Positions 1 through 64,000 of a stretch of DNA of 64,000 nt are shown piece by piece. Every line of letters starts with the position of its first letter. The stretch's first letter is position 1. This stretch comes from Alphaproteobacteria bacterium (GTDB lineage: Bacteria > Pseudomonadota > Alphaproteobacteria > Rs-D84): positions 658 to 64,657 of the forward strand of contig SUUO01000005.1 of NCBI GenBank assembly GCA_015062485.1, read 5' to 3'. The position numbers and the translations under genes are program-made. The notes below the pieces were generated by a model. It was not told the DNA's origin. It worked only from the letters and a program-made list of their open reading frames with translations, and did not search any database.

Positions 1-500
1 TTTCGGCGTCTGGTTCACTGTCTTGGAATAACCGCCCATCGGAAACATATGGCGCCGGTATGGATGAAATGAGTGGCAGCATCGGCATCCGCGCATCAAT
101 GCCAATATTTGCGGGTTTTGCAAACCTGTACGGCGTTAAATCCGCCCAGGCAAATTATGAACGCGCAATCGAAGCCGAACGCCAAATTAACGACAATGCA
201 TCACTGGATGTATTTACGGCATATCAAAACTATAAAACCGCACAAAAGGTTTTAACCCAAACCGAAACATTGCTTGCATCTGCAACGGAATCCGAACGTG
301 TGACATCGGGGATGTATCGTGTTGGACGTGCCACAATGTTGGATTGGCAAACGGTACAATCTGAATTACTAAATGCCCAGCAACAACACAATGCCGCACG
401 CTATGATTTATTCACTAAACGTGCCGCAGTCGCATTATCAGTTGGCGAAATTATGGCAGAAATTGAAAAGGAAGAAATCGATGACAAAGAAAACGAATAA
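1..500 (+). CDS. TolC-family outer-membrane efflux protein, C-terminal fragment (gene starts upstream of the window)
   Basis: The frame is open from nt 3 with no stop. The helical C-terminal sequence (NYERAIEAERQ...RYDLFTKRAAVALSVG) is typical of OMF/TolC proteins. An overlapping adaptor gene follows. Confidence 0.65.
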   Translation, partial: SASGSLSWNNRPSETYGAGMDEMSGSIGIRASMPIFAGFANLYGVKSAQANYERAIEAERQINDNASLDVFTAYQNYKTAQKVLTQTETLLASATESERVTSGMYRVGRATMLDWQTVQSELLNAQQQHNAARYDLFTKRAAVALSVGEIMAEIEKEEIDDKENE

Positions 501-1713
501 GAAAAAACTGGTCCAAACACCTGAAAAGAAACGCCCCTGGTATAAACGTATTCTATCGTGGTTATGGCGTAAACGTTGGTGGATAATGATATTGATTGTT
601 GCGACACTGGGTGGATTTTTCATCTTTGGTGGCGATGAAAATAAACGCGCCGAATATTCAACTGTACGCATTACGCGTGGCGACCTGCGCCAGGTGGTGA
701 CCGCCACTGGTGAAATACAACCTGTAAATACCGTCAACGTTGGTTCCCAGGTGTCTGGCACAATTGACAACCTGTATGTAGATTTTAATTCGACCGTACA
801 AAAAGGCGACGTACTTTTAACAATCGAACCATCTGTATTACAGGCAACGGTTGATGAATCCAAGGCGTCTCTGGACAGTGCGATTTCACAACGCGACTAT
901 GCAAAAAGTGAATACGAACGCAACAAATATTTATACAGCGAAGGCTTTATTTCCCGCGCCGAAATGGAACAATCCGAAACATCTTATAACCAGGCAGAAT
1001 CATCCGTAAAACGCGCACAATCTACATACGACCGTGCGGTGACAAATCTGGGGTACGCAACAATTACGTCACCCGTTAATGGCACGGTTATCTCGCGCAA
1101 GGTTGATGTTGGCCAAACGGTTGCGGCATCGTTCCAAACACCGGACCTGTTTGAAATCGCCGAAGATTTAACAAAAATGCAAATCGAAACATCCGTATCA
1201 GAGGCCGACATTGGCGTCATAGCTGACGGTCAACCGGTCACATTTACCGTTGACGCATACCCAACCGAAACGTTCGAGGGGGTTGTACGCCAAATCCGTC
1301 TGTCACCGACGGTAACATCAAACGTTGTTGTTTATACCGTTGTAATTGATGTTGATAACACAGATTTGCGCCTGAAACCAGGGATGACCGCATTTGTGAC
1401 AATTATAATTTCCGAGAAAGAAAACGTATGGAAGGCTGCAAATTCCGGCTTTCTTGTACGTTCATTCAGGGGGATATTAGATGACGCCGACATTAATGGC
1501 GCCACCCCACAAACACATTTAATGTTAATGCGCGATGAAAATATCATTCTGGTCCCATACGAAAAGGGGCTAAGCACCGCAACCGAAACAGAAATCATAT
1601 CGGATGAAATCCAGGTGGGCGACCAAATTGTGACGGGCCGTGTTGGCGCAACCACAATGTCATCGGGCAATCAGATGCGAATGGGCAACCCAATGGGCGG
1701 TCCCCGCCGATAA
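481..1713 (+). CDS. HlyD/MacA-type periplasmic adaptor (membrane fusion protein)
   Basis: The ATG at 481 overlaps the upstream stop. It has an N-terminal TM segment (WWIMILIVATLGGFFIF), barrel-sandwich motifs (GEIQPVNTVNVGSQVSGTI; ITSPVNGTVISRKVDVGQTV) and a coiled-coil hairpin between them. Confidence 0.8.
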   Translation: MTKKTNKKKLVQTPEKKRPWYKRILSWLWRKRWWIMILIVATLGGFFIFGGDENKRAEYSTVRITRGDLRQVVTATGEIQPVNTVNVGSQVSGTIDNLYVDFNSTVQKGDVLLTIEPSVLQATVDESKASLDSAISQRDYAKSEYERNKYLYSEGFISRAEMEQSETSYNQAESSVKRAQSTYDRAVTNLGYATITSPVNGTVISRKVDVGQTVAASFQTPDLFEIAEDLTKMQIETSVSEADIGVIADGQPVTFTVDAYPTETFEGVVRQIRLSPTVTSNVVVYTVVIDVDNTDLRLKPGMTAFVTIIISEKENVWKAANSGFLVRSFRGILDDADINGATPQTHLMLMRDENIILVPYEKGLSTATETEIISDEIQVGDQIVTGRVGATTMSSGNQMRMGNPMGGPRR

Positions 1714-1790
1714 AAATCCCCCGTTTGGGGGATTGTTATTACCCCCCCAACCCCCAGCACTGGATAAAATTAAATAGAATGATTTAGATA

Positions 1791-1846
1791 AAAGCAAATC
1801 GGGCATCGCAGTGTACAAATGCTACATAAGATGCCCGATTTGCTTT
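1791..1846. terminator. Hairpin with a 17-bp stem between convergent genes
   Basis: aaagcaaatcgggcatc (1791-1807) pairs perfectly with gatgcccgatttgcttt (1830-1846). Confidence 0.7.
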
Positions 1847-1870
1847 TAGATGAATTATTATATTTAATTT

Positions 1871-2587
1871 TTATGCTGCGGCGGTGAAGACTTTCTGCAC
1901 ATCGTCGTTCGCATCCAATGCATCAACCAACTTTTCAATTTTTGCATACGCTTCGTCATCCAGGTCCATTGGCATATTTGGAATCCAGGTTAATTCGGCC
2001 TGTTCTGGTTCGCCAAGTTTATCGGCCAAGAATTTCTGGGCATTGATAAAATCTTCGGGTTTGGTTGTGATGATAAAGCCCTCTTCGGATGTTTCCAGAT
2101 TGTCGGCATTTGCATCCATAATGATTTCCATCATTTCATCTTCGGTTTTGCCGATTGATGCCGGGTACATAATCTGACCCGCACGTGTGAACATAAATAC
2201 AACCGACCCTTCTTCGCCCATATTGCCACCATTTTTGGCAAAGATATTGCGGATTTCTGGAACGGTACGACGTGGATTGTCGGTCAGGGCCTCTACAATA
2301 ACGGGCACCGCACCGGGACCATAGCCCTCGTAACGGACGGCTTCGTAACTTTCGGTATTTGCACCCGACGCCTTTTCAATTGCACGTTTGATATTGTCGT
2401 TCGGCATAGAATTTTTGCGTGCCGTTAAAATTGCCAGACGCAAACGTGGGTTATTATCTGGATTTTTATCCCCCAACTTTGCGGCCATCGTGATTTCACG
2501 TGCCAGTTTTGTAAACAGACCACTGCGTGCGGCGTCGGCGGCGCCTTTCTTGTGCTGAATATTATGCCATTTACTGTGTCCACTCAT
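1871..2587 (-). CDS. YebC/PmpR-family transcriptional regulator
   Basis: The product starts MSGHSKWHNIQHKKG, the family signature, from the ATG at 2587. Similarity to YebC runs the full length. Confidence 0.9.
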   Translation of the reverse strand: MSGHSKWHNIQHKKGAADAARSGLFTKLAREITMAAKLGDKNPDNNPRLRLAILTARKNSMPNDNIKRAIEKASGANTESYEAVRYEGYGPGAVPVIVEALTDNPRRTVPEIRNIFAKNGGNMGEEGSVVFMFTRAGQIMYPASIGKTEDEMMEIIMDANADNLETSEEGFIITTKPEDFINAQKFLADKLGEPEQAELTWIPNMPMDLDDEAYAKIEKLVDALDANDDVQKVFTAAA

Positions 2588-2638
2588 AGTTTGACCTTTT
2601 GATTTAATTAGATTAAAATTACCCCAAAAGGATAACAG

Positions 2639-3229
2639 ATGATTGGCAAATTGCAAGGCATAGTTGACTATATCGGTGATGGTTTTATAATTTTATTGAC
2701 CCACGGCGTCGGATACAAGGTTTATACCCCCGAATACCTGACCCATAAAAGTACGGTTGAATTGTGGATTGAAACCGTTGTGCGCGAAGATTCAATACGC
2801 CTGTTCGGATTTACAACATTGGCCGCACAAAATTTATTTAATATGCTGACGGGTGTGTCGGGTGTGGGCCCCAAGGTTGCAATGGCAATCCTGGGGACAA
2901 TCAGCGCTGATATGTTAATGTCGGCCATTGCAACGGGGGACGCAAAAACAATTGCAACCGCGCCGGGGGTCGGTAAAAAGGTCGCCGAAAAAATCATCGT
3001 TGAATTGAAAAACAAGGTTGGTGGGGTGTCGGCCACACTGTTTGCACCGGACGTGGGTGAAACGGGCACGTCGTCCGCCCTGCCCGATTTATTGATGGCA
3101 CTGGAATCATTGGGCTATCGTCGTTTGGATATCTTGGAAATGGCGCAAAAACTGGTTAATCAAAATCCAACCGCCGATGTATCAACCCTGGTCCCAATGG
3201 CGTTAAAAGAGATAAGTGGAAACAAATAA
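2639..3229 (+). CDS. ruvA: Holliday junction DNA helicase subunit RuvA
   Basis: N-terminus MIGKLQG.V.....ILLTHGVGYKV, HhH motifs (GVGPKVAMAIL, APGVGKKVAEKII), about 196 aa. Confidence 0.9.
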   Translation: MIGKLQGIVDYIGDGFIILLTHGVGYKVYTPEYLTHKSTVELWIETVVREDSIRLFGFTTLAAQNLFNMLTGVSGVGPKVAMAILGTISADMLMSAIATGDAKTIATAPGVGKKVAEKIIVELKNKVGGVSATLFAPDVGETGTSSALPDLLMALESLGYRRLDILEMAQKLVNQNPTADVSTLVPMALKEISGNK

Positions 3230-3230
3230 T

Positions 3231-4532
3231 ATGAATAACAACGATACGATCTTTGCATTATCCAGTGGGAATGGAAAATCCGGCGTTGCGGTTATACGCA
3301 TATCGGGCGAAAATTTGGGTGATATATTCGCACGATTTATAAATAAAACGGACATTAAACCACGCCGCGCATATTTTACAAACCTGCGCGATAACGCGGG
3401 TGAATTAATTGATCAATGCCTGGCGATTTATTTCCCCGCCCCACACAGTTTTACCGGCGAAGACGTAATCGAATTACACACCCACGGCGCACCGGCGGTA
3501 ATCAGCGCGGTATTTACATACCTGGGCATAATGGGTATGCGTATGGCGACCCCCGGTGAATTTTCACGACGCGCGTTCTATAACAACAAAATGGATTTGG
3601 CGGACGTTGACGGCCTGGCGGCACTGCTGGATGCCCAAACCGATATACAGCGTAAACACGCCCTGCAATCTATGTTGGGCCGGGACAGTGAAATTTATAA
3701 CACCTGGCGCGGGTCTATGGTTGAAATATCGGCCTTTGCGGCGGCTATGCTGGATTACAGTCCCGACGACCTGCCACCAAACATTGGGGATACAATTCAA
3801 AATCGGACCCAGAAATTATACGATGAAATTGGTGCGGCCCTGCGTGGATATCGAACATCACGCGCAATTCGTGGTGGGATAAATGTCGCACTGGTGGGCG
3901 AAACCAATGTTGGTAAATCTTCAATCTTTAATTTTATGGTCGGTTCTAATCGTGCAATTGTATCCGACATTGCCGGCACAACGCGTGACGTTGTGTCCGC
4001 AACAATCGATATTGATGGTTATATGGTAAATTTATCAGACACCGCCGGCATTCGCGACACAGATGACGTCATAGAAAACATCGGCATTGAGCGCACAAAA
4101 ACCGAAATAGAAAACGCAGACATTGTCATTCGTGTCTATACGCCGGAAAATATGCCTGACAGCGATTGCAAACCGAATGAAATCATTGTTATAAACAAAT
4201 CAGACACTGCCAAAAAGCATCCTTGCAAAAACGCCATATACACATCGGTGCATACGGGCGACGGTATGGATACATTGATGACGATATTGCGCACCAAGAT
4301 TCACGAAATGTTTGACGGACGTGAATCTGATTTATCAATAAACGCGCGCACAAAATCATTATTGGAAACGGCACATAATGAATTGGAAAGCGCAATTAGT
4401 GCGGGCGACAACTATGACATATTTGCCGAACACACACGCCGCGCATCCGACGCCATTGGCAAGATATTGGGAACAATTACCGCAAACGAAATATTGGATA
4501 TGACGTTTGGGCAATTATGCCTAGGGAAATAA
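3231..4532 (+). CDS. mnmE: tRNA modification GTPase MnmE
   Basis: FALSSG.G.SGVAVIRISG at the N-terminus, G-domain motifs GETNVGKSS and DTAGIR, and the C-terminal CLGK motif. The ATG at 3231 is preferred over the GTG at 3216. Confidence 0.9.
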   Translation: MNNNDTIFALSSGNGKSGVAVIRISGENLGDIFARFINKTDIKPRRAYFTNLRDNAGELIDQCLAIYFPAPHSFTGEDVIELHTHGAPAVISAVFTYLGIMGMRMATPGEFSRRAFYNNKMDLADVDGLAALLDAQTDIQRKHALQSMLGRDSEIYNTWRGSMVEISAFAAAMLDYSPDDLPPNIGDTIQNRTQKLYDEIGAALRGYRTSRAIRGGINVALVGETNVGKSSIFNFMVGSNRAIVSDIAGTTRDVVSATIDIDGYMVNLSDTAGIRDTDDVIENIGIERTKTEIENADIVIRVYTPENMPDSDCKPNEIIVINKSDTAKKHPCKNAIYTSVHTGDGMDTLMTILRTKIHEMFDGRESDLSINARTKSLLETAHNELESAISAGDNYDIFAEHTRRASDAIGKILGTITANEILDMTFGQLCLGK

Positions 4533-4559
4533 AAAACCCGGCATCGCCGGGCTTTTTTT
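4531..4559. terminator. Bidirectional intrinsic terminator
   Basis: cccggc/gccggg stem flanked by an A-run and a T-run, between convergent mnmE and secB. Confidence 0.7.
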
Positions 4560-4983
4560 ATTTTGCTTGCTTTTGTTCATACAATTGTGCGAAATCAACC
4601 GGTTGCATTGCAAATGTTGGGAACCCAGATTCACTTGTCAAACGGGTAATCAAACCACGTACCGCCGGGAACAATAATGTTGGCACATCAATTAACAATG
4701 TACGTTTTTTTGCTTCTTCGTCTTTTTCTTCTTCCATTTGAACCAAACCGGAATACGTTGATTCAATCAAGAAAATAGATTTTTCACCCGCCTCTAACTT
4801 GGAATGAACCTTGGTAATCAAATCAACCATAAACAGATTGTTTTCAGCACCCTTAATCTGAATATCAATGTTGATTTCTAATTTTGCCTGGCCGTTGTCT
4901 TGTTTAAAAAACAGTTCTGGCACATTTGGACTTTCAAAAGAAATGTCTTTCAAAAACTGGGATATAATATTGAATTTTGCCAT
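4558..4983 (-). CDS. secB: Protein-export chaperone SecB
   Basis: 141 aa, similar to SecB throughout (IISQFLKDISFESPNVPELF...), with an acidic C-terminus. Confidence 0.85.
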   Translation of the reverse strand: MAKFNIISQFLKDISFESPNVPELFFKQDNGQAKLEINIDIQIKGAENNLFMVDLITKVHSKLEAGEKSIFLIESTYSGLVQMEEEKDEEAKKRTLLIDVPTLLFPAVRGLITRLTSESGFPTFAMQPVDFAQLYEQKQAK

Positions 4984-5089
4984 TATTTTATCTCCTTTTC
5001 TGGCGTTTTAAGACACTGGACTTATATTTGTCTTTTATGATAATATAGCATTATAAAATAATTTTACAAGTGGGGGATGGGTACAAAGT

Positions 5090-6178
5090 ATGAGAAAATT
5101 GTCTTTTAAATTTTTAGGTATTATTTTTGCGATTTTAACATTGGCGTCTTGTGACCTGTCGACCCCAACATCATCAACGGATAATGCGGTTGTGCCATCT
5201 AATTTCAAGCGTGTTTCTTATTCCCAATTACCTGGTTGGCGTGATGATGATGTGCGCTATGCCTTGCAGGCGTTTCGTAATTCGTGCCGCGCAAAAATTC
5301 AATATGTTGGGCGTGTAATTCCAGACAAAGAATTGTTTGCGGAAAAATGTCGTATGTTGCCATCTGCGTCGGCGGACGTTGCAACCGTGCGCGCGTGGTT
5401 TGAATCTCATTTTCAACCATATCAAATCTTTAACGATAATGGTGGGGACCGTGGGACGTACACCGGATATTATTCACCGGTAATTCCGGGATGCCGTACA
5501 AAAACGGCCCAGTGTAATGAACCCTTGATGGGAATACCGACGGACGGCCGTGGATACAAAGGCGTGCCCAAGAAAGACATTGTTGAAAAGAAAATCGGCC
5601 GCGTATTGTATTGGGCAAATGTTGTGGATGTTCAAAATATTCAGATTCAAGGGTCGGGTGTACTGCGCCTGGAAGACGGGACGAATGTGAAATTAAACTT
5701 TGCGGCGGTAAATGATATGCCGTTTAAATCCATTGGCGAAGAATTGCGTCGTCGTGGCATTCGCCCGGCGGGTGGATATTCGGCGGATGCGGTTTGGACA
5801 CACTTGAAACAAAACCCGTCATTGGCACGTGATGTTATTTATACAAATCCACGATATGTTTATTTCTATGAATCCAAACCGGCCGATGTAATCGGAAAAT
5901 TGGGTACACCATTATCCAAGATTCGCAGTGTCGCAATGGATGACGATTTATATACCTTGGGGTTACCGGTTTATATAAACACTAATTTATCAGATGGCCG
6001 TCCATTCCGTCGCCTTATGATTGCCCAGGACACCGGCAGTGCAATCCGCGGTTGGATTCGTGCGGATATATTCTTTGGCTCTGGCGACGAGGCATACAAA
6101 TTGGCCCAGGGTCAACACGCCCAGGGACAGATGTTTATCCTGATGCCGAAAGTATACAGTTATGTCAAACCAGAATAA
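5090..6178 (+). CDS. mltA: Membrane-bound lytic murein transglycosylase A (MltA family)
   Basis: Lipobox LTLASC, MltA-specific region (YTGYYSP...), and a C-terminal 3D domain (AQDTGSAIRG..RADIFFGSGDEA). Confidence 0.8.
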   Translation: MRKLSFKFLGIIFAILTLASCDLSTPTSSTDNAVVPSNFKRVSYSQLPGWRDDDVRYALQAFRNSCRAKIQYVGRVIPDKELFAEKCRMLPSASADVATVRAWFESHFQPYQIFNDNGGDRGTYTGYYSPVIPGCRTKTAQCNEPLMGIPTDGRGYKGVPKKDIVEKKIGRVLYWANVVDVQNIQIQGSGVLRLEDGTNVKLNFAAVNDMPFKSIGEELRRRGIRPAGGYSADAVWTHLKQNPSLARDVIYTNPRYVYFYESKPADVIGKLGTPLSKIRSVAMDDDLYTLGLPVYINTNLSDGRPFRRLMIAQDTGSAIRGWIRADIFFGSGDEAYKLAQGQHAQGQMFILMPKVYSYVKPE

Positions 6179-6497
6179 CGACGATAAATTTTCACGACGT
6201 GCCGCCCGACCACAAAGTATGGCCGGTGTTATGGGTGGATTTTTAAAAATGTTTGGCGCACGCGCATCGGATTCAGATTTGGTGGCACGGTGGGCTGAGA
6301 TTATGGGGCCGGACATCGCGGCGGTGGCGACATTGGCCGCAATAAAAAAAATGCGTGATGATAAATTTAATGTGACAATTCGGCCCGTAAATCCGGCGTA
6401 CACATTACAGTTGTCTTATATGGCGGACGAGATAACCGGGCGCATCAATAAATACTTTGGTTATGACGCGGTCGGAAAAATAAGTTTCAGGAAATGA
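6162..6497 (+). CDS. DUF721 (DciA-like) protein
   Basis: 111 aa. The pattern W..I.G..IA..... with the following beta-rich segment resembles DUF721. It overlaps the mltA stop and the ruvC start. Confidence 0.55.
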   Translation: MSNQNNDDKFSRRAARPQSMAGVMGGFLKMFGARASDSDLVARWAEIMGPDIAAVATLAAIKKMRDDKFNVTIRPVNPAYTLQLSYMADEITGRINKYFGYDAVGKISFRK

Positions 6498-6970
6498 CAA
6501 AACGTGTATTGGGGATTGACCCCGGACTTTTACATACGGGATGGGCGGTTGTGGATACCGTGGGTCAATCACGCAAATATATCGCCAGTGGTGTAATTTT
6601 ACCAAAAACCACCCTGCCTATGTCAGAGCGTTTAGTAACGATATTTCGTGAAGTTTCCAAGATATGCGAAACATTTTCACCAGACGAATGCAGTATTGAA
6701 ATAATTTTTGTTAATAAGAATCCAAAAACCACCCTGATTCTGGGCCAGGCACGTGCCGCGGCAATTGTTGCGGTGGCAAATAATAATATCCCGGTGTTTG
6801 AATATGAACCAAACGTTATAAAAAAGGCCCTGACCGGTGCGGGCCACGCGGATAAATCAGCCGTTGATAAAATGGTTAAAATTTTACTGCCCGTTGCACA
6901 TCCAAAAACCCCGGATGAGGCCGACGCCATCGCCATCGCACTGGCCCACACCAATATGATGCGTATATAG
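6494..6970 (+). CDS. ruvC: Crossover junction endodeoxyribonuclease RuvC
   Basis: VLGIDPGLLHTGWAVVD catalytic N-terminus, and ...EADAIAIALAH near the C-terminus. Confidence 0.9.
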   Translation: MTKRVLGIDPGLLHTGWAVVDTVGQSRKYIASGVILPKTTLPMSERLVTIFREVSKICETFSPDECSIEIIFVNKNPKTTLILGQARAAAIVAVANNNIPVFEYEPNVIKKALTGAGHADKSAVDKMVKILLPVAHPKTPDEADAIAIALAHTNMMRI

Positions 6971-6977
6971 AAATGTC

Positions 6978-9503
6978 CTAGTCCTTGACCCGGGCCAGGT
7001 CATCATAAACCTTGTACTTTTCTTCGCCGGTTTCGTGATATTCATACGGCGCATTCCCAACGGTATAGATGTTAAATAATTCCGATACCTTGCCAGCGGC
7101 GACATCAATCATTGTCTGTGTTGTGTCACTGTCATATGCAATCGGTTCAACCGCACCATTTTTCATCTGTAAAAACATCATTATTGGTGTGGACGACACA
7201 CGCACATCAGGTGGCAAATCAAATCCACCGGATTTCAGCATCAATGCCTCTAATGGTAATTGTGGCATATTCCCCTTGGTCAGCTGTCCCTTGTTCGGGG
7301 CGGTACCCGTTTTAAAATCCATTACCCCGCCATCCCAAACCAAATCTGCACGCGCGCGCACATTACGAAATGACGCACCAATCGGAAACTTTATCCGCCC
7401 CCCTATTTCGTGATATCGCACGGGCAAAGCACCCAGAACATCCGATACAACCGGCGCAATTTCCAAAAATCTTTTATGCCAGAAATGAAACAAGACGCTT
7501 TTTTCACCAATTATTTCACGTGCACGCGCATCCATTTGCGCGACCAAAACATCTGGATTTAAATCGGTTGCGTGTTCGATAACATCGTGCACCAGATTTC
7601 CAAACTTTTTTGCATCCGCCGTAACCCACCAATCATCCAAAACCTTTAATCGCAAAATATGCTTAACATAGAACGCATATGGATTATGAATCAACGTTTC
7701 CAGTTCGGTCACATAAACATCACTCCAATCCGGTGTATCCAGTTGTGGTGGCGAATAATCCAAACCGTTTGGCACCGGCCTGTCACGCGCCGCCACCGCC
7801 CCCAGAATGTCGGCCCCCGCCCCATCATCAAACACACCGCCGCGCGCCATAATGCGGGAAATAAATCTGGACTCGGTCGTTTGAACACCGCCCGACACGG
7901 TCGAACGCAACCAATACACATCCCCGCCACACGACAAATTCATAAAATCTAATGATTGCAAAGAAACCTTACGATTTGGTGACGGCAAACCAATCTGTTC
8001 TGCGACCCGTCGTGGCAACCAGGCATTTTCATACCCGCGCGCGGGAAACATCCCCTCGTTCAGGCCGGTTAAAATTACAACATCTGCGGTCTGCATACGT
8101 GATTCTATCGTACCCAAAACGACCACACGCGTATTGGCATCGGGCGCGCCACGCACCGACACAGATGAAATAGCATCCGCAATAAACGTACGCGCATCAG
8201 ACACATTTAAACGCAACCCAACCACATTTATCGCATTTGATAATTCGCGTATTTTTTCCCAGATATCTGCCGCATCATCTGCGACAAATTGTGGTGCAAA
8301 TTCTAAATCATAGTTTTGAATAATTTCGGCAATCGTATTAAATAAATCATAACCGTTTTTTGTGTAAAATTTATCAAACGTGTCTGATGAACTTTCAATC
8401 CACCCATCTAATAAATTCAATATTGCCCGCCCCGCAGACGTCATTGTGCCGGGCACACCACCTGAAAAATCCCCCACAATTCCACGTGCGCGCAGCGCCG
8501 CCGCAATACGCTGATTTCCGGCGGCATCCGGCGTTATAACCAAGACACTTTTATCTTGCGCCAATGCCCGCGTGGCAATTTCTGCGACAGATGCGGCCTC
8601 GACCGCCTCGTCGGGGCATTTTATTAAATGACAATGCCCCAGGTTTTTATTTCCCCCATACTGTGCCGGATTATTACCAAACGCATAGTTCATAAAATCA
8701 ATCACCGATGCCCCAACATCAATTTGGATAACATCAGACACATCACAACCAATACGCGTTAAAAATTTATATTCTGAATTATATGGATTTGTATCCAGCG
8801 CAAAATCATCAACCCGCCCATCAATTTTCCCAGACAATATAATTCGCCCATATGGCAACCGGGCCACCGCCGCCATTAAATCTGCGGTTGGTGGGACACT
8901 GGCGGTGGAACCACACACGATAACCAATTTATATTTTTCTAAAACATTTATCCAGGCACGAATATCGCTGTTTCTTTGTTGTGTCTGCGTAACACGCCCC
9001 GCCCCAAATTCGGTCATCACCCGCGACATAATATTCAGCATTTGTGCCTTGTCCATAAAATGCGTGGCATATTTTTCATCTACCAAAGATGCCCAATCAA
9101 TCGTTGCAACATCTATCCCTTCGTTTTCAAGATAGTCACACATACGCACCAAATCGCGCGCAATCGGCAATGCCGTCGCCAGGTTGTGTATCTTGGCATC
9201 CGCCGTCAACAAATGCGCCGCCACCACAACACGTTCCATATTTGAAATAACGTCTGGGGTATCTGCTTCATCCGCATATTCGGCTTCATCCACCCCTTCG
9301 CCCAGGGCGACCAAATGCGGCAACAAAACCGCCGTCCCCGCGCGTTTTACCAACGCCATCTCTACCGTACGAACGGCGCGACGACTGGGCAAAAATATTA
9401 GCATATCGCGCAACCCCACCCCCGATGCATCCATAACCTGAAATAATGCATCAATCATTTTTGCCGGATTTGTCGCACAAAAGATATTTTTATTTAATCC
9501 CAA
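6978..9503 (-). CDS. addB: AddB-like double-strand-break repair protein (alphaproteobacterial type)
   Basis: 841 aa. The N-terminal half is a degenerate helicase-like region. The C-terminal PD-(D/E)xK region (GNLVHDVIE...RADLVWDGGVMDFKTG) ends in ...PYEYHETGEEKYKVYDDLARV. Confidence 0.65.
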   Translation of the reverse strand: MGLNKNIFCATNPAKMIDALFQVMDASGVGLRDMLIFLPSRRAVRTVEMALVKRAGTAVLLPHLVALGEGVDEAEYADEADTPDVISNMERVVVAAHLLTADAKIHNLATALPIARDLVRMCDYLENEGIDVATIDWASLVDEKYATHFMDKAQMLNIMSRVMTEFGAGRVTQTQQRNSDIRAWINVLEKYKLVIVCGSTASVPPTADLMAAVARLPYGRIILSGKIDGRVDDFALDTNPYNSEYKFLTRIGCDVSDVIQIDVGASVIDFMNYAFGNNPAQYGGNKNLGHCHLIKCPDEAVEAASVAEIATRALAQDKSVLVITPDAAGNQRIAAALRARGIVGDFSGGVPGTMTSAGRAILNLLDGWIESSSDTFDKFYTKNGYDLFNTIAEIIQNYDLEFAPQFVADDAADIWEKIRELSNAINVVGLRLNVSDARTFIADAISSVSVRGAPDANTRVVVLGTIESRMQTADVVILTGLNEGMFPARGYENAWLPRRVAEQIGLPSPNRKVSLQSLDFMNLSCGGDVYWLRSTVSGGVQTTESRFISRIMARGGVFDDGAGADILGAVAARDRPVPNGLDYSPPQLDTPDWSDVYVTELETLIHNPYAFYVKHILRLKVLDDWWVTADAKKFGNLVHDVIEHATDLNPDVLVAQMDARAREIIGEKSVLFHFWHKRFLEIAPVVSDVLGALPVRYHEIGGRIKFPIGASFRNVRARADLVWDGGVMDFKTGTAPNKGQLTKGNMPQLPLEALMLKSGGFDLPPDVRVSSTPIMMFLQMKNGAVEPIAYDSDTTQTMIDVAAGKVSELFNIYTVGNAPYEYHETGEEKYKVYDDLARVKD

Positions 9504-10050
9504 GTATTGCCCTTATTGGTTCTAAACCCGTCTTTTTTTCCGCCGATGTTTCCAAGATTTCCGGCACCATTGCACCGTGTTCTGTATGCTTGATTTGTGT
9601 TTGATTTGCTTCGCGTACTTTTTTATCTTTTTTTGTATAAATAATCTGATACGGGATTGCATTTGCATCACAAAAATCCATTAAATCCAAATCAGAATCC
9701 CGCACCCCAATTCGCGAATCAATCAGTATAAACAGGCGTTTTAATTGCCGCCGATTTAACAAATATTCTTCCAACCTTTGCAGCCATCGCATTGCATCCG
9801 TCCGTGACACGCGCGCATATCCATAACCCGGCAAATCAACAATCATAACCCGGTCATCGATATTAAACATATTGATACTTTGCGTGCGCCCCGGGGTGTT
9901 TGACGTACGCGCAATGGGCGCCCCAACAACCGCATTAACCAGGGATGATTTACCAACATTACTGCGCCCAATGAACGCATATTCGGCAAATTGCGTCCGC
10001 GGCAGGGATTTGACCGTTTCAAAACTGCCAACAAATTTAATCATCTTCAC
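9490..10050 (-). CDS. engB: Ribosome biogenesis GTP-binding protein YihA/EngB
   Basis: G1 motif GRSNVGKSSLVNA, DLPGYGYA, and TKKDK (NKxD-like). It overlaps neighbours at both ends (operon rsmI-engB-addB). Confidence 0.9.
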   Translation of the reverse strand: MKMIKFVGSFETVKSLPRTQFAEYAFIGRSNVGKSSLVNAVVGAPIARTSNTPGRTQSINMFNIDDRVMIVDLPGYGYARVSRTDAMRWLQRLEEYLLNRRQLKRLFILIDSRIGVRDSDLDLMDFCDANAIPYQIIYTKKDKKVREANQTQIKHTEHGAMVPEILETSAEKKTGLEPIRAILGIK

Positions 10051-10837
10051 CCCCCTGATTTAACAAACGCTTATAAGCCTCTTTCTTTGAAATCCCGCTG
10101 CGTGCGGCCAATTCAGCCGCCGCATTTTTTGTGCGTCCCCCCACAATATCATTGACAATTTCTGATATTTCATCGTCTGTCATTTTTTTATCGGGCGCCG
10201 GCCCAACCACAATAACAATTTCACCACGTGGTGGCTCTATACGCAATAAATCTGCGGGATATCCAATAATGGTCTCTTCGTGAATTTTTGTAATTTCGCG
10301 CACAATCGCAATTTGACGTTCGGGCATAACACGTGCAAATTCCGCGATTGTTTTCATAATGCGGTTTGGACTTTCATAGTAAATAATAGTATGACGAATT
10401 TTATTGTCATCACGCAATTTCTTGTCATCAAAAAAGCCACAGAACGTAAATCGATCGGTTGGAAATCCCGACAGCACCAGCGCACTTATCACCGCCGTTG
10501 GCCCCGGCACAACAAACACATCCACACCCGCCGCACGTGCCGCACGCACAATACGAAATCCCGGGTCACTTACCCCCGGCATCCCCGCATCCGTCACAAC
10601 CGCCACCGATTGTCCCATTTGAATTTTTTCAATCAGTCCATCGATAACATCGCGTTCATTATGTTCGTGACACGAAACCCGCTTTGTCTTTATATCGAAC
10701 CGTGTGGCCAGTTTTCCAAACACCCGCGTATCTTCGGCCGCGATTAAATCGACGTTTTGTAAAACCTCTATCGCGCGTGGCGACATATCAGACAAATTTC
10801 CAATTGGCGTTCCGACAATATAAAGCCCTGATTGCAT
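10037..10837 (-). CDS. rsmI: 16S rRNA (cytidine1402-2'-O)-methyltransferase RsmI
   Basis: LYIVGTPIGNLSDMSPRAIEVL..VDLIAAEDTR and the tetrapyrrole-methylase fold. Confidence 0.9.
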   Translation of the reverse strand: MQSGLYIVGTPIGNLSDMSPRAIEVLQNVDLIAAEDTRVFGKLATRFDIKTKRVSCHEHNERDVIDGLIEKIQMGQSVAVVTDAGMPGVSDPGFRIVRAARAAGVDVFVVPGPTAVISALVLSGFPTDRFTFCGFFDDKKLRDDNKIRHTIIYYESPNRIMKTIAEFARVMPERQIAIVREITKIHEETIIGYPADLLRIEPPRGEIVIVVGPAPDKKMTDDEISEIVNDIVGGRTKNAAAELAARSGISKKEAYKRLLNQGGEDD

Positions 10838-10891
10838 TCAAAATCCTTTTATAGTAAAATGATACAAAATAAAATGGATTTTTCAATGTAT

Positions 10892-12490
10892 ATGAACAAA
10901 TTTTTAAAATTTTTAGGCTTGATTGGATTATTGGCTGGATGCGCAACAACCGCGCCCGATGGCACCTGGTCTGATGGTTATGACACAACCCAGGTGGGCC
11001 AGCCTATAAATATGCAATACGGTCGCCCAATGGATGAATATGGCACATTGGCACCCGACGATGCAACACCACATCGTATTGCGGTATTATTACCAACATC
11101 TGGAAAAAACTCTGAAATAGGCAAAAGTATTCAAACATCTATTACAACGGCGGCACTGGAACACAATATGCCAAACCTGTCTGTGGCATTTTATGACACC
11201 GCAAGCGACGCCACCACCGCAATCAGGGATGCCCTGGCCACGAATCCAGAAATAATAATCGGTCCGGTGTTTGCCGAAAACGCACGTATTTTACGTGACA
11301 CAAAGCCTGAAAATATTCCGGCCCTGTCCTTTACATCGGATGCGACGGCGGTTGGCAATGGTGTTATGACAATGGCGTTAATGCCAACAAATTCTGTTGA
11401 AACAATCGTCAGTCAAATGTCCGCCGACGGCGTGAAATCATTTATCATTCTGTCACCAAACACAACGTCTGGAAAACTGATGGCGGCCGCGGCCACAAAT
11501 GCGGCGGATATTTATAATGTTCCAGTGGGTGGCCTGTTCTATTACGACGAAGGTAACGCAAATTCAATCAAAGACACATCCAAGACCGCATCTATGAACA
11601 CGGCACGCGCGGCGGCAAACATACGCGCCCGCGAAATTTTGTCTGATATTTTAAGTAACGAACGCTTAACCGCACTGGAATATTCCAATCTGAATATGCA
11701 ACTGGAAAAGATTTCCCGCACCGACACATTGGGTCCCGTACCATATGATGCGATACTATTCCTGGGCAACGCAGATGATACAAAAAAACTGGCATCGTTT
11801 ATGCGATACTATGGCGTATCATCACGCGACGCGGCACATTATGGTACCGCAATGTGGGATGGTACGGATATTGCAGGCGATCTGACCCTGACTGGGGCAA
11901 AATATGCCAGCCTGCCCACAACAAGTGAAACATTTTCCACAACATATACCAGTGTGACGGGAAACGCACCATCGCGCCTGGCAACGTTTGGATATGATGC
12001 AACCAATATGGCAATCGGTATGCTAAAATCCGACAAAAGTGATGCCGCATACCTACTGGACCCCAGTGGTTATATCGGCACAGACGGCCTGTTTCGCCTT
12101 AAACCAAACGGCGATAATGAACGCGCATTGCGTATTGTAAAATTAAATGGCGACGGCACAACCACAGACATAAAAACCGCACCAACAAATTTCATTCGCC
12201 CAATATATAATATTGAACCGCGTCGCATTACCCCCGCCGAACCATTTAATTTAAAAACCCGGGGCATAAATCCAAACGATTATATTCGTATCCCAGAACG
12301 TCTGATGGAAAAATATAAATCACAAACATATGGTGCGAATATGACGGCCGAGCCGGCACCGCAACCAACAAACGTCGTAACCGTTGTCCCCACCGATGAA
12401 AGCGCCCCCGTGCGCGTATCGGAATATACGCCGGTAAAACTAGAATCTGTTAACAGAAAATATATCGACGAAATTGAAATAGAAGAATAA
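10892..12490 (+). CDS. LpoA/LppC-like penicillin-binding-protein activator lipoprotein
   Basis: Lipobox LLAGC. The periplasmic-binding-protein-like core (IAVLLPTSGKNSEIGKSI...YDTASD...IIIGPVF) and the divergent position next to rsmI match E. coli rsmI/lpoA. Confidence 0.65.
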   Translation: MNKFLKFLGLIGLLAGCATTAPDGTWSDGYDTTQVGQPINMQYGRPMDEYGTLAPDDATPHRIAVLLPTSGKNSEIGKSIQTSITTAALEHNMPNLSVAFYDTASDATTAIRDALATNPEIIIGPVFAENARILRDTKPENIPALSFTSDATAVGNGVMTMALMPTNSVETIVSQMSADGVKSFIILSPNTTSGKLMAAAATNAADIYNVPVGGLFYYDEGNANSIKDTSKTASMNTARAAANIRAREILSDILSNERLTALEYSNLNMQLEKISRTDTLGPVPYDAILFLGNADDTKKLASFMRYYGVSSRDAAHYGTAMWDGTDIAGDLTLTGAKYASLPTTSETFSTTYTSVTGNAPSRLATFGYDATNMAIGMLKSDKSDAAYLLDPSGYIGTDGLFRLKPNGDNERALRIVKLNGDGTTTDIKTAPTNFIRPIYNIEPRRITPAEPFNLKTRGINPNDYIRIPERLMEKYKSQTYGANMTAEPAPQPTNVVTVVPTDESAPVRVSEYTPVKLESVNRKYIDEIEIEE

Positions 12491-12536
12491 CATCCTTTTG
12501 CGATATATCCCGGCGCATTATAGAATATACCGGGAT

Positions 12537-13685
12537 ATGCGCATTTGTTTTTTTATCTTCTGTGTTTTTGTAATATTGTCGCGCCACGTATACGCATCAA
12601 ACAACATTGCCGCCCTTTCCGACACGGTTCGCAAAAATCCATCCAATGCGGATGCACGATATGAATTAGCAAAACTATATTTTGATACACACCAATATTC
12701 CGCCGCACAATATAACTTTGAATTTGCCACCGCCCAATGCGATGCACCCGACGATATAAATAAATACCTGTCAGATATTCGTCGATTAAAAAAATGGGAT
12801 ACCGAATTTGGTATCGGCGCCATCCCCGACAACAGTATTAATTTCGCCCCATCCAATCGTCACGAATGTATGCAAACACCAAATGGCCCACTGTGCCAAG
12901 AACTGGAATACAATCCATCTGGATTTGGTCTAAACATAAATGGCGCAGTAAATTATTATACCAATATTTATAAAAACCTTGGGTTACGTACAACATTTGG
13001 TGGCGCAATTTTAAACACATCAAACGATATCCCGACGGATTATTCCGCCCGCTTTGCCATCGGCCCACGATATATATTTTCCCACGGTGATATATTTATT
13101 CAGCCATCTTTTGGCACCCGCTTTTATAACAATCACCTTTACAATACAACATATGGTGCGCGCATTGGTGGCACATTGCAATTTCCATCCAGATTATTTA
13201 CAGACGTCGCCCTGGATATTCAAAAGAGCCATTATCATAACGAAAAAATAAACAATATTCTGTCTGGGTTTGATTGGACGTTCTATGTACATCCAAAATA
13301 TTACCTGAACAACCACAGTTTTATTTCATTTACCGCGGCCATATCACATAATGACACGGCTGTTTCCGCCCTGGGGTTTGACACAGGCCGCATTGCGATT
13401 GGATATTTTTACAAGATTCCATATGGATTTAATTTTTATATAAACGCGATGTATTCACATAACACATACCATACATCTGGCACATTCATCATAGACGACA
13501 CATTTCATTACGCCACCAGACGCGACAACACATATCAAATATACACCCGCATTTATAACAGTTACATAAACCTTTATAACTTTATTCCCGCAATCAGTTA
13601 TACATACACATACCTAGATTCCAACATCCCGACATACGACCGCCACACACACCAGGCAATGCTTGAAATCGTCCGGATGTTTTAA
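12537..13685 (+). CDS. Outer-membrane protein with an N-terminal TPR-like segment and a C-terminal beta-barrel (DUF560/Slam-like?)
   Basis: Signal peptide MRICFFIFCVFVILSRHVYA, a TPR-like helix pair (ADARYELAKLYFDTHQYSAAQ), alternating aromatic beta-strands, and a terminal Phe. Confidence 0.45.
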   Translation: MRICFFIFCVFVILSRHVYASNNIAALSDTVRKNPSNADARYELAKLYFDTHQYSAAQYNFEFATAQCDAPDDINKYLSDIRRLKKWDTEFGIGAIPDNSINFAPSNRHECMQTPNGPLCQELEYNPSGFGLNINGAVNYYTNIYKNLGLRTTFGGAILNTSNDIPTDYSARFAIGPRYIFSHGDIFIQPSFGTRFYNNHLYNTTYGARIGGTLQFPSRLFTDVALDIQKSHYHNEKINNILSGFDWTFYVHPKYYLNNHSFISFTAAISHNDTAVSALGFDTGRIAIGYFYKIPYGFNFYINAMYSHNTYHTSGTFIIDDTFHYATRRDNTYQIYTRIYNSYINLYNFIPAISYTYTYLDSNIPTYDRHTHQAMLEIVRMF

Positions 13686-13689
13686 AAAA

Positions 13690-13716
13690 CACCCACACAC
13701 GGGGGTGATTTTATTT
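13690..13716 (+). terminator. Intrinsic terminator
   Basis: caccc-acacac-gggtg hairpin followed by a T-rich run. Confidence 0.6.
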
Positions 13717-13718
13717 CT

Positions 13719-13733
13719 GGTGGGAGTGGCTGA
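13719..13733 (-). repeat. 15-nt copy of the tRNA-Tyr 3' end (tggtgggagtggctg)
   Basis: Identical to 13903-13917, same orientation, 184 bp away. Confidence 0.9.
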
Positions 13734-13863
13734 TTCCCTCGGACAAATGTCCTGCGGGGCATTCGTTAGCACTCGAACTGCGCACTGCTTGTTCTCGCTG
13801 ACTCATTGTCGAACCGGCAATCTTATGATTGCGTGGTTTAAATCCATAAACCACAACACACTA

Positions 13864-13900
13864 AAAATAAATGGCCGCCTTTCAGCGACCATTTATTTTT
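13864..13900. terminator. AT-rich hairpin just 3' of tRNA-Tyr
   Basis: aaaataaatgg (13864-13874) pairs with ccatttatttt (13889-13899). Confidence 0.55.
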
Positions 13901-13902
13901 AG

Positions 13903-13989
13903 TGGTGGGAGTGGCTGGATTCGAACCAGCTCAGGCTTAAGCCAACAGATTTACAGTCTGCCCCGGCTCTCCAACTCCGGCGCACGCCC
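13903..13989 (-). tRNA. tRNA-Tyr (GUA), long variable arm
   Basis: Manual fold: anticodon loop CUGUAAA, variable hairpin GGCUUAAGCC, T arm GCUGG-UUCGAAU-CCAGC, encoded CCA. The acceptor stem has one C4:U69 mismatch, and position 8 is C. Confidence 0.8.
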
Positions 13990-14042
13990 GAACTTATCGC
14001 CACACGCTTTTGTGGCCTGCCACACGAAGCCTTGGCGAAGTG

Positions 14043-14117
14043 TGGTGCGGGCAGCGGGAATCGAACCCGCATTTCAAGCTTGGAAGGCTTGCATACTAGC
14101 CTTTGTACTATGCCCGC
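14043..14117 (-). tRNA. tRNA-Gly (UCC)
   Basis: GCGGGCA acceptor, anticodon loop CUUCCAA, T arm GCGGG-UUCGAUU-CCCGC, CCA. Close to E. coli tRNA-Gly(UCC). Confidence 0.9.
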
Positions 14118-14173
14118 AACAAATTCAAAGCCTTACGATTATATATTATCTAGACATAAAATCAAGCATTTAT

Positions 14174-15949
14174 TTATTCGTGTTTTAACAAACTTTGCAC
14201 CGCCAATGGGAAATCGGGACTGTTCGCTAAATAAGAGCCACTGACCAACAAATCCGCACCCGCCCCCCAGCACATTTGTGCCGTCTTGTCATTTATCCCG
14301 CCATCAACCGATATCAAGAATTTTAATCCATACTTTTTACGTGTCGCCGCCAACACCGAAATTTTATGCAGACAATCTGGTCTAAAATCTTGGCCCGCCG
14401 CGCCCGGCACAACCGTCATAACCATAACCTCGTCCAGGTCACGCAAAACATCTTTTAAAATCGTCACCGATGAATCCGGATGCAACGCAATTCCCACACG
14501 CTTTCCGGCACTTTTTACCACCCGCACCGCATTACGCACCCCCGATGTATTTGTTGATAATATCACGGTATCTGCCCCGGCCGCAACGGCATCGGCGGCC
14601 CAGACGGCGGGACTTTCCGTCATCAAATGCACGTGCAGATGCGCATTCGTATGTGATCTTATAAATTTAATATAATCAATGCTGCCCGCGACCCTGTCCA
14701 CATAAAACCCATCCATAATATCGACGTGAATCATCGATATTCCACCCGCCTTGAACAAAGAATAAGTTTCGGGCCGTTTCATATCAAAGCACAGTGTACT
14801 GGGTAAAATCGGGATAAACTTTGGTTTGGCCTTTTTCTTGCGCGGGGTAAATATCCCACCGACGCGTTCTATAAAAGAATGAATTTTTGCGTGGCGCGCC
14901 AAATAAGCATTACGCTTTCCGGCAAACAAATTCCAAACATATTGCGACAATGCGCGAACGGTTGCATCACCCCCCATAACCTCGGTCGGGACGGCAAATG
15001 TATTTTCAATCAAATCACGTACACCACCCATCTCGGCCCCGCCACCAGTCAAGACAATACGACCCGGCCGATATTTTTCAAATGCCCCATTCCCAGAATC
15101 ACGAATTTTACCAACCACATCCAAGACAACCGGCAACACAATATCATTTACATCACCGCGTGAAAATCCATACGCGGTATCCGCCGGTGTAAATCGATCC
15201 ATTTCCTTTGGTATTAAATCTGCGACCGCCTGTTTAATACGTGTGGCCTCTTCGAAATCTATATTGAACGCATCGGCAATGTCGTTGGTTATCTTTGTGC
15301 CGCCAATCGGAACCTTGATATGCCACACCGGTCCCCGGTCCGTCCAAATTGACGCAGATGTAAATTCCGCCCCAAAATCTATGAACATAGTATTTTGTTT
15401 TGGCTTTCTAAACGCGGCATTTTGCACAAACTGTGGGTCAAAGAACGCACGCGGTTCAACATACGCGTGATGCATTAACGAATGCAGATTATCCAACCTG
15501 TCTAATCTATAAAATATTGCCCCAAACAACGCCACCAGTTGTCGGTCAACACACCCCACCGGATTCAGCATATCACGCGCCCCGGGCCGACTGTACGCCA
15601 ACGGTACAATATGAATTGGATGAAATTCTTTTGGTGGCAAAATTTGCGATATAAGGTTCCGCACATCCGATTGATTGATTTTATGTTCCCCCGACCAGGT
15701 TATACTTTTAACCGTTGCCTGATAAATCGATGGCCCAAAATTTCCGGTAATGTATGCCGAATCCAGATTTCTGCCAATTTGCTTTTCCAACGCCGACACA
15801 ACCGATTTAATTGCAAAAATAGTATCAAAACTGTCCACAGAAAAGACCGCAGACTTGGCAATATTTCCAGATTTAATATGATGCGCAATACCACGAACAC
15901 CCGCCGTGCCGATATCCAGACACAAAAAACAAGAATCCATCATATTCAT
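14174..15949 (-). CDS. ftsA: FtsA (actin-like cell-division ATPase) fused in frame to ribulose-phosphate 3-epimerase
   Basis: N-terminal ~385 aa: LDIGTAGVRG, FIDFGAEFTSASIW, IVLTGGGAEMGGVRDLIE. C-terminal ~195 aa: HVDIMDG, HVHLM, MTVVPGAAGQDF, SVDGGI, VSGS. There is no in-frame stop between the two parts. Confidence 0.8.
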   Translation of the reverse strand: MNMMDSCFLCLDIGTAGVRGIAHHIKSGNIAKSAVFSVDSFDTIFAIKSVVSALEKQIGRNLDSAYITGNFGPSIYQATVKSITWSGEHKINQSDVRNLISQILPPKEFHPIHIVPLAYSRPGARDMLNPVGCVDRQLVALFGAIFYRLDRLDNLHSLMHHAYVEPRAFFDPQFVQNAAFRKPKQNTMFIDFGAEFTSASIWTDRGPVWHIKVPIGGTKITNDIADAFNIDFEEATRIKQAVADLIPKEMDRFTPADTAYGFSRGDVNDIVLPVVLDVVGKIRDSGNGAFEKYRPGRIVLTGGGAEMGGVRDLIENTFAVPTEVMGGDATVRALSQYVWNLFAGKRNAYLARHAKIHSFIERVGGIFTPRKKKAKPKFIPILPSTLCFDMKRPETYSLFKAGGISMIHVDIMDGFYVDRVAGSIDYIKFIRSHTNAHLHVHLMTESPAVWAADAVAAGADTVILSTNTSGVRNAVRVVKSAGKRVGIALHPDSSVTILKDVLRDLDEVMVMTVVPGAAGQDFRPDCLHKISVLAATRKKYGLKFLISVDGGINDKTAQMCWGAGADLLVSGSYLANSPDFPLAVQSLLKHE

Positions 15950-15961
15950 TGTTCATATCGC

Positions 15962-16639
15962 CTATTTAACCAATATACGTGCATCATCACGCATATCAAT
16001 AACCTGAATCTTTTTACCCAGAATCCCGTGATTTTGATTTAAAGATATAAGTGTACTTATTGCCTGAACCGGGTTATTTTCTGGCAACATAACGGTAATC
16101 CCACCCATCGTAACCAGATTCCAGCGTCTGTTTTCAATCCATTCTAAATACGCCACATCCGCCACCATATTGCGTGCGGCCGCCGTTATATCTGATATAT
16201 CATCTGGCAGCGTACCAATAAACACCACCGCCCCTAAATCACGCACATCACTGGGACTATTTACCACCGTACCATCGGCAGAAAGCGGAAAATAACTTGC
16301 CCCATCGGACCATTGGGCCACCGCACGATGCATATCCGCCCGCACCGCCAAATTTCCATTTGGCAAACGCCGCACCGCGGACTTTTTCACCCCCGGCACC
16401 GCACCAATCCGTGCATTCAGCGCATCCAAGTCCACATTATAAGAATTTCGCACCAATCCACCCGCGGCCGCGCGCATTGCATCCATATCCGCATCGCGCG
16501 AATCTGTTACAATAGAAATATTATGCACCTGGGCCAGTTTTCCCCGTCCCATTCCAACCATAATAATTCGTGTCGCAAAATATATCGCCATAAATATGGC
16601 AACCACAAAACATACCCAAAACCAGATTGAACGTTTCAT
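15962..16639 (-). CDS. ftsQ: Cell division protein FtsQ
   Basis: N-terminal TM (IWFWVCFVVAIFMAIYFA) and a POTRA-like region (IVTDSRDADMDAMRAAAG...), directly upstream of ftsA. The start is uncertain (ATG at 16639 chosen). Confidence 0.75.
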   Translation of the reverse strand: MKRSIWFWVCFVVAIFMAIYFATRIIMVGMGRGKLAQVHNISIVTDSRDADMDAMRAAAGGLVRNSYNVDLDALNARIGAVPGVKKSAVRRLPNGNLAVRADMHRAVAQWSDGASYFPLSADGTVVNSPSDVRDLGAVVFIGTLPDDISDITAAARNMVADVAYLEWIENRRWNLVTMGGITVMLPENNPVQAISTLISLNQNHGILGKKIQVIDMRDDARILVK

Positions 16640-16722
16640 AACCGACATTATATCATAAAAAACAAGAGACATAAAATTTAATTTCACGTCTCTTGTCTTA
16701 TATCTCGCATCTTGTAATTTTA

Positions 16723-17112
16723 CTACATTGCGCGCAACAAATACCCACGCCGAAACATACACCGTCTGTACGCACCAACCGTCTTCGACGATTGATTACG
16801 CGGCACAGACAACAATGCGCGCTGTCCAACGTCTTTGTATTCATTCGATTGAAACGTCACCCACAAACCATCCCAATCTGGCATCAATGCACTTTGATTT
16901 GGTGACAATAATTTTGCAATACGTGACCGCGGCAGATAAGATGGTTCATTTATCCCCAGGCACGACCGATGATCGCGCACAAATTGTTCCATTGTTACCG
17001 CCTCATTTTCCCAGTTAAGGATTGTTGCATCATCAATACTGCCCCGGTTTGGTGACGCACACCCCCCCAGCGCAATAACGGCAAACAAAACACCCAGGAA
17101 TTTTATTCTCAT
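16723..17112 (-). CDS. Hypothetical lipoprotein
   Basis: MRIKFLGVLFAVIALGGC signal peptide plus lipobox from the ATG at 17112. Confidence 0.6.
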   Translation of the reverse strand: MRIKFLGVLFAVIALGGCASPNRGSIDDATILNWENEAVTMEQFVRDHRSCLGINEPSYLPRSRIAKLLSPNQSALMPDWDGLWVTFQSNEYKDVGQRALLSVPRNQSSKTVGAYRRCMFRRGYLLRAM

Positions 17113-17187
17113 ATTTGCATTATAATTTATTTGCGTTTGTGGGGCAATAGTTTTTATAATACCATAAAAGGACAAAGGAATTTATAT

Positions 17188-17511
17188 ATGGCACTGACCG
17201 TTCAGAACTTTATTAAATTTGCAAATTACTATAACCAAACCGCAATGCTTATGTCGGCCATCTGTGTGCAAAAGGGGGGCATTGCAATGGAAAACTATGT
17301 TGGTCGCTTTTACGCGGCGGACGTACTGGAATTTGTGGTTGAATATGGTCGCCGCCTTATTAAAAGCAATCCAAACATATCGCCTGAAATTGTATCTTTG
17401 GTTGAACGGTTCGGCGCCCAATTTGATCAGGTTCGCGACCTGGCCACGCCGACCCAGAAACCAATTCACGAAATGACATTGGCAGAATTTGAAAAACTTA
17501 TGAACATCTAA
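17188..17511 (+). CDS. Hypothetical soluble protein (107 aa)
   Basis: ATG preceded by aagga. The stop abuts the next gene. No recognisable motif. Confidence 0.45.
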   Translation: MALTVQNFIKFANYYNQTAMLMSAICVQKGGIAMENYVGRFYAADVLEFVVEYGRRLIKSNPNISPEIVSLVERFGAQFDQVRDLATPTQKPIHEMTLAEFEKLMNI

Positions 17512-17530
17512 TGTGGGAAAAGGGGACATT

Positions 17531-18880
17531 ATGAAAATCATTAACAAATATTTAACATATTTTTCAATTGCAATATCTGGGCTGGTATTGATGTCTGGGT
17601 GCGCCAAACAGAATCAACAGGCCCTTCAACAACCACAATATGATAATATAACTGTTGTTGATACATTGGTTATTGATGAAAATTCGGTTCCAATTTTCCC
17701 GAAAAAGGCGGCACTGACCACCGACACGGCGCGACGTTTTTCAATCGATTTACCCAAGCGTTGCAATGTCGATTGGAACAATCAAAACATTGTTTCCATT
17801 GTCCCCGAAGAAAAGATTGAAATCGTACGTCTGGAAACGGGTGACCCCCTGCCCGATTTACAGGTTTCAGATTATGAATTTAAAAAACTAACCGTAAAAC
17901 AGGCCTTGGATAAATTACTGGACGGCACCGACATTTCCGTTATCGAAGATGGCGAAATGATTGAACGCATTACCGGCACGATTTCATCGGGTGCATTATC
18001 AGACGCGGTTGAACTAATGGCAAAAATGGGCCACGCGTATTACTCATATGATGAAGCTGTTGGTGAAATTCACCTGACCCATCGTGGGAAATGGCTGGTC
18101 AAAATGCCAAAGAACGAAAGTATTATTATGGCACTGCTGGACGCTATGCACGGCGCGGATATGCGCAACCTGTTGGTCAACTGGGATGACAAAACCGTAA
18201 CCTTTGAAGGCAATTATCAGACCGAGCGCGAGGTTGCAAAAATCATATCTGACATCGCATCGAAAAAATATATGATTGGTTGGGACATTGATGTTTATCG
18301 TGTATACCCACGCACAGACAACCCAATCATCTGGATGAATTTGTTACCGGCATTTGGCGACAAGAATATCAAAATGTCGATACCAGGCGTTGTTGGACGC
18401 GCACTTGTCACCAGTTCTGAAATCAACACAAAAACATTGCAAGAATTCCTGTCACAACAGGCAAATGTTGTTTTAATATCCCAGGGGCAATTTGTAATCC
18501 CGAACGGTTGGCAATCACGCTTTGATATCGGCCAGTGCAGCAAAGAAGAACGCCTTGAAACAGACCTGGTAATTGGTGCAACGGCAACCTATGGTGATTA
18601 CGCAGGACGTGACAAAATCGATGCAAAAATTGTTCTGCGCACCAGTAATGGCGAATTATCATCGTTCACCATTCCATCCAGCGTTGGTGACAATTATGTA
18701 ATTGTTGGTATTCCAACACATTCGTTTGTTACAACACCGGAAACCTTAATCAGCCCATTTGCAGAATTGGTTGTATTTATGTCGCCGCGTTTGATTTCAA
18801 TTGTTGATCCGGCAACTATCCCAGACAACGCGTTGACCCCATTGGCGGGTGATGCATTGCGTGCATTTCTAAGTGAATAA
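17531..18880 (+). CDS. Secretin-like outer-membrane lipoprotein (PilN/BfpB-type candidate)
   Basis: Lipobox LMSGC. The C-terminus (...NYVIVGIP...FAELVVFMSPRLISIV) resembles the end of a secretin domain (..ELLIFITPRIV). Confidence 0.4.
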   Translation: MKIINKYLTYFSIAISGLVLMSGCAKQNQQALQQPQYDNITVVDTLVIDENSVPIFPKKAALTTDTARRFSIDLPKRCNVDWNNQNIVSIVPEEKIEIVRLETGDPLPDLQVSDYEFKKLTVKQALDKLLDGTDISVIEDGEMIERITGTISSGALSDAVELMAKMGHAYYSYDEAVGEIHLTHRGKWLVKMPKNESIIMALLDAMHGADMRNLLVNWDDKTVTFEGNYQTEREVAKIISDIASKKYMIGWDIDVYRVYPRTDNPIIWMNLLPAFGDKNIKMSIPGVVGRALVTSSEINTKTLQEFLSQQANVVLISQGQFVIPNGWQSRFDIGQCSKEERLETDLVIGATATYGDYAGRDKIDAKIVLRTSNGELSSFTIPSSVGDNYVIVGIPTHSFVTTPETLISPFAELVVFMSPRLISIVDPATIPDNALTPLAGDALRAFLSE

Positions 18881-18895
18881 AGGAATTAAACAAAA

Positions 18896-20149
18896 ATGTT
18901 TTCAAAACTGGAACGAAAAATAGCATTCAGATATCTTGGCGCAAAACGTCGTGGTTTTGGTTCTGTAATTTCGTGGGTATCACTTATTGGGATTATGTTG
19001 GGGGTTGCGACGCTGATTGTTGTGATGTCTGTTATGGGCGGATTTCACGACACATTATTGGGACGCATTATCGGTATGAACGGCCACGTTGTGGTTTATC
19101 ACCAAGATGGCGCAATATCCGATTTTGATTTCCTGATTGATAAAATGAAACAAAACAAGATTGTTTCAACCCACGCCACATCAATCGTTCCCATTGCCGA
19201 GGGCCAGGTTATGGCCACCGCCGGCGGCAACAACACCGGCGCAATGATACGCGGCATTCGTATGAGTGATTTACAGAAAAAAACAAATTCTGGCACACGT
19301 ATTTACGGCAAACCACTGGACGGGATTCGTGACGGCGAACTGGTGGCGGGTGCATCACTTACACGTGCCCTGCGGGTGACAATGGGCGATAATATTTCAT
19401 TGGTGTCGGCCAACGCCGCAACACCAACACCGTTTGGTTCTATGCCGCGCATTATGTCATATCCGGTAATGTCGTCTTTCTTTATGGGGATGTACGAATA
19501 TGATTCAGGATACATATTTATGCCATTGGAAACGGCACAAAAATATTTAAACATTGGTAACGCAGTGACGCATATTGACCTGTTTCTGGAAAATCCCGAA
19601 GACACCACCGCCGTTCAAAAATCATTACTGGAATTATTACCAGACGGATTTGTTGTACGCGATTGGCGTGAATTAAACCGCGGGTTTGTTGGCGCGCTTC
19701 AGGTTGAATCTAATGTAATGTTTTTGATATTAATGCTGATTGTGATTGTGGCGGCGTTTAATATAATCTCGTCCCTGGTTATGTTGGTCAAAGACAAAAA
19801 CAAAGATATTGCGGTCTTGCGCACATTTGGTGTTTCACGTAAATCAATGATGCGGATATTTATCCTGTCGGGGACATCGATTGGTGTAATTGGAACGTTT
19901 TTCGGAACGATATTTGGTGTACTGATTGCGATTTATATTGAACCCATACGTCAGTTTGTTCAGATGTTAACCGGGCGTGATTTATTTCCGGCCGAATTAT
20001 ATTACCTGTCTGAATTACCATCTAAATTGGAATTAACCAGTGTTGCCGGCATTGCGGTTTTGGCCATCGCTTTATCATTCTTAGCCACCCTTTACCCTGC
20101 GTGGAAGGCCGCCAACACAGACCCAGTCGAGGTATTAAGGAACGAATAA
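18896..20149 (+). CDS. Lipoprotein-releasing ABC transporter permease (LolC/LolE family)
   Basis: FRYLGAKRR..F.S.ISW.SL.GI.LGV, a periplasmic MacB-like domain, and C-terminal FtsX TMs ending DPVEVLRNE. Confidence 0.85.
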   Translation: MFSKLERKIAFRYLGAKRRGFGSVISWVSLIGIMLGVATLIVVMSVMGGFHDTLLGRIIGMNGHVVVYHQDGAISDFDFLIDKMKQNKIVSTHATSIVPIAEGQVMATAGGNNTGAMIRGIRMSDLQKKTNSGTRIYGKPLDGIRDGELVAGASLTRALRVTMGDNISLVSANAATPTPFGSMPRIMSYPVMSSFFMGMYEYDSGYIFMPLETAQKYLNIGNAVTHIDLFLENPEDTTAVQKSLLELLPDGFVVRDWRELNRGFVGALQVESNVMFLILMLIVIVAAFNIISSLVMLVKDKNKDIAVLRTFGVSRKSMMRIFILSGTSIGVIGTFFGTIFGVLIAIYIEPIRQFVQMLTGRDLFPAELYYLSELPSKLELTSVAGIAVLAIALSFLATLYPAWKAANTDPVEVLRNE

Positions 20150-20150
20150 A

Positions 20151-20861
20151 ATGACAGGTATATTAAATTCTTTATCAAAAATTCAAACGGGCGACATTGT
20201 TATGTCGGTGCGCGATATTAAAAAAACATTCATAGAGGGCGGACAACCCCTGCACATTTTGCGCGGCGGCGGGTTTGACCTGCATCGTGGCGAAATTATC
20301 GCATTGGTTGGCACGTCCGGTTCTGGCAAATCGACATTATTGCAATGCGTGGGCCTGCTGGACCGACCAACATCGGGCAGTATTATGATTAACGGCGCAT
20401 CTGTCCAGAAAATGGACGAAGATATGCGCACACAAATCCGTCGCAAAAAAATCGGCTTTGTATACCAGAAACACAATCTGTTATCTGATTTTACGGCACT
20501 TGAAAACGTGATGTTACCAATGCTGGCAAATGACGTTCCTGAAATTGATGCACGTGCACGCGCATTGAAATTATTACGCGCGGCAAATGTTGCGCATCGT
20601 GCAAATCACCTGCCTGGGCAAATGTCCGGTGGCGAACAACAGCGCACCGCCGTCGCACGCGCGTTGGCAAATAATCCTGATATCTTGCTTGCGGACGAAC
20701 CAACAGGCAACCTGGACCCAAATCACGCGATGACTGTGTTTGACCTGTTGCTGGACTTGGTTCGCAAAAACAAAATGGCAATGTTATTCGTGACCCACGA
20801 TATGACCCTGGCGCAACGTGCCGATAAAATTATTACAATTCGTGATGGAATTGTGGCATAA
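20151..20861 (+). CDS. lolD: Lipoprotein-releasing system ATP-binding protein LolD
   Basis: Walker A GTSGSGKST, signature MSGGEQQR, Walker B ILLADEPTGNLD. The ATG is 1 nt after the permease stop. Confidence 0.9.
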   Translation: MTGILNSLSKIQTGDIVMSVRDIKKTFIEGGQPLHILRGGGFDLHRGEIIALVGTSGSGKSTLLQCVGLLDRPTSGSIMINGASVQKMDEDMRTQIRRKKIGFVYQKHNLLSDFTALENVMLPMLANDVPEIDARARALKLLRAANVAHRANHLPGQMSGGEQQRTAVARALANNPDILLADEPTGNLDPNHAMTVFDLLLDLVRKNKMAMLFVTHDMTLAQRADKIITIRDGIVA

Positions 20862-20892
20862 TATAGATAATAAATAAAAAACGGAGAGAGCA

Positions 20893-21459
20893 ATGAAAAA
20901 ACAACCAAAAGCAACCAAGAAAGCACAATATTGTATAACCCACACCCCGGCCCAACGTTTCTGGGGTATTATGGCATTTGCGGCATTATTTATTTGTGGT
21001 GTTATGGTCGGAATGGGCCTGAACAATAATCCACATTACGGCAAAAATGTTGCGCACGCATCTGAAAATCCAGCTCCGACCGAAACCGCCACTGTGGATT
21101 CGGGCAAACAAACCTGCACATTGATAGAAGAATCCTTGCTGGTACGTTTACCAGAGGGGGATGAATTTGCATCATCATATGATCGTATCGAACGTGCAAA
21201 AATCTATGCAAATTTATCTGAACGCGGCTGTGCCGAAAACGCGCAAAAATACCACGACCTGGCCAAACAAGAATTGGCGATTGCACGCGCCTTGCAAGAT
21301 GACGAATTTTCACAAACAGACACCATAGAGGTTGTCGAAACATACAAACGTTTAAATATGCAAGCCGCCGCCGAAGAAATCTTTGAAACAGCAAAAAAAC
21401 TAACCAACCCAACAATTGACTTTATCTTGGCGGTTGAACAAATTATTAACGAGCAATAA
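20893..21459 (+). CDS. Hypothetical membrane-anchored protein
   Basis: One TM (FWGIMAFAALFICGVMVGMGL) and a helical C-terminal domain. The stop abuts the next start. Confidence 0.5.
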   Translation: MKKQPKATKKAQYCITHTPAQRFWGIMAFAALFICGVMVGMGLNNNPHYGKNVAHASENPAPTETATVDSGKQTCTLIEESLLVRLPEGDEFASSYDRIERAKIYANLSERGCAENAQKYHDLAKQELAIARALQDDEFSQTDTIEVVETYKRLNMQAAAEEIFETAKKLTNPTIDFILAVEQIINEQ

Positions 21460-22119
21460 ATGAAAATCTATAAACTGGCCATTGTATCAATGGTTGCGGG
21501 CTTTGCGACCGCGGCATTTGCGACGGAAATCGCCACAACATCAAACGTTGCCGAACGCAAATCTTGTGACCAAATCGCGTCTGAAATTGCGGAACTGTCC
21601 GCGATAATCGAACCAGACACCGACACAATTGACGCATTAACAAAACTAAAACAACAACAGCGCAGTTTATGTCAAAAACGTGCCGGTTCTCGTGGTGTGG
21701 TGGCAAAAAATGCGCGCCGTGCACCAATTACAACAACCAATTCCGAGACAACAAAAAACGACACAGAGCCAACTGATAAAACCTGTGATACACCGGATGA
21801 AAATGGTTGTTGCCCGGATGAAACCTATACAGATATGGGGGATTTGGGATTTAATTGCTGTCCAAAATCTGGTGGTGATTGTTTTCCACCAATTGTTGTA
21901 TCTGTATCTGATGAAACAATAACGGAAACAGAGCTCACCCCCGAACCTGAATTATCAGACGAACAAATCAAAGAAAACATTGAAGCGGGCCTGTGTGCCG
22001 ACGGCACCACCCCAAATAAATTTGGTTGTTGTGGTGACGAAATATTCAAAGATATGGGCAACGCTGTATTTGCGTGCTGTCCCAAATCCGGTGGTGATTG
22101 CTTTCCCCCGATAAAATAA
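21460..22119 (+). CDS. Secreted Cys-rich protein with two copies of a six-Cys module
   Basis: Signal peptide MKIYKLAIVSMVAGFATAAFA. The modules are C..(N)GCCPDETYTDMGDLGFNCCPKSGGDCFPP and C..FGCCGDEIFKDMGNAVFACCPKSGGDCFPP. Confidence 0.6.
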   Translation: MKIYKLAIVSMVAGFATAAFATEIATTSNVAERKSCDQIASEIAELSAIIEPDTDTIDALTKLKQQQRSLCQKRAGSRGVVAKNARRAPITTTNSETTKNDTEPTDKTCDTPDENGCCPDETYTDMGDLGFNCCPKSGGDCFPPIVVSVSDETITETELTPEPELSDEQIKENIEAGLCADGTTPNKFGCCGDEIFKDMGNAVFACCPKSGGDCFPPIK

Positions 22120-22121
22120 AC

Positions 22122-22146
22122 ATCCCGCCGATTGGCGGGATTTTTT
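22122..22146 (+). terminator. Intrinsic terminator
   Basis: atcccgcc/ggcgggat stem followed by a T6 run. Confidence 0.8.
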
Positions 22147-22247
22147 AGGGATGTGGGTTCGGGACATCAGAAAATCATACATCTGTATCCGCAATAAATA
22201 TTTTACCAAACCACAAATATTACGCCACAGGCACCTATTCCCATATT

Positions 22248-22646
22248 TTATTCTATAACTACACGGCGCCCATCACCATTTTGTGTAATATAAATATTAA
22301 TTGTGTTTTTCGGCAACATATGCGTTGCAATTTGTGGCCATTCAATTAACGTAATGTCATTTTCAATCGCGTGCAGCAATCCGATTTCAACCAACTCAGA
22401 CGCATCTTCGACACGATATAAATCAAAGTGTGAAATGCCATCGTAATTTTGCACAATTGTAAATGTTGGACTGGGGACAACGGTGTCCGCCCCACGCAGG
22501 GTTTGAATTATCGCACGTGCAATCTCTGACTTTCCCATACCTAAATCACCGTGCAATGCAACTACACACGGCGCAGATAATGTCTTTGCAAAATCCCGCG
22601 CCCAACAACGCATTTCATCAACATTGTTTAAAATATATTCTTTCAT
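22248..22646 (-). CDS. tsaE: tRNA threonylcarbamoyladenosine biosynthesis ATPase TsaE
   Basis: GDLGMGKSEIARAI P-loop, SPTFT, and HFDLYR motifs. Confidence 0.85.
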   Translation of the reverse strand: MKEYILNNVDEMRCWARDFAKTLSAPCVVALHGDLGMGKSEIARAIIQTLRGADTVVPSPTFTIVQNYDGISHFDLYRVEDASELVEIGLLHAIENDITLIEWPQIATHMLPKNTINIYITQNGDGRRVVIE

Positions 22647-22894
22647 AATACCCGTTCCCCACGCTTATCCATCAAATGAACCAACGGTTTATATGCCGGT
22701 GTTTTTATTTCGGATTTTTTTTGTTTTATTTGTTCCAATGCACATTCTGCATCCGCACGCACATCGTATGGATATCTGACCCTTAGATAGTTTTCCCCGG
22801 CCTTAACAATAACCTCTGCGGCATAGTAACCTTTCCACAATTGTGAAGTGTAAATACCATTTGTTCTAACTACGTTTGTTATATCTATTTTCAT
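22643..22894 (-). CDS. Hypothetical small protein (83 aa)
   Basis: Packed between uvrB and tsaE, overlapping the tsaE start by 4 nt. No motif recognised. Confidence 0.4.
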   Translation of the reverse strand: MKIDITNVVRTNGIYTSQLWKGYYAAEVIVKAGENYLRVRYPYDVRADAECALEQIKQKKSEIKTPAYKPLVHLMDKRGERVL

Positions 22895-22897
22895 ATC

Positions 22898-24889
22898 TTA
22901 CTCCACTAATAACAAATCATCTTCAAGTTTATGAATCTGGTCACGGATTTCGGCCGCCAATTCAAATTCCAAATCTTCTGCCGCACTGCGCATTTTCTTG
23001 GTCAGTTTTGCAATTTCCTTGCGCAGCGATTCCGCATCCATAACCCCACCCGATTTATCATACACAAATCGGCGCGCTTTGTCAGTCTTTTCTTGTTTAT
23101 CACCAACCTGGGCAAAGACCGCCTTGGTCACCGTCTGTGGTACAATTCCGTGTTCGGTGTTATACGCCATTTGCTTTTCACGACGTCGTGCCGTTTCATC
23201 CAATGCCGCACGCATAGAATCCGTGATTTTATCAGCATATAAAACAACCAAACCATTTGCATTACGGGCCGCACGACCAATCGTTTGAATCAATGAACGC
23301 GTCGAACGCAGGAACCCCTCTTTATCAGCATCCATAATCGCAACCAATTCACATTCGGGGACATCTAACCCCTCGCGCAGCAGGTTAATTCCAACCAACA
23401 CATCAAATTTTCCCAAACGCAAATCACGTAACAATTCAATACGTTCCAGTGTTTCAATATCACTGTGCAGATATTTGGCCCGAACCCCATTTTCGTTCAG
23501 ATAATCGGTTAACTGTTCCGCCATTTTTTTGGTAAGTGTTGTCACCAACACGCGCCCAGACGTCTTTTTAATCTGGTCTAATAAATCATCCACCTGGTGC
23601 GCGGTTGGACGCACGTCACACACCGGGTCCAACAGTCCCGTCGGTCTTATAACCTGTTCGGAAACAATCCCGCCTGATTGTTCCAATTCCCACGTACCCG
23701 GCGTTGCCGAAACAAAGATTGTTTGTGGACGCAACGCATCCCATTCATCAAACGTTAGCGGACGATTATCAATACAGGCCGGCAACCTGAAACCATATTG
23801 CGACAACGTTTCCTTGCGTGCGCGGTCACCACGGCTCATAGCGCCAATTTGCGGAACGGTTACGTGACTTTCATCAATAAACAATATCGCATCACGTGGC
23901 AAATATTCAAACAATGTCGGTGGTGGCATCCCCGGCGCCCGCCCGGATAAATAGCGTGAATAATTTTCAACCCCGCGACACGTACCGGTATTTTCCATCA
24001 TTTCTATATCAAAATTCACACGTTCCCGCAGACGTTGTTCCTCTATGTACTTCATATTTTCATGAAAGTATTCCAGGCGTTCTTTTAAATCTTTTTTTAT
24101 TTCGCCAATTGCCTGTAAAACACTGGGCATTGGTGTTGCATAGTGCGTGTTTGGATAAATCGCAATCCGGTCCAATCTTTGTAATTTCGCCCCGGTCAAT
24201 GTATCAAATTCCCAAATTTCTTCGATTTCATCACCAAAGAAAGATATTTTCCAGGCCCTGTCTTGGGCGTGTGACGGGAACAAATCCAGCGTATCGCCAC
24301 GCACACGAAATTCACCACGCTCAAACGACATATCATTGCGTTTATATTGAATATCAACCAATGCACGCATCGCATCGCGCATCGAAATATTATCCCCCAC
24401 GCGCAAGACCAATCGCATTCCCGCATACTGTTCGGGCGACCCCATACCATAGATAGATGATACACTGGATACAACGATAACATCGCGTTCTTCTAACATT
24501 GCGCGGGTTGCACTGTGCCGCATACGGTCCAGTTGTTCATTTATCGATGCATCTTTGTCGATATAGGTATCGGTTGTGGGCATATAGGCCTCGGGCTGAT
24601 AATAATCATAATATGACACAAAATATTCAACGTGATTGTTTGGAAAGAACGCCCGCATTTCCGTATATAATTGCGCCGCCAGAATCTTGTTTGGCGCCAT
24701 AATCAATGCGGGACGGCCCAATTGTGCAATAATGTTTGCCATTGTGAACGTCTTGCCCGACCCGGTTACACCCAATAATACCTGGGACCGGCGACCATCA
24801 TTGACGCCAGATACCAATTCAGATATCGCGGTCGGTTGATCACCCATTGGTTTGTAATTACTTTCAAGATTAAATATTTTTTTGTTCAC
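22898..24889 (-). CDS. uvrB: Excinuclease ABC subunit B
   Basis: [10 protein letters not shown] Walker A, helicase motifs (FIDESH, ..), and a C-terminal UVR domain ([15 protein letters not shown]). Confidence 0.95.
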
Positions 24890-24935
24890 AACACTTAGTA
24901 TAATTCATTATAATTAAAATACAAGGGACGAGAGA

Positions 24936-27410
24936 ATGGCATTAAAACCCAGACATAAACGCAGAATCGTTTGGTCGATTGTATCAATAATCGCCGCTGT
25001 TGTATTGGCCTTTATCATTGCGCCATCAATGATAACATTGAATAAATTCAAACCTATGATAGAACAGGCAATCGCAACCCAGACGAATGTCGATGCAAAA
25101 CTAAACGGTGATATACATTTTAGTTTATTGTCCGGCGCAAAAATTGTTGCCCACGACGTACACGTGCCCACGGCACAAATCGGGTCTGTTATGATATCAA
25201 TCCCATTCAGCAGTTTGTTCAACCTAAACAATCCTGAAATTCAACCATCTGTAACCGTATACGATGCGGATATAAATATTCCACAGTTGGCCCCGGCGAA
25301 CTTTAATCACACCGTAAACATTTTTGATTCAGATATACACTTTATGGGCCGTGATTTTCATATAATAAGTGCAAAAATGCAGGACAATAAATTCAACGGA
25401 ATTATTCGCACGAAAAATCATAAATATGACGTTGAATTTTCCGGCAACACGTTTCATATAACAAATAAAAATAATGACTTGGATATCGTTGGGCAATTCT
25501 TTGACAATGGCACAATGCGCGGACATATGTCTTTCAAGACCGATGATTTAAACAGTTGGCTGAATATTGAACAACCAAAATTATCAATTAATTCTGATGT
25601 TACATTAAACTTTGAATGGGATGGTGGCAACGGATTTAAATATACCAATATTCGTGCGGGCAATTTAACGGGTAACATCGAAACAAAGCCAAACGGGATA
25701 AAATTCATTCAATTAAAATCAGATAATATTAACTATGATTTTACAAACATTCTGGATTTTGGGGATGCGCTGACAAACACGCAATATGATCTGGATTTCT
25801 ATGGAAATTTAAAATTTATGAATCATACGTTCAAGCATATTCGCATAAATATAATTGCCGCAAATAATTCAATCCAAATAACAAATATTGTCGCGGACGA
25901 TATTGCGATAACCGGTGGCCATATTGATTCATCTGGGGCGCACGACGTCTTGGTTACAATGCCGTTTGATGGAATGGATTCAACGTGCCTGTTTTCCGGC
26001 ACACCGAATAATTGGAAGTGCGCCCCATATTCATACGGCGACATAACGGGGGACGTTTCTGTGAATAACAATTCATTTGATATGACAATTAAATCGGATA
26101 AAAAAATGCCAAAATCTGGCATATTCAGTGAACGTATAAAAAGACTGGGGACACACGGAAAAATCAATTTTGTTTTCTCGGACGTCGCCGGCACATATAA
26201 TATAACACCCCAAAAAATAGAACCCGAATTTAAATTTGCAAAAAACAAGACCTTGCAATGGGCAAATGTAACCCTGCCATTTTTACCAGATTTTATGAAC
26301 CGTGATATTGGTGATTTTACGTGGTTCGGAAATGTTATGAATTTTACCCCGCATAACAAAAAATGGCAAATTCAGATGGATGGTAAAAAATTTATGCTGA
26401 CCGGTACATCGGCGCATACATGGGTGCCAAATCTGGACTTGCGCGCGGTTAACGATATGCCATACACAATATCGGGCATATATGATGATGGAAAAATTTC
26501 AGATTTTAGCCTGGATTTATCGGGAACAATATTTTCAGGTTCTGTTAATGGAAACAGTATAACCATTCACACAGATTTATTAAATCTGGATAAATTTATA
26601 TCAGATGATTTTATTGCGCGCTATGACGAATTAGAATTTTTAACAAACGCACCGATTTTAATTCCATTTGATGTTAATGCAAATATATCCTTGTCTGCGG
26701 ATAAAATTATTTACGACAATATTGAATATGCAAACTTTGTATATTCGCTAAGAAATAATGCAATGGTATTTTCAATCACAGATAATGCGCGTGGCAACGT
26801 ACTTGTAACGATTGAAAAAGATAAAACCAATTACGACATATTTGCGCAAATGAATAAATTTGTAATCAATGGCGAACTGCTTAGTAAAAATATGCCATTA
26901 AACTTGCGCGACACAATGATAACGGCCGAAATTCATATGAAAACATCCGGTCAAATTGCACACGATATCTGGTACAATATGGCGGGTGAAATGGATTTGT
27001 CGTTCGATGGCGGAACGATTGTCGGGTTGGGACTGGATGATTTTTACGCGGATGCTAAGAACCTAAATAAATTAAATATGGAATTTGCCTTGTCGCGTGC
27101 ATTAAACGGTGGTGAAACCAAGTTAAAAAATATGCATATTGTTGGCGAATATGAAAACGGAAACTTTATCACCACAAAACCGATGTCTATATCAATGCGA
27201 CACGTTGACGGTATTGGAACAATCGAACTTGAAAATGGCGAAATGTACACGACACTGGATTTAACAATGCGTGGCACATCCCCATCGGCATCCACAATAC
27301 AACTAGATATTATGCCCGATGGTACACGTCGTTATTCATTATCTGAAATTTTGATAAATTTTGATGGTGACTATCTGCGTGAATTTATCAAGACACATAA
27401 TAAATTCTAG
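24936..27410 (+). CDS. AsmA-family outer-membrane biogenesis protein
   Basis: N-terminal TM anchor followed by an AsmA-like beta-rich repeat region. 824 aa. Confidence 0.55.
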   Translation: MALKPRHKRRIVWSIVSIIAAVVLAFIIAPSMITLNKFKPMIEQAIATQTNVDAKLNGDIHFSLLSGAKIVAHDVHVPTAQIGSVMISIPFSSLFNLNNPEIQPSVTVYDADINIPQLAPANFNHTVNIFDSDIHFMGRDFHIISAKMQDNKFNGIIRTKNHKYDVEFSGNTFHITNKNNDLDIVGQFFDNGTMRGHMSFKTDDLNSWLNIEQPKLSINSDVTLNFEWDGGNGFKYTNIRAGNLTGNIETKPNGIKFIQLKSDNINYDFTNILDFGDALTNTQYDLDFYGNLKFMNHTFKHIRINIIAANNSIQITNIVADDIAITGGHIDSSGAHDVLVTMPFDGMDSTCLFSGTPNNWKCAPYSYGDITGDVSVNNNSFDMTIKSDKKMPKSGIFSERIKRLGTHGKINFVFSDVAGTYNITPQKIEPEFKFAKNKTLQWANVTLPFLPDFMNRDIGDFTWFGNVMNFTPHNKKWQIQMDGKKFMLTGTSAHTWVPNLDLRAVNDMPYTISGIYDDGKISDFSLDLSGTIFSGSVNGNSITIHTDLLNLDKFISDDFIARYDELEFLTNAPILIPFDVNANISLSADKIIYDNIEYANFVYSLRNNAMVFSITDNARGNVLVTIEKDKTNYDIFAQMNKFVINGELLSKNMPLNLRDTMITAEIHMKTSGQIAHDIWYNMAGEMDLSFDGGTIVGLGLDDFYADAKNLNKLNMEFALSRALNGGETKLKNMHIVGEYENGNFITTKPMSISMRHVDGIGTIELENGEMYTTLDLTMRGTSPSASTIQLDIMPDGTRRYSLSEILINFDGDYLREFIKTHNKF

Positions 27411-27757
27411 TCTGCAATTCCACGCAAAAACGCATCACGTGAAATACCACGCCCCATCGCATCTGCATAATATACAAAGCGTCCAATTTTAATACAGTAA
27501 AATCCATTTTTACAAAATTTGATATTGCGCTTGTTTTTTACCAGGATTTTGTTTTGCCCAATTAAATCTGCGCGCACACCGTAAAATAATCTAATAATTC
27601 TATCGATAAATCCGCGGGACATATATGGCACATAAATCACCCCTCCTCTTTTTATCACGCGTCCCATATTATATTTGTTAATATTTTTAGATAACATTTC
27701 CGATTGATATTGTGTCAATCGCAACGAATAAGACAAGTTGTTAATATAATCGTGCAT
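27407..27757 (-). CDS. Hypothetical basic protein
   Basis: ATG at 27757 with an AGGAG 8 nt upstream. No motif recognised. Confidence 0.4.
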   Translation of the reverse strand: MHDYINNLSYSLRLTQYQSEMLSKNINKYNMGRVIKRGGVIYVPYMSRGFIDRIIRLFYGVRADLIGQNKILVKNKRNIKFCKNGFYCIKIGRFVYYADAMGRGISRDAFLRGIAD

Positions 27758-27851
27758 GTAAAAATTCTCCTGGGGATAAATTATATTTATTTTTACCCTT
27801 ATTCCCACAGGTATGAATTCATATTAATCTTTGCAAAACAATTCAGCCTTT

Positions 27852-27881
27852 AAAAAATCCCGACGTTTGTCGGGATTTTTT
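27852..27881. terminator. Bidirectional terminator downstream of aspS
   Basis: atcccgac/gtcgggat stem with A and T runs. Confidence 0.75.
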
Positions 27882-27883
27882 AT

Positions 27884-29653
27884 TTAGTTCTTCTTGCGAA
27901 TTGTGATATGAACATCACGTAATTGTTGTTCGGTCACTTCGTTCGGACTACCCATCAGCAAGTCTTGACCACGCTGGTTGGCGGGGAACGCAACCACTTC
28001 ACGAACACTGTCACCGAAACCGGTAATTTCAGATACCAATCGGTCAATACCGAACGCACATCCACCGTGCGGTGGCGCGCCATATTGGAACGCGGTGTAC
28101 AGGCCACTGAAATTCTTTTCAACCGCCTCAATCGGATAGCCAGCGATTTCAAAGCACTTTTTCATAATGTCTGGGTTATAGTTACGCAACCCACCACTGC
28201 AAATTTCCAAACCATTTAACACCATATCGAATTGTGCCGCCTTGATATCAAATGGATTTTTGGTACCCAGTTCCTCTAATGTCGCCATCGGGAACGAGAA
28301 TGGGTTGTGTGTGAACTTTGGTGCACCACCTCTGTCTTCGTCTGGTTCAAAGAATGGGAACGATTCCACCCAACAGAACGCAAAGTCACGTGGATTTACC
28401 AATCCTAAATCCGCACCCAATTTGTTACGCAATTTACCCGCCGCCTTGGATGCCGGTTCCGCCACATCACATACAAAGAACAACGATGAATTATCACCCG
28501 CGATTTCACGCAGTTTTGCAATACGTGCCGCGTCTAATTTTTTTGCAACCGGGCCCTTGGCCTCGTCGGCAAATACAATGTATCCCAAACCGCCCAAGCC
28601 CAATTCTTTGACCGCGTATTCGCCCAGTTTATCAAACCAAGAACGTGGTTTGTCTGCACTGTTTGGTGCGGGAATGGCACGAACAACACTGCCGTTTTCA
28701 ATCGCGTTTGCAAAGATTCCAAAATCAGACCCACGGAAAACATCCGTCACATCGTGAATGATAATTGGGTTACGCAAATCTGGTTTATCCGAACCGTATT
28801 TCAGCATTGCATCATCAAATGTGATATGTGGAATTTCGGCATATACATTGGCGTCTGGTGCAAATTCACGAACCAGGTTTGGCATAATTTCATCACCAAC
28901 GGCCTGAATATCCGCCAGGTCAACGAACGACATTTCCATATCCAGTTGATAAAATTCCAGCAATCTGTCTGCGCGCAAATCTTCGTCACGGAAACACGGT
29001 GCAATTTGGAAATAACGGTCAAAACCGGATACCTGCAATAATTGCTTGAACATCTGTGGTGCCTGGGGCAACGCATAGAATTTACCGTGATGCAAGCGAG
29101 ATGGCACGATAAAGTCACGTGCGCCCTCTGGACTGGATGCGGTTAAAACCGGCGTCTGGAATTCCGAGAAACCCAAATCCCACATTTTATCACGCAACCA
29201 CTTCATCATTTTATTGCGTGTCAAAATAGTGTTGTGTAATTTTTCACGACGCAAGTCCAAGAAGCGATATTTATAACGCAATTCTTCGCCAACTTCGTCT
29301 TCACCGAATACCTGGAATGGCAAAACCTCTGAATTGGTCAGAACTTCAAAAGACGTTGCCTGAATTTCAATGGCGCCTGTTGGGATTTTATCGTTCACCG
29401 CCGCCGCATCACGCGCAACAACGTTTCCAACAACCTTGATTACAGATTCCGGACGAACGCGTTCTAATTCTTCATTACCGCCATCAAAAACAATCTGTGT
29501 AATACCATAATTATCGCGCAGGTCGACAAACAACAACGCCCCGTGGTCACGCTTGCGATGAACCCACCCCGACAGAGTTACCACCTCTCCAACATTTTTT
29601 GCATTCAATTCGCCACACGTATGTGTTCTGAACTTTGATTTCAAAGATAACAT
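27884..29653 (-). CDS. aspS: Aspartate--tRNA ligase
   Basis: OB-fold N-terminus (THTCGEL...V.LSGWVHRKRDHG.LLFVDLRD) and class II motifs (FRDEDLRADR, GGLRN.., GAPPHGG.AFGIDR). ATG at 29653. Confidence 0.95.
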   Translation of the reverse strand: MLSLKSKFRTHTCGELNAKNVGEVVTLSGWVHRKRDHGALLFVDLRDNYGITQIVFDGGNEELERVRPESVIKVVGNVVARDAAAVNDKIPTGAIEIQATSFEVLTNSEVLPFQVFGEDEVGEELRYKYRFLDLRREKLHNTILTRNKMMKWLRDKMWDLGFSEFQTPVLTASSPEGARDFIVPSRLHHGKFYALPQAPQMFKQLLQVSGFDRYFQIAPCFRDEDLRADRLLEFYQLDMEMSFVDLADIQAVGDEIMPNLVREFAPDANVYAEIPHITFDDAMLKYGSDKPDLRNPIIIHDVTDVFRGSDFGIFANAIENGSVVRAIPAPNSADKPRSWFDKLGEYAVKELGLGGLGYIVFADEAKGPVAKKLDAARIAKLREIAGDNSSLFFVCDVAEPASKAAGKLRNKLGADLGLVNPRDFAFCWVESFPFFEPDEDRGGAPKFTHNPFSFPMATLEELGTKNPFDIKAAQFDMVLNGLEICSGGLRNYNPDIMKKCFEIAGYPIEAVEKNFSGLYTAFQYGAPPHGGCAFGIDRLVSEITGFGDSVREVVAFPANQRGQDLLMGSPNEVTEQQLRDVHITIRKKN

Positions 29654-29885
29654 TCCTGGTCCCTTTTTTATTTGCGGGCAACGAAAAAGATTTGGATTTT
29701 TCGGCACCCAATTTTCTTGTTAAAACATCAGGGGCGCTGGATATTTCCGGCGCGGTGCCACCCTGGCTTGTAACTTTGCGGTTGCTTATGAATACTCGGT
29801 GGTTGTCAGGCACGTCATCGCAGTCATATGCATAAAACCTGGTGTTGATTATAAAATGATAAATAAATTTTGCAATAAAATTCTT

Positions 29886-30449
29886 TTAAAAACTGTAAGT
29901 TAAACCCAATCCATAAAACGCATAAGAATTATTTTCCGGCGCCGTATTGCCATTTGAAAAATGATGTGCAAAAACCTCGACCGATGTGCATTCAGATATA
30001 TGGTATCCCGCCCCCAGTTTAAAGCCAAAAATTAACTTGGAACCAATGCGTTCGTTCTGTTGCGCCTGGAATCCGGCGCCAAACCCGATAAAGGTATACC
30101 AATCATCACCATACAATGGTGACACATCCATACTTAACATTGCGATTGGAATAGTATATTTATCCCAATGCCAACCGTACTTTGATCCGTGCCCCAGGGT
30201 CTGGATAACGTTCAATGATTGCCGCGCCGCCACACCAAAGAATGTCGCATTTTGCGAATATTGCAAATGAAACATATTAAACGGCACAAATTGCGATGGT
30301 GCCGGGATTAGGAAGCCGTGATTTACCCCATATCCAAAATTAAAAGCAACCTGATTTTCATATCCATTAAGGAACGGATTAACACATTCGGCCCGTGCGA
30401 CATTTGTCGTCATAACCAAACCACACAAAGCATATAAAATTTTTCTCAT
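29886..30449 (-). CDS. PagL-like lipid A deacylase / acyloxyacyl hydrolase beta-barrel
   Basis: Signal peptide, an 8-strand barrel pattern, the H.FSNG catalytic motif (HHFSNGN), and a terminal YSF. Confidence 0.65.
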   Translation of the reverse strand: MRKILYALCGLVMTTNVARAECVNPFLNGYENQVAFNFGYGVNHGFLIPAPSQFVPFNMFHLQYSQNATFFGVAARQSLNVIQTLGHGSKYGWHWDKYTIPIAMLSMDVSPLYGDDWYTFIGFGAGFQAQQNERIGSKLIFGFKLGAGYHISECTSVEVFAHHFSNGNTAPENNSYAFYGLGLTYSF

Positions 30450-30549
30450 AAAGCCTATGATAGCACAATTTGGTCAGGCATTCAATTATAAAATATTAAA
30501 AAAATTAAAGATTGTAAAGATGAACGAATTCCCAAATATATTTTGTTGC

Positions 30550-30577
30550 TTGCAATCCTAAAAAAGTCTGTTATAAT
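30550..30577 (+). promoter_or_regulatory. Sigma70-type promoter of the tRNA(CAU) gene
   Basis: TTGCAA-16 nt-TATAAT, ending 11 nt before the tRNA 5' end. Confidence 0.65.
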
Positions 30578-30588
30578 GCGTTTCGCTT

Positions 30589-30663
30589 GGCAGCGTAGCT
30601 CAGTGGTAGAGCAGAGGAATCATAATCCTTTGGTCGGGGGTCCGAATCCCTCCGCTGCTACCA
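30589..30663 (+). tRNA. tRNA with CAU anticodon (Ile2/lysidine-type or elongator Met)
   Basis: Manual fold: GGCAGCG acceptor, D arm GCUC-AGUGGUA-GAGC, anticodon loop AUCAUAA, variable UGGUC, T arm GGGGG-UCCGAAU-CCCUC, CCA. The variable region resembles E. coli ileX. Confidence 0.8.
30619..30645 (+). repeat. Left copy of the 27-nt direct repeat (inside the tRNA)
   Basis: atcataatcctttggtcgggggtccga. Confidence 0.95.
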
Positions 30664-30668
30664 GAATT

Positions 30669-30691
30669 TCCCGGTGTTCCGGGATTTTTTA
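30669..30691 (+). terminator. tRNA terminator
   Basis: tcccgg/ccggga stem followed by a T6 run. Confidence 0.75.
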
Positions 30692-30852
30692 TTTTGTAAA
30701 AATTTTCCGATTTTGTCCGAATTTGTCGATTTTAGCAGATTGTTTTACATATACTGGACATAACTTTGGACATAGAAAATATGTTTACATGCGTAATCCT
30801 TTTGCCTGTTTTACACTATGAATTATAAAGGGGAATACACAGAAAGTCGCGG

Positions 30853-30909
30853 CAAAAGGTTGCAAAGGATGACAAAGGGTTACAAAGGGGTATGATGCTT
30901 TACAAAAGC
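30853..30909 (+). repeat. Five CAAA(A)GG motifs phased at exactly 10 bp
   Basis: The C of each motif falls at 30853, 30863, 30873, 30883 and 30903. An inverted copy, ccttttgcc, lies at 30798-30806. Confidence 0.85.
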
Positions 30910-30956
30910 AATATAAACGTAATTAAATGTTTTTTGTGTGAATGCTAAAATAGCGC

Positions 30957-30998
30957 TTGACTTTTTGTATCCGTTTGGATACAATACGGATGTATAAT
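30957..30998 (+). promoter_or_regulatory. Predicted promoter with palindromic operator for the toxin-antitoxin operon
   Basis: TTGACT (30957-62)-17 nt-TACAAT (30980-85). The palindrome GTATCC-GTTT-GGATAC (30967-82) sits in the spacer, and GGATGTATA repeats lie downstream. Confidence 0.5.
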
Positions 30999-31066
30999 AA
31001 AGCAAAAGGATGTATATGAGGAAGACAACGTAGGGGCTGGACGTTATCAGCCGGGAGTAAAAGAAA

Positions 31067-31360
31067 ATGTTAATAAAGCAGACAACAGAATATGTAAAAT
31101 GGTTTGATAAATTAAAAGATTCCGAAGCGCAGTTTAGGATAAGCACAAGGATAGATCGCATCGCAACACAAAATCATTTTGGTGATTTTAAGCCGGTTGG
31201 TGATGGGATTTATGAATTGCGAATAAATTATGGTCCTGGATATAGGGTTTATTATACGAGGCAAGGTGAAGAAATTATCTTGTTGCTGATTGGGGGCGAC
31301 AAATCGACGCAACAGTCAGATATTGAAAAGGCCAAGAACATATTGGCAACACTACCGTAG
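31067..31360 (+). CDS. RelE/ParE-superfamily addiction-module killer protein (HigB-like)
   Basis: 97 aa; ...FDKL.D..A..RI..RIDR......GD.KPVGDGIYELRI.YGPGYRVYY...G..IILLL.GGDKS.Q..DIEKA; GGAG RBS. Confidence 0.85.
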   Translation: MLIKQTTEYVKWFDKLKDSEAQFRISTRIDRIATQNHFGDFKPVGDGIYELRINYGPGYRVYYTRQGEEIILLLIGGDKSTQQSDIEKAKNILATLP

Positions 31361-31411
31361 ACGTAGGATGTCATCGGTTAGTAGATAACAAATTACTCAA
31401 AGGAGTAAATC

Positions 31412-31732
31412 ATGAAAAAAGGGAGTAACAAGATAACAGAATGGAATATTCTGGATTATCTTAAAACAGAAGAAGATATTGCTAACTATCTAGAAGCTGC
31501 ATTAGAAGAAAATGATATTGAGTATTTTTTAATAGCCCTTGGAAATGTTGCAAAGGCACGTAGCATAAATAAAATAGCAAAAGAAATAGGGGTAGGACGC
31601 GAATCTTTGTATAAAAGTTTCTCTGGTGCACGTCGTCCAAATGTAGAAACTGTTTTTAAAGCAATAGATGCGTTGGGTTTAAAAGTTAATTTTACACCTA
31701 AAAGTACATATAATCAAAGTGTAGCAGCATAA
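31412..31732 (+). CDS. Addiction-module antidote protein with HTH (HigA-like)
   Basis: 106 aa; ...YL..AL.E.D......AL.NVAKARS...IAKE.GV.RESLYK.....RP...TV.K...ALGL. Confidence 0.85.
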   Translation: MKKGSNKITEWNILDYLKTEEDIANYLEAALEENDIEYFLIALGNVAKARSINKIAKEIGVGRESLYKSFSGARRPNVETVFKAIDALGLKVNFTPKSTYNQSVAA

Positions 31733-31736
31733 TATA

Positions 31737-31760
31737 CCGCCCGTTTTGGGCGGTTTTTTG
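31737..31760 (+). terminator. Intrinsic terminator
   Basis: ccgccc/gggcgg stem followed by a T6 run. Confidence 0.75.
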
Positions 31761-31817
31761 TATATTGTGTTTATGATTAAATTCTGATACTATTATACTT
31801 GTATAAAGAGGTGTATT

Positions 31818-32600
31818 ATGAAGATTCCCGCAAAGTTTATAAAAAGAGCAAATGAACAATTAAAAAAGTATCAGGTTATTGTTAGAAAATTAAAAAGACA
31901 AGAAGTTAATGAGACGGATACAGTTAAAGTTATTAACGATATTTTTGCGGATCTTTTTGGATATGATAAATATACCGAAATAACTAGTGAATATGCAATT
32001 CGTGGAACATTTTGTGATTTGGCAATAAAGCAACAAAGTGGTAAGATTTACATGTTAGTAGAAGCAAAAGGGGTGTCTATTCCTTTAAAGGAAAATCATA
32101 TTAAACAGGCTACAGATTACGGTGTTAATCATGGAACAAAGTGGGTTGTATTAACAAATTCTGTAGATTGGAAGGTTTATAAAATTAAATACAGTCAACC
32201 AATAGAACGAGAATTGGTTTTTGAATTCAATTTATTAGACATGGATTTAAAAAAAGAAAAACAACTTGAGGTTGTTTTTGCTCTTAGTAAAGAAGGACAG
32301 GATCTTTCTGTAATAGATGAGATTTATTCAAATAATCAAGTGAAAAATAAGTATGTCCTTGCGGGGTTGATAGATAGTCCTGAGATATATAAGCTTATAA
32401 AAAAACAAATAAAGCTGTATTTTGAAAATAGTATCAAAATAACAGATGAAGAGATTTCTAATTTTATAAAGTTTGATATATTTAAGCGAGAGGTTTGGGA
32501 TAGTGATGAGGCGAAAGAATATCAAAAGGTTTTGAAAAAGATGATTAAAAAAGCGGAAAAAAAGAAACAATTATCTGTTACAAAACAAGGTGTGCAATAA
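31818..32600 (+). CDS. HsdR-N-type (PF13588-like) PD-(D/E)xK nuclease-fold protein with a Lys-rich helical tail
   Basis: NETDTVKVINDIF.DLFGYD...E.....G.FCDLAI......MLVEAKG......H..QATDYG...G.KWVVLTNSVDW.VY. RBS is aagagg. Confidence 0.6.
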   Translation: MKIPAKFIKRANEQLKKYQVIVRKLKRQEVNETDTVKVINDIFADLFGYDKYTEITSEYAIRGTFCDLAIKQQSGKIYMLVEAKGVSIPLKENHIKQATDYGVNHGTKWVVLTNSVDWKVYKIKYSQPIERELVFEFNLLDMDLKKEKQLEVVFALSKEGQDLSVIDEIYSNNQVKNKYVLAGLIDSPEIYKLIKKQIKLYFENSIKITDEEISNFIKFDIFKREVWDSDEAKEYQKVLKKMIKKAEKKKQLSVTKQGVQ

Positions 32601-32610
32601 AATAATATAA

Positions 32611-32644
32611 AAATAAAGGAGCGCCATACGGCGCTCCTTTATTT
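32611..32644. terminator. Bidirectional terminator with a 15-bp stem, shared by convergent island genes
   Basis: aaataaaggagcgcc-atac-ggcgctcctttattt. Confidence 0.85.
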
Positions 32645-35600
32645 ACTCTCTTGTTCTATAAACTTTTTTAATTTAATAACTTCCCTGTCTTTCGATCTAA
32701 ACCAACTTGTTGACCATATTCTATAGAATTTATATCCATAGCTTTCTAGAATTTTTTGACGCTGCATATCTTCTGCAAACGCTTCTTCAGAGCCATGATA
32801 TGCTTTCCCGTCACATTCCAGAGCTATATCCTTGCCGCCAACTTTCAACAAAAAGTCAAGTCTATATCCCCCAACTTTGTATTGAGGCTTAATAGCATCT
32901 TGTGGCAGTATTTTTAATAACTCTTCATACACTTCTTCTTCAAATGGCGATTCTGTTAATCCTTCAGCGGAACTATTTGTATCACGTCTAGGTGTTTCAT
33001 AAGAGTATTCTTTTATCGTTTTTAAAACGGTATCTACTGTTGCAAGATCGCCAAGTGCATGTGCTTTCACATAGGCTAAGTAAGCATAAAATATAGCTAT
33101 GCGGTTGTTTTCCTGCTTTTCTTCTAATCTGGATTTATAGTCAGCAAATTTCATCTCTGGAATTGAGGTCACTAAAAACAGTTGCTGTTTTGCTCGTGTT
33201 ATAAGTACATTAAGCAGCCTATATCCTTCATCCCTATTTATAACAAACTGTTCTTTAAACTTACCGTCATGAGCAGGTCCGTATGTTGTGGAAATAATGA
33301 TAATATCTCTTTCGTCACCTTGGATATTTTCTAGATTCTTTACAAACAAAGGATCTTTATGTTGTTCCAGTTCTGCATATATCTTTGCGAATTCTGTATC
33401 TTCTGCTGCAACCTCATGTAACATCAATTTAATTAAATTGCGTTGCTGCACATTAAATGTTGCAATACCAACAGATGGCAGTTTCCCAGGATACATGGTA
33501 GGCAATGCTTTTATTATCTCAATAACTTTATATGCCTCCTTTTCATTCATTCTATCTGCATACACACCATCAACATGGTAATATGTAAATGGGGTATTTG
33601 TAGCAATGCGTGCAGGCAATGGACACAAATTACAGCCATAAAAAGCGCAATTTGAAAACTCAATCAATGCAGGATGCTTACTTCTGTAATGGAAATCTAA
33701 ATAAGAAGCAAATTCTTTGACATTTTTAAAGCTCTCTGCGTATTCAAGTAAAGATTCTGAGTCAAGTGGCGCCAAATCAAAACCGTCGCCATCATCATCG
33801 TTTCCATCAACGTTCCCTCCATCCATATTTTTTGCAAACCAGTTAGACGGAGGCATCTGATGTTTATCTCCTGCTATGATTTTATATTGTCCACGTATCA
33901 TTGAGGTGTAAACATCTTCTATTCTTAACTGACTGGCCTCATCAAATATCACCAGATTAAACAGCCCTTGTTTTAATGGAAGCAAGGCATTCGCAACAAT
34001 TGGGTTAACCATTATTACGGGGAATAAATCAGTAAATGCGTCAAACTCTTTGTCAATAATTTGTCTCAAAGATAGTTTCTTAGCGTATTTTCCTCTTTTT
34101 AATGCAAACAATGTTTTGAAACCATATTTACTATCCAGGGTCGCAATTGCATTTTCTCGTTCATAATACCAAGTTTTAAAGATTTTTTTCGTATTATTCT
34201 TTTGTAGTTTTATAAACAACTCTCTCAATGAGGCCAATTCTGGCTCTTTTGCAGATGTTAAAAACTGTTTCTTTGTCTTTTTGGCATGATTTAACAAGAA
34301 GTAATAATAATAAACAGCTTGGAATAAATCTTCCCAATAAGAATCATCCTGCTCAAGCAAAAGAGAATCAAACAACACTACATCTCTTTTATACTCTTGT
34401 AGCCATGAAATATATATTTCTAACTCATCAAGTTTCTCTAACAACGAAACTAGCTTTGTCTTAATTTTTTCCGCACACTCTTTAGCACCTTGGGTTGTTC
34501 TATAATCAAAATCCTTTGCTACAACACCATTAAAACTATTAGCAACAGTATCCTTTACCTCTTCGTAAATCTGTTGGCCTGCCACTATAGAGTTTAATAT
34601 ATTGTGCAGATTATCTACTTCAGATACACGTTCTTTAAGCTTATTTTGTATATCTTCTAGTTCTAATGCCAGATTTTTCTGTCGTGCATGCAAATCCGCG
34701 CTTATATCATTTACATTGCTTTCAATATCAGCTAAATGAGATCTGATATGTTCATAAATTAGATTTTGAGTATTTTTGGTTTGAATAGAAACGTTTTCTG
34801 CTTCTTTCTTGATCGATAGCAGGGCAGCACTTTCACAGTCATTATACGAACAAAAATCTCCATATTTTGTTGTATACTCATCTATTTTTCTTAACAACTG
34901 CTTGTAATTCTTACGTACTTTTTTTGCATATTTATGACTTTCTGAAAGCTTTTTAGAGAAAAGCCTTGTTACAATATTTGAATTATAAGCATTAAAATCT
35001 TCCCCAAGTATTTCAATTCCTTCTGCAAAAGCCTCTTGAATATCTTCTACATCATCCAAAATAGAATAGAGTCTTCTAAGCTTATCCTTAACATTTTCAT
35101 CTAACTGCATACTTTCGCATTTGCAATTAAATCTTCTGGCAACAGTAAGTATATCTTCACATAACGCTCCTGCGCTTTTAATCCAATCAGCCAGATTATC
35201 TTTACTTTCTGTTATTATATTGTGTTTATTTTGCAATTCGCTTAATTTTACCAGACATTCGCGCATAGCATTATCAAAATGTTGTACACTTTGAATTTTT
35301 CCTTTATCTACAATTGGTAGCAAATCAATATCCTTGCCACAAGACTTTGAAACGATAGATAGTTGATTGTTTATTTCGGCAATCATATCAACAAATTCTT
35401 GTTTTTTACCTACACTCAATAATTTTGAAGCGTTTGTGGAGTTTGCCTTTATTTCATTACAAATCCCCAAGGACTTGGATAGTTTATCAGTCTTGGTATA
35501 CATGGATGTTGTGCCAATATCTAAGATTGTATTATCAATAAAGTTGATAAGCTTATTGATATGCTTTACGGCAACATCTATATTCTTTTCAATCAAAATT

Positions 35601-37162
35601 TTTCCACTAACAGATAAATCGATTTCTTTATCCAAATTAAACAAGTCAAACGAGGTTGTATCTATATGCTTGCAGGCGGAATGTGTTTCTGCCCCCCGTT
35701 TGACCAAATTACAATAATTTACAAATTCTGCAGAATTAAATTCCCAACCTGTGGCTACATGCTCCAGATTATCTCTAATTGATGCAAAGGCATCACGTTT
35801 GGATTTCTTTAAGAACAAACCAATCAAATCAGACCATGTTTTTTGTTCAAAAATAGGTTCGCTAGAAGCTTTGTATGAAGCGTTAATCGAATCTCTTAAT
35901 CTATTAAAATTTTCTTGATCTCTTTCAAACTCCACTTCATTAAATGCTTTGGTCGGATTGTATTGCTGTAAAGCACGTGCTTTGTCGACCACAGCTCTGC
36001 GGTCTTTGTTAACATCATCAACAACTATACAAAAAGTGTCTAAACCCTTTTCCGACAAATTGTGTTTCAATACGTCTAATGCAGTTTTCTTCTCACAGAC
36101 AACCAATGTCTTGGCACCATTTGCCAGTGCGTTAGAAATGATCGCTGAGATTGCCTGACTCTTACCTGTCCCCGGAGGCCCTTGAATAATCTTAAACTCA
36201 TTGTCATTTAGAGTTCTTATTATTTCTTCTTGACTAGGATCTGTATCAAAGGAAGCCTCAGATGAAGTAGAAAAACGCTCTAACTCCATATCTTCCGCAT
36301 TAAACTGATCTATATTTTTTTGTAATTCTAAAACGGATTCTATAATGGTTTCTTTTTGTGAACGAAAAAGCCCAAAGACCCCAGACCACTGAACAAAACC
36401 ATTACCAGAGCATAATTTTTCCAAATGCTCTTTTGTGCCAACAGGTTCCAATTTCAGAGACAGATCGTCAAATTTTATATTCAATTTCTTCAATATATCC
36501 TTCAGATACTTTTGTATTTCATTTTCTTGAAGTATCCCATCGTCAATATCTTCTATATCCAGGCGTTCCAATTGAAGTTTTTCTGAATTCTCAATGTACG
36601 ACATTAAAATTTCATTCATTTTGATTGGACTATCTTCGTTTTTTGAAATAATCCACTCATTTTTACGGTTAGACTTTCTGATATCCAGCGACCACAAGAA
36701 CAAAGGAGCTACGATAGTCTTTTTTTCATCTTTCTTGTCTGGCAATACCAGCAATGGATACCCAAAGGCAAAATTTTTCAGTCCGGTATCAATAAAAGAA
36801 TCTTCGTTATCTATAGCCATAGAATCTAGGCGCTTTCCAACGATAACAAGCCTGTCTTTTATTTCTGCGTCCATACTGGTTAATTTCTTGTCTTCCCAAG
36901 AAAATCGGAAATCAAATTTATCTTTAGTCAATAGAGTTTCTAAAAACTTCTTTGCATATGTATCTTTTTTTGTTTTTGATGTGTCAGAAAACAAATCTAA
37001 ATCTGGTTCTACGTTGGCTATAGATAAGTCGCATAAATCTAATCTGTTTTTTAGTCGACCAGGCACAGCCATCAAATGTATTGGCGTACGTCCAACCAAG
37101 CCGGTTAATTTCTTATAAATGCCTTCCAAAAACTTTTTATCAAATTTTATTTGTGACTTCAT
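32639..37162 (-). CDS. Giant DUF4011-like / SF1 (Upf1-DNA2-type) helicase / DUF559-Vsr-like endonuclease fusion protein
   Basis: Motifs: GPPGTGKSQ, VIFDEASQL, IAGDKHQMPP, FHYRSKHPALIEFSN, GDERDIIIIS, VLITRAKQQLFLV, and C-terminal GGYRLDFLL..DIALECDGKAYH. The ATG at 37162 has a GGAG RBS. Confidence 0.8.
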   Translation of the reverse strand: MKSQIKFDKKFLEGIYKKLTGLVGRTPIHLMAVPGRLKNRLDLCDLSIANVEPDLDLFSDTSKTKKDTYAKKFLETLLTKDKFDFRFSWEDKKLTSMDAEIKDRLVIVGKRLDSMAIDNEDSFIDTGLKNFAFGYPLLVLPDKKDEKKTIVAPLFLWSLDIRKSNRKNEWIISKNEDSPIKMNEILMSYIENSEKLQLERLDIEDIDDGILQENEIQKYLKDILKKLNIKFDDLSLKLEPVGTKEHLEKLCSGNGFVQWSGVFGLFRSQKETIIESVLELQKNIDQFNAEDMELERFSTSSEASFDTDPSQEEIIRTLNDNEFKIIQGPPGTGKSQAISAIISNALANGAKTLVVCEKKTALDVLKHNLSEKGLDTFCIVVDDVNKDRRAVVDKARALQQYNPTKAFNEVEFERDQENFNRLRDSINASYKASSEPIFEQKTWSDLIGLFLKKSKRDAFASIRDNLEHVATGWEFNSAEFVNYCNLVKRGAETHSACKHIDTTSFDLFNLDKEIDLSVSGKILIEKNIDVAVKHINKLINFIDNTILDIGTTSMYTKTDKLSKSLGICNEIKANSTNASKLLSVGKKQEFVDMIAEINNQLSIVSKSCGKDIDLLPIVDKGKIQSVQHFDNAMRECLVKLSELQNKHNIITESKDNLADWIKSAGALCEDILTVARRFNCKCESMQLDENVKDKLRRLYSILDDVEDIQEAFAEGIEILGEDFNAYNSNIVTRLFSKKLSESHKYAKKVRKNYKQLLRKIDEYTTKYGDFCSYNDCESAALLSIKKEAENVSIQTKNTQNLIYEHIRSHLADIESNVNDISADLHARQKNLALELEDIQNKLKERVSEVDNLHNILNSIVAGQQIYEEVKDTVANSFNGVVAKDFDYRTTQGAKECAEKIKTKLVSLLEKLDELEIYISWLQEYKRDVVLFDSLLLEQDDSYWEDLFQAVYYYYFLLNHAKKTKKQFLTSAKEPELASLRELFIKLQKNNTKKIFKTWYYERENAIATLDSKYGFKTLFALKRGKYAKKLSLRQIIDKEFDAFTDLFPVIMVNPIVANALLPLKQGLFNLVIFDEASQLRIEDVYTSMIRGQYKIIAGDKHQMPPSNWFAKNMDGGNVDGNDDDGDGFDLAPLDSESLLEYAESFKNVKEFASYLDFHYRSKHPALIEFSNCAFYGCNLCPLPARIATNTPFTYYHVDGVYADRMNEKEAYKVIEIIKALPTMYPGKLPSVGIATFNVQQRNLIKLMLHEVAAEDTEFAKIYAELEQHKDPLFVKNLENIQGDERDIIIISTTYGPAHDGKFKEQFVINRDEGYRLLNVLITRAKQQLFLVTSIPEMKFADYKSRLEEKQENNRIAIFYAYLAYVKAHALGDLATVDTVLKTIKEYSYETPRRDTNSSAEGLTESPFEEEVYEELLKILPQDAIKPQYKVGGYRLDFLLKVGGKDIALECDGKAYHGSEEAFAEDMQRQKILESYGYKFYRIWSTSWFRSKDREVIKLKKFIEQESK

Positions 37163-37187
37163 GATAAACTCCGACACTATTTCTTTA

Positions 37188-37216
37188 ATTATACAATATA
37201 TATTCCTAATAATCAA
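37188..37216 (-). promoter_or_regulatory. Sigma70-type promoter of the helicase-nuclease gene
   Basis: On the minus strand, TTGATT-17 nt-TATAAT, ending about 25 nt before the ATG at 37162. Confidence 0.6.
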
Positions 37217-37477
37217 TTATTCCAGGCTAGGTTAATGAAACTGTATATATTTGTATTTGGTATGATTAAGTAGGGGTAAAAACTTTACATAGAAAAATGG
37301 TTAAAAAATGGCGGAAATGTGAGTGGTATAGCGATTTTTGTTAAAGTGAATTTTGTATTTAATATGATTAACGCTTATGGACAATTTTACATATTCTAGA
37401 CATAGAAAATTGGTGTGCTGTGGAAAGTGGCGGATTTCTGCGGGGTGCGTGAGGGAAAATACTTTGTGCGCTGGTAT

Positions 37478-37504
37478 ATCATAATCCTTTGGTCGGGGGT
37501 CCGA
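37478..37504 (+). repeat. Right copy of the 27-nt direct repeat
   Basis: Identical to 30619-30645. Confidence 0.95.
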
Positions 37505-37599
37505 CAAAAAAGCAGGTTTTGCAAGTGTAACGCAGCGAAACCGTTGCGATTTGGAAATGAGCCCATCGCGGCACATTTATGTGACGGATGGGAATACAC

Positions 37600-37651
37600 A
37601 ATCCCTCGGGCAGCTACCAAAATTCAAACCGCCAGATTAGGCGGTATTTTT
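37600..37651 (+). other. Possible degenerate relic of a tRNA 3' end plus terminator
   Basis: aatccctc...gctacca-aaattc resembles the intact tRNA at 30645-30670 (aatccctc...gctacca-gaattt). A ccgcc/ggcgg hairpin and T-run follow. Confidence 0.4.
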
Positions 37652-37655
37652 ATAG

Positions 37656-37904
37656 TTATTTCTGTTTTGTATATGATGGGCAATGTTTTCTTGCTAATTC
37701 GTGTGCTTGGGCAATCAACATAGGTATATAAATTTGACGTGTAAAATCACTGTCAATTTGTATCTCCATTGTTGCCAACAATGGATTTAACTTTGCATAT
37801 GTTCCTGCTGGTCTGCCACAGTTATGATAACGTGTAATTATCTTTATCTCACATTTACTTTCACATCCTTCACAATAATACCTGGCTTCTTGTTCAGATG
37901 ACAT
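37656..37904 (-). CDS. Hypothetical Cys-rich small protein (82 aa)
   Basis: CEGCESKC...HNC cluster. No family recognised. Confidence 0.35.
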   Translation of the reverse strand: MSSEQEARYYCEGCESKCEIKIITRYHNCGRPAGTYAKLNPLLATMEIQIDSDFTRQIYIPMLIAQAHELARKHCPSYTKQK

Positions 37905-38059
37905 TTGTGTTCCCTTTTATTTTCACACAATAAGCATATAATAAAATATTTTTTTGTCAAACATTATATCATAAAAACTTACCCTTCACACTCTTGCACG
38001 GTTGACTTTTTTTTAGATATTCTCTAATATGTACACGATATATGCGAAAGGGGATTTTT

Positions 38060-38557
38060 ATGCATAAATTGTTTGCGACTTTATTTGCGTTTTTACCGTT
38101 TGGGGCACTGGCAAATCCGGCGTGTCCCGTATGCACAATTGCGGTTGGTGCGGGATTGGATATTGCGCGTCGTCTGGGGGTTCCGGACAGTATTGTCGGC
38201 CTGTGGGCGGGGGCGCTGTTGACGTTGTTGGGTTATTGGATGCTGAAATGGATGGATAAAAAGAATTGGCATTTCCGTGGTCGCGATACAATTGTAATCT
38301 TGTTATCTGTGGCGATGATTGGTTTCGTGTATATGGGCGCGGTGGAATATGCACCAACATCGATTTGCGGAATGTTTACAATGGATCCGGTTTTGTTTGG
38401 TACAATCTGTGGTGCGTTGATATTTATCGGTACCGGAAAACTGTATCAATGGATGAAGAATAAAAACGGTGGTCACGCACACTTTCCGTTTGAAAAGGTG
38501 GTGTTGCCGATTGTCGCACTGGCCATTGCAAGTTGGTTGATGATGATTTGTTTCTAA
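38060..38557 (+). CDS. Hypothetical integral membrane protein (about 4 TM)
   Basis: Signal-like N-terminus with a CPVC motif and four hydrophobic segments. Confidence 0.5.
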   Translation: MHKLFATLFAFLPFGALANPACPVCTIAVGAGLDIARRLGVPDSIVGLWAGALLTLLGYWMLKWMDKKNWHFRGRDTIVILLSVAMIGFVYMGAVEYAPTSICGMFTMDPVLFGTICGALIFIGTGKLYQWMKNKNGGHAHFPFEKVVLPIVALAIASWLMMICF

Positions 38558-38572
38558 GTTAAGGGGGAAATA

Positions 38573-39130
38573 ATGAAAAAGATAGAATCTGTTCAAGAAT
38601 TTGTTGAAAAATTGGATGCCGCAAAAAAGGTTAATCCAAAAGATTTATCGTCTGACCAAGATTTGACAATTGGTATTATGAACCTGATTTCAATCGAAGA
38701 ACATTTGATGTTTTCGGGTGCAAAAACCGGTAAACACGAATACTATGATTTAATTAACCAGGTGCGTGAAATGCGTAAAAACGCAATGCTGAAAATTATT
38801 CCCGCGTACGAGGGCGAAGTATGGTGCATTTCAAAGCATTTATTAGCCGCCGCAATGCGCGTGTTCGAGGTTGGAACCAAGGCACTGGCCGCGGGCGACA
38901 AACAAACCGCATATGATTTATTTGACCAATCTTATGGGTTATACTGTATGTTCTGGGGGCTGAATATGGGTATGCTTGGTGGTGAGGCACCAAAATCCAA
39001 ACCGGCCGCCACACCAAAGGCAAAAGCAAAATCAGAACCAGCAAAAGCCGAAGTGGTCGCACCAAAATCCGGCGGAATGGGTAAATTAAAGGCCTGGGTT
39101 AAAAATGCGGTTAATTGCTGTATAGAATAA
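38573..39130 (+). CDS. Hypothetical protein with an Ala/Lys/Pro-rich C-terminal tail
   Basis: GGGGG RBS-like sequence upstream. Helical N-domain. The tail is PKSKPAATPKAKAKSEPAKAEV, ending CCIE. Confidence 0.5.
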   Translation: MKKIESVQEFVEKLDAAKKVNPKDLSSDQDLTIGIMNLISIEEHLMFSGAKTGKHEYYDLINQVREMRKNAMLKIIPAYEGEVWCISKHLLAAAMRVFEVGTKALAAGDKQTAYDLFDQSYGLYCMFWGLNMGMLGGEAPKSKPAATPKAKAKSEPAKAEVVAPKSGGMGKLKAWVKNAVNCCIE

Positions 39131-39159
39131 AAAATTCCGGCAAATGCCGGGATTTTTTT
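39131..39159. terminator. Bidirectional terminator
   Basis: tccggc...gccggga hairpin with flanking A and T runs. Confidence 0.65.
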
Positions 39160-39820
39160 ACCATTCAATTATTGCGCGCCCGTGTTGTTGTAGATATTCG
39201 TTTGCCTGACTAAAATGTTTACAACCAAAAAATCCACGATACGCAGACAACGGTGACGGATGTACACTTTTCAACACCAGGTTTTTATCAGGATTTACCA
39301 ATGCGGCCTTCTTCTGTGCATAAGAACCCCACAGCATATAAACAACATTTTCACGTGTTGCGACCGCACGAATAACCGCGTCTGTAAATTCTTCCCAGCC
39401 ACGCCCCGCGTGCGATGCCGCCGCGTGTGCACGCACCGTTAATGTTGAATTAAGCAACAATACCCCCTGGCGCGCCCAATGTGTCAAATCACCGTTTGTA
39501 ACCGATTTTCGTCCCAAATCAGATTCTATTTCCTTGTAAATATTAACCAACGATGGTGGCACCGGTGTTGGTGGTAATACCGAAAAACACAGCCCGTGTG
39601 CCTGACCGGGTTCGTGATATGGGTCTTGTCCAATAATAACAACCTTGACATCTTCAATCGGACACAGGTTAAACGCATTAAAGATATTTTTAGGTTCCGG
39701 ATAAATTGCGCGCCCAGACAAATATTCCGCGCGCACAAAGTCCGTCAGTTTGATAAAATAATCTTTATCAAATTCCGCGCTTAATGCGTCTTTCCACGAT
39801 TGTTCAATTTTTACATTCAT
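39158..39820 (-). CDS. ung: Uracil-DNA glycosylase
   Basis: VKVVIIGQDPYH, GVLLLN, and HPSPLS motifs. Confidence 0.95.
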   Translation of the reverse strand: MNVKIEQSWKDALSAEFDKDYFIKLTDFVRAEYLSGRAIYPEPKNIFNAFNLCPIEDVKVVIIGQDPYHEPGQAHGLCFSVLPPTPVPPSLVNIYKEIESDLGRKSVTNGDLTHWARQGVLLLNSTLTVRAHAAASHAGRGWEEFTDAVIRAVATRENVVYMLWGSYAQKKAALVNPDKNLVLKSVHPSPLSAYRGFFGCKHFSQANEYLQQHGRAIIEW

Positions 39821-39894
39821 AAATTCACCATATTTTTAAAATTAATTTATGTGTGATGAATGCGCCGTACAAACCAAAGGGAATGTACTACTTG

Positions 39895-40575
39895 CTACAT
39901 GACCGGCGGTTTACACAAGCAGGCATCCACAGAAATTAATTTTTGTTGTAACGCTTTCCACAATACCACATCTAAATACCCACGTGGTAACCCTGTTTGT
40001 TTTACCAAATGCGCAAACATATCATCACAGGCACATTTTATTTCAGGCGCCAAATTCCCATTATTTATTTTTGATTCCAATTCAGGCCGCCCTGAAAACG
40101 CCACCCCTAAACGTTGAATCCATATATCATATTTCACCAAATCTTCACCCAGATTGCGTGCCAAATGATGTGCGGTTATTTTCCCAATATGCGGCAGGGT
40201 TTCCAAATATTTTACACGCGAATCTGTATCACAACACGCATAATATCCATCACAAAAACTATGACGATTTTCCCATATTTTACAAATCGCATTTATTTTA
40301 TTTTTATTATTAAATATTTTTATAAGGCAATTAAAATCCGCCCCACCCTGTGACAGTAAATCCATAATATTTTTATGAATTTTTTTTGCCGTTTTTTGTG
40401 AAAAACCACCGGCCAATATTACATAGGCACAATGCCACGCAAATTCATCCGCCGAACAAATTTTACGTTTACGCAAGTTTTCTAATATTTCATCAAAACT
40501 TTGTGCATCACTGTCCAGACCGCTTGCGCGTAATTTGGAATCTATTTCAAAAAACCATTGCCGTGAAAAATCCAT
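39895..40575 (-). CDS. Hypothetical protein with a helix-hairpin-helix motif (HhH-GPD-like glycosylase fold?)
   Basis: LETLPHIGKITAHHLARNLG is a classical HhH pattern. The rest is not recognisable. Confidence 0.35.
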   Translation of the reverse strand: MDFSRQWFFEIDSKLRASGLDSDAQSFDEILENLRKRKICSADEFAWHCAYVILAGGFSQKTAKKIHKNIMDLLSQGGADFNCLIKIFNNKNKINAICKIWENRHSFCDGYYACCDTDSRVKYLETLPHIGKITAHHLARNLGEDLVKYDIWIQRLGVAFSGRPELESKINNGNLAPEIKCACDDMFAHLVKQTGLPRGYLDVVLWKALQQKLISVDACLCKPPVM

Positions 40576-40863
40576 TTATTGCCTATCACCCGCGAATTGC
40601 GCCATCTGCATATCATTCATCGCGACTTTATCTTTGACGTTTTGTTGTCCACGCGCAAATCCGCCTGTTAAGTCTTTTTTCTGCTTGCGCTTTGCGATTG
40701 CATCTTGCAGTTGTTTTCTGCGAAATTTTTTAAAATCAACATCAGATGCCGAATAACGTTCTGGATTTTTTAATTGTTCATCCAATTCATTGATTTCGCG
40801 TTGCCAGATGGCTTCTTGCGAATTATCAAAAACTTTTTCATTATCCGACATCTGACTTTCCAT
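40576..40863 (-). CDS. Hypothetical charged small protein (95 aa)
   Basis: Abuts the gyrB stop and the next gene's start. Predicted helical. Confidence 0.4.
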   Translation of the reverse strand: MESQMSDNEKVFDNSQEAIWQREINELDEQLKNPERYSASDVDFKKFRRKQLQDAIAKRKQKKDLTGGFARGQQNVKDKVAMNDMQMAQFAGDRQ

Positions 40864-40866
40864 TTC

Positions 40867-43317
<2,451 letters not shown>

Positions 43318-43343
43318 TTATCAAGAAAAAAGGGATAAAAACT

Positions 43344-43616
43344 ATGGCTGTAACTGCACAAAAATTTACAAAAGATGATTTTCTAAACGCGGCCGCTTTG
43401 GTTAAAAAATTAAGCACAGAATACGGAACAACATACGACCTTGAAAGTGTTAAAACGGCAATGGAATCCGAATACCGCAAGAAAACACAAATAAAAAATA
43501 ATATAAACATCCCAACAATGCTAATTTATGACGCAAAATGGACACATCGTCGGTCTTTGCGTCTGCACCCGTTGGGCCTTGAACAATTCAAACAAATCTT
43601 AGACAAGGGTAAATAA
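43344..43616 (+). CDS. Hypothetical protein (90 aa)
   Basis: Extended -10 (TGgTATAAT, 43310-18) upstream. Its stop is 1 nt before the next ATG. Confidence 0.45.
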   Translation: MAVTAQKFTKDDFLNAAALVKKLSTEYGTTYDLESVKTAMESEYRKKTQIKNNINIPTMLIYDAKWTHRRSLRLHPLGLEQFKQILDKGK

Positions 43617-43617
43617 T

Positions 43618-44187
43618 ATGAAATTTAAATTACTTTATTTTGGTGATATTTTAATCAACCCAAAAAAACGCGCACAACACATTGCAGACATCCGTATGCA
43701 GTTTCATCCACAGTTAAAAAAACTGGTCGAACACAGCCCGTGGAACAACCTGACCCAGTATATGGTTCCAAACCCAACCAAAAGTCCAATTACCACACGT
43801 CACGTTGGCGGTATCGATTGGAACCCAATTATTACACCAAACTTGAAATTGATTGCGGAACTGGATATTCAAATGTTACATCCCGAAATTGTTGGTGTAC
43901 CACGCTCGGATATCGATAACCGTGTTAAAACAATTATGGATGGGCTGCGTTGTCCACAAAACGAACACGAAATTGGTGCAAATACACCACGCGACATTGG
44001 TCCGATTTATACATTGCTGGACGACGACCATTTGATAACAAAATTGTCGGTTAATACCAGTCACTTGTTGGATGCTGGCATATTTGCCGAAAAAATTCAG
44101 CGCACCCCTGATTCAATCTTTATGATGATTGACGTCAACGTCCGTGTGGCAGAGGGTACACTTGAAAACCTGCCATTTATGGTATAA
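43618..44187 (+). CDS. Hypothetical protein with a RusA-like motif set
   Basis: PRSDIDNRVKTIMDGL followed by LLDDDHLI resembles the RusA RRRDLDNLQKAAFDAL...LDDAQV. 189 aa with insertions. Confidence 0.35.
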   Translation: MKFKLLYFGDILINPKKRAQHIADIRMQFHPQLKKLVEHSPWNNLTQYMVPNPTKSPITTRHVGGIDWNPIITPNLKLIAELDIQMLHPEIVGVPRSDIDNRVKTIMDGLRCPQNEHEIGANTPRDIGPIYTLLDDDHLITKLSVNTSHLLDAGIFAEKIQRTPDSIFMMIDVNVRVAEGTLENLPFMV

Positions 44188-44214
44188 AAAATCCCGCATT
44201 ATGCGGGATTTTTA
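44186..44214. terminator. Bidirectional terminator
   Basis: atcccgcat/atgcgggat stem with A and T runs. Confidence 0.8.
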
Positions 44215-44430
44215 TTTATGTTTCTTGCACATAATCATCATAATACCATTACAAATTATTCTCTCTAACATACGTTCTGGAATTAACAGTTTTCCACTTT
44301 CGATTTGTATTACTTGACGCTGGGTCACACCAAACATTTTTGCACAATCTGCACGTTTTAATCGCAAAGTCTTTCTGGTGCTTTTTAGATACTGTCCAAT
44401 ATATCTGGCATCAACCAAGATTACACTCAT
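44212..44430 (-). CDS. XRE-family HTH transcriptional regulator (72 aa)
   Basis: IGQYLKSTRKTLRLKRADCAKMFGVTQRQVIQIESG; GGAGG RBS. Confidence 0.7.
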   Translation of the reverse strand: MSVILVDARYIGQYLKSTRKTLRLKRADCAKMFGVTQRQVIQIESGKLLIPERMLERIICNGIMMIMCKKHK

Positions 44431-44454
44431 TTTTTTCCTCCATCTTTTTTGTTA

Positions 44455-44483
44455 AACAAAAAACCGCCACATTCAAGGCGGTT
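44455..44483 (-). terminator. Intrinsic terminator inside the XRE-gene leader (attenuator)
   Basis: Minus-strand RNA reads AACCGCC-UUGAAUGU-GGCGGUU followed by U7. It ends 25 nt before the XRE start codon. Confidence 0.7.
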
Positions 44484-44606
44484 GGAGGTTAACAACTACT
44501 GAATCAATAGCGTCGCTTATTGGATATTCGCGACCCTCCAACCAATGTTGGAGATATTTTATTCACGAGGTTGTTAAGCCCCACACCGGTTTCCCAATGC
44601 ACATAC

Positions 44607-44635
44607 ATTATACCGAATAAAACCCCCGGTTTCAA
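44607..44635 (-). promoter_or_regulatory. Near-consensus sigma70 promoter driving the leader and XRE gene
   Basis: On the minus strand, TTGAAA-17 nt-TATAAT. Confidence 0.65.
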
Positions 44636-44713
44636 TATTTAGATAAACTTTTATTTTTATAAGTATTATGTATTCATTAATTGAACTTTGCACTATGCAC
44701 TTTGAACTTTAAT

Positions 44714-44743
44714 AAAAATCCCGCCGTTTGGCGGGATTTTTTT
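44714..44743. terminator. Bidirectional terminator 3' of tRNA-Thr
   Basis: atcccgcc/ggcgggat stem with A and T runs. Confidence 0.75.
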
Positions 44744-44746
44744 CTC

Positions 44747-44820
44747 TGGTGCCCTAAGCAAGAATCGGACTTGCGACTCGTCCTTACCAAGGACGTGTTT
44801 TACCACTAGACTATTAGGGC
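44747..44820 (-). tRNA. tRNA-Thr (GGU)
   Basis: Manual fold: GCCCUAA acceptor, anticodon stem CGUCC/GGACG, loop UUGGUAA, T arm GCAAG-UCCGAUU-CUUGC, CCA. Confidence 0.75.
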
Positions 44821-44878
44821 GATAAAACGTGTCTTATTATACGGGCATATCTATAAAAATCAAGGATAAAAAACACCC

Positions 44879-45949
44879 TTATGACAGTGCCGCTGTAATC
44901 TGATCTTGCATCTGGAATGTTCCCAAAACCACCCACGCAATTATCAAAGACACAAACAAAATCCCTGCACTGTTCATCACATTGGATATAGATTCCATTT
45001 TTCGAACAGATTCCGCCAAATAATCATTTGCAACCTGACTCAGATTTTTATCAAACCCATTCATATCTGCATAAATTGTCAAATCCCCAACAATATCCGC
45101 GTCTGGGAATTCGCGCTGTGTTTTATTTAATGCAACCCCCAGGTTATCACCATTTGCAATAAAATGCAGCGCACTTTCCAATATAGACCGCAGATATTTA
45201 TTCGCATTATCGGCCAGCATTCGCATCGCATCCGGTATCGTCACACCCGACCCCACCATCGCAGACAACGCCATCATCCAACCAACACCCATATGAATTT
45301 TATAAACACTCCACGGGGGTAATTTATCAAACATTGCGCGAATACGGCCCGACCAATTTGCCAAACTTATCCACCCAATTAAAACCACCCCAATAAACAC
45401 ACCAACAATCCACGGCCAATACGCAATTGAAAAGTCGGACAGCGCAATCAAAGAACGCGCCGACCCACGCCACACAATATTATCACCGGCCACATCCGCC
45501 AACGGTGGCACCAGATAAATCCCCACCATTAAAATAATACCGAACGTCAATGCTAATAAAAACAGTGGATACATTATCGCGCCACGCATTGCGCGTGAAA
45601 TACGTTGTGTACCATCAACCACACGACCAACATTTTCCAACGCCAACACCAGGTTTGAAATATTACCAGACGTCACAAGCAACGTTTCATTTGGCGGAAC
45701 CCAGCCACGCGTTGCATCCGAAAAACTCATCCCGCGTTCCAGATTTTTTTGCCATTGACGCATAACAATTGCGAACGGTTCATTGGGCTTTTTTCCATTT
45801 TTAGATTCTATCATTTCAAGACGCCCCAGCGCATCCATCAACGTAAAATCATTACGCAACAACGACGCCAGTTTTCGACATATCGCCATACGTCGTTCTG
45901 TATTTAATCTGAACACCAGTTTTGCATACAGCATTTCCAGTTTATTCAT
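44879..45949 (-). CDS. GspF/PilC-family inner-membrane platform protein (type IVb PilR/BfpE-like)
   Basis: 356 aa with three TM segments and two cytoplasmic GspF-like repeats. Sits immediately downstream of the ATPase gene. Confidence 0.7.
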   Translation of the reverse strand: MNKLEMLYAKLVFRLNTERRMAICRKLASLLRNDFTLMDALGRLEMIESKNGKKPNEPFAIVMRQWQKNLERGMSFSDATRGWVPPNETLLVTSGNISNLVLALENVGRVVDGTQRISRAMRGAIMYPLFLLALTFGIILMVGIYLVPPLADVAGDNIVWRGSARSLIALSDFSIAYWPWIVGVFIGVVLIGWISLANWSGRIRAMFDKLPPWSVYKIHMGVGWMMALSAMVGSGVTIPDAMRMLADNANKYLRSILESALHFIANGDNLGVALNKTQREFPDADIVGDLTIYADMNGFDKNLSQVANDYLAESVRKMESISNVMNSAGILFVSLIIAWVVLGTFQMQDQITAALS

Positions 45950-45950
45950 T

Positions 45951-47585
45951 TTAATACACCCCCGGCTGGTCTAATTGTCCGACCCAACGTTCTAATTCAT
46001 CAACACCAATAATTCCCTGTAACATTAACGCGGACGCGGCCTCTTTTAATGTGCGTCCATCCATTTCTTCTAGCCAATAACGCACCGCGCCATCGGTATT
46101 CCCAGACAACGCCAGACGTAAAAATTCACTGTTTGTAATAATAACCTCTCCGGCTTTGATACGCCCCAGTGTACCCGTCCCTTTGCAATGTTCGCAACCC
46201 GTACCACGGATATAAACCTGGTTCAATCCAACATCACCAAACGCATCACGCACACGACGATATGCCGAACGCTGTGGATTATCAGATAATTTCTGGCGAC
46301 AATGCGGACACAGTTTTTTAAACAATCGCATAGACACCAATCCACGCATCAATGTTTCTTCTTTTAATTTAAATGGTTCAATTCCCAAATCTAATAAACG
46401 CGTCAATGCCGCCAACGCCGAATTCGCGTGCAACGTTGTCCAAACATTATGCCCCGACAGTGCGCCACGCACCGTCAATTCCGCCGCCGCCAACGTACGA
46501 ATTTCCCCAACCATTAACGTATCAGGGTCACTGCGCAATGCCGCCGCCAGGGCCTCTACATACTTTTCATCACGCTGTTCTTCGTTTGTGGTATTTACCA
46601 CCGGCATTTGACGTGCGCCAAAAATCTTTTGTTCAACCGGATTTTCCACCGTAATCATATTGATTTCATAGTTGCGCTCTTTCAACATCATTGACATATT
46701 GCGCACCAACGTTGTTGATTTACCAGAACTGGTTGGCCCCGCCACAATAACCAGCCCCGTTGGGAAAGAACGCATACGCGCCAACAAACGCTGTTCATAT
46801 GGGCCAAATTCTTGTTCGGTTTTTATCCCTTCGGATGGGTTATCATACAGCAATCGCATAACCACATAGCGCGACCCAAATGCAATCGGATTAAATTGCA
46901 TACGAACACCCAAAACCCCCGCCGGCAAATATAAATCTTTGGTCCCACGCAGCGGTGTCCGCCCATCTTTTTGTGCCGATTGATATTCATTCTGGGCATA
47001 GTTCGCGTTTGACATATCAGCCGACGCAAACGCGGCACGAACAAACGATTCCCCCCACCCTGAATTATATTCCAAGACCGGTTGCATACTGCCATCAATA
47101 CGGAAATAAATTGTTGTCTGGTCTGCAACCTCTATGTGAACGTCCGACACCTTTTGCGCCGCGGCCCGTGCGATAATATCAACAAAGTCTTTTTGCATCT
47201 GGTTATCGTAATCCTGGCGCGAACGATGGACGCCACCCAACGTCGCTTCATACATTTTATAGATACCAGATATCAATCCCAAATCTGAATAAAACGGCTC
47301 ACGCACGACGCGCCCACGTTTTTTAAGCAAATCTATAAACGCCAACACACGCCCATCATATTGATGTGTGCGCGACACAATAATTTCCCCACCGGAAAAA
47401 TACGCAACTATACCCTGGGTATCACGGGGCAATTCAAATTCCGCCCCCGTTGCGGTCAACAGACGATTACCATTTTCAAATAAATAATCAATAATATCTT
47501 TTGGGTCAGAATTTTCTAACCCAATCGGCACAGATAATTTCACTGTATCATTTTGCGCGCCCAAGATATTATTTTCTTTATCCAT
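45951..47585 (-). CDS. GspE-family secretion/pilus assembly ATPase (type IVb PilQ/BfpD-like)
   Basis: Walker A GPTSSGKST, Walker B/Asp box (DTLMVGEIR), His box (GHNVWTTLH), and tetracysteine CPHC...CEHC. Confidence 0.85.
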   Translation of the reverse strand: MDKENNILGAQNDTVKLSVPIGLENSDPKDIIDYLFENGNRLLTATGAEFELPRDTQGIVAYFSGGEIIVSRTHQYDGRVLAFIDLLKKRGRVVREPFYSDLGLISGIYKMYEATLGGVHRSRQDYDNQMQKDFVDIIARAAAQKVSDVHIEVADQTTIYFRIDGSMQPVLEYNSGWGESFVRAAFASADMSNANYAQNEYQSAQKDGRTPLRGTKDLYLPAGVLGVRMQFNPIAFGSRYVVMRLLYDNPSEGIKTEQEFGPYEQRLLARMRSFPTGLVIVAGPTSSGKSTTLVRNMSMMLKERNYEINMITVENPVEQKIFGARQMPVVNTTNEEQRDEKYVEALAAALRSDPDTLMVGEIRTLAAAELTVRGALSGHNVWTTLHANSALAALTRLLDLGIEPFKLKEETLMRGLVSMRLFKKLCPHCRQKLSDNPQRSAYRRVRDAFGDVGLNQVYIRGTGCEHCKGTGTLGRIKAGEVIITNSEFLRLALSGNTDGAVRYWLEEMDGRTLKEAASALMLQGIIGVDELERWVGQLDQPGVY

Positions 47586-47597
47586 TTGTGCCCCCAA

Positions 47598-48266
47598 TTA
47601 TTTAGCGGCCCCAACGTTTAATGTCTGCGTTGTACCATCCTTTACAAAAACAATTCCTTCGTCCAGGGATATAGATTTTACCGTATACCCATCCAAGTTT
47701 TTTCCAACACCAACGCGCTTTGTTTGCCCACTTGCAACATCTGTGATTGTTGCCTGTAACTGAGACCCCGCCCCAATAACATTAACCAGTTTGTATTTTT
47801 TCGATAAATCTGTTTCTGGTTTTACATCTTCTTTCTGTGAATAAGATTCAGAATAAGATACCGGTTTATCTTCTGCCGCCAGTAATTTTTCCTTTTCTCG
47901 TTCCAGGCGTGCCGCCTCTGCTTCTAACTTTGCTTTTTCTGTTTCGATTTGCTGCTGCTGTTGTTCGGCACGTCCCGACAGGGTATCGATTTCCATATGC
48001 AGTTTAATTTTTTCCGCCGCCAATCTATCTAATTCCAAATCCAACTGTGCACGTTCTTTTTCCAGTTGCATTAAAACCTTTTCCTGTTCCAGGTCTGTAA
48101 TTTGTTGAAACAAAGAACCTTCCACCTGATAATCTGCAATCGCATCGGCCGACACTTGTTCAATATCATCGACGACAACTTCGTCTATGATAACATCATC
48201 CGCGGCACGCGCCCCGGAAAACACAACACACAACCCAATCAAAGCCACTAATATTTTATTTTGCAT
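47598..48266 (-). CDS. Secreted coiled-coil protein with a C-terminal beta domain (PilP-like candidate)
   Basis: Signal peptide, about 90 aa of E/L/Q-rich coil (..AEQQQQQIETEKAKLEAEAARLEREKEKL..), and a C-terminal segment YKLVNVIG..ATITD...GYTVKSISLDEGIVFV. Confidence 0.45.
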   Translation of the reverse strand: MQNKILVALIGLCVVFSGARAADDVIIDEVVVDDIEQVSADAIADYQVEGSLFQQITDLEQEKVLMQLEKERAQLDLELDRLAAEKIKLHMEIDTLSGRAEQQQQQIETEKAKLEAEAARLEREKEKLLAAEDKPVSYSESYSQKEDVKPETDLSKKYKLVNVIGAGSQLQATITDVASGQTKRVGVGKNLDGYTVKSISLDEGIVFVKDGTTQTLNVGAAK

Positions 48267-49518
48267 AGATTATCACCTCATAGTTCCAGATACGTCTGGC
48301 CGCATCCCACGTACAACTTGTCATATAGACACCACCAAAATCTTCGAATATTTTCATAAACTGCATCGGCACCAGTTTTGATGACGCCGCAATTTCAACA
48401 ACATTTACCGTCGCCACATCAACACCATTGGTCAATGTATCAACAACTATATTCGCCTCTATATTTGTATCAATCCCCTGAAAAGAACTTGTAATATCAC
48501 GAACAATCGTTTCCGCATCGCGTTCATCCTGAGATGCGATTGTTTCCACCGCCGGTAATTTAGCCTGAACAATCAAATAATCTTCTGACTGTTCTGACAC
48601 CAATACCCCCGGCATTAAATCAGCCGCAACATTATAAAATTCAGCCAATGTTCCAAAACCACGTTGAAATTCCGCGTCAACGTGTGTCTCGCCACAGGTT
48701 GCCATTACCTGATTCCAACCCATAATTGGTTGCATAACAAAACCAATCGCCTGATAACAATTTTGCGCACGTTGAACCGGATCCGGCAAATTTTCAAATG
48801 GCATAACTATCGGTTCCGGCGGTAACGGCTTTTCAATTTCAAATTGCGCATCTAATTCTTTATTTTTCTCTTCTATTTGCCGCTTATATTCCGCGATCAA
48901 TTCTGGATTAACATCCGCGACCTGTGGACGTGGCGACAACATTTGTCCAATCGGTTCACGCAGAAAATAAAGCGTCAACACAACAAACGCCGCCAACATT
49001 AAAACAGCGGTCATACGCGACCCAAAACGACTTATTGTATGCAAAACTGCGTGTGATCCGGCCCCTATTACATCATAAAGCGTACGTTCAATCGCGCGTG
49101 GCATTCCCCACGCACCCGGCGCAATCAACGCACCCCAATCCGGGATTTGCGACAATTTAACATATTCTTCGCGGGCCGCCGCCTCTGTATCAAAAACCTT
49201 GTCTTCCAGAATAACGCCATTACGCACCGCAATAACAATATAACGTTTATCTGTTGCGAACGCCCCCAGAAACGACGTATATTCCGCCATAGATTCCATA
49301 ACCTGGGCGGCGATTGACGGCATACCCGCACGATGCCCAATGCGACGCGCCCCCAACCCAATCATTCCCCGATATTCCGTGAAAAGATTTAATTTTTTAT
49401 CAACTGATTTCGCCAGTTTTTTTGCATAATTACGCGCAACAAACCCCGCCCCGATTGGTTGCCAAAACAGACCAGTTGCGTACTTTTTACGATGAACTTG
49501 TATAACTTGATTAATCAA
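48256..49518 (-). CDS. Bitopic membrane protein (type IVb PilO-like candidate)
   Basis: 420 aa with a central TM (MTAVLMLAAFVVLTLYF). Its position upstream of the PilP/Q/R-like genes matches the R64-type order. Starts at TTG. Confidence 0.4.
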   Translation of the reverse strand: MINQVIQVHRKKYATGLFWQPIGAGFVARNYAKKLAKSVDKKLNLFTEYRGMIGLGARRIGHRAGMPSIAAQVMESMAEYTSFLGAFATDKRYIVIAVRNGVILEDKVFDTEAAAREEYVKLSQIPDWGALIAPGAWGMPRAIERTLYDVIGAGSHAVLHTISRFGSRMTAVLMLAAFVVLTLYFLREPIGQMLSPRPQVADVNPELIAEYKRQIEEKNKELDAQFEIEKPLPPEPIVMPFENLPDPVQRAQNCYQAIGFVMQPIMGWNQVMATCGETHVDAEFQRGFGTLAEFYNVAADLMPGVLVSEQSEDYLIVQAKLPAVETIASQDERDAETIVRDITSSFQGIDTNIEANIVVDTLTNGVDVATVNVVEIAASSKLVPMQFMKIFEDFGGVYMTSCTWDAARRIWNYEVIIYAK

Positions 49519-49603
49519 TTTCTCTCTCTAACTTGGGCCCTGTTATGAAATTATAACATAAAAATCCCCACCCCCGCAACACTAAAACCAAGGTTCAATA
49601 TTT

Positions 49604-49631
49604 AAAAAATCCCCCGTGGGGGGGATTTTTA
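49604..49631. terminator. Hairpin terminator
   Basis: atccccc/gggggat stem with A and T runs. Confidence 0.6.
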
Positions 49632-49982
49632 TTTATCCGCTGCGGTCTTTATCCTTTGTGGATTTGGACAATCATACACATTCGCAACCAGGATAAACGC
49701 ACGTTCCGGTCCAAAAATCACCCATTCATTTGGACGTGTGCGCTGACTGGTAATCCAATACGCGTTACCAGGACGCGCCTGGTCAACAATACGATTTTCC
49801 ATATATCTGCGCGCATCATCTGCATCGTAAACCGATACTTCTGATTCCAGTTTATACAAATACGTACAACCAATTGGCTCTGCATCCAACTGTACCAGAT
49901 ATTCACTGCCATTCTCGTTTTTAATCAACCCACCACAGGCGGCCAATAATACCAACGCCAACCAAGCAAATACTTTTTTCAT
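49629..49982 (-). CDS. Small lipoprotein (DUF4156-like?)
   Basis: MKKVFAWLALVLLAACGG lipobox. 117 aa. Confidence 0.45.
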   Translation of the reverse strand: MKKVFAWLALVLLAACGGLIKNENGSEYLVQLDAEPIGCTYLYKLESEVSVYDADDARRYMENRIVDQARPGNAYWITSQRTRPNEWVIFGPERAFILVANVYDCPNPQRIKTAADK

Positions 49983-50002
49983 CTCTCTTTCCTTTTTATT
50001 TC

Positions 50003-50938
50003 TTATTCAACTATATCATAATTAGACGGATTGCTGAACAATTTTTTAAGAACAATATTATTCAACGCGTGACTGCCCTTGTATGATTCCAACTTGCCAC
50101 AAATCATTCCACCCGCGGTGAACATATCACCAATCGCATCAATAATTTTATGGCGCACAAATTCATCCGGCCAATTCAGTTCATTTATTGTCCCATCACC
50201 CGCATCATTTAGCGCAATAACATTTGTTTCATCCGCGCCACGTCCCATACCACGCGCCTTTAAGTATTCCCATTCGGAATATTTTCCAAATGTGCGTGCA
50301 CGTGCGATGTTTTTAATAAAATCATCAATTGATTTTTTTGTCCCATTAAAAGAATATTCAAAACTTTGTTTACCTATAATTTTTTCCGGATAGACCAGGG
50401 TTGCAACAACATCCAACGATTTTCCATTATTTGGACTTAAACTCACAAATCCATCCGCCTTGCGACCTGAAATCTTATTCATAATCCAGATTTGCGCACG
50501 CACAAATAAAGGTAATTGTTTTGTTACCTCGCGTGCATACGCGACGACGGGACGACGCACAATAATCTTTTTCATTTTGTTTTTTGATTGGGTCGCATCA
50601 CTTATTAACTTGTAAAATTCGGCCGCACTGCCGTCCAGGATTGGTGTCTCGGGACCATTAATTTCAATAATCGCACTGTCCACACCACACATAAACAACG
50701 CCGCCATCAAATGTTCAATCGTCTGAACGTGCGCAGAATCCGTTTTTCCAACGGTTGTATTACGCATTTTTGTTTCACCAACATTATCAAAACGCGCCGG
50801 TATCAACCCCGTCCCCACCATATCAACACGTCGAAAGAAAATTCCTGGCTTATTCGATGGCTTTATAACCATACACACCGGTAATCCCGAATGAATCCCA
50901 CGCCCATTTATTTCTATATTTTTTGTTACCGTATTCAT
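50003..50938 (-). CDS. lpxC: UDP-3-O-acyl-N-acetylglucosamine deacetylase
   Basis: INGRGIHSG, TIEHLMAAL, and H..DAIGD motifs. Its ATG overlaps the lpxK TGA (ATGA). Confidence 0.9.
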   Translation of the reverse strand: MNTVTKNIEINGRGIHSGLPVCMVIKPSNKPGIFFRRVDMVGTGLIPARFDNVGETKMRNTTVGKTDSAHVQTIEHLMAALFMCGVDSAIIEINGPETPILDGSAAEFYKLISDATQSKNKMKKIIVRRPVVAYAREVTKQLPLFVRAQIWIMNKISGRKADGFVSLSPNNGKSLDVVATLVYPEKIIGKQSFEYSFNGTKKSIDDFIKNIARARTFGKYSEWEYLKARGMGRGADETNVIALNDAGDGTINELNWPDEFVRHKIIDAIGDMFTAGGMICGKLESYKGSHALNNIVLKKLFSNPSNYDIVE

Positions 50939-51837
50939 TTTATTTTTTCCCCCAGCCAATTCCAAAACGCACCTTCTATTTCGGTATCCAGTTTCGCAAA
51001 TTTAATCTTTTCACGTGCATATTCCGGCAACCGCACCCAGTCTTTTTCGGTTGTAACTAACTTTGCCTTGTGCTTATCCGCCAATGCAAATAATTTTTTA
51101 AGGTCATCTTCTGTATATTGCCAATGATCCGCAAAAGACCGCGTTGCCACAACATTGTTTAAACAGCGAAAGAATTTTTTCGGATACCCAATCCCCGCAA
51201 ACGCCACCAACTTTACCCGCTCATCATACGGCGACCGTGTTATATTTTTTGCAAAGAAAGTTGGAACACCAACCGGTAAACTAAAATTCTTTTTATGTGT
51301 TGAATTTTTAATAACAATTATCGCATCCGCACGACGTACGGCCCCCTTGGGCTCTCGCAGGGGTCCGGCCGGCAATAATAAACCGTTACCATACCCTAGC
51401 CCTTCATCAAACACCAGAACGGAAATATCTTTTTTAATCGATGGATTTTGAAAACCATCATCCATAACAATTGGCGTATTGTCTGATTGTTTATTTAATA
51501 AAATAATATTACTTTTTCTGTCACCAACGTGCACAACCAATCCATCCCGCGCCAGCATTGTTGCCTCATCTCCCGCATCGGCAAAATCTTTACTTTTTTT
51601 ATACCCGCGCATAACAACCGGCGCATCCAGACGTGTGGCAATCTGGCGCACGATTGGTGTTTTACCAACCCCGCCCGCCAGAATATTTCCAACACAAATT
51701 ATCTTGCGACGCGATTTCAACGGACGAATAGAACGCAATACAAAAACCACACGTCCAATTAAATAATACAACCATCCAATCGGCCATAAAATAAAAGATA
51801 ACGGTGTCTTGCGCAAGAACCACCACGGTGTTTTCAT
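50935..51837 (-). CDS. lpxK: Tetraacyldisaccharide 4'-kinase
   Basis: VGNILAGGVGKTP P-loop and DDGFQN motif. Confidence 0.9.
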   Translation of the reverse strand: MKTPWWFLRKTPLSFILWPIGWLYYLIGRVVFVLRSIRPLKSRRKIICVGNILAGGVGKTPIVRQIATRLDAPVVMRGYKKSKDFADAGDEATMLARDGLVVHVGDRKSNIILLNKQSDNTPIVMDDGFQNPSIKKDISVLVFDEGLGYGNGLLLPAGPLREPKGAVRRADAIIVIKNSTHKKNFSLPVGVPTFFAKNITRSPYDERVKLVAFAGIGYPKKFFRCLNNVVATRSFADHWQYTEDDLKKLFALADKHKAKLVTTEKDWVRLPEYAREKIKFAKLDTEIEGAFWNWLGEKIK

Positions 51838-51838
51838 A

Positions 51839-52627
51839 TTATTTACCTTTCTTTTTATTTTTACGCGCATCGCGCATCATTTGTTTAAATTCGCTTGCGG
51901 TCATATCTTGTTCAACCATTGGCAAATTAAATTCAGCATCCAGATCACGCACTTGTTTTACCATAACATCTTCCAGATTTTTACGCACACGTTCAAATTC
52001 CTCTGCGGTGGCATTTGGCGCAACAAACATCGGTTTTCCAACCACACATTTTATACGCGAAAAATGAAGCGCCAACAGGTATCTATCCCACCTTTTCTGA
52101 ATCCAAACCCGCGAAGCCGAATAACACACCGGAATAATTGGTGCACCCGTCATTTTTGCAAAATAAAGTGCCCCATCCTGAACACGCATCGATGGGCCGC
52201 CGGGTCCATCGGGTGACAAACATAGCGCATAACGCCCATCACGTAAAACCCGTACCCCTTGGCGCAGGACGGAAATCCCCCCTTCGCTTGTTGAACCATA
52301 TATAGCCTTCAATCCAAATAATCGCTGAATCTTTGCCATCATACGCCCATCTTTGTGGCGACTGGCAATGGCATAAGCACGCATTCCCCGCATACGAATA
52401 ATCGGACTTAGCATCATAGAACGTCCGTGCCAAAACACGAAAATAGCCGGTTTTTTACGATATTTTTCAAAGTATTCCATCCCCACATATTTCTTGCGCG
52501 ATGTAAAATACACGGTCCACATTGGAATCGACATACAAATTGCAATAAACCACTGAATTACCCCACACCCCAGTATTGGATTCCAGAATTTTTTCCACGC
52601 TTTTCTGAATTTTTTATTATGTATCAC
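51839..52627 (-). CDS. DUF374 / lysophospholipid-acyltransferase-like protein
   Basis: FVFWHGR motif and SPDGPGGP. The position upstream of lpxK is typical. Confidence 0.6.
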   Translation of the reverse strand: MIHNKKFRKAWKKFWNPILGCGVIQWFIAICMSIPMWTVYFTSRKKYVGMEYFEKYRKKPAIFVFWHGRSMMLSPIIRMRGMRAYAIASRHKDGRMMAKIQRLFGLKAIYGSTSEGGISVLRQGVRVLRDGRYALCLSPDGPGGPSMRVQDGALYFAKMTGAPIIPVCYSASRVWIQKRWDRYLLALHFSRIKCVVGKPMFVAPNATAEEFERVRKNLEDVMVKQVRDLDAEFNLPMVEQDMTASEFKQMMRDARKNKKKGK

Positions 52628-52705
52628 ATTAAATCCTTGTCTTGTTATGGCAGTTTAGCAATAAAAAAGACATAATTCAAGAAATGGCTTGTGATAAAAA
52701 TCAAA

Positions 52706-52727
52706 TAAAAAAACGTCCCTTGGACGC
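52706..52727 (-). terminator. Terminator 3' of tRNA-fMet
   Basis: On the minus strand, cgtcc/ggacg stem followed by a U-run. Confidence 0.55.
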
Positions 52728-52746
52728 ACAATTTTATAAAAAATCT

Positions 52747-52823
<77 letters not shown>

Positions 52824-52966
52824 TCACTGATTAAAAGCCTGCATATTATATATTATTTTAATAAATAGTCAAATAAAAAAGTTCTCTATTTCTTTTTTAC
52901 ATAAATACAAAGATATTGCTATATAATCTACATCAATTAACATATAAAAACATATGGGGGCGCATA

Positions 52967-53542
52967 ATGAAAAAATTTTTATTTATTTTACCAATTGTTT
53001 TATCAACAAACGCTTTTGCCAATAACTTTACACCATACGTTGGTCTGGATGCGGGTTTAAACATTGCGGACTATACATATGACCAAGACCTAGAAGAACA
53101 ATATTACACCGCCACTATCAACGCCGGAATGCGTATTGGTTCAAACTTTGGCGTAGAATTATTTTTCACACAATCCGCCGATAACGAAAATACATTTTTA
53201 TATGAATTTTCCACACTTACCCAAGACATTAACATTTCATATCAATCGTTTGGATTTGATATTTTTGGATATTATTCAATGGTTGAAAATATGGACTTCT
53301 TTACATCATTTGGAATTGCAAATTATCGCATATCAAATGAAATAAAATATATTGATGAATTTGAAACATATTCTGAATCAGACACTATGACCGAAACCGC
53401 ATCACGCTTTGGAATTGGCTTAATGTACACTTTTCCAAATGATGATATATCAATCCTGGGGCAATATCAGTATTCAACCGTCAACAACGAATACATAAAA
53501 TCATTATCTGAATTTTCCATCGGATTTCGGTATAATTTTTAA
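52967..53542 (+). CDS. Small outer-membrane beta-barrel protein (OmpA-like barrel / OMP_b-brl)
   Basis: Signal peptide MKKFLFILPIVLSTNAFA, alternating strands, and a terminal RYNF. Confidence 0.65.
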   Translation: MKKFLFILPIVLSTNAFANNFTPYVGLDAGLNIADYTYDQDLEEQYYTATINAGMRIGSNFGVELFFTQSADNENTFLYEFSTLTQDINISYQSFGFDIFGYYSMVENMDFFTSFGIANYRISNEIKYIDEFETYSESDTMTETASRFGIGLMYTFPNDDISILGQYQYSTVNNEYIKSLSEFSIGFRYNF

Positions 53543-53568
53543 CAAAAAAATCACTAACCACAACAATA

Positions 53569-53594
53569 AAAATCGCCCCAAATGGGGCTTTTTT
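53569..53594. terminator. Bidirectional terminator
   Basis: gcccca/tggggc stem with A and T runs. Confidence 0.7.
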
Positions 53595-54600
53595 ATTGTA
53601 AATACCATTCGACGGTTTTAACAATCCCCGTATCAAACGTTTCATCTGCGCGCCAACCAAGTTCCGTTTCCAGTTTTGTCGCATCAATCGCATATCTGAA
53701 ATCGTGACCCGCACGGTCGGCAACAAAGGTAATTAACTCTTCGTATTTTTTGCCGTCATTGCGTGGTTTCTTTTCGTCCAGGATTGCGCAAATCGTTTTC
53801 ACAATTGTGATATTATTGCGTTCATTACGACCGCCAATATTATACGTTTCACCCGATTTACCATTATGGAAAATTAAATCAATCGCCTTGCAATGATCCA
53901 GGACATATAACCAGTCACGAACATTTTCCCCCTTGCCATAGATTGGTAATGGTTGTAATGCCAATGCCTTGGAAATAATATGTGGAATCAGTTTTTCATT
54001 ATGCTGTTTCGGGCCATAGTTATTTGAACAATTTGACGTTGTCACATTCATACCAAACGTATGATAATATGCACGAACCAAGAAATCAGACGATGCCTTG
54101 GACGCGGAATATGGACTGTTTGGTGCGTATGGTGTATCTTCGCGGAACATCCCTGTTTCGCCCAATGCCCCATAAACCTCGTCGGTGGAAATATGGTGGA
54201 AACGTGCATTTTCATATCCCGGCTTTACCACACCCGGCCCATCCATCCAATGACGGCGTGCCGCATCCAGCAAATTAAATGTCCCAACGATATTCGTGTT
54301 AATAAATGCACGTGGTCCCTTTATCGAATTATCTACGTGACTTTCCGCCGCAAAGTGAATTACGCCACGAATATCATTTTCATCAAATAACTTATCAATT
54401 AAATCTGCGTCGCAAATATCACCTTGAACAAATTTATAGTTCGGCATATTTTCGCATTCACGCAAATTATCCAGATTCCCCGCGTACGTCAGTTTATCCA
54501 AATTGATGATATTATATTCCGGATATTTTTCACAAAAATAAGGCACAAAGTTCGAACCAATAAACCCCGCACCACCGGTAATTAAAATTGTTTTAGACAT
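53593..54600 (-). CDS. rfbB: dTDP-glucose 4,6-dehydratase
   Basis: ILITGGAGFIGSNF, STDEVYG, and YSASKA motifs. Confidence 0.95.
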   Translation of the reverse strand: MSKTILITGGAGFIGSNFVPYFCEKYPEYNIINLDKLTYAGNLDNLRECENMPNYKFVQGDICDADLIDKLFDENDIRGVIHFAAESHVDNSIKGPRAFINTNIVGTFNLLDAARRHWMDGPGVVKPGYENARFHHISTDEVYGALGETGMFREDTPYAPNSPYSASKASSDFLVRAYYHTFGMNVTTSNCSNNYGPKQHNEKLIPHIISKALALQPLPIYGKGENVRDWLYVLDHCKAIDLIFHNGKSGETYNIGGRNERNNITIVKTICAILDEKKPRNDGKKYEELITFVADRAGHDFRYAIDATKLETELGWRADETFDTGIVKTVEWYLQ

Positions 54601-55403
54601 TTTTCTAAACCTTTTTTCCAATGTTGAATTTTTACATTAAAAACATTTTGAATTTTTGATTTATCCAAAACGCTATAAAACGGCCGCACGGCGCGTGTTG
54701 GATATTCGCTGGATTTAATTGGATTCACAGTGCACGTCAATCCCGACATTTCTATAATTTCACTTGCAAAATCATACCACGAACATACCCCCATATTTGT
54801 AAAGTGATAAATACCCGTATTTTCACGTGTCATCTGTGGAATAATTTGTACAATTGCATCCGCCAAATCGCCCGCATATGTCGGGCTACCAATTTGGTCA
54901 GAAACAACATTTATTGATTCTTTTTCCGCCCCCAACCGACGCATAGTTTTTACGAAGTTATTTCCATACGGACTGTACAACCACGCGGTGCGAATAACAA
55001 CCGCAATAGATGCATTATCCAAGACCGCCAATTCCCCCGCCCGCTTAGTTTTACCATACACAGAAATCGGATTTGTTTCATCATCGGGCGAATACGGCAC
55101 GTGTCCCATACCATCAAAGACATAGTCTGTGGAAATATGTATTATTCTTGCGCCCGTTTTTGCCAGGTTACGCGGCCCATCAACATTGATTTTTGTGGCC
55201 AAATCTATATCATCTTCGGCCCTATCTACGGCGGTATATGCCGCACAGTTAATAATCAAATCAACATTATTATCCTTTACAATTTTTTGGACCGCCGCGC
55301 TATCGGTAATATCCAGCATATCAACATCTGCGCATATCGCATCCGGCAAACGCTTTTTTAATTCACTCCCTAATTGTCCATTACATCCCGTAATCAGGTA
55401 CAT
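54582..55403 (-). CDS. rfbD: dTDP-4-dehydrorhamnose reductase
   Basis: [17 protein letters not shown], and YGKTK motifs. Confidence 0.9.
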   Translation of the reverse strand: MYLITGCNGQLGSELKKRLPDAICADVDMLDITDSAAVQKIVKDNNVDLIINCAAYTAVDRAEDDIDLATKINVDGPRNLAKTGARIIHISTDYVFDGMGHVPYSPDDETNPISVYGKTKRAGELAVLDNASIAVVIRTAWLYSPYGNNFVKTMRRLGAEKESINVVSDQIGSPTYAGDLADAIVQIIPQMTRENTGIYHFTNMGVCSWYDFASEIIEMSGLTCTVNPIKSSEYPTRAVRPFYSVLDKSKIQNVFNVKIQHWKKGLEKCLKQF

Positions 55404-55932
55404 CTTTCAACCCCTTGGCTATATTATCTTTGGCCGATGTAATAATTTTGTCACGTGGCACCATCCAATCTATTCCAATATCTGGATCATCAAACCTGAT
55501 ACCAAATTCAGCCTGTGGTGCATACAGATTATCACACTTGTATGCAAAAATTGCCGTATCACTTAATACTGAAAACCCGTGCAAGAATCCACGTGGAATA
55601 AATAATTGCCGCTTATTTTCGTCCGATAATTCAACCGCGACATATTTACCAAATGTTGGTGAATTTTTTCTTATATCAACCGCCACGTCCAGAACGCGCC
55701 CCTGTAAAACACGCACCAGTTTTGCCTGGGCAAATTCACCCAATTGGCAATGCAGGCCACGCACCACCCCATAAGACGACTTTGATTGATTATCTTGAAC
55801 GAATTTTGCGGTTATACCGTTTTTGATAAACTCGGCCTCGTTATAAGACTCAAAGAAATATCCGCGCGCGTCTTCAAATACGCGGGGTTCAATAATAACG
55901 ACACCGTCTATTTCTGTTTTAATAAAGTTCAT
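55381..55932 (-). CDS. rfbC: dTDP-4-dehydrorhamnose 3,5-epimerase
   Basis: [15 protein letters not shown], and LFIPRGF.HGF motifs. Confidence 0.95.
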
Positions 55933-56806
55933 TTTTTTCCTCGTACACTTTTTGCAAATAATCTTTATACGTACCTGATTTTAATTCACCAATCAACGCA
56001 CGCATTTGTTCATCGTTAATAAAGCCTTGCTTATATGCAATTTCTTCGATACAGGCGATTTTTAATCCCTGGCGCGCCTCCATAATCTGAACAAATTGTC
56101 CCGATTCCATAAGACTATCCGGTGTTCCCGCATCCAGCCACGCATTACCGCGCCGCATTGGTACAACAGACATACGTCCTTCGCGCAGGTAAATATTATT
56201 AAGGTCTGTAATTTCTAATTCATTTCGCCAGGATGGTTTTAACGTACGCGCTTTTTCAACAACATCGCCCGGATAAAAATACAATCCGACAGACACATAG
56301 TTTGATTTTGGATTTTTTGGTTTTTCTTCGATTGAAACCGCGCGCAAATTTTCATCAAATTCCACAACACCAAATCTTTCCGGATCGGAAACGTGATAGG
56401 CGAATATGGTTGCGCATTTTCCAGCATTCTTTTTAACCTCGGCCTGAAACATTGGGAATTGTCCCCCCATATAGAAGATATTGTCGCCTAAAATCAAACA
56501 AACATCATCGGTCCCAATAAAATCCGCCCCGATTGTAAAGGCTTGTGCAATCCCCCTTGGTTCTGGTTGAACTGCGTATTGGATATTTAACCCAATCTTG
56601 GACCCATCACCAAATAACTTTTCAATATTGGGTGTATCAACCGGCGTAGATATAATAAGAATATCTTTTATACCAAATTGCATCAGTGTTGATAACGGAT
56701 AATAAATCATCGGTTTATCATAAACCGGTAATAATTGTTTTGATGTTGTTTTTGTTAATGGATAAAGACGGGTACCACTGCCCCCGGCCAAAATAATTCC
56801 CTTCAT
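55919..56806 (-). CDS. rfbA: Glucose-1-phosphate thymidylyltransferase
   Basis: [17 protein letters not shown]...[18 protein letters not shown]. Confidence 0.95.
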
Positions 56807-56883
56807 AACTAATCCTTTTACGTTCTAATTAAAAGAATCTATAAGACATCTTATCTGTAAAAAGACCCGAAAATCAACATATT

Positions 56884-57534
56884 TTATAAAAAACACTTCT
56901 TTAATGTTTCGCTATTATCATTTTTATCGATACGTTTGTTACGAATTTCTTCATCAGCCTTGATTTTTTGCTTGATAATAACCATTTCTGGATGCGATTG
57001 AATTTTATTATTTATCTCTTCGATTGCCAAATCTATATCAGACGAATTATACACAAAAATTGGCATAACTGAATCCGCCGCACTGTAAAGCGCATTGTGC
57101 AATTCCACCTGAAAATCATCAATAACGGATAGATATTCACGAATATGTTGATCTTCGTGTGCCAACACCGCATCATAAGAACACGTATTTGGCACGTGTC
57201 GAATATCCACCTGGACCAGGAAATTTGAATAGCCTATTTCTGCATCAACCTGCTTGATACCTACACAAAAACCATCTTCGACCGATGTAATATCGGCCAC
57301 GATATCATAATTATCAACCATCGTCGCAACAACGTTTCCGTGCCACATATTCATCGGTTCCAGGGGTTGAACCACCTCTTTGGTCCAGGTTGGCGCAGAT
57401 ATCGTAATTTTTGGTGTTATTTTATAAGACACACATTCATTGGCAAACGCCGGTGCACACAGAAGAACAAACAAAATACCAAAATATTTTAACACCGGCT
57501 TAATCCAACGCCCCTTGTTTTTTAAGGTATTCAT
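56884..57534 (-). CDS. Secreted HExxH protein (DUF922-like putative Zn protease)
   Basis: Signal peptide ending AFA and the motif LAHEDQHIREY. The start overlaps the virB4 3' end by 35 nt. Confidence 0.4.
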   Translation of the reverse strand: MNTLKNKGRWIKPVLKYFGILFVLLCAPAFANECVSYKITPKITISAPTWTKEVVQPLEPMNMWHGNVVATMVDNYDIVADITSVEDGFCVGIKQVDAEIGYSNFLVQVDIRHVPNTCSYDAVLAHEDQHIREYLSVIDDFQVELHNALYSAADSVMPIFVYNSSDIDLAIEEINNKIQSHPEMVIIKQKIKADEEIRNKRIDKNDNSETLKKCFL

Positions 57535-59920
57535 TTACAAAATTATTTCCGTACATTTTATACAACTCTTCGGCCAACAGAACGGACGAACGTCCCGATT
57601 CAAACAGGCGCAACATATTCCCCAGTCCCCCTAATTCTGTATTTAATATCACAGATTCTTGCGTAACCGGACGCGATAACAACACCGCACGTTTCAGATT
57701 TGGATACGCACGCCCTTGGATAAACGCCATTTCCAACGGATTTAAATTCCAGTGTTCATAATCACGCGCATCCGCCGCCGGATTACGGAAGAATAAAACA
57801 GTTTGTGCCTGGCCACGAACAACATCACCAATACCCAATTTATCCAGAACATTTGCACGCTGGAACGCCGCCATATATGCCTGGCGATTTTTGCGCCCCT
57901 CTTGCAGACCCGCGATAAAATTATCACGGAACATTTTGTTTTCAAGCATTGGCGCCGTTTCGTCAATCATAATCAGTGACGGATTCCCCCCCGCAACCGT
58001 TGTTGTGTTAATACGATGCAGAATATAAGAAATTACCGCGGGTGCTAAAACCTCGTCCTGTAAAATTTCTGTAAAATCAAACGTAGTCAGGCGAGATTGC
58101 AAATCCAACGTATCTTCTTTTTCATTAAACATAAACCCATATTGCAACGGATCAACCCACTTTTTCAGTGCCGGCCGCATATTTCCCGCGGACGAAAAAC
58201 AACTTTCCCACAGGTTGGTTAATAATCTATCTTTATCCCCCAGATAGTCAAAATTAACCGATACCGCGCGCGCAATTTCATCCATCGATGCTGAATCATT
58301 TTGCCCCGTAATAATTGAAAACCACCGACGCAAGAATGCACGATTTGCCGCACTGTCCGGCATTTTAAGCGGATTTAAATGTGTCTGGAACGAATTCGCC
58401 ATCGGGTCTGAATTTTTCTCTTTGCCCTGCATTGTGATATATTTTCCACCCACCGCCAGGGTAAATATCTCGGCCCCTTTGTTCCGGTCAAAGAAGAATG
58501 CTTTTAATTTCGGAAAACGCAAACTTTGCGCAATCAAGAACGAGAACAATGTCGTCTTACCGCCCCCGGTTGGCCCAATCGTCAGGGTATGTGCCACCGC
58601 GGCTGGCTTGTCAGATACATGGAATTGGAATTGATATGGCGTCCCTTGTGCGGTTGGGAAAATCACCAAGGGCCCCGGCCCCCAATCTGAATTTGCAACA
58701 CCGCGTGGCGTGCTGGACATTGGGATACTTATTGCGGCGGTACGTGATAACAACTTGAAACTGCGTGGGAACACATCAAATCCCGGAATTTGCGAGAACC
58801 AGGCCACCTTGCCCGCAAATGTTTCCACAACCGGCGAAATACCAAAAGATGCCGCAATTTTCTTAAATTCTGCGACATATTTTTGCAATTCTTCCATTGT
58901 TGCGCCAAAAATCAAGAACATCGGGTAATAACTTACCAATGTCTGATTTCCGGAAATATTTTCATCCATTGCGGATTCAACCGCATAAATCTGTTCTTCG
59001 GTTGATTTTTGAACTTTCTCATCGGCGGTTGAACGACGCTGACGAATTGTGGCCTCTACATCGGCCGCCCCCATAATTCCAAATCCATTCATACAAATCA
59101 TTTCTGTCTGAATAGTTGAAATGGTGTCATAAAACTCTTCGTCCAGATAGTCTGGCGAAATCTTAAAAGACATTGCCGCGGCAAAAGATTGCGCCCCACC
59201 ACTTATATATCTGATAACACCATCACGCAAAAATTCAACATCATCAACCGTCACCAGATTTGAAATATTGTTATTACAGGTCTTTGGTTGCGGCTTACTG
59301 ATTGGGGATAAAATACGGCCAAAGAAACGCGCCATATTATCGGGCGTATTATTTTTAAGAACCGTTGGCTTGTACGCGGCCAGAATTGATTCAATATAGT
59401 TTCCATATTGATTTAATTTTGCACGCGCGTCGCCACCCGCAACCGATATAACAATATAATAATTATTTAAAAATATGCGCAGGCCCTGACTTTTCCATTT
59501 ATCATAAATCCGCTGTAATGTTGGCTGATCAAATTCATAGTTTGTATTTTCATCCACCGCATCACGCACGGTATAAAACCGCAACGTAACATTTGGGTCA
59601 CGAATTTGGTTAAAAAGTTGCGTCCGCAAATCCAGGAATTTTGCCTTTGTCTCGTCATCTTGCATACTGGTCTGCACACCCTGAACCCGATATGCCCGAA
59701 TAAGTGTTCCATCCGTCAATTCAATCGAGTTATCTGAATACACGGTTTTAAACGGCAAATAATTTGCATATTTTGCATATCCAAATTTTGGAAATATCTT
59801 TCGCGTTAATGCCGGCACATACATCATCAGCCCCAGGAATACCACCAACACCATCATAACCATAATGGTTGTTGTAACCGTAAATTCACCGCCTGCAAAA
59901 TATTCAAAGAAATTATTCAT
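57500..59920 (-). CDS. virB4: Type IV secretion system ATPase VirB4
   Basis: 806 aa. Walker A GPTGGGKTT, Walker B LIMIDE, and a VirB4/TrbE-like N-domain. Confidence 0.9.
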   Translation of the reverse strand: MNNFFEYFAGGEFTVTTTIMVMMVLVVFLGLMMYVPALTRKIFPKFGYAKYANYLPFKTVYSDNSIELTDGTLIRAYRVQGVQTSMQDDETKAKFLDLRTQLFNQIRDPNVTLRFYTVRDAVDENTNYEFDQPTLQRIYDKWKSQGLRIFLNNYYIVISVAGGDARAKLNQYGNYIESILAAYKPTVLKNNTPDNMARFFGRILSPISKPQPKTCNNNISNLVTVDDVEFLRDGVIRYISGGAQSFAAAMSFKISPDYLDEEFYDTISTIQTEMICMNGFGIMGAADVEATIRQRRSTADEKVQKSTEEQIYAVESAMDENISGNQTLVSYYPMFLIFGATMEELQKYVAEFKKIAASFGISPVVETFAGKVAWFSQIPGFDVFPRSFKLLSRTAAISIPMSSTPRGVANSDWGPGPLVIFPTAQGTPYQFQFHVSDKPAAVAHTLTIGPTGGGKTTLFSFLIAQSLRFPKLKAFFFDRNKGAEIFTLAVGGKYITMQGKEKNSDPMANSFQTHLNPLKMPDSAANRAFLRRWFSIITGQNDSASMDEIARAVSVNFDYLGDKDRLLTNLWESCFSSAGNMRPALKKWVDPLQYGFMFNEKEDTLDLQSRLTTFDFTEILQDEVLAPAVISYILHRINTTTVAGGNPSLIMIDETAPMLENKMFRDNFIAGLQEGRKNRQAYMAAFQRANVLDKLGIGDVVRGQAQTVLFFRNPAADARDYEHWNLNPLEMAFIQGRAYPNLKRAVLLSRPVTQESVILNTELGGLGNMLRLFESGRSSVLLAEELYKMYGNNFVNEYLKKQGALD

Positions 59921-59930
59921 TTTTCTAAAC

Positions 59931-60227
59931 CTATGCCGCCAATTTGTTTGGGATTTTCTTCTTCATCAATTGTATTTTTGCCGAAATTATCTGTCCAATT
60001 TGTGGGTCACGCTTGGAATAAATCGCCAATATAGAATGCACAATAATAACCGAGATTAAGAAATAAAGCGGACTAACCTCTGAATCAGTGCCGTAAATCA
60101 ACAAACTGGCCACGAAAATAACGATAAAAATAATGAATTGAACCGCAAAGTTAAGCACGGCCAACGAATACGGCACATAAAATATGCGCGACGGGTTCGC
60201 CAAAGCCTTTAAAACTTGCTGTTTCAT
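59931..60227 (-). CDS. virB3: Type IV secretion system protein VirB3
   Basis: 98 aa with two TM segments, directly upstream of virB4. The N-terminus LKALANPSRIFYVPYSLAVLNF is VirB3-like. Confidence 0.75.
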   Translation of the reverse strand: MKQQVLKALANPSRIFYVPYSLAVLNFAVQFIIFIVIFVASLLIYGTDSEVSPLYFLISVIIVHSILAIYSKRDPQIGQIISAKIQLMKKKIPNKLAA

Positions 60228-60251
60228 CTCTCTTGTCCCTTATGTAATTGA

Positions 60252-60280
60252 ATTATAACAATTTCAACAATTTTCAACAA
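60252..60280 (-). promoter_or_regulatory. Predicted virB3 promoter overlapped by two tandem 9-mers
   Basis: On the minus strand, TTGTTG-17 nt-TATAAT. The -35 and the spacer are formed by TGTTGAAAA repeats. Confidence 0.45.
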
Positions 60281-60455
60281 GCATAAAAACATCCACAAAA
60301 AAATTGTTAATAGTGTTGAAAACTCTGTATTTTTCAACTGTTAAATTAACAGGGGGATTTTTCAACATCTGCCACACAGCACCGCGGAAAACTGGGATTT
60401 TTTTGTTAAAAACCGGTTGATAAAAAGTGAACAACCGTTTTCAACATTTTCAACA
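60262..60455 (+). repeat. Array of seven TTTTCAACA-type 9-mers (six direct, one inverted)
   Basis: Copies at 60262-69, 60271-79, 60315-23 (inverted), 60331-38, 60358-67, 60438-46 and 60447-55. Confidence 0.85.
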
Positions 60456-60489
60456 GGCCCTACAAAAACAACAAAAATAATATTATTAT

Positions 60490-60517
60490 TTGATTTTTCA
60501 CAAAAAGTGTTTATAAT
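60490..60517 (+). promoter_or_regulatory. Predicted rpmJ promoter
   Basis: TTGATT-16 nt-TATAAT. Confidence 0.55.
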
Positions 60518-60542
60518 ACCCACCGTACCAAAGGATTAAGAC

Positions 60543-60677
60543 ATGAAATTTTTAAGTTCATTAAAGGCTTGGAAAAAACGCGGAAACGTAAAACAGATCC
60601 GTCGTGGCAAGCAGGTAATCTTAATCGATCCAGATAATCCAAAGTTCAAAGCGAAACAGGGTTTCAAAAGAAAATAA
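60543..60677 (+). CDS. rpmJ: 50S ribosomal protein L36 (bL36, non-zinc type B form)
   Basis: This 44-aa ORF is missing from the ORF track. MKFLSSLKAWKKRGNVKQIRRGKQVILIDPDNPKFKAKQGFKRK resembles YkgO/alphaproteobacterial L36. RBS is aagga. Confidence 0.8.
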   Translation: MKFLSSLKAWKKRGNVKQIRRGKQVILIDPDNPKFKAKQGFKRK

Positions 60678-60701
60678 GATTAAGTTCGAATTAAGACCGA
60701 T

Positions 60702-60728
60702 AAAAAATCCCCGATTGGGGTTTTTTTA
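60702..60728 (+). terminator. Intrinsic terminator
   Basis: aaaatcccc-gatt-ggggttttttt. Confidence 0.65.
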
Positions 60729-60834
60729 TTATCCCATCCGCCCCCAGTATCTGTCCCCTTAACACCCCCCCGTCATCACCGTGCGAACCCTACACACTCT
60801 CGTCATCCCGGCGCAGGCCGGGATCCGCCCTATT

Positions 60835-60866
60835 GTCATCCCGTGGCTTGACCACGGGACCCAGGT
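60835..60866 (+). repeat. Left 32-bp inverted repeat flanking the GIY-YIG gene
   Basis: gtcatcccgtggcttgaccacgggacccaggt, which is itself a hairpin (cccgtgg/ccacggg). Confidence 0.9.
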
Positions 60867-60882
60867 AATATATTCTTATTAT

Positions 60883-61191
60883 ATGTCTTTTGTTCAAAAA
60901 TATTATTATGTCTATATCCTGGCCAGTTCGCAAAATGGAACACTGTACATTGGTGTGACAAATGATTTGTCGCGACGTGTTTATGAACATAAATGTCATA
61001 TAGTCCCCGGATTTACAGATAAATACAATGTAGACCGTTTGGTCTATTATGAGCGTTTTGATGATATTAGGGATGCAATACGTCACGAAAAAAGATTAAA
61101 AGAATGGAAGCGTAATTGGAAAAAAGATTTAATTGAAAAATATAATCCAGATTGGCGTGATTTATACTATGATTTAAATAGTTTATTATAA
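60883..61191 (+). CDS. GIY-YIG nuclease-family protein (UPF0213-like)
   Basis: YYVYILAS.QNGTLYIGVTNDL.RRV.EHK and R.A...EK.LK.W.R..K. The ATG at 60883 is preferred, because the upstream in-frame codons translate repeat DNA. Confidence 0.85.
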   Translation: MSFVQKYYYVYILASSQNGTLYIGVTNDLSRRVYEHKCHIVPGFTDKYNVDRLVYYERFDDIRDAIRHEKRLKEWKRNWKKDLIEKYNPDWRDLYYDLNSLL

Positions 61192-61200
61192 TTTGAAAAC

Positions 61201-61232
61201 ACCTGGATCCCGTGGTCAAGCCACGGGATGAC
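61201..61232 (+). repeat. Right 32-bp inverted repeat
   Basis: acctggatcccgtggtcaagccacgggatgac is the reverse complement of the left copy, with 1 mismatch. Confidence 0.9.
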
Positions 61233-61460
61233 AACGATTTAAAACCCTACATTTTTATCCATTGAATAAATCTAGTATTTACTATACAATTCACCTTGAA
61301 TTCACAGGGATGTGGGTTCGGGGCTGTCGTAAGCCTACTTTATCCGGTGTAATTATACACTGTTCTCCCCCGACTTTGGTCGGGGAGCTGTTGATATATA
61401 AAATACAGGAAACTGAAAAATCAGCAGAATCAATGATAAAGTGATTTACGAACTCCCCGA

Positions 61461-61485
61461 CCGTCAATTTTATGACGGTTTTTTA
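61461..61485 (+). terminator. Intrinsic terminator immediately upstream of the OMP gene RBS
   Basis: ccgtca-atttta-tgacgg followed by a T6 run. Confidence 0.65.
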
Positions 61486-61507
61486 TAATAAATCAAAGGA
61501 GTTTAAA

Positions 61508-62077
61508 ATGAAAAAAATTTCATTAATTGCAGCGTTGTCTTTACTACCAATTGCTTCATTTGCAGAAGAAACAAAAACTTTAAATCCACGTTTTTTTGTA
61601 GAATATGGTGTTAGTTTATATTCTAATTCATCAACAGAAATTAAATTTAATGGTGAAAAAGCGGGCGAAGCAGATACATCAGAATTTAATGGTGGTGGGA
61701 CCGCATATATGGGCGTAGATTTTAATGGTATTCAATTAGGTATAGCACCAGAATATGCAGAATCAGATACAGAAGAATTGCTGGGATTTAATGTTCGTGC
61801 TGTTGTACCATTCATGGATGGAAATGTCCAACCTTATGTTTCAGCAGAACTTGGTTTTGCAAATATGGAATATAATGACGGTGGTATCAAATTTGATGAT
61901 ACTGCGTTTGCATATGGGATTGGTGCCGGTGTTAAATACAGTTTTAATGATAATATGAATATTAAATTTGGACTTGAATATCATTCTATGAACTTTGAAA
62001 CAGATATTGAAGGCTTTGAATACGAAACAGATATGTCTGGTTTTGCATTTATAAGTAGTATAGGGTACCGTTTCTAA
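61508..62077 (+). CDS. Small outer-membrane beta-barrel protein
   Basis: Signal peptide MKKISLIAALSLLPIASFA, strand pattern, and a terminal GYRF. Paralogous in style to 52967-53542. Confidence 0.65.
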   Translation: MKKISLIAALSLLPIASFAEETKTLNPRFFVEYGVSLYSNSSTEIKFNGEKAGEADTSEFNGGGTAYMGVDFNGIQLGIAPEYAESDTEELLGFNVRAVVPFMDGNVQPYVSAELGFANMEYNDGGIKFDDTAFAYGIGAGVKYSFNDNMNIKFGLEYHSMNFETDIEGFEYETDMSGFAFISSIGYRF

Positions 62078-62082
62078 ATAAT

Positions 62083-62116
62083 AAAAAAAAACACCGGCAT
62101 TTGCCGGTGTTTTTAT
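62083..62116 (+). terminator. Intrinsic terminator
   Basis: acaccggca/tgccggtgt stem followed by a T5 run. Confidence 0.8.
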
Positions 62117-62222
62117 TAATTACTAATCACTTAATTGTTAAACAATAAATGACAAATTAAGAAATAATATATAAAAAAAAAGAACCTAAAAAGGTTCTAA
62201 AAAAACGGCAAAAGCCGTTTTT

Positions 62223-63302
62223 TTAATTATTAAACAAGAAATGGCAAATGTCGCCGTTTTGCATAACGTAATCACGCCCCACCAGGCGCATTTTACCCGC
62301 TTCTTTTACGGCAACCTCGCCACCGAGGGCGATATAATCTGCGGGTGAAATAACCTCGGCCCGGATAAAGCCCTTTTCAAAATCGGTGTGGATTTTTCCG
62401 GCCGCCTGGGGCGCGGTCATACCAACCGTGATTGTCCAGGCGTGTGCTTCCTTTGGGCCGATTGTGTAATATGTTTGCAGGCCCAATGTTTTATAACCGG
62501 TCTTTATAACCTGGTCCAGGCCGGATTCAGTCAATCCCAAATCGTCCAGGAACATTTTTCTTTCGTCCACGTCAACAATTTGTGAAATTTCCATTTCAAT
62601 CTTTGATGAAATAACCAAAACATCGGCAACCGATCCAAATTTTTCACGAACCATATCGGAATATTTGTTGCCGGTGGCCGCGGCCGCTTCTTCGACATTA
62701 CAAACATAGATAACCGGCTTTGCGGTTAATAAATTAAAAGGCGCCGCATCAATATCACCATCGCGTGCCGGAATTGATTTTTCCAGATTGGATTTAATTG
62801 CATTTGCATCCGCCAATAATTTTGCCGCATCTTTATCCAAGCCGCGTGCCTTTTTTTCCAGGTTTTTAATCTGTTTTTCCAGGCTTTCCATATCCGCCAG
62901 CATTAATTCCGTTTCAATTGTTTCAATATCGCCCAATGGGTCAATTTTTCCATTAACGTGCACAATATCATCGTTTTCAAAGCAGCGAACAACGTGAATA
63001 ATTGCATCTGTTGATAAAATATTACCCAAGAATTTATTTCCCAATCCTTCGCCGGCCGACGCCCCCTTTACCAAACCCGCGATATCAACAATTTCCAGTT
63101 GTGTTGGAATGATTTTTTGAGAGCCCGCAACACGCGCCAATTCGTGCAACGTCGCGTCCGGCACAACAACGCGCCCTGTATTCGGTTCGATTGTACAGAA
63201 TGGATAGTTTTGTGCGTCTGCGGCCGCACTTTGTGTTAATGCATTAAACAGTGTTGATTTACCAACGTTTGGCAACCCAACAATTCCACAATTGAATCCC
63301 AT
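62223..63302 (-). CDS. ychF: Redox-regulated ribosome-binding ATPase YchF
   Basis: GIVGLPNVGKSTLFNALT, a coiled-coil insert, and a TGS-like C-terminus (..GD.CHFLFN). Confidence 0.95.
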   Translation of the reverse strand: MGFNCGIVGLPNVGKSTLFNALTQSAAADAQNYPFCTIEPNTGRVVVPDATLHELARVAGSQKIIPTQLEIVDIAGLVKGASAGEGLGNKFLGNILSTDAIIHVVRCFENDDIVHVNGKIDPLGDIETIETELMLADMESLEKQIKNLEKKARGLDKDAAKLLADANAIKSNLEKSIPARDGDIDAAPFNLLTAKPVIYVCNVEEAAAATGNKYSDMVREKFGSVADVLVISSKIEMEISQIVDVDERKMFLDDLGLTESGLDQVIKTGYKTLGLQTYYTIGPKEAHAWTITVGMTAPQAAGKIHTDFEKGFIRAEVISPADYIALGGEVAVKEAGKMRLVGRDYVMQNGDICHFLFNN

Positions 63303-63329
63303 AACTAAATCCTTTATAATGTGGATAAT

Positions 63330-64000
63330 ATGTCATACATGTGGAATGAATTCAATATAAAAACCTTTCCCGCGGAAACAATTGTTTACCGTGATGGCGA
63401 ATATTGTCCGGACCTGTCGACGATAAAAGCCGGCCAAATCGATAAAAAATACGATTTGCCGGTACATATAATATACGTTGGTGAAATTTCAGAAACCAAA
63501 GAATTAAATATTGAAATAAATATTGAAAATCAACCGGTGTTTTTATCGGTTGATGTAAAAAATAAAAAGCCGGCCTTTTTGAATATTTTTATCAAAAACA
63601 CCGGGAAAAATTCTGAATTACGTGGTCACGTTTTTGTTGAAAACTTTGACCGGTTGGATTTAGATATAAATGCCGGCCATTTGTGCGAAAACACCGGTAT
63701 TTTAGTACATACAAAACTGATTGCGCATAAAAATACATATTCCAAGTTAACGGGAAATGCCAAAATTGCCGGTAATTGCCGGGAATGTACATCGGATATC
63801 GGCTTTTGTGCCATTGCCGATGAAACGGCAAAAATAGAGTTTTTACCGGCACAATTTATAAAGTCAGAACCAAAATCGGCCGAACATTCTGCGTCAATTT
63901 ACCGGCAAACACCGGCACAAATTCAGTTTTTAAGAATGGCGGGCCTGTCAACCGCCGAAATTCGTGATGTGGCATTTGAATCATTTAAAAATGATTTTTC
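63330..64000 (+). CDS. SufD-like Fe-S cluster assembly protein, 3' end outside the window; appears N-terminally short
   Basis: Open to the window edge and absent from the ORF track. Beta-helix-like repeats, then ...AEHSASIYRQTPAQIQFLRMAGLSTAEIRDVAFESF, matching the SufB/D C-terminal motif. Confidence 0.55.
   Translation, partial: MSYMWNEFNIKTFPAETIVYRDGEYCPDLSTIKAGQIDKKYDLPVHIIYVGEISETKELNIEINIENQPVFLSVDVKNKKPAFLNIFIKNTGKNSELRGHVFVENFDRLDLDINAGHLCENTGILVHTKLIAHKNTYSKLTGNAKIAGNCRECTSDIGFCAIADETAKIEFLPAQFIKSEPKSAEHSASIYRQTPAQIQFLRMAGLSTAEIRDVAFESFKNDF

Follow-up and report, generated by a model that had tools for sequence, protein, structure and literature searches.

How did a 6.9-kb AT-rich block come to lie inside the tRNA(CAU) gene of Candidatus Enterousia, a small-genome gut bacterium, and is it still able to leave? 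We addressed this within a 64-kb stretch of DNA, hereafter the window. The tRNA(CAU) gene is intact and non-initiator (Table 1); a second CAU tRNA in the window, at 52747, carries a C1xA72 mismatch and is the initiator. The 27-mer ATCATAATCCTTTGGTCGGGGGTCCGA occurs in exactly two copies in the 64 kb, perfect and in the same orientation as originally predicted, and 100 shuffles yielded 0 matches to it even when 3 mismatches were allowed. Together with the counts for the arm motifs (below), this indicates that neither the repeat nor the motifs belong to a dispersed repeat family, a possibility raised alongside the prediction. The first base of the repeat is the first base of the anticodon loop, a recognised att subsite that Williams is said to have termed subsite A in 2002. 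The att subsites in tRNA genes are the anticodon loop, the T-loop and the T/acceptor junction, the anticodon loop being the commonest of the three (Islander, PMC4383910). One end of the locus has an intact tRNA gene and the other a displaced 27-nt 3′ fragment on the same strand, the arrangement by which integrative islands are recognised.

The composition of the block also sets it apart. GC content is 33.6% for positions 30664-37477 versus 42.7% in the remaining window, below all 251 segments of equal length elsewhere (39.2% or above), and GC3 is 0.16-0.37 in the island genes versus 0.39-0.50 in most neighbours. The predicted AT-richness of the interior between the repeats was thereby confirmed; its predicted extent held in part, as AT-rich variable DNA runs on to ~37960, past an 82-aa gene.

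Table 1. Features of the tRNA(CAU) gene, the island and the adjoining DNA (positions in the window).
Feature	Position	Strand	Evidence or remark
tRNA(CAU) promoter, TTGCAA-16-TATAAT	30550-30577		promoter scan
tRNA(CAU), non-initiator, intact; elongator Met or Ile2	30589-30663	+	ARAGORN; Rfam tRNA model, 66.3 bits
Left 27-nt repeat copy, attL core	30619-30645	+	anticodon loop to fifth T-loop base
Left arm (P′ side)	30664-30830	+	terminator, then four same-strand octamers
Terminator in left arm, island-borne	30669-30694		terminator scan
Left-arm octamers, T[TG][TGA]ACAT[AG]	30744, 30755, 30767, 30784		same strand
Candidate toxin promoter	30957-30985		promoter scan
Toxin of type II toxin-antitoxin pair, Gp49/HigB-RelE-like	31067-31360	+	Pfam PF05973, 33.9 bits, cut-off 23.9
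Antitoxin, HI1420/HigA-like HTH antidote	31412-31732	+	Pfam PF21716, 96.4 bits, cut-off 27; also HTH_3
260-aa protein, HSDR_N_2 (PD-(D/E)xK-like) domain	31818-32600	+	Pfam PF13588, 40.1 bits
Perfect 15-bp inverted repeat, 4-nt loop, between two convergent genes	32611-32644	.	repeat search
1507-aa superfamily-1 helicase, C-terminal MTES_1575/DUF559 (Vsr-like) nuclease	32639-37162	-	Pfam, PADLOC
Right arm (P side)	37217-37477	+	two tandem ~102-nt units, at 37250 and 37352
Right-arm octamers	37284, 37386, and GACATAGA at 37398		same strand
Right 27-nt repeat copy, attR core; truncated displaced tRNA 3′ fragment	37478-37504	+	
Decayed resident tRNA-like mini-element	37498-37653	+	homologues directly after tRNA in L015, L009
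Mini-element terminator	37628-37653		terminator scan
82-aa Cys-rich protein gene	37656-37904	-	AT-rich, GC3 0.23, outside repeats

Pfam and PADLOC confirmed the gene content that had been read from the sequence, namely a toxin-antitoxin pair, an HsdR-N-like protein and a giant helicase-nuclease. The toxin and antitoxin genes lie on the same strand with 51 nt between them and each exceeds its family threshold, as in type II pairs. The inverted repeat that follows the HSDR_N_2 gene is likely to be a bidirectional terminator. The helicase-nuclease resembles PDC-S37 and Hhe (DUF4011 protein) both in domain order (DUF4011, AAA_11, AAA_12 and the MTES_1575/DUF559 nuclease in Pfam) and in the strength of its PADLOC matches (9.6e-137 to PDC-S37 and 4.7e-81 to Hhe), so that family and architecture agree. 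Its homologues occur in other islands adjoining tRNA-Gly and tRNA-Asn genes, and in defence islands beside restriction-modification, GmrSD and HicAB genes (L209; L-numbers denote comparison loci). It is a defence candidate by sequence, and its N-terminal third is more divergent, the match spanning residues 625-1505 of PDC-S37; it may be a single-gene anti-phage defence protein. No HSDR_N_2 homologue was found beside the helicase in L208 and L209, and the two proteins appear not to be co-inherited. Taken together, a HigBA-like pair, an HSDR_N nuclease-fold protein and a PDC-S37/Hhe-type helicase-nuclease suggest a cargo of the defence type.

Critically, the island was predicted to encode no recombinase, and domain, motif and homology searches all agreed. 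Pfam recombinase domains were absent from every island ORF and, at E<=1, from the small ORFs of both arms, where no decayed integrase fragment was detected; no box-II-like motif was present in any window ORF of at least 120 aa; and two integrases from relatives had no tblastn match in the window. Nor was a cognate integrase for the window's arm type found in the 64-kb window or in the examined loci with these arms. The island therefore has no integrase gene of its own near one end, a feature of tRNA-targeting islands of the tyrosine-integrase type.

Comparison with related Enterousia revealed the same tRNA gene without the island, the empty site for which the original prediction had called. 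In L015, L009, L007 and L196 the tRNA is followed within ~60 nt by a homologue of window positions 37498-37650 or directly by a 165-aa gene (only 264 nt separate the two in L196), and no displaced fragment of the 27-mer type is present in these island-free relatives. Within the species, no empty site was seen among the contigs: those from JGI 3300022753, 3300023371 and 3300024303 are 99.995-100% identical across the island, gene order is common to ~20 contigs, and in near-clonal contigs representing three or more samples the island is fixed. Elsewhere, the full 45-nt displaced tRNA fragment with the same anticodon-loop boundary was found in L146 (751-795 and 3145-3193), twice in L013, and in L006, and this boundary recurs at the same tRNA type in unrelated metagenome contigs.

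The direct-orientation motifs predicted to be shared by the two arms proved to be genuine, arm-specific and confined to one strand. ACATAGAAAA has 3 copies in 64 kb, every one in the arms (0.24 expected; 0/100 shuffles reached 3), and the 20-mer TTTTACATATNCTNGACATA has just two occurrences in the 64 kb, at 30743 and 37385. The octamer T[TG][TGA]ACA[TC][AG], a pattern chosen after inspecting the data, is found 6 times in 428 nt of arms, always on the + strand, and twice in 6.4 kb of equally AT-rich interior. The arms recur around other cargo. The left arm is 83-92% conserved beside different genes in L146, L154 and L204, while the right arm is 94% identical to that of L154, where housekeeping DNA reaches only 78%, and was found in L146 and L204 too; in L146 it is followed by the first of the full-length fragments. 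Because island 2 of L146 begins with a displaced fragment followed by the same terminator and left arm as in the window, and the island-free relatives carry different terminators after the tRNA, the terminator after the window tRNA is assigned to the island.

Counting the window, four complete islands of this arm family were found, and none of the four has an integrase. The cargo of the others consists of HigBA and a Nudix gene (L154), a Cys-rich protein and a Fic protein (L146 island 2), or an AAA_15/21 ATPase set (L204). L146 is a tandem array, and for the window's arm family the only tandems seen are integrase-less. In the more distant relative L013, an Arm-DNA-bind_3 + Phage_int_SAM_3 integrase and an HTH_17 excisionase-like gene lie beside the attR/displaced fragment, and this integrase-bearing island stands in tandem with an integrase-less one, the two having common arms with a repeated heptamer of their own (CTACAC); accretion with an integrase-bearing island was seen only in the L013 arm family. 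By analogy, the same-strand octamers of the window are most likely arm-type sites for an integrase with an N-terminal arm-binding domain. This agrees with the original prediction, and both the same one-strand octamers around other cargo in L146, L154 and L204 and the Arm-DNA-bind_3 domain of the L013 integrase support it. The link between octamer and integrase runs through L013 because the window's arm type has yielded no integrase; since the window's repeat unit, TKKACATR, differs from the CTACAC of L013, a different integrase would be needed.

One part of the prediction did not survive: the right repeat is not a stand-alone att copy; it is a tRNA fragment, cut short and joined to a second conserved element. 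Whereas attL and both arms are intact, the right repeat retains 27 of the 45 nt of the full L146 fragment; the attR core (anticodon loop and 3′ stem) is present, and the 18 nt that end the tRNA gene are deleted. It overlaps the mini-element through a common GGTCCGA. The mini-element is itself a hybrid, with positions 1-126 matching type A and 102-150 matching the tail of type B, so that a type-A body runs into a type-B tail, which ends in ...AATCCCTCGGGCAGCTACCA at 37619. The L013 order of fragment, terminator, promoter and type-A element is that of the predicted ancestral attR. These junctions suggest that the far repeat is a truncated attR, joined by a short-repeat deletion to the resident tRNA-like mini-element. 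The 82-aa gene beyond it varies among genomes, with paralogous cassettes in L002, L143 and L146 and none in L015 or L196, and is another cassette of the same hotspot.

The mini-elements of this hotspot, ~170-190 nt in length, each combine a promoter of their own with a covarying RNA hairpin and a tail that repeats the tRNA sequence from T-loop to CCA; those beside the island are undescribed in Rfam.

The explanation we favour, with a probability of roughly 70%, is that positions 30619-37504 are an integrative genomic island that entered the tRNA(CAU) gene site-specifically, is now integrase-less and is effectively locked in place. Entry would have occurred by tyrosine-integrase recombination at the anticodon loop of the non-initiator tRNA(CAU) gene. 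The incoming island would have brought a new tRNA 3′ half, terminator and left arm, so that the present gene from 30619 onward would be island-supplied, and the original 3′ half would have been pushed to the far end, beside the right arm. A later deletion between two GGTCCGA copies would have taken out the displaced fragment's terminal 18 nt and terminator together with the mini-element promoter, and another short-repeat deletion would have fused two mini-elements, with attR retaining the crossover core. Precise excision would now be expected to leave a tRNA gene with ~96 nt in its T-loop and a non-pairing acceptor strand. With the final 18 nt of attR gone and the remainder joined to the mini-element, precise excision would destroy the tRNA, and the window copy is therefore probably immobilised, the far-end damage holding it in the genome and the toxin-antitoxin pair adding stabilisation. 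The original prediction had offered an immobilised or a trans-mobilised island. The truncated attR makes the former likelier for the window copy, and the latter fits the history of the arm family, which may be non-autonomous and mobilised in trans because all four complete islands are integrase-less, a pattern that suits such a family better than independent decay. Simple integration at the anticodon loop fails to account for L154 and L009, where the left arm follows the CCA of a mini-element and not the tRNA.

Homologous recombination could instead exchange cargo at this hotspot through the arms, tRNA 3′ ends and mini-elements, the tRNA repeat being a relic and no site-specific system being at work today. 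Identity along the locus is mosaic (right arm 94-99%, left arm 83-86%, flanks 72-78%), breakpoints fall in arms or short repeats (L002 at 37343, L204 at 37250, the GGTCCGA fusion and the A/B hybrid element), the right arm of L154 joins the flank directly, and the helicase gene alone is common to islands at other tRNAs. We nevertheless consider this doubtful: the arms lie inside the repeats and would be unneeded for exchange through flanks, a boundary exactly at the anticodon loop and fragments in tandem are hallmarks of site-specific recombination, and L002 and L204, which come from one sample, look like reciprocal assembly chimeras. It is unlikely that the window copy is still mobile as part of an active non-autonomous cassette family, its units moved in trans or cis by an integrase from a phage, an ICE or another island at the same tRNA, since its attR flank is truncated and precise excision would disrupt the tRNA, same-species contigs all carry the island unchanged, and neither the 64-kb window nor the examined loci with these arms showed a helper integrase. 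Activity of this kind would nonetheless be consistent with four complete islands having common arms, different cargo and no integrase, with the L146 array, with right-arm conservation above the housekeeping level and with the mixed tandem of L013, and CIME-ICE accretion and cis-mobilisation are documented (PMC5704250).

It is very improbable that the far 27-mer arose as a tandem tRNA duplication or an array of tRNA-like elements rather than as an att site, with the 6.9 kb arriving by an unrelated route. The far copy and a tRNA-like element are indeed physically joined, and such elements have GGTCCGA and a 3′ tail in common with the tRNA; however, intact elements hold GGTCCGA only and no stretch from anticodon loop to T-stem, the island's right arm precedes the far copy just as it abuts the full 45-nt fragment in L146, and island-free relatives lack such a fragment. 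A non-att origin is already contradicted by these observations.

Set against known systems, the favoured island resembles Islander-type tRNA islands in pairing an intact tRNA with a displaced, directly oriented 3′ fragment at the opposite end, in its identity from the anticodon loop, in its foreign composition, and in its presence/absence and tandem arrays in relatives; it differs in having no integrase and a fragment cut to 27/45 nt and fused to another element. Islander does not catalogue integrase-less islands because its filter demands an integrase gene (PMC4383910). Like the CIMEs of Streptococcus thermophilus (PMC5704250), the island is without integration or transfer genes and has recognisable attL and attR, and L013 shows tandem accretion with an integrase-bearing island of the same arms. 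Unlike CIMEs, it holds no remnants of conjugation or integration genes, its attR is damaged, and its arm family, integrase-less in 4/4 complete islands, is more like a non-autonomous family than sporadic decay. The island is CIME-like, a fairly ordinary kind of genomic island. P4-type islands (Arm-DNA-bind_3/DUF4102 integrase with AlpA/HTH_17 excisionase) have arm-type direct repeats in both arms, as here, and L013 carries exactly their module beside attR at the same tRNA position, but the window has no such genes. Chromosomal integron arrays likewise hold variable small cargo (toxin-antitoxin, Nudix, Fic and small proteins) between conserved non-coding repeats at one locus; this identity was rejected, as the window has no IntI, attI or palindromic attC, its repeats are direct and one-stranded, and its boundaries are tRNA fragments.

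Tentatively, these features may be joined in one possible reading: integrase-less, non-autonomous defence cassettes would form a family marked by the conserved arms, and an integrase encoded elsewhere would load them into a single tRNA(CAU) hotspot in gut symbionts with reduced genomes. The second tier of mini-elements there could be small RNA genes of a new, tRNA-mimicking class, or mini-islands without genes that use the T-loop/acceptor att subsite. For metatranscriptomics, those beside the island offer a concrete target.

Enterousia genomes are smaller than ~1 Mb (PMC12306168). Genomes of ~0.9 Mb are expected to shed accessory DNA, yet a 6.9-kb defence/toxin-antitoxin island (~0.75% of the genome) has become fixed, apparently because its own decay coupled excision to loss of the tRNA. 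Such islands are overlooked by pipelines that require an integrase, such as the Islander filter. The common-arm family indicates that turnover of defence cargo at a tRNA hotspot can proceed without a resident recombinase.

The 27-nt sequence ATCATAATCCTTTGGTCGGGGGTCCGA was found exactly twice in the 64-kb window, in the same orientation, with one copy lying inside an intact tRNA(CAU) gene (see table). Shuffled sequence gave zero matches to the 27-mer, even with three mismatches allowed. GC content between the copies was 33.6%, compared with 42.7% in the rest of the window, and no equal-length window elsewhere had a GC content <39.2%. The original prediction of a perfect direct repeat in tRNA(CAU) enclosing DNA more AT-rich than its flanks was therefore borne out on both counts. 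As only the two exact copies exist in the window, a dispersed repeat was rejected, and comparison of the repeats in the window, in L013/L006 and in L146 led us to reject a tandem tRNA duplication as well.

Coordinates of the tRNA gene, repeats, arms, islands and neighbouring elements in the window and in compared loci
Feature	Locus	Position	Strand	Remarks
tRNA(CAU), intact	window	30589-30663	+	ARAGORN and Rfam
27-mer, attL core	window	30619-30645		
27-mer, attR core	window	37478-37504		
Left arm	window	30664-30830		next to tRNA
Right arm	window	37217-37477		next to far 27-mer
Island	window	30619-37504		cargo: HigBA-like pair, HSDR_N protein, helicase-nuclease
Island	L154			cargo: HigBA only, then Nudix gene between two right-arm copies
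Island 2	L146			cargo: Cys-rich proteins and Fic protein
Island	L204			cargo: AAA_15/AAA_21 ATPase with partner, two lipoproteins
Left arm after mini-element	L154	239-420		
Left arm after mini-element	L009	6330-6400		
Mini-element	window	37498-37653		decayed
Mini-elements	L015	8622-8951	-	
Mini-elements	L009	6050-6340		
Mini-elements	L007	7330-7650	-	
Mini-element	L013	5110-5270		
Mini-element	L154	100-257		
Cys-rich cassette	window	37656-37904	-	
Cys-rich cassettes	L002	257-3026		
Cys-rich cassettes	L143 and L146	1370-1700		

Empty sites, which the original prediction had anticipated in relatives, were identified in four loci. In L015, L009 and L007 the island is absent: this tRNA leads into its own terminator, ~60 nt and then a homologue of window positions 37498-37650. 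In L196 the tRNA and a gene for a 165-aa membrane protein, which lies at 38042 in the window, are just 264 nt apart. These sites therefore define 30664-37497 as an insertion. The gene order of the window is common to ~20 contigs, and contigs from three JGI samples, 3300022753, 3300023371 and 3300024303, were 99.995-100% identical across the island, both repeat copies included, which shows the island to be fixed in a near-clonal population and rules out an assembly artefact. Loci centred on AspRS place the source in Candidatus Enterousia (Alphaproteobacteria, order Rs-D84), from animal guts. Genomes of the Enterousia lineage are reported to be below ~1 Mb (PMC12306168).

The short motifs that had been noted in the two arms proved to be real and confined to them: ACATAGAAAA has three copies in the 64 kb, all within the arms, and a 20-mer is present at 30743 and 37385 and nowhere else. 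The arms carry the octamer T[TG][TGA]ACA[TC][AG], a pattern defined post hoc, at ~45 times the density of the interior, which is just as AT-rich, and always on the + strand. The right arm consists of two tandem units of ~102 nt. The same arms surround different cargo in four complete islands, and an integrase was found in none of the four. Between L154 and the window the right arm is 94% identical, compared with 78% for housekeeping DNA.

The prediction that the island lacks a recombinase was upheld by several searches. Pfam identified no recombinase among the island ORFs and, at E<=1, no recombinase remnant in the small ORFs of both arms, where a search for decayed integrase fragments had been suggested. 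A six-frame regular-expression scan for tyrosine-recombinase box II, a weak test, gave no match, nor did tblastn of two integrases from relatives against the window. Used as a protein query, the N-terminus of the integrase from L013, a more distant relative, returned a single match, a 109-aa fragment without context; tblastn of this fragment, and of the integrase from another locus, L208, brought up no relative with these arms in the window or in any of the loci. Viral contigs scanned for the mini-element downstream of the tRNA and for the tRNA 3' half gave 0 matches in both cases. An integron was rejected, there being no IntI and no palindromic sites.

In L013, an ORF with Arm-DNA-bind_3 and Phage_int_SAM_3 domains lies ~470 nt from a displaced tRNA fragment, and a 61-aa HTH_17 (AlpA/excisionase-like) gene lies ~290 nt from it. 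This integrase-bearing island and a tandem integrase-less island have a common right arm of ~190 nt with two CTACAC motifs, and the integrase-less island has three further CTACAC motifs in its left arm. By analogy, L013 is a precedent for the presumed integration mechanism. Since the window octamer differs from the L013 heptamer, a different integrase would be required for the window island. The L013 tandem matches the accretion structure of the cis-mobilizable elements (CIMEs), which have lost their integration and transfer genes and kept attL and attR (PMC5704250).

The gene content proposed originally (a toxin-antitoxin pair, an HsdR-N-like protein and a giant helicase-nuclease) was confirmed by domain search, which identified a Gp49/HigB-like toxin, an HI1420/HigA-like antitoxin, an HSDR_N_2 protein and a 1507-aa DUF4011/AAA_11/AAA_12/MTES_1575 protein. 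In PADLOC the last matched the candidate system PDC-S37 (9.6e-137) and Hhe (4.7e-81); Hhe is the name given to a DUF4011 protein in a defence-finder table (PMC11232893), and a literature search for PDC-S37 found no match. The helicase-nuclease belongs to a large family, with 1828 proteins at E<=1e-20, and its closest homologues sit within other islands. In L208 (6500-21300) an 83%-identical homologue lies ~6.6 kb from a tRNA-Gly(CCC) gene, in the same stretch as a 321-aa tyrosine integrase and a HipA toxin. In L209 (1500-15100) a 63%-identical homologue adjoins a tRNA-Asn gene; the defence island around it also encodes Mrr, EcoRI-type methylases, GmrSD, HicAB and DUF3800. The HSDR_N protein was rejected as a partner of the helicase because no homologue adjoins the helicase in either locus; the two genes do not appear to travel together.

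The far repeat was compared with its counterparts in other loci. In L146 the fragment next to the same right arm (553-750) is complete: it has 45 nt, runs from anticodon loop to CCA, and leads directly into the terminator and left arm that are seen after the tRNA in the window. Both of these therefore belong to the island, which also supplied the tRNA 3' half. Fragments in L013 and L006 start at the same base as the window repeat, and many unrelated contigs have the same fragment boundary for this tRNA type, which fits the anticodon-loop subsite; of the three att subsites known in tRNA genes, this one is the most frequent (PMC4383910). After the second fragment in L013 come a terminator, a promoter and a type-A mini-element, the ancestral arrangement that would be expected for the window. 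There, the fragment ends at GGTCCGA and runs straight into the body of a mini-element that also holds GGTCCGA. A deletion between these 7-nt repeats took out the fragment's final 18 nt and terminator together with the promoter and 5' hairpin of the element. The window mini-element is itself an A/B hybrid, with positions 1-126 matching L015 type A and 102-150 matching the L015 type-B tail and terminator, which indicates a second deletion between short repeats. Owing to the GGTCCGA fusion, recombination between the 27-mers would rebuild a defective tRNA gene, with ~96 nt inside the T-loop and an acceptor 3' strand (GGGCAGC) that could not pair with the 5' strand (GGCAGCG), as can be read from the sequence itself.

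Taken together, the empty sites, the full fragment in L146 and the arms common to four islands support and sharpen the original interpretation of an integrative island. The best explanation, to which we assign a probability of about 0.7, is an integrase-less, CIME-like defence island that would have entered tRNA(CAU) through site-specific recombination at the anticodon loop, been locked in place by decay of the attR flank, and be stabilised by its toxin-antitoxin pair. It is extremely improbable that the 27-mer is unrelated to integration. The window copy retains both arms and could still be mobilisable in trans; given the defective tRNA that its excision would be expected to leave, this seems unlikely, while trans-mobilisation at the level of the arm family's history is plausible.

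Alternatively, cargo turnover may be driven by homologous recombination at portable repeats. This possibility is compatible with the locked-island explanation; we hold it to be doubtful, if somewhat less so than present-day mobilisation. Two contigs from ENA sample ERZ27248446, L002 (1-3110) and L204 (1-8680), were 99.95-99.98% identical to the window, each on a different side of a breakpoint that lies within the right arm (37250-37343), their other halves being only ~72-80% identical or without match. Because both come from one sample, the break is reciprocal and L204 has two UDG genes, the contigs were set aside as evidence of cargo exchange within one population and treated as probable reciprocal assembly chimeras of two co-occurring species, or less probably real recombinants.

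The T-loop of tRNA(CAU) (window 30640-30648) is UCCGAAU, with C at position 55 in place of the near-universal U, as in all Enterousia-like genomes seen except L154 (40-60), which has the canonical UUCGAAU. The tRNA of L002 (9810) differs from that of the window by a single T-stem base, G53 to U. The tRNA at window 52747 is the initiator (C1xA72). The order of the tRNA-Met, tRNA-Thr, UDG and AspRS genes (window 13903-14117, 44747-44820, 52747-52823) varies among Enterousia species, the tRNA-Met and tRNA-Thr genes being close to each other in L007 and L009, and this variation points to inversions bounded by these tRNA genes.

The same hotspot also holds variable cassettes that encode a family of small Cys-rich proteins (N-terminus MSS.QEA.YC.GCE..CE, C-terminus KHCP.Y). 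A conserved module with a hairpin (ATTTGTATTATGACCTGGG.CCCGTGG...) precedes each of these cassettes in L002 and L143; the cassette in the window is outside the 27-nt repeats, yet as AT-rich as the island.

Most Enterousia-like genomes have one to three tandem mini-elements downstream of the tRNA. Each combines a terminator, a conserved extended -10 box (TGgTATAGT), a hairpin (GGACC-N3/4-GGTCC) and GGTCCGAC, with a body of ~90 nt of type A, B or C; hybrids and truncations also occur. The tail, AATCCCTYCGCYGCTACCA, copies the tRNA from T-loop to CCA and mostly tracks the acceptor sequence of the resident tRNA. In the central hairpin, compensatory changes were found in 8 of 17 pairs, paired cells made up 95.5% compared with 83.6% in shuffles, and the covariation score was 0.42 compared with 0.02-0.10 in slid registers, all from the same eight sequences that gave the structure. 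Rfam searches of the window region, L009 and L015 matched only tRNA and no mini-element family, and tmRNA, SRP RNA and Y-RNA-like identities were dropped. In an unrelated metagenome contig, L133 (5472-5569), tRNA(CAU) is followed by its own 3' fragment with a 30-nt insertion mid-T-loop, resembling these elements in miniature.

Mini-elements may represent genes for small RNAs whose tail mimics a tRNA, or they may be gene-less mini-islands at the T-loop/acceptor att subsite, bounded by 19-21-nt repeats. In L154 and L009 the CCA that precedes an island-type left arm, with its repeated heptamers or octamers, belongs to a mini-element and not to the tRNA. Simple anticodon-loop integration leaves this unexplained; the mini-island reading, if true, would account for it. 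The main points of interest are the integrase-less arm family, the apparently self-locking decay and the neighbouring tRNA-like elements.

Follow-up and report, generated by a model that had tools for sequence, protein, structure and literature searches.

A 64,000-nucleotide stretch of DNA from an alphaproteobacterium (hereafter, the window) encodes a 1,507-residue helicase-nuclease that is probably a self-contained, single-gene defence candidate of the Hhe / PDC-S37 / ProA kind, carried as independent cargo on an integrase-less island in tRNA-Met, beside a toxin-antitoxin (TA) pair and a solitary nuclease gene; we put the probability of this reading at roughly 70%. The evidence comprises the boundaries and recent history of the island, the domains and conserved residues of the large protein, its relation to catalogued anti-phage families, and the failure of the adjacent nuclease gene to accompany it beyond this lineage.

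The island and its cargo

The following features were located within the window:

30589..30663, plus strand: tRNA-Met (CAT), the integration target, whose 3' part (30619-30645) is the left direct repeat
31067-31360 and 31412-31732, plus strand: type II TA pair, HI1419 RelE/ParE-type toxin and HI1420 HTH antidote (Pfam, NCBIfam)
31736-31754: terminator-like hairpin after the TA pair
31818..32600, plus strand: gene for a predicted 260-aa solitary HsdR-N-type PD-(D/E)xK nuclease (HSDR_N_2)
32611..32644, no assigned strand: perfect hairpin with a 15-bp stem between the convergent genes, terminator-like on both strands
32639..37162, minus strand: gene for the 1,507-aa helicase-nuclease, from ORF and translation (stop codon 32639-32641)
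32657..32944, minus strand: C-terminal Vsr-like PD-(D/E)xK nuclease (MTES_1575/DUF559), aa 1407-1502, from Pfam and invariant columns
33128..34162, minus strand: remainder of the helicase core, with motif II DEAS (D1074/E1075), motif III GDxxQxPP and AAA_12
34163..35962, minus strand: poorly conserved large insertion in helicase domain 1A, ~aa 401-1000, where the consensus is mostly undefined
35963..36247, minus strand: opening part of helicase domain 1A, matched by AAA_11 and AAA_19 and containing Walker A (GPPGTGKS, K334)
36248..37162, minus strand: N-terminal domain, aa 1-305, family-specific and marginally DUF4011-like
37188..37216, minus strand: promoter-like site TTGATT-17-TATAAT upstream of the large gene (consensus match only)
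37478..37504, plus strand: 27-bp right direct repeat, which reproduces 30619-30645 of tRNA-Met without mismatch and marks the right boundary of the island

The two perfect 27-bp repeats bound an island of 6.86 kb without an integrase. Its cargo is made up of the TA pair and the genes for the 260-aa nuclease and the large protein; the blastn alignment with related contigs stops exactly at 37504. GC content is 0.31-0.36 over 31-38 kb, as compared with ~0.43-0.47 in the flanks, which, together with the tRNA-Met repeat, confirms that an AT-rich island has inserted in a tRNA gene, as an earlier reading of the sequence alone had proposed. The island is 97% identical to related contigs (Alphaproteobacteria MAGs, according to their source records) whose core flanks reach just 79-80%, and the large genes of the window and a second locus, L087, differ by a dS of 0.08, the 260-aa genes by one of 0.035: the island was recently transferred. 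The adjacent TA genes, of the RelE/ParE-HigA-like kind, both exceed their model cut-offs (TIGR02683, 129.2 vs. 62.85; TIGR02684, 103.8 vs. 53.7), confirming the pair reported beside the two genes.

The minus-strand ORF containing the large gene spans 32639-37216, and translation from the ATG at 37162 yields 1,507 aa. Since the TTG at 37216 coincides with the -35 hexamer of the promoter-like site, and a GGAG lies 8 nt ahead of the ATG, position 37162 is the right start, as originally read. The near-consensus promoter that had been assigned to the gene is present as a sequence, but promoter-like sites are not commoner in the region than expected by chance (33 found vs. 32.6 expected from shuffles); this promoter is therefore supported by its position, not by statistics. 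The bidirectional terminator said to be shared by the two genes also exists, with a terminator score on both strands, and its right arm overlaps the last codon and stop codon of the large gene. All of the motif strings quoted in the sequence-only reading were recovered in the translations.

The large protein and its clade

Pfam upholds the calls of an Upf1/DNA2-type helicase and a Vsr-like nuclease in the large protein, with matches to AAA_11 (residues 309-388, E = 5e-11), AAA_12 (residues 1137-1332, E = 3.5e-17) and MTES_1575 (residues 1407-1502, E = 3.8e-24), as well as DUF559 (20.9 bits vs. a cut-off of 20.6). AAA_12 corresponds to domain 2A and carries the QGDE and TRA motifs, and the PDB sequence matches of the helicase core are IGHMBP2, Sen1 and Upf1. 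Walker A, motifs II, III and VI, and residues D1436, E1449 and D1451 are invariant among 32 diverse homologues; Q327-Q336 are invariant columns around Walker A in the family alignment, and H1456 of the nuclease is kept in at least 90% of sequences. With a dN/dS of 0.06 and its catalytic motifs intact, the large gene is under strong purifying selection. More than 1,900 homologues were found, distributed patchily over phyla that are only remotely related (CPR, Bacteroidota, Alphaproteobacteria and Asgard archaea).

K334 of Walker A and D1074 of motif II are 740 residues apart, the intervening insertion comprising ~600-740 aa. This segment had been described as Lys/Glu-rich, which it is not (19.0% vs. 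18.5% in the whole protein), while its Pro+Gly content is 3.3%, as compared with 6.4% overall. The N-terminal domain resembles DUF4011 over the last half of that profile only, at 22.1 bits, marginally below the 22.2 cut-off; a PF13195 match is precomputed for some relatives, and hhalign gives a probability of 0.2 for the alignment of the family N-terminus with that of Hhe. The AF2 model of the domain has a pLDDT of 77, and a structure search of the PDB with this model returned no fold match (best E = 1.1). A profile search with the domain retrieved ~490 representatives of 50% identity clusters, in which it is almost always N-terminal, in full-length proteins of ~1,150-1,760 aa.

The best models for the large protein are PDC-S37 and ProA (~456 bits each), followed by Hhe. 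PDC-S37 (PADLOC PDLC05009; E = 9.6e-137, 455.8 bits) matches in two stretches, the better of which aligns residues 625-1505 with profile positions 498-1341 of 1550. ProA (NCBIfam NF058533; 456.8 bits, below the equivalog cut-off of 1500) matches in a single stretch (residues 137-1504 on positions 485-1705 of 1903). The Hhe models give E = 4.7e-81 (PADLOC PDLC02194) and 330.4 bits in three stretches against an equivalog cut-off of 2000 (NCBIfam Hhe_antiphage, NF042953). All 32 sampled relatives likewise stay below both of these NCBIfam cut-offs, the best of them reaching E = 4.5e-101 against Hhe; because they score alike, they represent a sister clade and not the ProA / PDC-S37 family that was modelled. 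By sequence comparison, then, the large protein belongs to a clade that is sister to the Hhe / PDC-S37 / ProA helicase-nucleases, distinct and fairly small; the finding maps it at ~490 clusters by its N-terminal profile, and current curated equivalog models leave it unnamed.

The link to Hhe made in the sequence-only reading was thus right, and the domains of the two proteins are colinear; the companion claim, that the combination was uncharacterised, fails, as the architecture has already been catalogued as PDC-S37, ProA and Hhe. In PADLOC, PDC-S37 is no more than a candidate system, and presumably a single-gene one, to judge from the ‘S’ in its name. Our literature search found no publication describing PDC-S37 or ProA, and no description of the mechanism of Hhe-type proteins. 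The shorter, 1,507-aa version encoded here could suit biochemistry or cryo-EM.

The adjacent nuclease gene

The 260-aa protein is, on the basis of its sequence and predicted fold, a real HsdR-N-type PD-(D/E)xK nuclease, as first proposed. HSDR_N_2 matches residues 61-127 (Pfam, E = 4.4e-10), within a nuclease core of ~aa 45-140 in which D67, E82-x-K84 and Q97xxxY101 are invariant; a helical domain (aa 147-259) follows. Foldseek matches of the AF2 model (pLDDT 91.9) are the nuclease domains of BpuSI, an HsdR fragment (3h1t), DrdV and BsaXI, and the dN/dS of the gene is 0.10-0.14. The protein thus resembles HsdR and the type IIG/IIL enzymes in HSDR_N_2, the D...ExK and QxxxY motifs and the predicted nuclease fold, but differs in standing alone, with its helical C-terminal domain and without motor, methylase or specificity domain. 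A complete type I HsdR was considered and rejected: the protein has no SF2 motor and no HsdM/HsdS partners, neither HsdM nor HsdS being encoded nearby in the window, nor any methylase or specificity gene on the island.

The two genes had been proposed to form a cooperating two-gene defence module, in which the HsdR-N-type nuclease would act with the helicase-nuclease. They adjoin, converge with 38 bp between them and have a hairpin in common, and the pair is retained on the island in related contigs at the 97% identity noted above. Neighbouring genes that end at a common terminator on a small island need not form a system, however, and genes that converge on one hairpin are separate transcription units, not co-transcribed. 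The pairing is not conserved: no copy of the 260-aa gene lay near the large family in 80 genome loci or in 35 viral ones, and, reciprocally, the large gene was near none of 80 metagenome and 80 viral loci of the 260-aa family (0/160), in a test that picks up terminal fragments of only 80 aa and for which at least 500 bp were available downstream in 54 and upstream in 60 of the 80 metagenome loci. The sole other locus with both genes, L081, is divergent (44% identity for the large protein, 57% for the small); the genes are again convergent, but a third gene (130 aa) lies between them, and the small gene is absent from all three of the closest homologues of the large gene, at 83%, 63% and 45% identity. 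Relatives of the 260-aa gene sit alone, between nrdDG and lgt, beside HsdM/HsdS, or at prophage ends, that is, in housekeeping, type I methylase or prophage settings, and no neighbour of the large gene is conserved in 24 full-length family loci.

Co-occurrence statistics therefore part the two genes cleanly, leaving the module very unlikely; the 260-aa nuclease gene is a neighbour and unrelated passenger of the large gene, rather than a conserved partner. We attach similarly little credence to a compound proposal in which a gut-type alphaproteobacterial lineage recruited the HsdR-N-type nuclease as an accessory of the helicase-nuclease (a second effector or sensor), giving a two-component variant specific to that lineage and known from two loci, the window and L081, and in which, separately, tRNA-Met would be a hotspot for short integrase-less cassettes with shared ends, arranged in tandem and moved in trans.

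Possible function and comparison with known systems

In the single-gene defence reading, the three cargo units (large gene, TA pair and 260-aa gene) would travel together yet act independently, rather than as one system. An anti-phage role for the large protein is suggested by its homology to Hhe (26-33% identity) and by its context. In the likeliest mechanism, the protein would bind nucleic acid of an invading phage or plasmid, the N-terminal domain and the insertion being the probable points of contact; its Upf1-like (SF1B) motor would then translocate with ATP, and the Vsr-like domain would nick or cleave, aborting replication of the invader. We infer the substrate (DNA or RNA), the polarity of translocation and the trigger, and assigning the sensing step to the N-terminal domain is a guess, given that this domain has no structural analogue.

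Genomic context lends moderate support, from a small sample. Flanking genes among the 24 full-length loci include Wadjet JetC/JetD, type I and type IV REases, bSEFIR, a GajB-like protein and WYL, and other homologues lie in a classic defence island with Mrr, GmrSD, EcoRI methylases and HicAB, or in recombinase-bearing elements. Most immediate neighbours of the Bacteroidota members, by contrast, are ordinary metabolic genes, which would fit a protein that works for the mobile element or the host, for instance in maintaining the island or a plasmid, in recombination or repair, or in resolving replication conflicts, as DNA2-like and Upf1-like helicase-nucleases do. The nearness of the helicase core to IGHMBP2, Sen1 and Upf1 points the same way, as does a large DUF4011 gene of Pseudomonas aeruginosa, a conserved member of the core genome that borders a defence hotspot (PMC10250203). 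Such a role is nevertheless unlikely, given the patchy distribution of the family across CPR, Bacteroidota, Alphaproteobacteria and Asgard archaea, the position of the large gene on a recently transferred AT-rich island, the occurrence of relatives in defence islands or recombinase-bearing elements, and an architecture matching that of the experimentally active Hhe.

A single-gene defence protein might also target RNA instead of DNA, as proposed for CnuH of the CoCoNuT systems; we regard this as quite improbable. Vsr and DUF559-type nucleases are known DNA endonucleases, and the window contains no homologues of McrB/McrC, cold-shock domain or other RNA-binding domain, the profile searches covering the island genes. 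Upf1-like helicases, on the other hand, act on both RNA and ssDNA, and the helicase core matches MkoA and MkoC of Mokosh at ~E = 1e-25 (PADLOC). CnuH helicases have a helical insertion after Walker A, and the type III-B CnuH carries a fused Vsr-like nuclease, with RNA targeting predicted (PMC11090510), although for CoCoNuTs, too, this is a prediction only.

Compared with these systems, the large protein, for which we favour single-gene defence, shares with type III-B CnuH an Upf1-like SF1 helicase, a large insertion right after Walker A and a fused Vsr-like nuclease, a likeness of architecture only, set against the published description (PMC11090510). CnuH differs in being nearly always encoded with the McrB/McrC-type proteins CnuB and CnuC, whereas the island, which holds just the TA pair, the 260-aa gene and the large gene, has no genes of the CnuB/CnuC type. 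Membership of Mokosh was rejected, as the helicase core alone matches and Pfam detects no PLD-family nuclease domain, which Mokosh would be expected to have. PDC-S37 and ProA are closer, as the top-scoring models, ProA in one continuous match; yet the large protein does not reach even a third of the ProA cut-off, and that profile is ~400 positions longer, with ~480 of its positions preceding the matched stretch and ~200 following it.

Hhe itself, as named by PGAP on a Klebsiella plasmid, differs in length (1,893 vs. 1,507 aa), in ~110 N-terminal and ~120 C-terminal residues that are absent from the large protein, and in a far stronger DUF4011 match (128.9 vs. 22.1 bits), and BLASTP identity is just 26% over residues 780-1497 and 33% over residues 305-428. 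Both are nonetheless products of a single gene on mobile DNA, with an Upf1-like SF1 helicase bearing a very long insertion and the same order of N-terminal region (DUF4011 in Hhe, marginally DUF4011-like in the large protein), AAA_11, insertion, AAA_12 and MTES_1575, and the ECDG nuclease motif of the large protein (E1449) aligns with the ECDG of Hhe. Hhe is reported to be active against lambda, T3, T7 and PhiV-1, and mutation of its nuclease Glu abolishes defence (bioRxiv 10.1101/2022.06.16.496414).

The large gene and its predicted product

The low-GC stretch of the window (GC 0.31-0.36 across 31-38 kb, against about 0.43-0.47 outside) is bounded by a tRNA-Met gene and a repeat of its 3' part, and carries the following features, among which the large gene is the candidate helicase-nuclease:

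30589-30663: tRNA-Met (CAT), at the left side of the island
Upstream of the small gene, on the island: HI1419/HI1420 RelE/ParE-type toxin-antitoxin pair
31818-32600, plus strand: small gene, 260 aa, convergent with the large gene (HSDR_N_2, Pfam, E = 4.4e-10)
32611-32644: perfect hairpin with a 15-bp stem, between the large and small genes
32639-37216, minus strand: large ORF, the largest of the region (ORF and translation); first ATG at 37162, giving 1,507 aa
37478-37504: perfect 27-bp repeat of the tRNA-Met 3' part, at the right end of the island

The TTG at 37216 belongs to a TTGATT-17-TATAAT site, as its -35 hexamer, and the ATG at 37162 is preceded by a GGAG at a distance of 8 nt; the coordinates that the sequence-only reading assigned to the large gene are therefore correct, and every motif it quoted is present in the translation. 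The promoter it proposed is there as a site, but promoter-like sites are not commoner in the region than expected from shuffled sequence (33 observed, 32.6 expected). The helicase insertion, which it described as Lys/Glu-rich, is not markedly so (Lys/Glu 19.0%, vs. 18.5% for the whole protein); the insertion is poor in proline and glycine.

Pfam models place AAA_11 at residues 309-388 (E = 5e-11), AAA_12 at 1137-1332 (E = 3.5e-17), and MTES_1575 at 1407-1502 (E = 3.8e-24), with DUF559 at 1425-1494 marginally above its cut-off (20.9 vs. 20.6 bits) and DUF4011 at 107-188 just below (22.1 vs. 22.2 bits). In an alignment of 32 family members (34-83% identity), the invariant positions comprise Q327-Q336 of Walker A, including K334, D1074 and E1075 of motif II, G1098, D1099 and Q1102 of motif III, QGDE 1281-1284, TRA 1322-1324, and, in the nuclease, D1436, E1449 and D1451; at least 90% of the aligned sequences retain H1456, and conservation is poor across residues ∼450-940. 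Sequence matches to PDB entries are confined to the Walker A region (IGHMBP2, Sen1, Upf1) and TIGR00376 (the IGHMBP2 family) also matches, on which grounds the predicted helicase is assigned to Upf1-like SF1. The gene has a dN/dS of 0.06, whether compared with an 83%- or a 99%-identical homologue.

The N-terminal domain (residues 1-305) was modeled by AF2 with moderate confidence (pLDDT 77); a Foldseek search of this model against the PDB gave no structural match (best E = 1.1), and an hhalign comparison with the Hhe N-terminus was not significant. A profile of the domain, searched against 1.84 billion proteins, recovered 490 cluster representatives, and in full-length proteins it lies nearly always at the N-terminus of a protein of ∼1,150-1,760 aa; the domain is a hallmark of the large family, not a widely distributed module.

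That family is big and widely scattered, with more than 1,900 matches at E ≤ 1e-10 among the candidates scored, mostly of 1,300-1,540 aa, from CPR bacteria, Bacteroidota, Alphaproteobacteria and Asgard archaea. It is rare on viral contigs (three clear matches in IMG/VR), and 50,697 phage records yielded one weak match; the 441 plasmid records matching the large protein are mostly bona fide Hhe (Klebsiella, Ralstonia), at less than 60% identity. A classic defence island that also holds Mrr, GmrSD, HicAB, DUF3800 and a pair of EcoRI-type methylases surrounds one close homologue of the gene, another adjoins HipBA, with an integrase further along, and others adjoin serine recombinases. Of the 55 genes immediately adjacent to family members at 20 genome loci, most are ordinary; JetC/JetD, type I and type IV REases, bSEFIR, a GajB-like protein, WYL and PDC-S06 also occur among them. 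The defence-neighbourhood signal is moderate, and the sample small. The idea of a small partner ORF conserved next to the large gene was also rejected, as the flanking ORFs at six loci of relatives (L081, L083, L084, L086, L057, L001) share no similarity.

The convergent small nuclease

The small protein is a genuine HsdR-N-type nuclease: D67, E82-x-K84 and Q97xxxY101 do not vary among 34 homologues, and its AF2 model, of high confidence (pLDDT 91.9), gives the best fold matches to the nuclease domains of BpuSI, DrdV, BsaXI and an HsdR fragment (3h1t). Comparison of the family with solved structures by sequence returned nothing meaningful. The dN/dS of the gene is 0.10-0.14.

The sequence-only reading had joined the large and small genes into a two-gene defence module, a reading rejected on the strength of the co-occurrence counts. 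The small gene is absent from all 80 genome loci of the large family (within 8 kb), from its 35 viral-contig loci, and from the three loci of the closest homologues (83%, 63% and 45% identity); conversely, none of the 160 small-family loci, 80 from metagenomes and 80 from viral contigs, has the large gene. The search detected terminal fragments of only 80 aa, and the 80 metagenome loci held at least 500 bp of flank downstream in 54 cases and upstream in 60. At the sole other locus with both genes (L081), inside a prophage-like region, the large and small proteins are 44% and 57% identical to those of the window, and the genes converge in the same way, but with a 130-aa gene in between. We interpret the two neighbours as independent cargo genes that share a stretch of mobile DNA; the earlier interpretation was half right, and the observation behind it is confirmed.

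The 130-aa gene (L081 12321-12713; also at L082, 6028-6420) lies 3' of the large gene on the same strand, separating it from the small nuclease gene. It has a weak NTF2_3 match in a precomputed record, no match in a Pfam scan at E ≤ 0.001, and no counterpart in the window.

Relatives of the small gene occur in several other settings: adjoining HsdM, HsdS and a resolvase, as a lone gene flanked by nrdDG and lgt, and at a prophage end beside ParB-methylase and terminase genes (which adjoin the small gene at L081 and L180). At L091 (3061-7021), a 69%-identical homologue immediately precedes the genes for type I HsdM and HsdS, with a resolvase gene upstream and no HsdR within the 11.8 kb examined. 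Viral contigs commonly carry the family (relatives are encoded on 86 IMG/VR stretches; loci L217-L296). Its metagenome neighbours are heterogeneous, the only recurrent one being a ∼260-aa Ion_trans-type channel protein, found at 6 of 80 loci (L095 10819-11598, L157 10855-11637, L112, L118, L138 and L164); in two loci the channel gene starts at the stop codon of the small gene, and the pair could be a separate two-gene unit.

The tRNA-Met island

The 27-bp repeat of the tRNA-Met 3' part defines an island of 6.86 kb, on which the large gene rides with the toxin-antitoxin pair and the unrelated, solitary nuclease. There is no non-coding RNA besides the tRNA at 30000-38500 and no ORF on the island suitable as an integrase; a crude tblastn of the window with four recombinases from related loci found no integrase. 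Its sole match, a 20-aa stretch (52741-52800) at the end of the translated serine recombinase ORF of L086, overlaps a second tRNA-Met at ∼52.7 kb (52747-52823, minus strand). This ORF probably extends into a tRNA-Met gene where the L086 contig ends, which, if so, would hint that the L086 element also targets tRNA-Met.

Four related contigs (L087-L090) have this island too, with its toxin-antitoxin pair, small gene and large gene, at 97% identity to that of the window, vs. only 79-80% in the core flanks. When the window is compared with L087, the large gene has a dS of 0.08 and the small gene one of 0.035; the island is therefore much younger than the DNA around it. L087-L089 carry a second, tandem island behind the first (L087 15660-18040), with a related left end (∼280 bp, 88% identical), different cargo (ORFs of 232 and 310 aa), another tRNA 3' copy closing it and, as in the first, no integrase. 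The tRNA-Met site appears to act as a hotspot of short islands that lack an integrase and have related ends (window 30619-30927 and 37345-37504). Some 95 bp past the direct repeat on the right, the stretch at 37600-37645 (AATCCCTCGGGCAGCTACCA, then a hairpin at 37628-37645; 92.6% identical in L087) resembles an older tRNA 3' end that has decayed, together with its terminator.

Relation to Hhe and other helicase-nucleases

Against models of known or candidate systems, the large protein scored as follows:

PADLOC PDC-S37 (candidate system): E = 9.6e-137, no cut-off given
PADLOC Hhe: E = 4.7e-81, no cut-off given
PADLOC MkoA / MkoC: about E = 1e-25, helicase core only, no cut-off given
NCBIfam ProA (anti-phage protein): 456.8 bits, failing the cut-off of 1500
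NCBIfam Hhe: 330.4 bits, failing the cut-off of 2000

All 32 sampled relatives score much as it does; the clade as a whole is sister to the modeled families, not a stray member. A literature search for PDC-S37, ProA and PLuB found no describing paper.

The CnuH helicases of CoCoNuT systems are likewise Upf1-like and have a large helical insertion following Walker A; those of type III-B additionally carry a fused Vsr-like nuclease. CnuH is nearly always accompanied by McrB/McrC homologues (PMC11090510), whereas no McrBC is present here. Hhe is reported to be active against lambda, T3, T7 and PhiV-1, with activity lost upon mutation of the nuclease glutamate (bioRxiv 10.1101/2022.06.16.496414). 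A PGAP-named Hhe of 1,893 aa from a Klebsiella plasmid has the same domain order as the large protein (DUF4011, AAA_11, long gap, AAA_12, MTES_1575), with 26% identity by BLASTP over residues 780-1497 and 33% around Walker A, and the ECDG nuclease motifs of the two proteins align. The large gene is a single-gene, Hhe-like helicase-nuclease of a known kind, belonging to a separate sister clade; its product most likely serves, by a mechanism that we infer, as an anti-phage or anti-plasmid effector.
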